Of a stretch of DNA of 22,565 bases, positions 1 to 22,565 are shown one piece after another. The stretch is from Oculatellaceae cyanobacterium bins.114 (GTDB lineage: Bacteria; Cyanobacteriota; Cyanobacteriia; Elainellales; Elainellaceae). The stretch's first letter is position 1; each line of letters begins with the position of its first letter. The DNA is taken from positions 1 through 22,565 of the forward strand of contig JANRJA010000053.1 in NCBI GenBank assembly GCA_033764315.1, read 5' to 3'. The position numbers were made by a program, and so were the translations under genes. The notes under the pieces are model-generated. The model was not told the DNA's origin, did no database searches, and saw only the letters and a program-made list of their open reading frames with translations.

Positions 1-183
1 CTGCTGATTGAGTTATCGTCACCTTTGGCGGGTTATTTAGGGCGAATTCAGACAGGTAGCTTAAATAGCGATCGCTTCTATTACCTGCGTGATTTGCCGG
101 TTGAATAAACAGCAGCAGATGTTAGTTAAGAGTAATTAACCGTATTCGGGCATTCTACGAATTAGAGGCGTTGGTAGAATTGT

Positions 184-726
184 GTGAAATACAACCCTGA
201 TAAACATCACAGGCGATCGATTCGGTTAAATGGATATGATTACACATTGCCTGGTGCCTATTTCATCACCCTTTGTGTGTATCAACGAGAATGTTTGTTT
301 GGAGAAATTGTAAACGGTAAAATGCAATTGAATGAATTGGGTCAGATTGTTACAGATGCGTATTTATGGTTAGAAACGCAATATCCCTACGTTAATTTAG
401 ATGCGTGGGTTGTCATGCCCAATCATTTGCATGGAATTGTAGTGTTGACCGATAACCCCCGTAGGGGCGGTTCGCGAACCGCCCCTACAGAAAATCCCAC
501 AAAACGCAAACCTTTAGGACGTTTAATTGGGGCATTTAAGACAGTTTCCACCAAACAAATCAATTTACTTCGAGACAGATCCGGTGTTCCCTTATGGCAA
601 CGCGACTATTACGATCGCATCATCCGTGACGAAGAAGCATTCCACACCATTCGCCAATATATTCAAGACAATCCCCTCCGGTGGGAGCAAGATCAACTCC
701 ATCCTGACAACCCTTCTAATTGGTAA
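184..726 (+). CDS. REP-associated tyrosine transposase (RAYT, Y1/HUH family)
   Basis: N-terminal RRSIRLxGYDY..G.YFITLC, HUH motif in VVMPNHLHGIV, LWQRDYYDRIIR, and catalytic Tyr region RQYIQDNP. Confidence 0.92.
   Translation: MKYNPDKHHRRSIRLNGYDYTLPGAYFITLCVYQRECLFGEIVNGKMQLNELGQIVTDAYLWLETQYPYVNLDAWVVMPNHLHGIVVLTDNPRRGGSRTAPTENPTKRKPLGRLIGAFKTVSTKQINLLRDRSGVPLWQRDYYDRIIRDEEAFHTIRQYIQDNPLRWEQDQLHPDNPSNW
461..488. repeat. Perfect 28-bp GTAG-type REP/SDR palindrome inside the RAYT ORF
   Basis: GTAGGGGCGGTTCGCGAACCGCCCCTAC equals its own reverse complement and starts GTAG / ends CTAC. Confidence 0.9.
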
Positions 727-1016
727 CACGAGCGTGAGATTGGGGCACAGGGGTCTACCTCCCCGGTTGCTGGCAGCAGCTGGGGAGTTGGGATACAAGG
801 GGCGATCGCGTTCCAAGAGCGACGGTTTTAAGAATAGAACTTGGTACTAAATCCAATAGGGGATCTTAGCAGAGGAGAGCGATCGCCCAAAAGAACGGCT
901 TCCTACCGCTTACCTATCCTGCTTGAAGCCATAATATGACTTTAACCTCTTGATCATCCGTGAGTTCTATGATTGCGGAGAAAAATCGAATTTTTTCTCG
1001 GAGTTAATCGCTCATA

Positions 1017-2081
1017 ATGTCTAAGAAAAGTCTTAATCAGTTTCAACGTATTGTTAGGGGGCAATGGCGATCGCTAGCCGTTGCATTCATCAGCACCTTG
1101 CTGCTCGTCACCCTTGGCTTAACTCATGCCACAACCGCCCAAACCGCTTCTTTTACCATTGGGTTGTGGGGTGACATGCCCTATGCCAGAAATAATGATG
1201 GTCCCAAAATGGAAGCCTTGGTCAGAGATATGAATGCAGCCAACCTGGCGTTTTCTGTCTATGACGGAGACATCAAGGATGGCAGTTCTCTGTGCACCGA
1301 CAATATGTTTACGAGTGCTATTGCCATGTTTAACCTGTCCACGTCTCCTGTGGTTTATGTGCCGGGTGACAACGAGTGGACAGATTGCCACCGCACCAAC
1401 AACGGTGGGTATGACAACCTGGAGCGGCTTGACCATCTGCGTCGAGTCATGTTTCCTCGTTCGACCAGCTTTGGACAACGCACCATACCCCTAGAGCACC
1501 AGGGCAGAGTGGGGACTAAATATGTTGAAAACACTCGCTGGACACAGGGCGGTGTTGTGTTTGTAGGGCTGAATGTTCCAGGCAGCAACAACAATCTCGT
1601 TCACGATGATGCAGAGTGCACTAACCGCAGTGCTCGTACCCCTGCCCAATGTGCAGCTGGTAATGCTGAATATGCTGAGCGGGATGCCAAAAACATTGAA
1701 TGGATGAGCCAGTCATTTCAACTGGCAAAAACTCGCCGAGCACCTGGCATCATGATTGTTATCCAGGCAGATCCTGGCTTTGATCTTCCCGAAACTGAAG
1801 ATATTGATGAGCGCACCTTGCCTAGATCGGATGGTTATACTGCCTTCTTAAACAAGTTGGTTGAAGAAACCCGTGCTTTCCCAGGACAGGTCGTGCTGGT
1901 GCATGGAGACACTCACTTCTTTAAGATCGACAAACCGCTGATCAAGCAAAGTGAAATGATTCCCAACTTTACGCGACTCGAAACCTTTGGCAGTCCCAAC
2001 ATTCATTGGGTGTCTGTAACAGTTAATCCCAGCAGCCGCGATGTGTTTACATTCCAACCCAGGCTTGTAGCGGGCAATTAG
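1017..2081 (+). CDS. Secreted calcineurin-like metallophosphoesterase
   Basis: Signal-peptide-like N-terminus; motifs GDMPY, DGDIKDG, PGDNEWTDC, LVHGDTH. Confidence 0.85.
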   Translation: MSKKSLNQFQRIVRGQWRSLAVAFISTLLLVTLGLTHATTAQTASFTIGLWGDMPYARNNDGPKMEALVRDMNAANLAFSVYDGDIKDGSSLCTDNMFTSAIAMFNLSTSPVVYVPGDNEWTDCHRTNNGGYDNLERLDHLRRVMFPRSTSFGQRTIPLEHQGRVGTKYVENTRWTQGGVVFVGLNVPGSNNNLVHDDAECTNRSARTPAQCAAGNAEYAERDAKNIEWMSQSFQLAKTRRAPGIMIVIQADPGFDLPETEDIDERTLPRSDGYTAFLNKLVEETRAFPGQVVLVHGDTHFFKIDKPLIKQSEMIPNFTRLETFGSPNIHWVSVTVNPSSRDVFTFQPRLVAGN

Positions 2082-2094
2082 TCGCGACTATTCC

Positions 2095-2161
2095 AGATCC
2101 CCGGTTTCTAGGGATGCAACTAGATACCTTTCAGTCAGCTCCAATGAGAAACCGGGGATCT
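2095..2161. repeat. 15-bp inverted repeat just downstream of the phosphoesterase (dispersed repeat, possible terminator/stabiliser)
   Basis: AGATCCCCGGTTTCT (2095-2109) and AGAAACCGGGGATCT (2147-2161). Confidence 0.8.
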
Positions 2162-2189
2162 AAACCCCTAAATTGCACATTGCGTAAAT

Positions 2190-2362
2190 AACGTGAATTC
2201 GGGATAAGGATTTTGGCGGTTGAAACCGCAACTACAGGAGCAAAACCGACCTGCGTCGGTTTGTCGGTTCACTCAACCCTTGATTTTCTGTAGTTCGCGA
2301 AGGCGAACTTCGCTCTGATAGCCGCGAATTTATTCGCCAGGCTCTTAAACCGAACTGACGTT
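2190..2362. mobile_element. MITE-like non-autonomous element, 173 bp
   Basis: Imperfect terminal IRs AACGTGAATTCGGGATAAG / CTTAAACCGAACTGACGTT, flanking AAAT direct repeats (2186-2189, 2363-2366), several internal hairpins, no ORF. Confidence 0.72.
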
Positions 2363-2473
2363 AAATATGAAATTCCAAGGATTTGAACCGAGAATTGGTA
2401 CTAAATCGGGTAGAAACGCTACTCTTGGTTAAAGCCATCCAATTTAGTTCAAGTTCCTAGCTGACTCACCCCT

Positions 2474-5400
2474 GTGGATCACCCCGTCTCCGATACCCAT
2501 TCAGACTTTACCAAACCGATCCCGCGTGCTTCTCGCCTGCCTAGCCAACGCTGGCACATTGCTGAGCCTCAACCCCAATCGGCCATGCAGTTAGCCCAGA
2601 CAGTTGGCTTATCACCCTTATTGGCGCAGGTGTTGATTAATCGGGGCGTTGATACTTCAGACCGGGCACAGTCTTTTTTAAACCCAGAAACCGATCTGTT
2701 GCCCTCTCCATTAGAGGAGTTTGCCGATCTGCCCACTGCGTTAGAACTGCTGATGTGGGCGATCGCCAACCAACACTACATTGCTATCTGTGGCGACTAT
2801 GATGCCGATGGCATGACCAGCACAGCTCTGTTACTCCGAGCCTTGCGGTTTTTAGGAGCACAGGTCGATTACGCCATTCCCAGTCGCATGAATGAGGGCT
2901 ATGGCATCAACAAGCGAATTGTCGAAGACTTCCACCAGGAAGGGGTGCGGTTGATCTTAACGGTAGACAACGGGATCGCGGCCTATGAGCCGATTGCCCG
3001 TGCCCGTGAGTTAGGCTTAGCCGTGATTGTCACTGACCACCACGATATTCCGGAGAAATTGCCGCCTGCCAATGCCATTCTCAATCCCAAGCTGATCCGA
3101 GAGGCATCCCCTTATCGTGGTGTAGCCGGAGTCGGGGTAGCCTACATTTTGGCGGTGTGTCTAGCGCAATGTTTGAAAAAAACGCAGGATCTCACGGCTC
3201 CACTGATTGAACTGTTTACCCTGGGAACGATCGCGGATCTGGCTCCCTTGACGGGGGTCAATCGTCGCTGGGTGCGTCGGGGGTTGCGCTTGTTGCCCAA
3301 GTCTCGCCTGATTGGGGTGCAGGCGTTGATTCAAGTGGCGGGGTTGAGCAATGAGCGAGATGCGCTTAAACCAGAGGCGATCGGCTTTCGCTTGGGGCCA
3401 CGCATCAATGCGGTGGGACGCATCGCTGACCCGCAGTTAGTGATCGAATTGTTGACCACCAACGACGAAGGGCAAGCGTTGGAACTGGCGATGAAATGTG
3501 AACAGGTCAACCAGTTGCGGCAGCGGTTGTGTGAACTGATTGAGCAAGAGGCGATCGCCTGGTGTGAAACGAGCGGGGTTAACGTTCAACAAGATCAGGT
3601 CTTAGTCGTGGTGCAACCGGAATGGCATCACGGGGTGATTGGCATTGTTGCTTCGCGGCTCGTCGAACGGTATGGTGTGCCCGTGTTTATCGGCACTTAT
3701 GAAGGTGAGGAAAAGACGCATATTCGCGGCTCTGCACGGGGCATTCCTGAATTTAATGTGTTTGAAGCCCTCCAATTTTGCGGCGATATTTTAGGAAAGT
3801 TTGGTGGACACAAGGCAGCAGGTGGTTTCTCACTGGCCGCTGAGAACTTGACTGAGATGCGATCGCGCCTGCGAATCTTTGCCGCGATGAAACTTCAGCC
3901 TCAGCACCTCAAACCCCTGGTCAACATTGACGTAGAGGCAAACTTTGACGAGCTAGATCTCGACCTTTATGAGCAAATCGACCATCTGCATCCCTGTGGC
4001 ATCGAAAACCCCGATCCGGTGTTTTGGACTCCCAACGTGCGGGTGTTAGAGCAAAAGGTAATCGGCAAAGATCGCTCCCATCTCAAGGTCACATTGGCGC
4101 AAGATACGGGGGTGAGAGCATCATCCTTTAAGGCGATCGCTTGGCGATGGGGAGAATATTGCCCCTTGCCCAATCGGCTTGATGTTGCCTATCGGTTGCG
4201 AGTGAATGAGTGGAATGGGGATAAATCTGTCGAGTTAGAACTGGTTGGCGTGCGATTGCCCAGTGAAGAACCGCTAACACACTCCGTTCAGGTTGAGATG
4301 CCTCTGGCAGCAGCGATCGTGCCTCCTACAGAGGTGGAGCCTGCTTTCGTTGAGAGCAGTGCCCCTGAGGAGATGGCCCCTCAAGCAGAACCGCTACCTA
4401 GAGGGGCGATCGCGTCAACAGACGATGAGATGGATGAGACCCAGGCTCTTTTGACCCGATCCGAGTTTCAATTCAGCAATCGCCAATATACGTGCAGTAT
4501 CTCGGTTGTGGATGACCTGCGAGAGTTGCAAATTCGTAATGCAGAAGGGCAGGTGTTAACCGTTCAGCCAGAACACCAACGAGGATTGTTGGGTCAACGT
4601 CGGGAAGAGGCAAAGGAAGTTGATATCTCTCAACCGTTTTATGCCGATCTAATTCAAGCGGCACTGAGAGCGTTAGAAATTGTCGAAAAAGACGAACTAC
4701 TTAAAAAAAAAGATCAACTAATTGCTGAACAAGAACAGCACATTGCACGATTACAACATCAGCTTGATTCGTTTCAACAACAAGCCAGCCAACTCCCTCT
4801 AGAGCCACCCACAGTTCAATCACGGCAAACTAACATGACTGGGGTTGCTGACGCGGTTTCGAGGTCTTATCCTACCTCGCCTATCCTTCGGTCTCATTCC
4901 ACCGTATTTGACCCAGAACAGACTAAAGAAACTCTCAAAACACACCTGGGAGATGCGGTGTGGTATTGCATTGATCAACGCAGTCAAAAAGATTTATATG
5001 CCGCTTACAAGAAGCGCAATAGTCTACAAACTAATACCCTGGCGACTCCCCCAATAGACTATTCTGAGGCTGGGATAAAGTTGATTTTAACGATTGAACG
5101 AGAAGTATTACATCCCTGCTTTAAAGTCCTATATGAGTTTTTGCAAACACAGTCAGAGATACATTCAATTGCTGGAATTGAGTTGGGCAATCGCACGAAA
5201 TATACGCTTAAACAACTGGTTCCACTGATTGATGATCAATGGTCTGTGTTGAGGGACTCGGCTCTGCAAAACCCTAACCGTCCTGATGAAAAGGATCTCT
5301 ATTTTGCTGTGTCTGCTGATGAAGTGGGTGAAGCGGTGAACGAGAGCGATTTTGCCTTTTTAACAAAGTTCTTTGATCAATGGGAACATCCCTTAGCCGA

Positions 5401-5593
5401 TTGGTTGGTGCGAGACTCTAATGCCTCTGCCTCGGCGATCGCCCAGATTGCTCAGTTGCGCGAGCGAGCCGTTGATTCAGATCGGCTGTTGTATGAGTGG
5501 CAATTTGAATATCTGCGAGTCCTGGTCGTGGGTGACACGACGCAGCAAGGGATTTTACAAGCGATTTACAACTCCCGGAAAGGCATACCATAG
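2474..5593 (+). CDS. recJ: Single-stranded-DNA-specific exonuclease RecJ with long C-terminal extension
   Basis: GDYDADG, TVDNGI, TDHH, GTIAD, PRINAVGR, RGSAR and GGHKAAGG motifs in the first ~600 aa; about 440 further residues; GTG start not certain. Confidence 0.95.
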   Translation: MDHPVSDTHSDFTKPIPRASRLPSQRWHIAEPQPQSAMQLAQTVGLSPLLAQVLINRGVDTSDRAQSFLNPETDLLPSPLEEFADLPTALELLMWAIANQHYIAICGDYDADGMTSTALLLRALRFLGAQVDYAIPSRMNEGYGINKRIVEDFHQEGVRLILTVDNGIAAYEPIARARELGLAVIVTDHHDIPEKLPPANAILNPKLIREASPYRGVAGVGVAYILAVCLAQCLKKTQDLTAPLIELFTLGTIADLAPLTGVNRRWVRRGLRLLPKSRLIGVQALIQVAGLSNERDALKPEAIGFRLGPRINAVGRIADPQLVIELLTTNDEGQALELAMKCEQVNQLRQRLCELIEQEAIAWCETSGVNVQQDQVLVVVQPEWHHGVIGIVASRLVERYGVPVFIGTYEGEEKTHIRGSARGIPEFNVFEALQFCGDILGKFGGHKAAGGFSLAAENLTEMRSRLRIFAAMKLQPQHLKPLVNIDVEANFDELDLDLYEQIDHLHPCGIENPDPVFWTPNVRVLEQKVIGKDRSHLKVTLAQDTGVRASSFKAIAWRWGEYCPLPNRLDVAYRLRVNEWNGDKSVELELVGVRLPSEEPLTHSVQVEMPLAAAIVPPTEVEPAFVESSAPEEMAPQAEPLPRGAIASTDDEMDETQALLTRSEFQFSNRQYTCSISVVDDLRELQIRNAEGQVLTVQPEHQRGLLGQRREEAKEVDISQPFYADLIQAALRALEIVEKDELLKKKDQLIAEQEQHIARLQHQLDSFQQQASQLPLEPPTVQSRQTNMTGVADAVSRSYPTSPILRSHSTVFDPEQTKETLKTHLGDAVWYCIDQRSQKDLYAAYKKRNSLQTNTLATPPIDYSEAGIKLILTIEREVLHPCFKVLYEFLQTQSEIHSIAGIELGNRTKYTLKQLVPLIDDQWSVLRDSALQNPNRPDEKDLYFAVSADEVGEAVNESDFAFLTKFFDQWEHPLADWLVRDSNASASAIAQIAQLRERAVDSDRLLYEWQFEYLRVLVVGDTTQQGILQAIYNSRKGIP

Positions 5594-5649
5594 CGGTATG
5601 ATCTCTAGGTGCCATGAATTAGCGGTCTCTCACCGTTCCACCAGTCACC

Positions 5650-7350
5650 ATGTTGAATGCCTCGTTATTTGAGAAAACATCTGAGCCAGCCAAGATCCGC
5701 ATCTGGTTCATTTTGAGTTTCATCCCGACATTATATTTTGGTGGTTTGGGGCTGTGGAATGCCTTTAGCCGCGACTATATCGTTCAAGATGATGTGCGAC
5801 AGCATGTGTTTTGGATGGAGCGATTTATTGACCCCGGTTTGTTTCCCAATGATTTGATTGCAAACTACTTTCAAGCGGTGGCTCCAGTCGGTTACAAAAC
5901 CTTTTATTACTGGATGTCTCAATTGGGCTTTGACCCCCTATTACTGGCAAAATTCCTACCGTTGCTCCTCGGTTTAATTACGGTTGGATATGCCTTTTGG
6001 GTAGCGTTTGAGTTACTGCCGATTCCGTTATCCGCCTTTATTGGAACCAGCATTTTAACGCAGTCCCTCTGGATCGAAGATGACCTGATTACAGCCACCC
6101 CCAGAGCCTTTTTATATCCGTTTCTATTTGCTTTTTTATATTATTTGCTGAAGCGATCGCTGGTTCCCTGTTTAGTGGCGATCGCCCTCCAAGCCCTGTT
6201 TTATCCTCAATTAGCACTGGTAGAGGCAGGCATTCTCACCGTCCGTCTGGTGAGTTGGAACAACGGCAGATTAACCCCTTCAAGGGATCGGTTTGATTAC
6301 AAAGTGTGGATTTTAGGCATCGGTATTGTCCTGGGGTTGGTCTTAATTTTCTCACGCGATATTGGGGTGTATGGCCCAACGCCTACTCTGGAACAAATGA
6401 AGCAGATGGCAGACTTTCAAGCCAAGGGCAGAGCTAACTTTTTTGATCCCAATCCCTTTGTCTTTTTGATGACGGGGGATAGTGGGCTTTCACCTATTCT
6501 CAACTTGCCTATTGCTTGGATGAGCTGCCTCTTACCATTTCTGCTCAAGCGTCATCCGTTAGCTCGCTTCATCTCCCCCAAGATCCGCATTTTTGTGGAT
6601 ATTTTAATTCCCTCGTTTGCCCTGTTTGTGCTGGCGCATTTGGTGTTGTTAAAGCTCTATATTCCCAGTCGGTATCTGCAACATAGCTGGCGATTTGTCA
6701 TGACGCTGGCCGCTGGAATTGTTGTCACCATGTTGTTAGATACGGCTAGGCGATGGCTTCAAGAATCGGGTTGGCAATCCTTAACGCGATCGCGCAAAAA
6801 TGCTTTAATAGCACTACGATTTTTCCTGATCATCTCCATTTTGATTCCGGCCTATCCACCCTTATTTCTGGGGGGTCAAAATCAAGTTAGAGGCAACTTT
6901 CCAGAAGTATATGAGTTTTTTGCTCAACAGCCCAAAGACATCCTGATTGCCTCACTATCGCTAGAAATCAGTGTTATTCCTACCTTTAGTAAACGCTCAA
7001 TCTTAACAGGCAGAGAATATGCTATTCCTTATCATCTGGGCTACTACAACCAGATTCAACAGCGCACCAAAGACCTGATGCGCGCCCATTACAGCCCTAA
7101 ATTAGCCGATATTAAAAATCTGATTGAGCAATATGATATTGATTTCTTTTTAGTGGATGTCAGCGCGTTTTTACCAAAATATCTCCGCCAAAATTCTTGG
7201 TTGATGCAATATCAACCGGAGGCAGATGAGGCGATCGCCCGTCTGCAACAACCTCGAAAACCGGCCCTGTTAAGACTGATTAAACATTGTTCTGTGTTAG
7301 AAACAGAAGCCTCCGTTGTGCTAGATGCGAGTTGCATTATAGGAATCTAA
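5650..7350 (+). CDS. Polytopic membrane protein, possibly GT-C-fold glycosyltransferase-like
   Basis: About 10 or more hydrophobic segments, acidic QDD in the first loop, soluble C-terminal domain; function is inferred. Confidence 0.55.
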   Translation: MLNASLFEKTSEPAKIRIWFILSFIPTLYFGGLGLWNAFSRDYIVQDDVRQHVFWMERFIDPGLFPNDLIANYFQAVAPVGYKTFYYWMSQLGFDPLLLAKFLPLLLGLITVGYAFWVAFELLPIPLSAFIGTSILTQSLWIEDDLITATPRAFLYPFLFAFLYYLLKRSLVPCLVAIALQALFYPQLALVEAGILTVRLVSWNNGRLTPSRDRFDYKVWILGIGIVLGLVLIFSRDIGVYGPTPTLEQMKQMADFQAKGRANFFDPNPFVFLMTGDSGLSPILNLPIAWMSCLLPFLLKRHPLARFISPKIRIFVDILIPSFALFVLAHLVLLKLYIPSRYLQHSWRFVMTLAAGIVVTMLLDTARRWLQESGWQSLTRSRKNALIALRFFLIISILIPAYPPLFLGGQNQVRGNFPEVYEFFAQQPKDILIASLSLEISVIPTFSKRSILTGREYAIPYHLGYYNQIQQRTKDLMRAHYSPKLADIKNLIEQYDIDFFLVDVSAFLPKYLRQNSWLMQYQPEADEAIARLQQPRKPALLRLIKHCSVLETEASVVLDASCIIGI

Positions 7351-7355
7351 CGTCA

Positions 7356-8261
7356 ATGAAGCTACTCAATCCCCTGCTTGTTTCTGGAGTGATCTTAAAT
7401 ACTGCTTTGCTGCTTGGAACGCCTGTGTCGGTTGGGTTGAGCCAGCCTCCAACACTGGTGGCTCAGGCTCCCACCGGAGAGAGTGAGCTAAATCGTGGGT
7501 TGCAGTTGATTCGTCAGGGTCAGTTGAATGAGGCGATCGCAGCCTTTCGTCAAGCCACGGCACTCAATCCTGGGCTTGCTCCCGCTTACTACAACTTAGG
7601 GTTGGCACTGCGTCAACAAGGGCAACTCCAGGAAGCGGCAACTGCCTTTTACCAGGCGACCCAGGCAGAACCCCGATTTGCCCTCGCCTATGCTAACCTC
7701 GGAGCCGCTCTGTTAGAAGGCAATAACGTTTCTTTGGCAGGCGATTATTTGCAACGGGCGATCGAACTTGATCCTGACTTGGGACTAGCCTATTACAACC
7801 TGGGGTTGGTGCGAAAACAACAGGGCAACTGGCAACAGGCGATCGATGCCTTTCAGCGGGCGATTCAACTTAGCCCCAATGCACCAGAGCCTCCCTATCA
7901 CCTGGGGTTAGTCTATCAGCAACAACGCCAACAAAACCTGGCTCTGCGTGCCTTTCAACAAGCCATTAGCATTAACCCCAACTACGCCGAAGCTCACTAC
8001 AGTGCTGGGTCGGTTATGTTTGAGCAAGACAACCTGGATGCTGCATTAGAAGCGTTTAGGCGATCGGCTCAAGCCAACTCTAACTATCCCAATGCCTATT
8101 ATGGGGCGGGTCTGGTGTTTCTCCGGCAGGGCAAATACGCCGATGCTCAACAGGTGTTGCAATACGCCAGGGATTTGTTCAACGCACAGGGCAATGCTCA
8201 ATGGGCCGCCAGTGCTCAAGACTTGTTACAACGGGCGCAGAGTTCGGTTGCCCCTCGTTAG
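7356..8261 (+). CDS. Exported TPR-repeat protein
   Basis: ATG at 7356 just after the upstream stop; hydrophobic N-terminus; about 7 TPRs of the A(Y/H)YNLG pattern at 34-aa spacing. Confidence 0.9.
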   Translation: MKLLNPLLVSGVILNTALLLGTPVSVGLSQPPTLVAQAPTGESELNRGLQLIRQGQLNEAIAAFRQATALNPGLAPAYYNLGLALRQQGQLQEAATAFYQATQAEPRFALAYANLGAALLEGNNVSLAGDYLQRAIELDPDLGLAYYNLGLVRKQQGNWQQAIDAFQRAIQLSPNAPEPPYHLGLVYQQQRQQNLALRAFQQAISINPNYAEAHYSAGSVMFEQDNLDAALEAFRRSAQANSNYPNAYYGAGLVFLRQGKYADAQQVLQYARDLFNAQGNAQWAASAQDLLQRAQSSVAPR

Positions 8262-8308
8262 CAATCAGCTATAACCAAGGAATATATCCCCTGAACCAAC
8301 ACCACTCT

Positions 8309-8953
8309 ATGTCTCACGTCTTCCTCTCCTATGCTCGTGCCGATGGCAAACCTGCTGCAACTCGTTTGCGGGGTGAATTGGAACGAGTCGGTTTTCAAAT
8401 TTGGCGAGACATCGAAGACATGCAGGGTGGGCAATCCTGGAAAGACCAATTGCGTGAGGCATTGCGAACCGTGCAAGTCGTGGTCGTGTTGCTGACTCCC
8501 GCTGCCGTTGCCTCAAAGTATGTCGAGTGGGAATGGGAAACCGCGCTTACCCTGGACAAACGAGTGATTCCCTTGTTGCTCATGCCCTGTGATGTGCCCA
8601 GTGATTTGAGTCGTTTGCACTATCACAACCTCAGCACCGATCAGGAATATACCCTGGGGTTCGCTGCCCTGATCCGCGATTTGTATTCCCTGACAGCACA
8701 TGTTCCAGGCAAGCCATCTGGATCGGATGCAAGGACTCCATCAGACGAAGAGGGCGATCGCCCTAGTGGGGGTCGTGCTATCTCGATCGGCGGTCACGTC
8801 AGCGGCAGTAATTTAGTGCTTGGTGACGGTAACACAGTTGGTAATAACAATGTGGTGCAGCGAGTGACGCAAACCGGAAAATATAACGTCAATCTGGGAA
8901 CCGCTCAAGGCTTAATTATTGGCGATACAATTCATGACAACGAAGAAGATTGA
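8309..8953 (+). CDS. TIR-domain protein with C-terminal G/N/V/I-rich amyloid-like motifs
   Basis: Start likely ATG 8309 (MSHVFLSYARAD); WRDIEDMQGGQSW, SKYVEWE with putative catalytic Glu, VIPLLL; P/S/D/G linker then low-complexity beta-type tail. Confidence 0.9.
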   Translation: MSHVFLSYARADGKPAATRLRGELERVGFQIWRDIEDMQGGQSWKDQLREALRTVQVVVVLLTPAAVASKYVEWEWETALTLDKRVIPLLLMPCDVPSDLSRLHYHNLSTDQEYTLGFAALIRDLYSLTAHVPGKPSGSDARTPSDEEGDRPSGGRAISIGGHVSGSNLVLGDGNTVGNNNVVQRVTQTGKYNVNLGTAQGLIIGDTIHDNEED

Positions 8954-9066
8954 TCTCTCTCTTGTTAGAGCTATTCTTACCATCTGATCAGACTGAGTAA
9001 GAGGCGATCGCTTCAACCGATTCAATTGTCTGCCAGAATTGAGGAATATCAACGGAGGCTGAGCCA

Positions 9067-9645
9067 ATGGTTACTTCACCCCAACACCCCCTCAGAATGA
9101 CCGTTGAGGAATACCTGGAATGGGAATCTCAGCAAGAGGTTCGTCACGAATATGTTAACGGTGAAGTCTTTGCAGTGATGGGTGGGACGATTCCCCATAA
9201 TGACATTGCGCTCAACCTTTACACGGCGTTGCGCCCTAAAGTGCGATCGCGGAGATGTCGAATCAATGTAGCGGATGTCAAGGTGCAGGTGAATCCTGCT
9301 AGTCCTTACTATTACCCCGATGTGATCATCAGTTGCAACCCACAAGACCTCAATGCTCGTCAGGTGATCCAGCATCCCATCCTGATTGTGGAAGTGCTTT
9401 CTCCTGGCACGGAGGCAAAGGATCGGGGTGAAAAGTTTACCTACTATCAGACAATTCCCAGTTTGCAAGAATACGTGTTGATTGATTCTGAGAAGGTTGC
9501 GGTGGAGTGTTATCGTCGGGGCGAGGGGCGGATGTGGCTCTATTATCCTTACAGCGCAGGAGATGTGATTGCTCTCGGTAGCCTTGAGTTTGAGTGCCCC
9601 ATTGAGTTGCTGTATGAAGGGGTGGTGTTTGAGGAGCCAAGTTAG
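9067..9645 (+). CDS. Uma2 family (PD-(D/E)xK-like) endonuclease
   Basis: MTVEEYLEWE..RHEYVNGEV, YYYPDV, LIVEVLSPGT, LQEYVLID; GGAGG RBS upstream. Confidence 0.93.
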   Translation: MVTSPQHPLRMTVEEYLEWESQQEVRHEYVNGEVFAVMGGTIPHNDIALNLYTALRPKVRSRRCRINVADVKVQVNPASPYYYPDVIISCNPQDLNARQVIQHPILIVEVLSPGTEAKDRGEKFTYYQTIPSLQEYVLIDSEKVAVECYRRGEGRMWLYYPYSAGDVIALGSLEFECPIELLYEGVVFEEPS

Positions 9646-9723
9646 TTGACAGGGCGATCGCCCCATGAGCCATCCTTTACAATGATTGGCAGAGGCAAAA
9701 CGTTTCTCGTGGGAGGCTTGTCT

Positions 9724-10329
9724 ATGATTGCGACCCCTAAACTTCGTCGGTTGACACCACAAGAATATTTTGAGTGGGAAGCCCAGCAAGAGCTACGGTA
9801 TGAGTACTTTGATGGGGAAGTGTTTGCCATGACAGGGGGTTCCCTGCCCCACGGTCGCATTGGCTTGAATGTGAGTTCGTTGCTAAAGTCTCATGTTAGG
9901 GGCAAGGGGTGTATTGTACTCAACTCTGACTGCAAGGTAGGGATTTCTGAAAAAGGACCTTTTACGTATCCGGATGCCAGTGTGAGTTGTGATCAGCGCG
10001 ATCGCACAGCAGAAGACTTTATTCGATTCCCTTGCCTGATTGTCGAAGTGTTGTCTCCTGGCACCGAAGCCTATGACCGGGGTGGAAAATTTGCCCTCTA
10101 CCGTCGTTTGGAAAGTTTGCAAGAATATGTTTTAGTCGGGTCTGAAACGAAGATCGTTGAGGTCTTTCGGCGCAACCAACAGGGGACATGGGTGTTTGTC
10201 CCTTATGGTGAAAGCGATGAGATTGAGTTGACAAGTGTGGGTTTAACGATACCGATGGCGGCAATCTATGAAGATGTGATCCTGGCGCAATCGGAAACCC
10301 AGGAAAGTCCTTTGGCAGAGGAAGGTTGA
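9724..10329 (+). CDS. Uma2 family endonuclease
   Basis: ATG 9724 behind GGAGG; RYEYFDGEVFAM, TYPD, LIVEVLSPGT, LQEYVLV. Confidence 0.93.
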   Translation: MIATPKLRRLTPQEYFEWEAQQELRYEYFDGEVFAMTGGSLPHGRIGLNVSSLLKSHVRGKGCIVLNSDCKVGISEKGPFTYPDASVSCDQRDRTAEDFIRFPCLIVEVLSPGTEAYDRGGKFALYRRLESLQEYVLVGSETKIVEVFRRNQQGTWVFVPYGESDEIELTSVGLTIPMAAIYEDVILAQSETQESPLAEEG

Positions 10330-10342
10330 TCCTGGAAGTGGT

Positions 10343-10406
10343 GGCGATCGCACTTACCCCCAGGTCTGCCACTTCTCGAATCAGTCGCAGATCTGCCATA
10401 CTCACT
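10343..10406. repeat. HIP1-anchored dispersed repeat, copy A
   Basis: GGCGATCGCACTTACCCCCAGGTCTGCCACTTCTC...AGTCGCAGATCTGCCATACTC; 34/35 identical to 11294-11328 and similar to 11968-12033. Confidence 0.85.
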
Positions 10407-10497
10407 GTTTCCGCTCAAGCGATCGCCCCCACGCTTTAACAAATGCACTACAGATGAATTACAACTATTCAATTAGCTAAAACCAGGAGATAGATTT

Positions 10498-10806
10498 GTG
10501 AGTACTCAAATTAGTATCCAAATTGAGAAAACAGAGACAGGCTACTTAGCCTACAGTCCAGAAGTTACAGGTAGTCAAGTGCAAGGTGACTCTTTTGAAA
10601 TTGTTGTTGATGCACTTAAACCAATCATTGGCAGTTTTTTGAAAGCGCAAGAAGGTCGATTCACCAGTACAACAGACAGACCCATCTGGGAAATTGCTCA
10701 GGAAATCACCAGTGATATGACTGAAGAAGAGATTCGGCAACTGCCATCTGATGGCGCAGAACAGCATGATCACTATATCTATGGCATTCCTAAGCGGACA
10801 TTATGA
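10498..10806 (+). CDS. Putative antitoxin (HicB-like N-terminus, C-terminal LPSDGAEQHDHYIYG segment)
   Basis: IEKTETGYLAYSPEV.G..QGDSFE resembles HicB fold; ATGA overlap with downstream PIN gene; AGGAG RBS. Confidence 0.7.
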   Translation: MSTQISIQIEKTETGYLAYSPEVTGSQVQGDSFEIVVDALKPIIGSFLKAQEGRFTSTTDRPIWEIAQEITSDMTEEEIRQLPSDGAEQHDHYIYGIPKRTL

Positions 10807-11213
10807 GAACACTGTTCGCAGATACTTTCTATTGGGTTGCTCTCATCAATCCTGCCGATGATTGGTACAGTCGAGTTCTCAATGTCAGCTCTTCTTTGGG
10901 GCAAATTCAACTGGTCACGACAGATGAAGTATTAACTGAAGTCCTTACCTTTTACTCAGAAGCAGGTTCACGGATGCGACAGCGTACAGTTGCTTTTGTG
11001 GATAATGTTTTGAGTAATACTACTATTCAAGTGATTCAACAGACTCACGATTCCTTCTTGTCTGGCTTGAAACTTTACCGCGATCGCCTTGATAAAGGGT
11101 ATAGTCTCACTGATTGTATATCCATGAATACAATGCAAAACCTGAGTATCACAGAAGTGCTAACCCATGATCAGCACTTCGTTCAAGAAGGGTTCATGAT
11201 TTTATTCAAATAG
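10803..11213 (+). CDS. vapC: PIN-domain VapC-type toxin
   Basis: LFADTFYW, VLTEVL, YSLTDCIS, LTHDQHF acidic PIN motifs; 136 aa. Confidence 0.9.
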   Translation: MRTLFADTFYWVALINPADDWYSRVLNVSSSLGQIQLVTTDEVLTEVLTFYSEAGSRMRQRTVAFVDNVLSNTTIQVIQQTHDSFLSGLKLYRDRLDKGYSLTDCISMNTMQNLSITEVLTHDQHFVQEGFMILFK

Positions 11214-11293
11214 CACATGATCTCAAAATAGAGAATTACTAAATGCCTCAAAAGTAGAACGCGATCGCTCTTTTCTACTTACCACCTCAATAG

Positions 11294-11328
11294 GGCGATC
11301 GCACTTACCTCCAGGTCTGCCACTTCTC
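11294..11328. repeat. HIP1-anchored dispersed repeat, copy B (partial)
   Basis: 34/35 identical to 10343-10377. Confidence 0.85.
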
Positions 11329-11342
11329 AACTAGCATGGAGG

Positions 11343-11909
11343 TTATCTTGCTCCGACTTTTAACCAGCTAAACATCTGCTCTACTGTTAATCTCAAGTCA
11401 ACACCGGGTAAGCAAGGGAGGGGTGCATCTCCGAACAATTCATCAGGTAAGCGATCGGGGCGATAGACTAACACCACTCGCTCATCAGGATCAATCAACC
11501 AACCCATCTTTCCCCCATGACGCAAGCTATGTAAAATCTTGCGCGTCACTTTCATCTGGCTCTGGTCGGGCGATAGAATCTCAATCATCCAGTCGGGTGC
11601 AATGGTGATTCCGGTGCTGGAAATATCGCCATTCTCATCCACAGGAATGTAGGCTTTGCTTAGGACTACTAGATCGGGCACGATCGACTTGCCCCCAACA
11701 GTACACCGCAACTCAGGTAGAGCTTCATAGGCTGAATCGAGTGCATTAATGGCACTGGCAAGACGTAATTGCAGGCGACTATGCTTTCCTCCTGGCATTG
11801 GCTTTTGGATGGCTTCTCCCTGTACAAATTCCCAGGCAGGGGATTCTTCAATATCAGGCAGTCTTAAGAACTGCTCTAGGGTTAAGGGTTGAGATGAGGC
11901 AAGGGTCAT
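11343..11909 (-). CDS. Uma2 family endonuclease
   Basis: LTLEQFL, QKPMPGGKHS, ELRC...SIVPDL, PDWMIEILSPDQ, GWLIDP. Confidence 0.93.
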   Translation of the reverse strand: MTLASSQPLTLEQFLRLPDIEESPAWEFVQGEAIQKPMPGGKHSRLQLRLASAINALDSAYEALPELRCTVGGKSIVPDLVVLSKAYIPVDENGDISSTGITIAPDWMIEILSPDQSQMKVTRKILHSLRHGGKMGWLIDPDERVVLVYRPDRLPDELFGDAPLPCLPGVDLRLTVEQMFSWLKVGAR

Positions 11910-11967
11910 AATGGTGTAAAGTCACACAAACCTCTAATACTCTGGATTTTAACGCTTTTAGAGGGTG

Positions 11968-12033
11968 GGCGATCGCACCCTCACCCTGAGATTTGCGACT
12001 TCTTGAAGCAGTTGCAGATCTTGCATACTCCCT
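11968..12033. repeat. HIP1-anchored dispersed repeat, copy C (diverged)
   Basis: GGCGATCGCAC...AGATTTGCGACTTCTTGAAGCAGTTGCAGATCTTGCATACTC aligns with copy A and contains an imperfect IR. Confidence 0.75.
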
Positions 12034-12034
12034 A

Positions 12035-15000
12035 TCAACGTGAGTGAAATGCTTGATAAAAATCCGGATAGGGCATTGTCTCAGCGCATTTCATCATGAG
12101 TGGATAGAGTTGAGAGAGTTTCTTTGTGCGTAAGTGGCGACGAAGCGATCGTACTATTTGGATCGACACCTGATCACTCATACCGATACTGATATTGTTC
12201 AAAGTCCACACTGCTCTCCAAAAAACATTGTTATCTTGAGTAGTTTCTATTAGTTGAGCTAGTGCCTGAACTATAGTCTCACTGCTTGGATCAATTTTGC
12301 TCAAACTCTTAGCTACGTCATCGATGTTTCCTTGAGCAATTATCAACACTCGTAGCAGTGCCCGGATCGCCGTCTCATTGCCAGGGTCAATTGTATCCAG
12401 GCTCTTGGCTACACTCTTAAGAGTGTATTCATCTTGAGTTGTTTCCAACACTCGTATCAGTGCGTGAATTGCCGTCTCATTACCAACACCGATTTTGCCC
12501 AAGATCTCGGCTGCATCCCTAAGAGTGTGTTTATCTTGAGTCGTTTTTATCAGTTGCACTAGTACTCGAATTGCTGTCTCATTGCCAGGGTCAATTCTGT
12601 ATAAACTCTCGGCTGCATCCCTAAGAGTGTATTTATCTTGAGTCGTTTCCAACACCCGCACCAATGCCCAAATCGCCGTCTCATTACCAGCACCGATTCT
12701 GTCCAAGATCTCGGCTGCTCCCAAAAGAATGTGATCATCTTCAGTGGTTTCTACAAGTTGCATCAGTGCGTGAATTGCCGTCTCATTGCCAGCGCTGATT
12801 CTGCCCAAGATCTCGGCTGCTCCCAAAAGAATGTAATCATCTTCAGTGGTTTCTACAAGTTGCACCAGTGCCTGAATCGCCGTCTCATTACCAGCACCGA
12901 TTATACCCAAGCTCTCGAATGCTTCCCCAAGAATGTGATCATCTTCAGTGGTTTCCAACACCCGTAGCAGTGCCTGAATCGCTGTCTCATTGCTAGGAGC
13001 CATATAACTCAAGATCTCGGCTGCTTCCCGGAGCATGTGATCATCTTCAGTGGTTTCTACAAGTTGCACCAGTGCCCGAATCGCCGTCTCATTGCCAACA
13101 CCGATTTCGCCCAAGCTCTCGAATGCTTTCCCACGAGTGCCTAGATCTTGAGTTGTTTCCAACACCCGTAGCAGTACCCTGATCGCCGTCTCATTACCAG
13201 CACCGATTATACCCAAGGTCTCGACTGCTCTCCAACGCTTTACTAAATCTCTAAATTCCGATCTCTCTTGTTTAGTCATATACTCTGAAAAGATCCCGGA
13301 TAGCATCCGCCGGTTTAATGGCTCTTGAGTTGTTTCCAACACCTGCACCATTGCGCTGATCGCCGTCTCATTACCAGTACCGATTTCGCCCAAGAGCCTG
13401 GCTGCGCTATCATAAGCGATTTCATTTTGAGTGGTTTCCAATACCTGCACTAGTACTCGAATCGCTGTTTCATTGCCAGGATCAATTTCTTCCAAACTCT
13501 CGACTACAATCCTGCGGATATATTGATCTTGAGTAGTTTCCAATACCTGCACTAGTACCTGAATCGCTGTCTTACTACCAGCACCGATTCTGCCCAAGAT
13601 CTTGACCGCGCCCTCAAAGGTGACTATACTTTGAGTGGTTTTCAACACCTGCGCCAGTACTCGAATTGCTCGTCGGGAATCTGTACTGCTGAAGGCGGGA
13701 GCAACAAGATTAATCCAGCTTTGTCTTAACTCATCATCGTAATTCGGTACATAAAAGTTATAAAGATTAAACCAACTTTGTTCTAACCCATCAAAGTCAA
13801 ACGCCCAGTACACCAGTTTATTAACAATCTCATCAGCATGGGTACAATCTCTAAACTCAGCAATCCCTCTGGCTGCCAACAAAAATGCTCGGTCGCTGTA
13901 GAAACCTCCACATCGATCCTTAAATCTCATCATTGACCAAATCAAGGCATCCTTCTCTGACTTGTTCACGTCTTTGCGCCCCAACCACAGCAGAAATACC
14001 TGCTTCCATTGGGGTTCAAAAATGCGATAGGCAATTTTCGCTTCTTTGGCATTACGTGGTTTTGGATTGAGAAAAAAGCGTCCATTGTCGATCGCTAATG
14101 CAGCAAAATATTCTTCAAAAGTCGCGTGATAAAAGGCATATATTGCTTGCATTGGGTCATTTGCATCTACCCCAACTTGGTTCAACCAACCCACTTCTAG
14201 CGCCAGATCCAGAAGAGTTCCCTGTCCTTCTGCTAGAGCTTCGCTCAAAATGCGGCTAACAAATGGATGTCGCAATCGAAAGCGGGTATGGTGTTGATCG
14301 TCCGTATCATCTATTGCTGCGAGAGCAAGCTTCGCTAATGCCTGATTTAATTGTGCTTGCTGTTTGGGGGTAGTTGGAAACTGCTCATGCTTCCACTCAT
14401 AAATGCGATTGACAAACCGTTGATAGAGTTCTGCCTGAGTTTCAGGTAGTTGTCCCTGTTGCAAATACCAGTTAAAGCACAATAGCGTTAACCGCAGCGG
14501 ATTTTTGACCAAATCCCGAATTCGCTCTTTCCCCGACTCCTTTAAAGCCGCACATAATGACTGACCAAGTTCAGCTTTTCTCCGGGGTGCAAACCATTGT
14601 CTGATAAACTGCTCCACTTGATCGGGGTAAGCAAACTCCAGGGTGCGATAGGTGTCAAACTGAGTGAGTGAATTGCGATCGCCATCCCACAAATTCAGCC
14701 GACAAGTCAGCAAAATTTTTGCCTGTTGCAGCCATCCTCCCTCTTGCATTTGGCGTTGAATGTCAGTTAAGGGATTGCCTGAAACCTGCATCTCATCTAA
14801 GCCATCTAGCAGCAGCCAGACTCGACCCTGCTTAAACTGAGCGGCAAAGTTTGCTTTGTCTGCCTGCGAGGGTTCTGCACCTCCCGCCGCTCGAATCACC
14901 CGTTGCAGCCAGCGTTTCTCTAAATAGGTTTCTAACGAGTCGCCCTGCAAATCTGCTAGCGATATCCAAATCACAATTGAGTCTGGAAAGGTTGCCGCTG

Positions 15001-15637
15001 CCCATCGAGCAATTTGTTGCAACAGCGTTGTCTTTCCTGCACCCGGTTCCCCAATAATGGCAACTCGTTTGCCCTGGCTCTTGGGACTCTGCCCCTGCTG
15101 TAAGACCTGCTCCAGAAATTGCTCATGCTCAAATTTCTGAGTGACCTCGACTTCTTCTGCCTCAAATCTCTGGGGCGATCGCTCTTCTAAACCTTCCTGA
15201 TACAATCTCGAACCTTGCTCTGGGGAAACATCCTGCTTCTGGCGCGGTACCTTCTTCCGCTCCACTAGCCCCAACGGTACATACACCTGCTCAACTTGAT
15301 AGGCAATGTCTTCGCCTTTTGTCATCGGGTTGGTCGTTAACTGGAGCCGCTCCTCCAACAGTGTTCGGCTGGTTTGTTGCCAATCAAGTTCGAGTGGTGG
15401 GGATGGCAGTTGCGTTGGCGTAGCCGCTCGGAACGAGCTTCGCAACATATCCCGAATCTCAGTTAACAAGTCAGTGTCTAATCCACTGAGCGTGTCCCCA
15501 ATTGAGACTCCTGTTCCCTCACCCAAGTTGACGTTATATTTGCCATGCTGCTCGACAAACTGAATGATGAGCGATCGCCCATCATTGGTTTTGACCCAGT
15601 TTTGCAGTTCAGCCAACAGTGCGTCGCGGTTCATCAT
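12035..15637 (-). CDS. NLR-like STAND protein: N-terminal amyloid-like motif, NACHT NTPase, HEAT repeats
   Basis: Walker A GEPGAGKTT, Walker B LLLDGLDE, LTCR, NPLRL, F(Y)HATFEEYFAA; C-terminal 34-aa helical repeats. Confidence 0.93.
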   Translation of the reverse strand: MMNRDALLAELQNWVKTNDGRSLIIQFVEQHGKYNVNLGEGTGVSIGDTLSGLDTDLLTEIRDMLRSSFRAATPTQLPSPPLELDWQQTSRTLLEERLQLTTNPMTKGEDIAYQVEQVYVPLGLVERKKVPRQKQDVSPEQGSRLYQEGLEERSPQRFEAEEVEVTQKFEHEQFLEQVLQQGQSPKSQGKRVAIIGEPGAGKTTLLQQIARWAAATFPDSIVIWISLADLQGDSLETYLEKRWLQRVIRAAGGAEPSQADKANFAAQFKQGRVWLLLDGLDEMQVSGNPLTDIQRQMQEGGWLQQAKILLTCRLNLWDGDRNSLTQFDTYRTLEFAYPDQVEQFIRQWFAPRRKAELGQSLCAALKESGKERIRDLVKNPLRLTLLCFNWYLQQGQLPETQAELYQRFVNRIYEWKHEQFPTTPKQQAQLNQALAKLALAAIDDTDDQHHTRFRLRHPFVSRILSEALAEGQGTLLDLALEVGWLNQVGVDANDPMQAIYAFYHATFEEYFAALAIDNGRFFLNPKPRNAKEAKIAYRIFEPQWKQVFLLWLGRKDVNKSEKDALIWSMMRFKDRCGGFYSDRAFLLAARGIAEFRDCTHADEIVNKLVYWAFDFDGLEQSWFNLYNFYVPNYDDELRQSWINLVAPAFSSTDSRRAIRVLAQVLKTTQSIVTFEGAVKILGRIGAGSKTAIQVLVQVLETTQDQYIRRIVVESLEEIDPGNETAIRVLVQVLETTQNEIAYDSAARLLGEIGTGNETAISAMVQVLETTQEPLNRRMLSGIFSEYMTKQERSEFRDLVKRWRAVETLGIIGAGNETAIRVLLRVLETTQDLGTRGKAFESLGEIGVGNETAIRALVQLVETTEDDHMLREAAEILSYMAPSNETAIQALLRVLETTEDDHILGEAFESLGIIGAGNETAIQALVQLVETTEDDYILLGAAEILGRISAGNETAIHALMQLVETTEDDHILLGAAEILDRIGAGNETAIWALVRVLETTQDKYTLRDAAESLYRIDPGNETAIRVLVQLIKTTQDKHTLRDAAEILGKIGVGNETAIHALIRVLETTQDEYTLKSVAKSLDTIDPGNETAIRALLRVLIIAQGNIDDVAKSLSKIDPSSETIVQALAQLIETTQDNNVFWRAVWTLNNISIGMSDQVSIQIVRSLRRHLRTKKLSQLYPLMMKCAETMPYPDFYQAFHSR
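12200..13670 (-). repeat. Intragenic 102-bp (34-aa) tandem HEAT-repeat array, about 13-14 units
   Basis: Marker (C/T)GTCTCATT or a close variant recurs at 12371, 12473, 12575, 12677, 12779, 12881, 12983, 13085, 13187, then 13364, 13466, 13568. Confidence 0.92.
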
Positions 15638-15782
15638 GGGAGTGACTCAAACGCCCAAACTCTTTAGTGCAAGGTAACTCTTTACTTAAGATAAGGCATC
15701 AAGTCTTTAGGAAAACGTTAGAGGCGATCGCCCCATAACTCATACATTACAATTAAGATAACTCCCAGCCATTTTGTTTTCC

Positions 15783-16112
15783 ATGACTCGTCAAGAACTT
15801 GAGCAGCAACTTCTCAGTCTCTCGCTATCTGACAAAGCTGAGATTGTTCAAAGTTTGACTAAAACCCTGAGTATGGGCGACAAGGGAATCACCAAAAAGC
15901 CTGGTGTTTGCGGCGGGGAAGCCTGTATTGCCGGAACCCGCATTGCCGTTTGGCTCTTGGTCGAAGCGCAGCAGCTTGGCATTCGGGAAGCTCAACTCTT
16001 GCAGGACTATCCTCATATTACGGCTGCCGATCTGGTTAATGCCCGGGCATATGCTGAAGCCCATCCAGAGGAGATTGCTGCTGCCATTCTTGCTAACAAC
16101 GAAGTTGCCTAG
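15783..16112 (+). CDS. DUF433-type antitoxin, copy 1
   Basis: ITKKPGVCGGEACIAGTRIAVW..LLQDYPHITAADL. Confidence 0.88.
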   Translation: MTRQELEQQLLSLSLSDKAEIVQSLTKTLSMGDKGITKKPGVCGGEACIAGTRIAVWLLVEAQQLGIREAQLLQDYPHITAADLVNARAYAEAHPEEIAAAILANNEVA

Positions 16113-16115
16113 CGG

Positions 16116-16256
16116 ATGGCACGGCTGTATGTAGATGAGCAGTTTCCACGGGAAGTGAGCGATCGCCCATCATTTGACAAATGGTTACGCTCCTACGTTG
16201 GCAGCAGAACAAACGAATTCCAGTTAAAGTCTAAGAGAGAGGCAATCTCAATGTAA
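16116..16256 (+). pseudogene. Truncated DUF5615 (PIN-like) toxin remnant
   Basis: Translates MARLYVDEQFPREV, matching MAKLYADEQFPRLV of 16616-16954; similarity is lost at HIP1 16159-16166 and the frame stops after 46 codons. Confidence 0.8.
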
Positions 16257-16270
16257 AGGCAATCGTAGAC

Positions 16271-16612
16271 ATGACCCTCAAAGAGTTAGAAACCCAACTA
16301 CTGGCTTTAAACCCAGTAGAAAAAGCGGAAATCATTCAGGTTCTGACCCAGAGCTTGGGTAATGGCTCACGAGGAATTACAAAAACCCCTGGAGTGATGG
16401 GAGGAGATGCCTGTATTGCAGACACTCGCCTTCCAGTTTGGCTGTTTGTCAGTCTACGTCACCAAGGAGCAACGGATGCTGAGCTGTTCAATGCCTATCC
16501 CCAGCTTACGGCGGCTGATTTGGTGAACGTCTGGGCATATGCAGAAGCTTATCCAGACGAAATTGAGACGGCTTTGCAAGAACAGGAAGATGCAATACGG
16601 GAAGACCTTTAG
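16271..16612 (+). CDS. DUF433-type antitoxin, copy 2
   Basis: ITKTPGVMGGDACIADTRLPVW..YPQLTAADL; paralogue of 15783-16112. Confidence 0.88.
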   Translation: MTLKELETQLLALNPVEKAEIIQVLTQSLGNGSRGITKTPGVMGGDACIADTRLPVWLFVSLRHQGATDAELFNAYPQLTAADLVNVWAYAEAYPDEIETALQEQEDAIREDL

Positions 16613-16615
16613 AGC

Positions 16616-16954
16616 ATGGCAAAGTTATATGCAGACGAGCAGTTTCCTCGCCTTGTTGTAAAGTGTTTGCGTAGCTTTGGTCATGATGTTTTAACCGTTC
16701 AGGAGTCAGGAAACGCTGGATTTTCTGACCCACACGTTTTAGAATTTGCGATCGCTAATGAGCGTATTGTTCTGACTTTAAACCGACGTGATTTTAAGCG
16801 ATTACATCAGTTGCAGCCAAATCATGCTGGGATTATTGTTTGTACTGAAGACAGAGACAGTGAAAGATTTGCAACTCGTATCCATGAGGCGATTGTACTT
16901 GAGGAATCCCTACAAGGTAAGCTGATTCGAGTTGTGCGCCCCAATTTACAGTAG
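16616..16954 (+). CDS. DUF5615 family PIN-like toxin
   Basis: LYADEQFP, GHDVLTV, SDPHVL, RIVLTLNRRDF, HAGII; 3 bp after the DUF433 gene. Confidence 0.88.
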   Translation: MAKLYADEQFPRLVVKCLRSFGHDVLTVQESGNAGFSDPHVLEFAIANERIVLTLNRRDFKRLHQLQPNHAGIIVCTEDRDSERFATRIHEAIVLEESLQGKLIRVVRPNLQ

Positions 16955-17096
16955 TTGAAATTGCCTTGGATCGTTCCGTTGAGCTTTTGAAGCGATCGCA
17001 CTTTTACCCTAAAACCTCCAACTTGGTAAAGCCTCAAATCTTGTTTAATCTAATTTCAGAGACGATAGAAACGTACTTTATCTATTTAGGTGAATT

Positions 17097-17522
17097 GTGC
17101 TGCAAGATCCTCTAATTCGCGCCCCGATCGCCATTAGTCTGGGAGCGATCGCGGGTGCATTGAGTCGTTATTACCTGACCCTCTGGTGTGCAAAGGTATT
17201 AGGAAATAGCTTTCCCTACGGCACGTTTTTTATCAATGTGACGGGTTGCTTGGCGATGGGGTTCTTGACCACTCTGTTTTTAGAGCGTGCTCTCACCGTT
17301 CCATCGGAAGTGCGGTTGATGGTGACGACTGGATTTTTAGGAGCCTACACCACCTTCTCAACCTACGGGTTAGATACGGTCAATCTGTGGCGCGATTACC
17401 CTGACGGGGGAACTGTTGGGCATCGCACCTTGACCCTGGCTGTGCTCTATTGGGCAGGCAGTGCCATTTTAGGAGTTGGGGCAGTGTTGTTAGGAGTCAG
17501 CCTAGCCAGATTAGGAAAATAG
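17097..17522 (+). CDS. crcB: Fluoride efflux channel Fluc/CrcB
   Basis: [34 protein letters not shown]. Confidence 0.95.
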
Positions 17523-17602
17523 AGCAAAACGATGCCTTTGAGATACTCTGTCATGCCAAATCCCCTCTAGACTAAAATCAAACCCTATTTCAATTCACCG
17601 CA

Positions 17603-19006
17603 TTGGCATTCACAGAAGATGAAAATTTAACGGTTTCAACTCAGAACTTTTCACGTCGAGAGTTGATTCAACTGGTGCGATCGCAGTTGCAGTTGTTGCT
17701 AGAGCAAAACAATTTGCAGGGGGCAAAGGCTTTGCTAGTGCCCGTTCAACCGGCGGATATTGCCGATGCGATCGAGGCATTGCCTGAGCCAATGCAGGTG
17801 ATTGCCTTTCGCCTGCTCTCTAAAGCAGAGGCGATCGAGGTGTATGAGTATTTAGATTCCACGATCCAGCAGACGTTAATTGAAGAATTCAAGCGTCAAG
17901 ATGTGCTGGATATTGTCGATAAGATGTCTCCTGACGATCGAGCACGGTTGTTTGATGAGTTGCCTGCCAAAGTTGTCACTCGGCTATTAGAGCAATTGAG
18001 CTTTGAAGAACGGAGCGCAACGGCACTCTTGTTGGGCTATGAGTCGGGCACCGCTGGGCGCATCATGACGCCCAAATATATCTCGCTGCGCGAAGATTTG
18101 ACGGTGGCTCAAGCACTCGATCGCATTCGTCGATTAGCCGAGGTGAGTGAGACGATTTACTATCTCTACGTCACGGATACGGGTCGCCAATTAACAGGCA
18201 TTCTTTCGTTACGAGCACTGGTGGTTGCCCAACCTGACCAACGCATTGGTGAGATCATGGTGCGTGAGGTGGTGTCGGTTTACACCGATACTGACCAGGA
18301 AGAAGTGGCACGGGTGATTCAGCGATATGACTTTTTGGCAGTTCCGGTGGTGGATACGGAAGACCGTTTGGTGGGAATCGTCACAGTCGATGATGTGATC
18401 GACATTCTCGAAGAGGAAACCACCAAAGACATTTACACGTTGGGGGGTGTGCAAGCTGGAGAAGACAGTTACTTTCAAACCAATTTGTTGACCGTTGCCC
18501 GTCGGCGGGTGGTCTGGTTGTTTGTGTTGCTCATTACCAACACAGCCACCAGTGCTGTGATTCGGAGTCAGCAGGATGTGTTGCAGCAGGTTGTGGCGTT
18601 GACGGCGTTCATTCCCCTACTAATTGGCACAGGGGGGAATGTCGGAGCACAGTCTTCGACGGTGGTGATTCGTGGGTTAAACACCGATGAATTGCAGAGA
18701 ACAGGAGCGTTTAAGGTGATTCGACGAGAGGCGATCGCCGGAACGCTTTTAGGCTTGATGCTAGGGGTGGTTGTGTTGGTCTGGGCTTACTTTTTGCAAG
18801 GTGACTTGGCAGTGGCGATCGCTGTCGGCATTAGTCTCGTTGCTATCTCAATCTTGGCGTCGATCGCTGGCTCAAGCTTACCTTTTCTGTTTCAAATCAT
18901 TGGGTTTGATCCAGCATTGATGTCAGCCCCCTTTATCACAACGGCTGTAGATGTCTTGGGAGTATTGATTTACCTCAACGCTGCCCGGTTTATCTTGCGG
19001 GTTTAG
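17603..19006 (+). CDS. mgtE: Magnesium transporter MgtE
   Basis: MgtE N-domain, two CBS domains (TAGRIM, LVGIVTVDDV), GTGGNVGAQ and DPALMSAPFITTAVD; TTG start uncertain. Confidence 0.96.
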   Translation: MAFTEDENLTVSTQNFSRRELIQLVRSQLQLLLEQNNLQGAKALLVPVQPADIADAIEALPEPMQVIAFRLLSKAEAIEVYEYLDSTIQQTLIEEFKRQDVLDIVDKMSPDDRARLFDELPAKVVTRLLEQLSFEERSATALLLGYESGTAGRIMTPKYISLREDLTVAQALDRIRRLAEVSETIYYLYVTDTGRQLTGILSLRALVVAQPDQRIGEIMVREVVSVYTDTDQEEVARVIQRYDFLAVPVVDTEDRLVGIVTVDDVIDILEEETTKDIYTLGGVQAGEDSYFQTNLLTVARRRVVWLFVLLITNTATSAVIRSQQDVLQQVVALTAFIPLLIGTGGNVGAQSSTVVIRGLNTDELQRTGAFKVIRREAIAGTLLGLMLGVVVLVWAYFLQGDLAVAIAVGISLVAISILASIAGSSLPFLFQIIGFDPALMSAPFITTAVDVLGVLIYLNAARFILRV

Positions 19007-19113
19007 GGGATCTCTTTCCTGTGCTGCCTCAACTGATTTCACACACAACAGCAGTTACATGGTGTAGATTGGGCTTTATCTAACATCTATATTGGCCTCA
19101 ACTATTGCGTTCC

Positions 19114-19662
19114 ATGTCGAAACCAACTCAACCTACAGATTCATCTAAACTTTGGATCGAAAGCATCAAAACCATTGGACTGAGTTTGTTTTTGGCGTTG
19201 GGGGTGCGCACAGCTGTTGCAGAGCCGCGATACGTTCCCACAGGTTCAATGGAGCCGACCATTCACGTCAACGATCGCGTTTTGATTGACAAAATCAGCT
19301 ATCGTTTCTCGCAACCTCAACGAGGCGATATCGCCATGTTTTCGCCCCCAGACATCTTGTTGCAGCAAAACCTGCGAGACGATCTGATTAAACGGGTGAT
19401 TGGTCTCCCGGGCGAGACAGTTGAAGTTAAAGATGGGCATGTCTACATCAATAACAAACCGCTTCAAGAAAATTACATTGCCGCCCCTCCAGAATATCAG
19501 TGGGGGCCAGAGGTGGTGCCACCTGATTCTTATCTGGTGTTAGGTGATAACCGCAATAACAGCTATGACAGCCATTTTTGGGGTTATGTGCCACGCGAGC
19601 GCATTATTGGACGAGCCATGTTGCGGTTTTGGCCTCTTGATCGACTGGGAGCCGTAGATTGA
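19114..19662 (+). CDS. lepB: Signal peptidase I
   Basis: Single TM, VPTGSMEPT (Ser), LIKRVIGLPG (Lys), GDNRNNSYDS. Confidence 0.95.
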   Translation: MSKPTQPTDSSKLWIESIKTIGLSLFLALGVRTAVAEPRYVPTGSMEPTIHVNDRVLIDKISYRFSQPQRGDIAMFSPPDILLQQNLRDDLIKRVIGLPGETVEVKDGHVYINNKPLQENYIAAPPEYQWGPEVVPPDSYLVLGDNRNNSYDSHFWGYVPRERIIGRAMLRFWPLDRLGAVD

Positions 19663-19903
19663 AAAAGAAGAAGGAAGAGAGAAAAAAGAATAAAGATTTC
19701 GCTGTATGGATCGGTTGAGTGGGTGAAGGGTATCCATTTCTGTTTAGATGAGATAACCATTCTAGGGACGGGGGGACACCGCATTTGACACTGGAGTCTA
19801 CCTCTGTTTTTTTAGTGGCAATTCTTAGCACTCAGCCAAATGCTGCGATCTGGCACAAAACCTTGCACATCAATTTGGGAGTGCGACTCAAAATCTCCAT
19901 TAA

Positions 19904-19950
19904 AAAAAGCCCTTGGACGTCTGACCGTGTTTCGACTCCAAGGGCTTTTT
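19904..19950. terminator. Bidirectional intrinsic-terminator-like hairpin
   Basis: AAAAAGCCCTTGGA / TCCAAGGGCTTTTT 14-bp IR with A- and T-tracts. Confidence 0.65.
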
Positions 19951-20053
19951 CGTTGAATCACTCCTCACATTTAATACAATACTGCATTAGGTCGATAATT
20001 ACATATACCTAGAGTGACACTTTCTTAAACTGTCCATTCGCTTAGAGAACCAT

Positions 20054-20572
20054 ATGAAGGGTGGCAACAAGTATGAGCCGCTGTTGAACTACTTACGTCG
20101 GAGCGATCGCCCTGAGATAACCCTGACCTTTACCGAGATTGAAACCATTATTGGAGATGTGTTGCCTGCCTCGGCGCGTCGCCAAAAAGCCTGGTGGAGC
20201 AATCGTACCAAAGGAGCGTTGCAAGCTTCTGCCTGGATGCTTGCTGATTACCTGGTAGAGGCGATCGACATTGACCACGAAAGCGTCACCTTTCGCAAGC
20301 CCTCTACTGAATATGCAGTGCAACGGGTCGGTGACACCGTATTGTGGAATGCGGAATTGATTAAAGCCCTACGGCGATATATGGGGCTGTCGCAGGTCGA
20401 ATTTGCCCACAAGCTGGGAGTTCGGCAACAAACCGTCAGCGATTGGGAGACCAGTGTATATGACCCTCGTTTATCGACTTCTAAATATCTCACTCTGGTT
20501 GCAGAGCAAGCAGGGTTTAAGTATGGACACAACAACCTAACTTCCTCAAAAGCATCCGAAGACGAATCATAA
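20054..20572 (+). CDS. XRE-family HTH regulator with an N-terminal DUF7662-like domain
   Basis: KYEPLLNYL..ITLTFTEIE..LPASA..WWSN; C-terminal IKALRRYMGLSQVEFAHKLGVRQQTVSDWE. Confidence 0.85.
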   Translation: MKGGNKYEPLLNYLRRSDRPEITLTFTEIETIIGDVLPASARRQKAWWSNRTKGALQASAWMLADYLVEAIDIDHESVTFRKPSTEYAVQRVGDTVLWNAELIKALRRYMGLSQVEFAHKLGVRQQTVSDWETSVYDPRLSTSKYLTLVAEQAGFKYGHNNLTSSKASEDES

Positions 20573-20578
20573 TAGCTA

Positions 20579-20607
20579 TTTACATAATACACGCTAGCGG
20601 TTAATCT
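20579..20607 (+). promoter_or_regulatory. Sigma70-like promoter with palindrome in the spacer
   Basis: TTTACA-N17-TAATCT; CGCTAGCG at 20592-20599. Confidence 0.5.
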
Positions 20608-20715
20608 GTCAGAATAAATCTGATGGTGGTTTGGTGTTGGCGCATTCCATGCCTTTAATACCGATCGAGTCCATCGGTCTCTAATGTTCAACAACTGCCG
20701 ATAGGTTGATTACTT

Positions 20716-20994
20716 ATGCATAGCGATGTCTCAATTAGCTGCACTACTGGCTTTACCCCTTCTCCGACTCCGCTTGCCAGTCCTCTGACCGGGTCTCTGA
20801 CAGACAAAGAACCCCCCAACCGCGAATCTCTGCGAGTGCTGGTGATTGGTTCACGTAGAGGGGTCACTAGCACGATTCATGCCTTACACCGCTTGGGGTT
20901 TGCTGAAGTAAGAGAATGGAGTCCGTTGTTGCCTGCTCCGACTCCTGGAGAAGTGATGAGCATTTTGACTCGCTATCTTTTGACAGATGCTTAA
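20716..20994 (+). CDS. Small hypothetical protein
   Basis: Globular-looking core LRVLVIGSRRGV..IHALHRLGFAEVREWS..GEVMSILTR, between a promoter and a strong hairpin; resembles a cyanobacterial family from memory. Confidence 0.7.
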   Translation: MHSDVSISCTTGFTPSPTPLASPLTGSLTDKEPPNRESLRVLVIGSRRGVTSTIHALHRLGFAEVREWSPLLPAPTPGEVMSILTRYLLTDA

Positions 20995-21036
20995 GGGTTT
21001 GGAGAGGCGCGATTAATCGCGCCTCTCCAAACCCTT
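20993..21036. repeat. Perfect 44-bp palindrome with REP/SDR-like core, likely terminator
   Basis: AAGGGTTTGGAGAGGCGCGATTAATCGCGCCTCTCCAAACCCTT overlapping the stop codon of 20716-20994. Confidence 0.85.
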
Positions 21037-21223
21037 CTGACCCTAAAATATGAACCAAGCTTTCTTGTACAATCGCGGTGGGTTGCTTTTTTTACACTCT
21101 AAACCTGTGTTACAGCTAGTTTGGCTGTCACATGTTTTGCCTGTCTAGGGGAAATCAAGCATACAGTTGACATATCGCCCTACCGTTTATGTTGTAATCC
21201 GTGGGCAAAAGGAAGCTTGGTCG

Positions 21224-22565
21224 ATGTCAACCCACTATCGTCATGCCAGCACATATCTAGAACAATTGCTGCGATCGCACCCCGTTGAAGAACTCGAAGA
21301 GCGATTACAGCCCAAGTTGACTTCACCAGTCACTAAAATGCCGGGAGGGTCGCGTCTGACCCCAGAGGCGATCGCTCGTCGGTGGCAGGTGCTGAATGTC
21401 TCTTCTGACGATCAAGCGGCGGTATGTGATCCACAAACCCTGGCTCAGGCGGAGTGCTATTGCCGCAACATTGAAAACTTTATTGGCACAGTCAAGCTTC
21501 CAGTGGGAATTGCGGGCCCACTTCAGGTCAATGGGTTATTTGCGCAAGGCAGCTATTATGTGCCGTTAGCCACCACCGAAGCAGCTCTCGTCGCCTCTTA
21601 TAACCGAGGGGCGCAACTGCTGACGGAGGTCGGGGGATGCACGGCTCTTTTGTTAAATGAAGGGGTAAGCCGCGCACCAGGGTTTGCCTTTCGCAATTTG
21701 ACAGAGGTCGGCAAGTTTATGTTGTGGGCGATCGCTCATCAAGAAGCGTTTAAGCTCAGTGCTGAATCGACCACCCGCTATGGCAAACTGACGGATATGC
21801 GAATCACGGTCGAGGGCAACCATGTTTACCTCGATTTTCAATTCACCACGGGCGATGCAGCGGGGCAAAATATGGTAACGATCGCCACTCAAGCGATTTG
21901 TGACTACATTCGGGAACATTCTCCCATCCAACCCCAACATTGGTTTGTAGAGGCAAACCTGTCTGGCGACAAAAAAGCCAGTGCTCAATCCTTTCTCTCG
22001 GTGCGAGGAAAAAAAGTGACCGCAGAGGTCACCATTCCGACAACGGTATTGCAAAAACGCCTCCATGCGACTCCGGCTCAAATGGTCGAGTATTGGCGCA
22101 TGTCAGCGATCGGGGGCACTCTAACAGGCACGATTGGCGTTCAGGGTCACTACGCAAACGGGTTGGCTGCTCTCTACATTGCCTGTGGTCAAGATGCAGC
22201 CTGTGTCGCTGAATCCGCTGTTGGGGTGACTCGATTTGAGGTTACACCTGCTGATGAACTCTATGCCGCAGTCACCCTCCCCAATTTAATCGTGGGGACG
22301 GTAGGTGGAGGGACGGGGCTTCCCAGTCAGCAGGCATGTCTAGAGATTTTGGGATTGGCAGGTACAGGCAACGCCAGAGCCTTTGCTGAGGTGTGCGCAT
22401 CGCTCCTCTTAGCCGGAGAGTTATCTATCATTGGGGCGTTGTGTTCGGGGGAATTTACCCGTGCCCATCAACGGTTGGCACGCGGAAAAATATCAGATCA
22501 CGGACAAGTATCAGGTCACGAACGACTATCAGAACAAGGTGACGAGGGCGACTATGCAAGCCATG
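21224..22565 (+). CDS. hmgA: Class I HMG-CoA reductase (no stop within the window; absent from the ORF track)
   Basis: Manual translation from ATG 21224 is open to the window end: ENFIG, PLATTEAALVAS, TTGDAAGQNM, SGDKK, GQDAA, GTVGGGT, LAGELS, RAH. Confidence 0.92.
   Translation, partial: MSTHYRHASTYLEQLLRSHPVEELEERLQPKLTSPVTKMPGGSRLTPEAIARRWQVLNVSSDDQAAVCDPQTLAQAECYCRNIENFIGTVKLPVGIAGPLQVNGLFAQGSYYVPLATTEAALVASYNRGAQLLTEVGGCTALLLNEGVSRAPGFAFRNLTEVGKFMLWAIAHQEAFKLSAESTTRYGKLTDMRITVEGNHVYLDFQFTTGDAAGQNMVTIATQAICDYIREHSPIQPQHWFVEANLSGDKKASAQSFLSVRGKKVTAEVTIPTTVLQKRLHATPAQMVEYWRMSAIGGTLTGTIGVQGHYANGLAALYIACGQDAACVAESAVGVTRFEVTPADELYAAVTLPNLIVGTVGGGTGLPSQQACLEILGLAGTGNARAFAEVCASLLLAGELSIIGALCSGEFTRAHQRLARGKISDHGQVSGHERLSEQGDEGDYASH

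Follow-up and report, generated by a model that had tools for sequence, protein, structure and literature searches.

A candidate NACHT–TIR immune-type pair in an Oculatellaceae cyanobacterium, possibly wired by a portable EAD10-core tag

A TIR-domain protein and a NACHT-HEAT protein encoded in a 22,565-nucleotide stretch of DNA from Oculatellaceae cyanobacterium bins.114 (GCA_033764315.1, JANRJA010000053.1:1-22565; hereafter the window) carry the same short tag, and because both carry this EAD10-core tag, the sensor probably switches on the TIR protein through it. The locus is best explained as an immune-type circuit of two parts that a portable tag connects, an explanation given roughly an even chance of being right. 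The narrower proposal, that NACHT sensor and TIR are coupled through a modular, exchangeable tag by which effectors are recruited in trans, is considered fairly likely from sequence comparison, as is the origin that belongs to it, in which a TIR head would have acquired a tail of the caspase type and replaced the caspase opposite the NACHT protein.

The TIR_2 protein gene (8309..8953, + strand; 214 aa) encodes a TIR domain (aa 4-121), a variable linker, and a two-motif tail; its start is set at the Met at 8309, following the database record and the orthologs, and the ORF lister also offers an upstream ATG at 8201. The gene for the 1200-residue EAD10(short)-NACHT-HEAT-NCC-H protein, in which HEAT_2, NACHT, EAD10, and NCC-H all exceed the Pfam cut-offs, lies at 12035..15637 on the minus strand. 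The coordinates given for both reading frames and both motifs in an earlier, sequence-only reading of this DNA are confirmed. The two genes are convergent, and their ends are 3.1 kb apart. That reading placed five Uma2/TA genes between them; the count is correct, and the content is three Uma2 genes, one gene with no Pfam match, and one PIN gene below the cut-off. The Uma2-family genes are located at 9067..9645 (+; Pfam Uma2 E 3e-36), at 9646..10329 (+; E 6e-40), where the true start is probably further downstream, and, downstream of the NACHT gene, at 11343..11909 (-; E 1e-28). A counterpart of the first, 80% identical, sits within a caspase-tail island of another genome (G038), and a counterpart of the second, 69% identical, sits between the NACHT and caspase genes of Baaleninema. 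A small gene with no match in Pfam or NCBIfam (10498..10806, +) overlaps the PIN/VapC-like gene (10803..11213, +; Pfam PIN E 2e-4, below cut-off) and, judging by its position, is a probable antitoxin. Promoter and terminator scans returned counts equal to the shuffle level, and PADLOC and NCBIfam gave no system-level match, with weak domain-level matches for the NACHT protein.

The TIR domain is recognized by Pfam TIR_2 (E 7e-26), and the structure model of the protein has a pLDDT of about 90 in the core and under 50 in the tail; its best Foldseek matches are TIR domains, such as those of TRR-2, SARM1, and SPARTA. The putative catalytic glutamate, Glu75 (8531..8533, +), is the second E of VEWE and is invariant in all 36 aligned sequences, in agreement with the earlier reading; its catalytic role is one that we assume from where it sits in the TIR alpha-C helix. 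The TIR fold and the conserved glutamate of catalytic TIR NADases are both present in sequence and model, and NAD+ cleavage is the putative activity.

The tail consists of 62% G/N/Q/V/I and 10% K/P/L, and contains two motifs. The first (aa 155-177, nt 8771..8839, +) is BASS6-like, a likeness seen by eye to entries of cluster C09 in the Dyrka 2021 data set, with C09 equated to BASS6 from family sizes. Its own profile, built from 37 relatives, finds it with E 4e-9, and the next genome match has E 0.04; the TIR tail is the only copy found in the genome (90.7% complete), and the profile search revealed no NLR-side partner there. This motif had escaped the sequence-only reading. The second (aa 184-207, nt 8858..8929, +) is a BASS3-related EAD10 beta core without flanking helices, which aligns with Pfam EAD10 model positions 37-64 and scores just under the cut-off of 24.1 bits on the protein (23.9 bits) and over it in the genome search (25.8 bits). 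It is closest to caspase tails: the distal tail shares 34 of 46 residues with these, versus at most 20 of 46 with TIR proteins paired with protein X (described below), and the window's TIR protein has the appearance of a caspase-type tail fitted with a TIR head. The same tail is found in an 80%-identical TIR ortholog (P0002).

The second protein has the NACHT domain, intact Walker motifs, and C-terminal repeats of a bacterial NLR. Its N-terminal motif (aa 26-49, nt 15491..15562, -) is an EAD10 beta core between two helices, within a Pfam EAD10 match over aa 8-61 (33.1 bits against a cut-off of 24.1), and consists of 54% G/N/Q/V/I and 8% K/P/L. The NACHT NTPase domain (aa 191-350, nt 14588..15067, -) retains Walker A (aa 196-203) and Walker B (D278 and D281), and the internally similar HEAT repeats (12344..13228, -; 8.7 copies of a 102-nt unit with 75% matches) form the presumed ligand-sensing region. 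The protein is an NLR-like sensor with variable HEAT repeats that lacks an enzymatic effector and has the EAD10 tag in the enzyme's place; in its close relatives, trypsin-like or other enzymes occupy the tag's position (Rosetta-stone cases). ESM Atlas returned no usable match for aa 1-75, and solved structures gave no match below E 0.18 for the tagged end of either protein.

The two 24-residue motifs have 16 residues in common, and their coding sequences agree at 42 of 72 nucleotides. Ten of the 16 identical residues are encoded by different, synonymous codons, a kind of difference that the earlier reading had noted for the GKYNVNLG block, so recent duplication is ruled out as the origin of the match. 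A motif profile built from 129 other copies and searched against 153,895 stop-to-stop segments of the genome gave exactly three matches (E 1e-9, 9e-8, and 1e-6; next segment E 8.9), the third being an EAD10-NACHT-HEAT-TIR gene on another contig (C228). The match exceeds chance, and the presence of only three copies in the genome, two of them at this locus, argues for coupling. Sites placed at random would lie within 6.64 kb of one or the other NACHT copy in 0.4% of cases, a figure that ignores the clustering of defence genes. By identity, the window motifs are reciprocal best matches (first of 86 N-side and first of 44 C-side 24-mers), with a lead of one residue; by BLOSUM score they rank 4 of 86 and 2 of 44. 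The exact GKYNVNLG block, which had been given special weight, is real but mostly reflects the family consensus. The motifs are terminal, as previously placed, lying at aa 26-49 of 1200 in the NACHT protein and aa 184-207 of 214 in the TIR protein.

These profile matches identify the shared tag as the EAD10 (Pfam PF19954) beta core, as the earlier reading had guessed, with terminal copies on a core NTPase and on an enzymatic effector at the same locus. At the sequence level, it grades into catalogued BASS3/RHIM-like motifs: the motif pattern also finds two motifs identical to BASS3 entries (C03_s049 and C03_s134), and one Bell-type tail matches both RHIM (over the cut-off) and EAD10 (weakly). 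The general features of BASS motifs are also present, namely an N-terminal copy on the NLR and a C-terminal copy on the effector, a gene distance within the 5 kb used by the BASS authors, a length of about 25 aa, and a composition rich in G/N/Q/V/I and poor in K/P/L. Of the earlier description as RHIM/BASS-like, the overlap with BASS3 sequences stands, but the likeness to RHIM was overstated. In the window copies, Ile and Ser occupy the Gln position of the G-phi-Q-phi-G signature at the motif's centre, a signature present in 7 of the 86 N-side and 5 of the 44 C-side relatives, and Pfam RHIM had no match in the window at E 0.5. An RHIM-signature profile gave E 3 for the TIR tail and did not place the NACHT copy among its best ten matches; this profile is thin, comprising 12 sequences from actinobacterial, non-cyanobacterial loci, and its source search found matches in no more than 3 of 301 genomes. 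Because the profile has no significant match in the window, strict membership of BASS3 was rejected. A viral scan for the motif returned five loci, and the four fitting the pattern lie mid-protein in one unrelated family; no decoy was seen.

Across cyanobacteria, the predicted association of the tag with both sensors and effectors is borne out. In Baaleninema simplex, a NACHT protein 72% identical over aa 1-330 faces a caspase with the same tag, and the two genes are convergent with a Uma2 gene between them, as in the window. An unbiased scan of 401 genomes turned up nine other C-terminal copies, seven of which are followed immediately downstream by a tagged gene. Motif type agrees in 21 of 22 pairs, and neighbouring copies are more alike than shuffled pairs (10.2 versus 9.1 of 20 residues; p 0.01-0.03, cyanobacteria only, with one of 19 pairs, L217, left out), in comparisons whose pairs were hand-picked, partly by the same profiles, and whose related members are not independent.

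The usual partner of this TIR family is not a NACHT protein but the unnamed phycobiliprotein-like protein X, a pairing with a non-NLR protein that the sequence-only reading had missed. TIR orthologs lie directly upstream of EAD10-X (L195/L218, L216, and L217) or are fused to X (L200 and L222; 4 of 17 X relatives), and the fusions lack both tags, another Rosetta-stone case. No EAD10-NACHT neighbour was found at the TIR ortholog loci examined, which came from eight genomes and covered six of the nine closest metagenome loci. ESM Atlas provided only a weak phycobilisome lead for X; a BASS6-like start of X read by eye at one locus (L219) was dropped, as the profile gives it 1.2 bits. This raises the alternative that the window TIR is an orphan or serves another partner, its cognate X having been lost or left unassembled, and that its proximity to the NACHT gene arises only from the tendency of Uma2/TA islands to collect such genes. 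In line with this, neither tblastn nor a 53-sequence profile found X in this genome, three orthologs with a BASS6-only tail have no tagged neighbour, and an unrelated caspase-MoxR island in G038 has the same Uma2 genes on its flanks. The caspase-like character of the distal tail points the other way, as caspases of that kind face this NACHT type in Baaleninema, and the reading frame and Glu75 are intact and the tail is kept in P0002; the orphan explanation is rather improbable. Less probable still is that the coupling holds but the TIR domain makes a signal (a cyclic ADP-ribose isomer, Thoeris-like) for another effector instead of draining NAD+. The protein is a stand-alone TIR without a death domain and has weak ThsB-type matches (Pfam ThsB_TIR E 1e-5; PADLOC ThsB), but no Thoeris-type receiver occurs among the window genes scanned, and the interchangeability of TIR with DUF4062, caspase, trypsin, patatin, and phosphoesterase domains in X fusions points to a terminal effector.

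If NACHT–TIR coupling holds, analogy to NWD2/HET-S, BASS3, and Bab/Agp moderately favours an amyloid step. A ligand bound to the HEAT repeats would cause the NACHT protein to oligomerize, the clustered NACHT tags would form a cross-beta nucleus onto which the TIR tails would add, and the crowded TIR domains would cleave NAD+, leading to cell arrest or death in a putative abortive infection; the EAD10-NACHT-HEAT-TIR protein may also feed the window TIR. The same coupling could be achieved without amyloid if EAD10 were a small folded alpha/beta adaptor onto which the TIR beta core docks by strand addition, creating a finite NACHT–TIR complex. EAD10 has been predicted to be a mixed alpha+beta domain, and EADs to be homotypic adaptors (Kaur 2020, PMC7159879); the RHIM Gln is absent, and most N-side copies, that of the window NACHT among them, have conserved helices on either side of the core. 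However, effector-side and some N-terminal copies lack these helices, the distinct BASS6-like motif is likewise preceded by a helical hairpin, and helix-free copies of both motifs exist. The overlap of the EAD10 core with catalogued BASS3 sequences likewise argues against a folded adaptor, as does, weakly, the model of NACHT aa 6-54, with a pLDDT under 50 and no confident fold despite a 68-sequence alignment; this alternative is unlikely, though less so than the two above. Tentatively, and as one joint reading, EAD10 may be an amyloid motif guarded by helices and belonging to the BASS3/RHIM lineage rather than a globular adaptor, forming with the BASS6-like motif a cyanobacterial plug-in code by which sensors (NACHT, nSTAND, VMAP, and protein X) switch on soluble enzymes; the TIR protein would then be a dual-input, amyloid-gated NADase, templated by either motif class and formed through recombination within the first, shared motif.

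In the cited literature, an amyloid signalling function in bacteria has been shown only for a membrane-targeting effector (Bab/Agp), and a 214-residue TIR protein with a 24-residue tag and an NAD+ read-out makes it cheap to ask whether templated amyloid assembly gates an enzyme. The pair also bears on whether the EAD10 adaptor and BASS motifs are one thing, and the comparison reveals effectors and sensors swapped around the tag, with the phycobiliprotein-like domain as a sensor-like partner in the network.

As in EAD-coupled conflict systems, one copy of the domain resides on a core NTPase and one on an enzyme, and Pfam EAD10 is found on both window proteins; the window differs in its effector, a TIR that has the beta core alone together with a second motif, and in its convergent gene order with a spacing of about 3 kb. 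The portions of the Kaur 2021 supplement (PMC8195603) consulted list CASPASE+EAD10 upstream of EAD10+nSTAND1 and an EAD10+NACHT, with no TIR+EAD10 row among the EAD10 entries examined; the Kaur 2020 supplements examined hold no EAD10 rows, and neither paper, in the parts covered, calls EAD10 an amyloid motif. According to Dyrka 2020 (bioRxiv 10.1101/2020.01.06.895854), TIR2 proteins with BASS motifs adjoin NLRs, and BASS motifs are biased to G/N/Q/V/I, matching the composition of the TIR tail. The earlier interpretation is partly supported overall: the EAD10 assignment, motif placement, catalytic Glu, and sensor–effector association hold, whereas the RHIM-likeness, the weight on GKYNVNLG, and the novelty were overstated, the last because EAD10 caspase/STAND wiring and TIR2-BASS-NLR pairs had been described in Kaur 2021 and Dyrka 2020, respectively. 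The window pair resembles BASS3/BASS6 pairs in its N-terminal NLR copy, C-terminal effector copy, motif length, and composition, and the data set (PMC8086366) overlaps it in C03 and C09 entries, one C09 entry having both motifs in tandem. It differs in lacking the central Gln, in having the NLR-side copy between helices, HEAT instead of TPR/WD repeats, and two motif families in one tail, and in being neither adjacent nor collinear, whereas 91% of published BASS pairs are collinear and the majority directly adjoin, a contrast that counts against the proposed circuit. BASS3 peptides have been reported to form fibrils, and BASS11 controls abortive infection. Ibarlosa et al. (bioRxiv 10.1101/2024.11.07.622273) describe Bab/Agp as an experimental, antiphage case of amyloid sensor–effector coupling in bacteria, and BASS11 as occurring also on TIR, CHAT, and NACHT proteins; Agp belongs to the TGP class, first found through EAD10. 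Compared by description rather than by BASS11 sequence, Bab/Agp differs in its effector, a membrane-targeting Bell-like domain, and in its sensor, TPR-GreA/B-PIN. Bacterial NACHT proteins (Kibby et al., bioRxiv 10.1101/2022.07.19.500537) share the tripartite effector-NACHT-repeat layout, include HEAT sensors and EADs, and are common in cyanobacteria, but the word "amyloid" does not occur in that text. The wiring principle and TIR-BASS pairs are thus already published, and the TIR version of EAD10 wiring is put forward here as a candidate from sequence comparison.

The TIR gene (8309-8953, plus strand) and the NACHT-HEAT gene (12035-15637, minus strand) lie in a window that makes up the entire contig C202 of a 6.6-Mb source genome, which is 90.7% complete and is cyanobacterial by its homolog names and its own phycocyanin genes. 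The 24-residue tag shared by the TIR (aa 184-207) and the NACHT (aa 26-49) is identical at 16 residues, as the sequence-only reading had stated; the two coding segments agree at 42/72 nt, and 10 of the 16 identical residues use different codons. The same reading correctly placed five Uma2 or toxin-antitoxin genes between the partners, namely three Uma2 genes, one probable antitoxin gene and one PIN gene, and its putative catalytic glutamate, Glu75, is invariant in 36/36 aligned sequences. The predicted structure of the window TIR is a TIR fold, the Walker motifs of the NACHT are intact, and the HEAT region is built of a 102-nt repeat (8.7 copies, 75% identity). Two DUF433 genes and a DUF5615 (PIN-like) gene lie upstream of the NACHT (15774-16954), and the NACHT is therefore flanked on both sides by toxin-antitoxin-type genes. 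The window also holds an IS200-like (Y1) transposase-type gene with a Pfam match below the cut-off (184-726), a RecJ gene whose product extends about 440 C-terminal residues past the OB domain, with no significant Pfam match in the extension (2474-5593), and a DUF7662-HTH_3 gene beside a small gene lacking a Pfam match (20054-20994).

The suspicion that the tag belongs to EAD10 proved right, since Pfam EAD10 scores over its cut-off on NACHT aa 8-61 and at the cut-off on TIR aa 184-211. A profile search of the source genome found three copies: the window TIR, the window NACHT and one on contig C228, where an EAD10-NACHT-HEAT gene carries its own C-terminal TIR (L001:8372-11749), followed by a short TIR-like fragment (L001:7189-7518). 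EAD10 matches occur in 37/401 genomes of the class. Searching the genome collection by pattern produced at least 131 loci, from which L102, overlapping duplicates and chance hits to other proteins were then removed.

Tagged effectors and tagged sensors tend to be neighbors. By reading of the rows, an unbiased class scan contained 13 matches to the core of the EAD10 model alone, of which 10 are C-terminal (the window TIR included), two N-terminal and one internal. The predicted genomic association was borne out in 7/9 of the other C-terminal copies, which have a tagged gene directly downstream; 2/9 have none within 8 kb. When 22 hand-picked effector-neighbor pairs were scored for motif type, neighbors with the EAD10 core accompanied effectors with the EAD10 core in 16/16 cases and neighbors with a BASS6-like motif accompanied effectors with that motif in 5/5, while one pair scored on one side alone. 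Neighbors resemble each other somewhat more closely than shuffled pairs do (10.2 vs 9.1 identities of 20; 18 pairs), with p 0.02-0.03 in 11 cyanobacterial pairs free of near-duplicates; related sequences in this test are not independent, and its profiles derive from overlapping data. Ranked by identity within a set of 86 N-side and 44 C-side 24-mers, the two window copies are each other's best match, with a lead of one residue; ranked by BLOSUM score, they are not.

The distal tail of the window TIR is identical to caspase tails at 34/46 positions and to other TIRs at no more than 20/46, except for its 80%-identical ortholog P0002; in the head and the opening half of the first motif, the protein resembles TIRs. 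Caspases with such tails have heads 55-73% identical to the caspase of Baaleninema simplex. The simplest history would have a caspase tail joined to a TIR head, at a NACHT locus, through crossover within the first motif, which the two share. Baaleninema simplex has the same unusual layout: its NACHT, the closest relative (72%, aa 1-330), stands opposite a caspase with a C-terminal core, and between the two lie one small gene and a Uma2 gene that is 69% identical to the second Uma2 gene of the window. In genome G038, a caspase bearing the same two-motif tail is followed downstream by counterparts of all three window Uma2 genes (about 80% identical), and thus these Uma2 genes travel with such islands. 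Across the HEAT repeats of the Baaleninema NACHT, the assembly contains N runs owing to repeat likeness (L209:9700-12500), which suggests homogenization.

At TIR aa 155-177, the first tail motif is similar to cluster C09 of Dyrka 2021, which by family size would be BASS6; one C09 entry carries the BASS6-like motif and the EAD10 core in tandem. In TIR orthologs the linker varies, and the tail holds both motifs, the first alone or the second alone. At the N-terminus of close NACHT relatives stands the EAD10 core, a helical hairpin plus BASS6-like motif, or an enzyme, for example trypsin. A profile search of the source genome, at its 90.7% completeness, revealed no BASS6-like partner. A 135-aa protein in G043 (L201:14844-15251) joins a hairpin and BASS6-like motif to an EAD10 core, and is possibly a converter between the two tag classes. 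One island, L308 (G221:C1:1366000-1385900), combines several NACHT genes, tagged with one class or the other, with a gene for protein X and a caspase whose tail is BASS6-like.

The description of the tag as RHIM/BASS-like holds for its position and make-up, which are those of BASS motifs, and does not extend, in these searches, to membership of BASS3: the central Gln is absent in both window copies, Pfam RHIM does not match them, and a RHIM-signature profile of 12 sequences reaches the TIR tail at a non-significant E of 3. Two Bell-type C-terminal copies, in L147 and L086, are letter-identical to the Dyrka 2021 training entries C03_s049 and C03_s134, and C03 is probably BASS3 from its family size and signature. 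Because of these identities, and because the Bell-type tail of L130 passes the RHIM cut-off with a weak EAD10 score besides and that of L147 scores weakly for EAD10, the EAD10 core and BASS3 form one continuum, with the window copies at its far end.

TIR domains have NADase activity that depends on clustering. The NACHT most likely uses the shared tag to recruit the TIR, and, given such coupling, it is rather probable that recruitment would proceed by templated cross-beta assembly of the tags; the clustered TIR domains would then cleave NAD+. A rival explanation regards EAD10 as a folded adaptor. In the portions available, Kaur 2020 (PMC7159879), which defines the EADs, calls EAD10 alpha+beta. 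In a scan of 93 motif-bearing ORFs (7 from earlier loci; 8 of the 51 loci L109-L159 covered), N-terminal copies among the matches listed are mostly helix-helix-core-helix, on NACHT, nSTAND1, VMAP, WD40, TPR, CHAT and GUN4 proteins, and C-terminal copies are cores without helices, on caspases, one CHAT protein and small Bell-type proteins. Both tagged ends of the window pair have pLDDT under 50 in the predicted models, which is compatible with disordered monomers and is no proof of them.

Other rivals make the TIR a signal maker, or an orphan. TIR orthologs do not partner NACHTs: no EAD10-NACHT neighbor was found at the ortholog loci examined (8 genomes; 6 of the 9 closest metagenome loci). Orthologs instead lie directly upstream of protein X in L195/L218 (probably one organism), L216, L217 and L219, and X starts with the EAD10 core in all of these save L219; in L200 and L222, TIR and X are fused into one untagged protein. 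The 17 close relatives of X comprise 11 with EAD10, four TIR fusions and two fragments. Protein X (L216:1106-2128, L218:3127-4122, L222:10001-11179; proteins P0199-P0298) forms 87 clusters at 50% identity, and its helical domain of about 250 aa is weakly phycobiliprotein-like in the C-terminal half. It is either fronted by EAD10, BASS6-like or EAD4 tags or fused to TIR, caspase, CHAT, trypsin, DUF4062, patatin or phosphoesterase domains (30 scanned out of many fusions to other enzymes or adaptors). Neither tblastn nor a profile search found X in the source genome. X may serve cyanobacterial conflict systems as a sensor linked to photosynthesis.

Recruitment of the TIR through the tag belongs to a published scheme. 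Portions of the supplements of Kaur 2021 (PMC8195603) list CASPASE+EAD10 next to EAD10+nSTAND1, and EAD10 rows were not found in two supplements of Kaur 2020. Dyrka 2020 (bioRxiv 10.1101/2020.01.06.895854) names, in the part available, TIR2 and CHAT among BASS-bearing effectors, and its figures or tables may include the window TIR family; the C03 and C09 entries come from Dyrka 2021 (PMC8086366, likewise available in part). Ibarlosa 2024 (bioRxiv 10.1101/2024.11.07.622273), in the portion available, demonstrates abortive infection under amyloid control, and further work consulted includes Kibby (bioRxiv 10.1101/2022.07.19.500537), PMC13506858, PMC12261475 and PMC10907252. A literature search, with subscription journals mostly outside its scope, found no paper calling EAD10 an amyloid motif or putting an amyloid-gated bacterial TIR to the test, and word checks in two Kaur texts found no description of protein X. 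The window locus is a real, intact case of EAD10/BASS-type wiring, the principle of which is already published; what is new in detail is that the TIR effector sits on a two-motif tail of caspase type, that the convergent arrangement is shared with Baaleninema, and that X occurs as a partner.

What the first reader, a model, noticed from the sequence alone, without database searches (positions are those of the whole stretch)
8309..15637. Candidate amyloid-coupled NLR-TIR system: TIR C-terminus and NACHT N-terminus share one RHIM/BASS-like motif
Seen: the TIR protein ends in QRVTQTGKYNVNLGTAQGLIIGDT (core nt 8876-8926) and the NACHT-HEAT protein carries QFVEQHGKYNVNLGEGTGVSIGDT near its start (core nt 15494-15544, minus strand): 16/24 identical, with an exact GKYNVNLG block despite synonymous codon differences. 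The NACHT has no recognisable N-terminal enzymatic effector, and the TIR keeps the putative catalytic Glu (SKYVEWE). Established: fungal NWD2/HET-S, mammalian RHIM and bacterial BASS systems place a matching amyloid motif N-terminal on the NLR and C-terminal on the effector, and TIR domains gain NADase activity on clustering. Inference: HEAT sensing, NACHT oligomerisation, templated polymerisation of the TIR tail, then NAD+ cleavage and abortive infection. Unusual: the partners are not adjacent but convergent, with five Uma2/TA genes between them. The motif may match an already catalogued effector-associated domain (EAD10, from memory, unverified).
Basis: partly seen in the sequence, partly recalled or inferred. 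Interest (0 to 1): 0.93.

Follow-up and report, generated by a model that had tools for sequence, protein, structure and literature searches.

The report
EAD10-coupled NACHT sensor and TIR effector
A cyanobacterial immune-type sensor protein and a separate NAD-cleaving TIR enzyme carry the same short docking motif, a catalogued adaptor called EAD10, so this is a further example of a known way of wiring sensors to cell-death effectors; whether the motif works as an amyloid is untested.

Summary
The TIR protein (8309-8953, +) ends in, and the NACHT-HEAT protein (12035-15637, -) begins with, the same roughly 25-residue motif (BLASTP 17/31 identical, E 6e-7). EAD10 is a published "effector-associated domain", proposed to couple effectors to STAND, NLR or VMAP cores by homotypic contact (Kaur 2020). 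So this is a new member of a known kind.

New evidence supports coupling. In Nodosilinea, the orthologous TIR is either split (TIR-EAD10 plus EAD10-X, adjacent) or fused directly (TIR-X, no EAD10) at the same syntenic site. A Nostoc plasmid holds a caspase ending in the bare EAD10 core beside three EAD10-STAND genes.

The amyloid reading is neither shown nor excluded. Effectors carry only the Gly/Asn/Gln-rich core, which AlphaFold2 does not fold in monomers. There is no match to RHIM or HET-s models, no fibril data, and the BASS profiles could not be inspected.

That these two proteins are each other's partner is plausible but weakly specific: the NACHT ranks 2nd of 105 N-terminal cores. The TIR tail also carries a second, "A-type" core that is found on paralogous NLRs.

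The parts
8309..8953 (+). Gene for a 214-aa TIR effector: a TIR domain followed by a disordered C-terminal tail
   Evidence: Translation. The start at 8309 is supported by alignment A1. Pfam TIR_2 scores E 1.1e-25. The AlphaFold2 model has residues 1-131 at pLDDT 84-91 in most blocks and residues 132-214 below 50.
8318..8671 (+). TIR domain, with the conserved Glu (residue 75 of the 214-aa protein) in the S-x-Y-V-E-W-E helix
   Evidence: Pfam TIR_2 covers residues 40-157 of the 250-aa ORF. E73 and E75 are invariant in 21 sequences. The second Glu aligns with the Glu of the SARM1 TIR 'H-K-E' position. PADLOC TIR models hit down to E 1.6e-14.
8765..8845 (+). 'A-type' core in the TIR tail. Motif: [DN]-R-x-[IV]-[SA]-[IV]-G-G-x(7)-[IV]-x-T-G-D-G-N
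   Evidence: My own HMM of 34 segments scores 42.2 bits here, and this is the only copy in the window. The same motif sits at the core position of the N-terminal EAD10-like scaffold of 9 of 9 paralogous NACHT proteins.
8858..8941 (+). EAD10 core ('B-type') at the C-terminus of the TIR protein
   Evidence: Pfam EAD10 scores 23.9 bits in the whole protein and 25.9 bits as an isolated tail, on model positions 37-64 only. My core HMM scores 51.0 bits.
12035..15637 (-). Gene for a 1200-aa STAND/NLR-type sensor: EAD10, linker, NACHT, helical region, HEAT repeats, NCC-H
   Evidence: Translation. Pfam hits: NACHT 2.4e-14, HEAT_2 5.5e-47, NCC-H 1.2e-7, EAD10 5.6e-8. Orthologues are 61-66% identical.
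15455..15616 (-). Divergent EAD10 at the N-terminus of the NACHT protein (residues 8-61). The core is at nt 15494-15544
   Evidence: Pfam EAD10 scores 33.1 and 36.8 bits on model positions 24-73. The AlphaFold2 model has flanking helices at pLDDT about 73-76 and core residues 37-44 below 50, with no strands.
14588..15067 (-). NACHT NTPase domain with Walker A and Walker B motifs
   Evidence: Pfam NACHT covers residues 191-350. The P-loop (G-x4-G-K-T) is at about residues 196-203 and the acidic Walker B stretch at about 275-282, both visible.
12188..13720 (-). HEAT-repeat sensor region (approximate limits). It includes a near-perfect array of 34-aa units
   Evidence: Pfam HEAT_2 matches in 6 stretches. 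Tandem Repeats Finder reports 12344-13228, period 102 nt, 8.7 copies, 75% matches.
9067..11909 (.). Intervening genes, probably not part of the system: Uma2 (9067-9645 +), Uma2 (9646-10329 +), 102-aa ORF (10498-10806 +) with PIN (10803-11213 +), Uma2 (11343-11909 -)
   Evidence: Pfam Uma2 scores 3.3e-36, 5.7e-40 and 1.4e-28, and PIN scores 2.2e-4, below its cut-off. All three Uma2 proteins hit the PADLOC candidate family PDC-S03 at 7e-28, 1e-26 and 4e-12. None of these genes lies next to the TIR or NACHT orthologues in other genomes.

Best explanation
This is an EAD10-coupled sensor and effector pair of the kind described by Kaur et al. The NACHT-HEAT protein is a STAND/NLR-type sensor. Its N-terminus is not an enzyme but a divergent EAD10 adaptor. 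The TIR protein is a stand-alone NAD-cleaving effector. Its tail is disordered on its own and ends in the bare EAD10 core, preceded by a second, A-type core.

Proposed mechanism:
1. The HEAT array binds an invader-derived ligand (inferred).
2. The NACHT domain oligomerises with NTP and brings several N-terminal EAD10 cores together (inferred from the family).
3. These clustered cores capture the matching cores of TIR tails by homotypic, probably beta-strand, contacts. The sharing of the motif is shown. The coupling role of EAD10 is supported by split and fused orthologues. The contact itself was not tested.
4. The crowded TIR domains become active NADases, and the cell stops growing or dies (inferred from what is known of TIR enzymes).

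Whether step 3 is a stoichiometric contact or a self-propagating amyloid-like polymer is open.
For: 1. Both proteins match Pfam EAD10. Their cores are 16/25 identical.

2. A profile of the core (11 sequences) found 198 proteins at E<=1e-3 in 1.84 billion.
- 145 of the 149 new proteins among the 150 listed match Pfam EAD10.
- Of 157 cores in those 149 proteins, 135 are N-terminal. They sit on NACHT, NB-ARC, nSTAND1, VMAP, WD40, GUN4, FGE-sulfatase, CHASE2 and CHAT proteins.
- Nine cores are at the extreme C-terminus, mostly of CHAT or caspase proteins. Thirteen lie elsewhere.

3. Split and fused forms exist.
- In 4 of the 5 loci whose TIR orthologue carries the core (L001, L003, L004, L006), the next gene lies about 150-200 bp downstream on the same strand. 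It encodes EAD10 (42-50 bits) plus a helical domain X. The fifth locus, L002, ends about 320 bp after the TIR.
- In L009 and L010, at the same syntenic site as L003 and L004, one 393 or 387-aa protein joins TIR directly to X with no EAD10. Its residues 1-125 are 59% identical to the L004 TIR, and residues 102-393 are 48% identical to L004 X.

4. Nostoc sp. UHCC 0926 plasmid pn3 carries a 53.9%-identical NACHT-HEAT-NCC-H orthologue with a full EAD10 (89 bits). It is convergent with a row of EAD10 genes. About 16 kb away, a caspase ends in the bare core. It is followed 489 bp downstream by an EAD10 protein of 877 aa and an EAD10-NACHT protein, and preceded by an EAD10-NB-ARC-TPR protein.

5. The tail of the window's TIR is closest to caspase and CHAT tails, not to the tails of its own TIR orthologues. 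The tail therefore moves as a module.

6. Among 105 N-terminal cores, the window's NACHT ranks 2nd as a match to the TIR tail, with the highest identity (16/25). Its own orthologue ranks 1st.

7. The TIR retains the Glu aligned with the SARM1 active-site Glu.

8. Kaur 2020 states that EAD10 is one of the EADs that recruit effectors, and that copies lie in the same operon or elsewhere in the genome.
Against: - No binding or activity was tested. The complex prediction could not be run.
- Specificity is weak. Canonical EAD10 cores from unrelated proteins score 70-78 against the TIR tail, and the window's NACHT scores 78. Another EAD10 protein elsewhere in the genome could be the real partner.
- The genes are convergent and separated by five unrelated genes. 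In Dyrka's set, 91.3% of pairs were collinear and most were within 10 bp of each other.
- The conserved neighbour of this TIR family is EAD10-X, not an NLR. No NLR lies within 10 kb in L003 or L004, and no trace of X is left in the window.
- The TIR tail reaches the Pfam cut-off only when scanned alone (23.9 against 25.9 bits).
- In the Nostoc plasmid, no effector with a C-terminal core lies within 15 kb of the NACHT-HEAT orthologue.
Confidence: 0.6

Rival explanations
1. The EAD10 core would be a bacterial amyloid signalling motif. Clustered NACHT N-termini would adopt a cross-beta fold that templates the TIR tails into a self-propagating polymer, as in NWD2/HET-S, RHIM or Bab/Agp. It is a special case of the best explanation.
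For: - Only about 25 residues are shared. Effector tails match EAD10 model positions of roughly 32-65 and lack the flanking helices.
- The core is rich in Gly (19.1%, 3.6-fold), Asn (2.4-fold), Gln (1.7-fold) and Ile (2.1-fold). It has no Pro in 174 cores and has alternating Asn and hydrophobic residues. This count is partly circular, because six positions were fixed by the search pattern.
- Dyrka describes BASS motifs as about 25 aa long and enriched in Q, N, G, V and I.
- AlphaFold2 leaves the TIR tail, and the core within the NACHT N-terminus, unfolded in monomers, although the core is the most conserved stretch.
- Some proteins carry 2-4 cores in tandem. P0087 has four.
- Effector tails carry two core-type motifs (A and B), while NLRs carry one. 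This recalls the two repeats of HET-s.
[quoted passage not shown] In Kaur's archetype of that architecture, the same position holds EAD10.
- BASS motifs on TIR2 effectors are reported.
Against: - There are no fibril, prion or seeding data for EAD10 in any paper I read.
- No RHIM, HET-s, sigma or PP Pfam model matched at E<=10.
- The A and B motifs are not detectably similar. Shuffle z-scores were about 0 for most of the 14 tails scored before the script stopped, and hhalign gave P 0.06 (local) and 0.3 (global).
- On sensors, the core lies behind a conserved helical leader inside a 77-position domain that Kaur calls alpha+beta. Typical amyloid motifs sit at the extreme terminus.
- Lys is invariant in the core and enriched overall, whereas BASS motifs are depleted in Lys.
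- The key BASS11 residues named in the preprint (a Gln, then Asp-Asn seven and eight residues on) do not fit the EAD10 core.
Confidence: 0.3
2. The two genes are not each other's partner. Each belongs to a genome-wide EAD10 network, and they lie near one another only because defence genes cluster. The TIR would have lost its usual EAD10-X neighbour, and the NACHT would recruit other effectors encoded elsewhere.
For: - The conserved neighbour of the TIR family is EAD10-X in 4 of 4 assessable loci.
- The orientation is convergent, with five unrelated genes in between.
- Core matching is only weakly specific.
- Kaur 2020 reports many dispersed copies of one EAD per genome.
- The Nostoc plasmid holds at least 10 EAD10 genes within about 40 kb.
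Against: - The window's TIR tail has been replaced by the subtype that best matches this NACHT family. The NACHT and its orthologue rank 1st and 2nd of 105.
- These are the only two EAD10 copies in 22.5 kb.
- The 3.1-kb gap is within the 5-kb limit used to define BASS pairs.
Confidence: 0.25
3. The likeness is a chance match of two low-complexity Gly/Asn-rich stretches.
For: The motif is short and compositionally biased.
Against: - BLASTP with composition adjustment gives E 6e-7.
- Both stretches hit one curated Pfam model.
- The motif is conserved in orthologues of both proteins.
- A profile of it retrieves 198 proteins, of which 145 of the 149 tested are EAD10.
Confidence: 0.01

Closest known systems
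EAD10 (Pfam PF19954) and the 'EAD principle' of Kaur, Burroughs, Iyer and Aravind (eLife 2020, PMC7159879; eLife 2021, PMC8195603)
   Same: The motif is the same. One copy sits at the N-terminus of a core STAND/NLR component and another on an enzymatic effector encoded nearby. The predicted role is homotypic coupling. The host is a filamentous cyanobacterium. The effector classes are TIR, caspase and CHAT.
   Different: - The effector carries only the central core of the 77-position model, at its extreme C-terminus, preceded by a second A-type core.
- The pair is convergent and interrupted by five genes.
- No vWA-MoxR ternary core lies in the window.
- The sensor's EAD10 is divergent (33 bits, against 80-120 bits for canonical copies).
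BASS motifs in Bell/NLR gene pairs (Dyrka et al. 2020, bioRxiv 10.1101/2020.01.06.895854)
   Same: A motif of about 25 residues, rich in G, N and Q, is shared by an effector C-terminus and an NLR N-terminus within 5 kb. The hosts are multicellular cyanobacteria. TIR2 is listed as an alternative effector.
   Different: - The effector here is TIR, not Bell.
- The genes are not collinear or adjacent.
- On the NLR, the motif lies behind a helical leader.
- I could not compare with BASS1-10 profiles, so identity with one of them is neither shown nor excluded.
Bab/Agp and BASS11 (Ibarlosa et al. 2024, bioRxiv 10.1101/2024.11.07.622273)
   Same: A sensor with an N-terminal short motif and a small effector with the same motif at its C-terminus. 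The experimentally shown outcome is abortive infection. The sensor architecture, TPR-GreA/B-C-PIN, is one that carries EAD10 in other species.
   Different: - The sensor there is not a STAND NTPase.
- The effector is a membrane-targeting Bell-like domain.
- The conserved BASS11 residues named in the text do not fit the EAD10 core.
- The amyloid state is proven there and untested here.
Fungal NWD2/HET-S and mammalian RHIM (recalled; also summarised in the papers above)
   Same: The logic is the same: NLR oligomerisation activates a separate effector through a short shared terminal motif. The effector side carries two motif units and the NLR side carries one.
   Different: - There is no sequence relationship. 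The Pfam HET-s and RHIM models do not match.
- The two units of the TIR tail are not detectably similar to each other.
All-in-one bacterial NLRs (bNACHT, Avs) and TIR defence systems such as Thoeris or SAVED-TIR
   Same: A NACHT STAND sensor with a repeat-type C-terminal sensor region. The TIR domain is similar to defence TIRs (PADLOC SAVED-TIR 1.6e-14, ThsB 3.7e-8).
   Different: The effector is not fused to the sensor. No PADLOC or NCBIfam model reaches a family-level score for either protein.

Membership tests
EAD10 (Pfam PF19954) | Matches the curated profile at or above the gathering score of 24.1 bits | tested here: met
   The NACHT N-terminus scores 33.1 bits in the whole protein and 36.8 bits in isolation. 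The TIR tail is borderline: 23.9 bits in the whole protein and 25.9 bits as an isolated 72 aa.
EAD10 (Pfam PF19954) | Terminal position, with one copy on a core component and a further copy on an effector encoded nearby or elsewhere in the genome (Kaur 2020, section read) | tested here: met
   One copy is N-terminal on the NACHT protein and one is C-terminal on the TIR protein, 3.1 kb apart. The two genes are not in one operon, because they are convergent.
EAD10 (Pfam PF19954) | A complete small alpha+beta domain of 77 model positions | tested here: inconclusive
   The NACHT copy covers model positions 24-73. AlphaFold2 gives it flanking helices but no confident strand. The TIR copy covers positions 37-64 only, which is the core without helices. 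Other C-terminal effector copies are the same.
Bacterial amyloid signalling sequences (BASS; Dyrka 2020) | A short motif of about 25 aa shared by an effector C-terminus and the N-terminus of an NLR encoded within 5 kb | tested here: met
   The gap is 3.1 kb. The orientation is convergent, unlike 91.3% of the published pairs.
Bacterial amyloid signalling sequences (BASS; Dyrka 2020) | Match to one of the BASS1-11 profiles | not testable with these tools
   The profiles and logos are in figures and supplements that I could not see. Only text passages were read.
Bacterial amyloid signalling sequences (BASS; Dyrka 2020) | Composition biased to G, N, Q, V and I, depleted in P, L and K, with beta propensity | tested here: inconclusive
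   G, N, Q and I are enriched, P is absent and L is depleted. K is enriched and V is not (partly circular). AlphaFold2 monomer models show no strands.
Bacterial amyloid signalling sequences (BASS; Dyrka 2020) | Forms fibrils, behaves as a prion-forming domain, and the NLR side seeds the effector side | not testable with these tools
   This needs bench work. No such data for EAD10 were found in the papers read.
RHIM, HET-s, sigma and PP amyloid motifs (Pfam models) | Match to the family profile | tested here: not met
   A scan of both isolated tails against Pfam-A at E<=10 returned EAD10. The only other hits were two weak unrelated ones, PKD_4 and Diacid_rec. HMMER's filters may hide very weak matches.
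TIR-domain NADase | TIR fold, with the conserved Glu of the active-site helix | tested here: met
   Pfam TIR_2 scores 1.1e-25. The AlphaFold2 model of residues 1-131 is confident. A profile search hits the SARM1 TIR at 5.6e-8, with the Glu aligned. The catalytic role of that SARM1 Glu is recalled. Enzyme activity was not tested.
NACHT-type STAND NTPase (NLR-like) | NACHT domain with Walker A and B motifs, followed by a repeat-type sensor region | tested here: met
   Pfam NACHT scores 2.4e-14 on residues 191-350, HEAT_2 scores 5.5e-47, and NCC-H lies at the C-terminus. The P-loop and the acidic Walker B stretch are visible.

The most novel reading that the evidence does not exclude
The conserved 19-25-residue core of EAD10 is a new family of bacterial amyloid-type (or otherwise cooperative beta-stacking) signalling motifs, missed because it was catalogued as a globular adaptor domain. 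Effector tails such as this TIR's carry two different core types in tandem (A and B). One effector can therefore be triggered by two classes of paralogous NLR, each of which displays only one core type. This would make a many-to-many immune wiring network in multicellular cyanobacteria.
Probability: 0.3. Interest if true: 0.65.

Novelty: new member of a known kind. Interest (0 to 1): 0.4.

Why it matters
The finding as written is largely explained. The motif is EAD10, and pairing an EAD on a STAND sensor with the same EAD on a TIR, caspase or CHAT effector is the published EAD principle.

What is worth keeping is the link between two bodies of work that do not cite each other on this point: EADs as Death-domain-like adaptors, and BASS motifs as amyloid switches. 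The effector-side copies of EAD10 are reduced to a short Gly/Asn/Gln-rich core in a disordered tail. That is exactly the anatomy of an amyloid signalling motif.

The natural split and fused TIR-X orthologues give a clean, testable case that EAD10 stands in for a covalent link. If the core proves to be amyloid-forming, a widespread Pfam family would be reassigned to prion-like signalling. The A+B double tail would then be a simple model for how one effector serves several sensors.

Tried and rejected
1. Complex prediction of NACHT residues 1-70 with TIR residues 145-214 was never run. The request was not sent on. The machine gave no usable answer. There is no result of any kind.

2. I tested whether the A and B halves of the tail are pseudo-repeats.
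- Local alignment against 300 shuffles gave z-scores of about 0 for most of the 14 tails scored. The highest were 2.07-2.24, in three tails. One further tail was mis-split and gave no score, and the script then stopped with an error.
- hhalign gave P 0.06 over 4 columns (local) and 0.3 (global).
- Sequence similarity is therefore not supported. The only link between A and B is that both occupy the core position of the EAD10 scaffold.

3. No Pfam amyloid family matched.

4. I looked for a remnant of the X gene in the window. tblastn hit only the two EAD10 cores (E 0.002 and 0.022), plus noise.

5. tblastn of the TIR against plasmids found 5 records, none covering the tail.

6. The ESM Atlas search on the tail gave no feature hits. 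Structure hits had TM<=0.35. The top one was a cyanobacterial caspase cluster in which 12% of members carry EAD10.

7. No PADLOC or NCBIfam model named either protein at family level.

It was replaced by an 11-sequence alignment built from references only.

9. Identity of EAD10 with BASS11 could not be tested, because no tool gave me the Bab or Agp sequence. The residues named in the preprint argue against identity.

10. The closed collections (metagenome and viral contigs) and paper supplements were not consulted. As a result, the neighbourhoods of the metagenomic NLR and caspase relatives (P0073-P0085) remain unknown.

Full report
**The observation**

The window encodes a TIR protein on the + strand. 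The ORF runs 8201-8953, and alignment A1 places the start of 20 of the 21 aligned sequences, the window's included, at 8309. On the - strand it encodes a 1200-aa NACHT-HEAT protein at 12035-15637. BLASTP aligns 31 residues with 17 identities, E 6e-7 for the single comparison.

The DNA under the motif is only 41/72 identical, and the exact 8-residue block differs at four synonymous sites. Selection is therefore on the peptide. A loose pattern for the block occurs nowhere else in the six frames of the window.

**What the motif is**

A Pfam scan of 21 ORFs of the window gave the following for the two proteins:
- TIR protein: TIR_2 (1.1e-25).
- Large protein: NACHT (2.4e-14), HEAT_2 (5.5e-47) and NCC-H.
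- Both proteins: EAD10 (PF19954). The NACHT N-terminus scores 33.1 bits on residues 8-61. The TIR C-terminus scores 23.9 bits, a hair under the 24.1-bit cut-off.

Scanned as isolated pieces, the two stretches score 36.8 and 25.9 bits. No RHIM, HET-s, sigma or PP model appears even at E<=10.

A profile of the core, built only from references to the window and to fetched loci (11 sequences), found 198 proteins at E<=1e-3 among 1.84 billion representatives. Of the 149 new proteins listed, 145 match Pfam EAD10. So the motif and the Pfam family are the same thing.

**What is published**

- Kaur et al. 2020 (PMC7159879; passages, the EAD section read in full) define the effector-associated domains. 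They are small non-enzymatic modules found once on a core component and again on effectors, either in the same operon or elsewhere in the genome. They are proposed to couple the two by homotypic contact. EAD10 is listed as one of three EADs with mixed alpha+beta character and among those that "primarily recruit other effectors".
- Kaur et al. 2021 (PMC8195603; passages) add an EAD10-TPR-GreA/B-C-PIN system.
- Dyrka et al. 2020 (bioRxiv; passages and sections 7 and 9) define BASS1-10. [quoted passage not shown] Some are specific to cyanobacteria, and TIR2 is an alternative effector.
- Ibarlosa et al. 2024 (bioRxiv; abstract, sections 4 and 12, passages) show that BASS11 is an amyloid switch in the E. 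coli Bab/Agp abortive-infection system. [quoted passage not shown]

In the searchable library, "effector-associated domain" and "amyloid" co-occur only in Kaur 2021, where "amyloid" is only in the reference list. "EAD10" with "TIR" returns only the three papers above, apart from unrelated papers on horse facial coding (compare). I therefore found no printed statement that EAD10 is an amyloid motif. The BASS logos and tables are in figures and supplements that I could not see, so identity with a BASS family stays unchecked.

**Anatomy of EAD10 on sensors and on effectors**

Among the 149 representatives, my core HMM finds 157 cores:
- 135 lie near the N-terminus. Almost all of these are full 77-position matches of 80-120 bits, on NACHT (+HEAT, +NCC-H), NB-ARC (+TPR), nSTAND1, VMAP, WD40, GUN4, FGE-sulfatase, CHASE2 and CHAT proteins.
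- 9 lie at the extreme C-terminus, mostly of CHAT or caspase proteins. They match only model positions of about 32-65 at 20-27 bits.
- 13 lie elsewhere.

The canonical sensor-side domain is a helical leader, then the core, then a helix (alignment A4). The core has the pattern Q-x-G-K-[YN]-x-[VIT]-x-[LIV]-x(2)-[GA]-x(4)-I-G-D (invariant columns of A2; position table). The effector side has the core alone.

AlphaFold2 models the TIR domain confidently, but leaves residues 132-214 below pLDDT 50 with no secondary structure. For the NACHT N-terminus it gives helices at pLDDT of about 73-76. The core, which is the most conserved stretch, is the least confident part, and no strands are predicted.

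**Relatives of the TIR**

A homologue search returned 78 proteins at E<=1e-3 among 942 candidates. TIR orthologues from Nodosilinea, Leptolyngbya and related cyanobacteria (52-65% identical) carry a two-part tail. The first part is an "A-type" motif, [DN]-R-x-[IV]-[SA]-[IV]-G-G-x(7)-[IV]-x-T-G-D-G-N. The second is the EAD10 core.

The window's TIR and one 80%-identical relative have a different subtype of the core. This subtype is nearly the same as the tails of four caspase proteins found in the same search. The tail is therefore a module that moves between effector classes.

**Genomic context and a split/fused pair**

The single scan of species-representative genomes with the TIR alignment matched 55 stretches. 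Eleven were confirmed, giving 11 loci.
- Five loci (L001, L002, L003, L004, L006) have a TIR with the core.
- In four of these five, the next gene lies about 150-200 bp downstream on the same strand. It encodes a protein of roughly 335-342 aa made of an N-terminal EAD10 (42-50 bits) and an unassigned helical domain that I call X.
- The fifth locus (L002) ends about 320 bp after the TIR.
- In L009 and L010, two other Nodosilinea genomes, the flanking genes are the same as in L004: pentapeptide protein, GNAT, then the TIR gene, pseudouridine synthase, DnaJ. There, one protein of 393 or 387 aa joins TIR directly to X, and no EAD10 is present. Its residues 1-125 are 59% identical to the L004 TIR, and residues 102-393 are 48% identical to L004 X.

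A covalent link in one species is thus replaced by two EAD10 copies in its relatives. This is independent evidence that EAD10 couples the two halves.

Of the other four loci:
- Two (L005, L008) have TIRs whose tails carry the A-type motif but no EAD10 core.
- In one (L007) the TIR is cut by the end of the locus.
- One (L011, a Chloroflexota genome) has an NB-ARC protein just upstream of a TIR with a different tail.

The window has no trace of X.

**Relatives of the NACHT protein**

Searching with residues 1-110 gave 6 proteins including the query. Four orthologues (P0082 from Baaleninema simplex, and three metagenomic ones) keep the helical leader and the core.

tblastn of residues 1-620 against plasmids found 55 records. 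The best is on Nostoc sp. UHCC 0926 plasmid pn3. It is a NACHT-HEAT-NCC-H protein, 53.9% identical, with a full EAD10 (89 bits), lying in a defence island beside DISARM genes. Its neighbours on the opposite strand, in order, are:
- a 142-aa gene with no assigned family,
- an EAD10-only gene,
- EAD10-WD40,
- a short EAD10 gene,
- a Roc-COR protein,
- MoxR,
- a VMAP protein with N-terminal EAD10.

About 16 kb away on the same plasmid, a 309-aa caspase ends in the bare core (22.3 bits, model positions 36-60). It is followed 489 bp downstream by an EAD10 protein of 877 aa and then an EAD10-NACHT protein. On the other strand, one gene removed, lies an EAD10-NB-ARC-TPR protein. Effectors with a C-terminal core do therefore sit next to STAND proteins with N-terminal EAD10 elsewhere.

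A second plasmid orthologue (Nostoc sp. C057) has a different N-terminal motif, shared with the N-termini of its two upstream neighbours. N-terminal modules are evidently swapped among orthologous sensors.

**A second core type**

One hit of the NACHT search, P0086, lacks the EAD10 core and instead has the A-type motif behind an EAD10-like leader. A search with its first 100 residues returned 9 NACHT proteins.
- All 9 carry the A-type motif (18-43 bits with my HMM). P0086 itself was in the HMM's training set; the other eight were not.
- None carries the B-type core.
- Pfam reads these N-termini as weak to clear EAD10: 22.9, 19.1 and 34.4 bits for the three scanned.

The A-type motif therefore occupies the core position of the EAD10 scaffold. 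Sensors carry A or B, while TIR and caspase tails carry A followed by B. Direct similarity of A to B is not detectable. In the window only the TIR carries A.

**Are the two window proteins each other's partner?**

Unrelated canonical cores score 70-78. The match is the best available but only weakly specific.

The genes are convergent, 3.1 kb apart and separated by three Uma2 genes and a PIN pair. None of these accompanies the orthologues elsewhere. Partnership is thus plausible (two EAD10 copies within 5 kb, the tail subtype fits this NACHT family) but not shown.

**Mechanism**

I consider the following most likely. Ligand sensing by the HEAT array leads to NTP-dependent oligomerisation of the NACHT domain. 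This clusters the N-terminal EAD10 cores, which capture TIR tails through the shared core. The proximity activates the TIR NADase.
- Shown: the shared motif; its family; the split/fused evidence for coupling; the retained TIR Glu, which aligns with the Glu of SARM1 (its catalytic role is recalled).
- Inferred: every dynamic step.

Points that favour a cooperative or amyloid-like contact:
- The effector side is reduced to a core in a disordered tail.
- The composition is biased: G 19.1%, N 10.7%, Q 10.8%, I 14.8%, and no Pro in 174 cores. Six positions were fixed by my search pattern, so this is partly circular.
- Some proteins carry tandem arrays of cores. P0087 has four.
- BASS11 stands in the same place on a related sensor architecture.

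Points against:
- There are no experimental data.
- No known amyloid profile matches.
- The sensors have a helical leader in front of the core.
- A Lys is invariant in the core.

I put the amyloid version at about 0.3.

**Verdict**

The finding is a correct observation of a catalogued adaptor in its expected setting, so it is a new member of a known kind. The residual interest lies in the testable idea that the EAD10 core is an amyloid-type switch, in the double A+B tail, and in the natural split/fused pair.

Noticed in passing
L003:8966-10787, L004:10001-11822 (split) against L009:10001-11179, L010:10001-11161 (fused): At one syntenic site in four Nodosilinea genomes, the TIR is either fused directly to a helical domain X of about 260 aa, or split into TIR-EAD10 plus EAD10-X. 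X has no Pfam family. Its only hit is a sub-threshold, nearly full-length match to the Phycobilisome protein model (20.8 bits, cut-off 22.2). An X-like stretch also appears in P0116, next to an EAD10.
   Followed up: partly
window 8765-8845 (TIR tail, first half): This is a second conserved motif (A-type) upstream of the EAD10 core. Some TIRs end right after it (P0032-P0037, L005, L008). Nine NACHT proteins carry it at the core position of an EAD10-like N-terminus. Pfam does not cover it on the TIR.
   Followed up: partly
window 12344-13228: The HEAT region of the NACHT protein contains 8.7 tandem units of 102 nt (34 aa) that are 75% identical at the DNA level. This looks like the highly similar internal repeats of rapidly diversifying NLR sensors.
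   Followed up: no
window 9067-9645, 9646-10329, 11343-11909: Three Uma2-family (putative restriction endonuclease-like) genes lie between the two EAD10 genes. All three hit the PADLOC candidate defence family PDC-S03 (7e-28, 1e-26, 4e-12). The stretch therefore looks like a small defence island.
   Followed up: no
window 10498-11213 and 15774-16954: These look like toxin-antitoxin pairs. The first is a 102-aa ORF with no family, overlapping a PIN-like gene by 4 nt. The second is two DUF433 genes followed by a DUF5615 (PIN-like) gene just upstream of the NACHT gene.
   Followed up: no
P0087 (212 aa): This protein has four tandem EAD10 cores separated by linkers of about 20-25 aa (109 bits). 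P0089 and P0090 carry two full EAD10 domains. P0218 is a single 558-aa chain of caspase, A+B tail and TIR.
   Followed up: no
L012 and L014 (Nostoc sp. UHCC 0926 plasmid pn3, about 165-207 kb): This is a conjugative plasmid island with at least 10 EAD10-bearing genes in about 40 kb. They include NACHT-HEAT, NB-ARC-TPR, NACHT, WD40, VMAP, CHAT and caspase proteins. The island lies next to a vWA/Roc-COR-MoxR-VMAP system and DISARM genes.
   Followed up: partly
L013:10825-17871 (Nostoc sp. C057 plasmid p057_H): Three adjacent genes share a different Gly-rich N-terminal motif in place of EAD10. They are NACHT-NCAB1, a 248-aa protein, and the NACHT-HEAT orthologue of the window's sensor. This may be another adaptor family.
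   Followed up: no
window 5650-7350 and 1017-2081: Two sizeable ORFs (566 aa and 354 aa) have no Pfam or NCBIfam match. From its sequence, the 566-aa ORF looks like a polytopic membrane protein. The 566-aa ORF and a TPR protein (7287-8261) lie directly upstream of the TIR on the same strand. That arrangement is not conserved in the TIR's relatives.
   Followed up: no
window 184-726: This ORF has a weak, sub-threshold match to the C-terminal half of the IS200-like Y1 transposase model (18.7 bits, cut-off 23).
   Followed up: no
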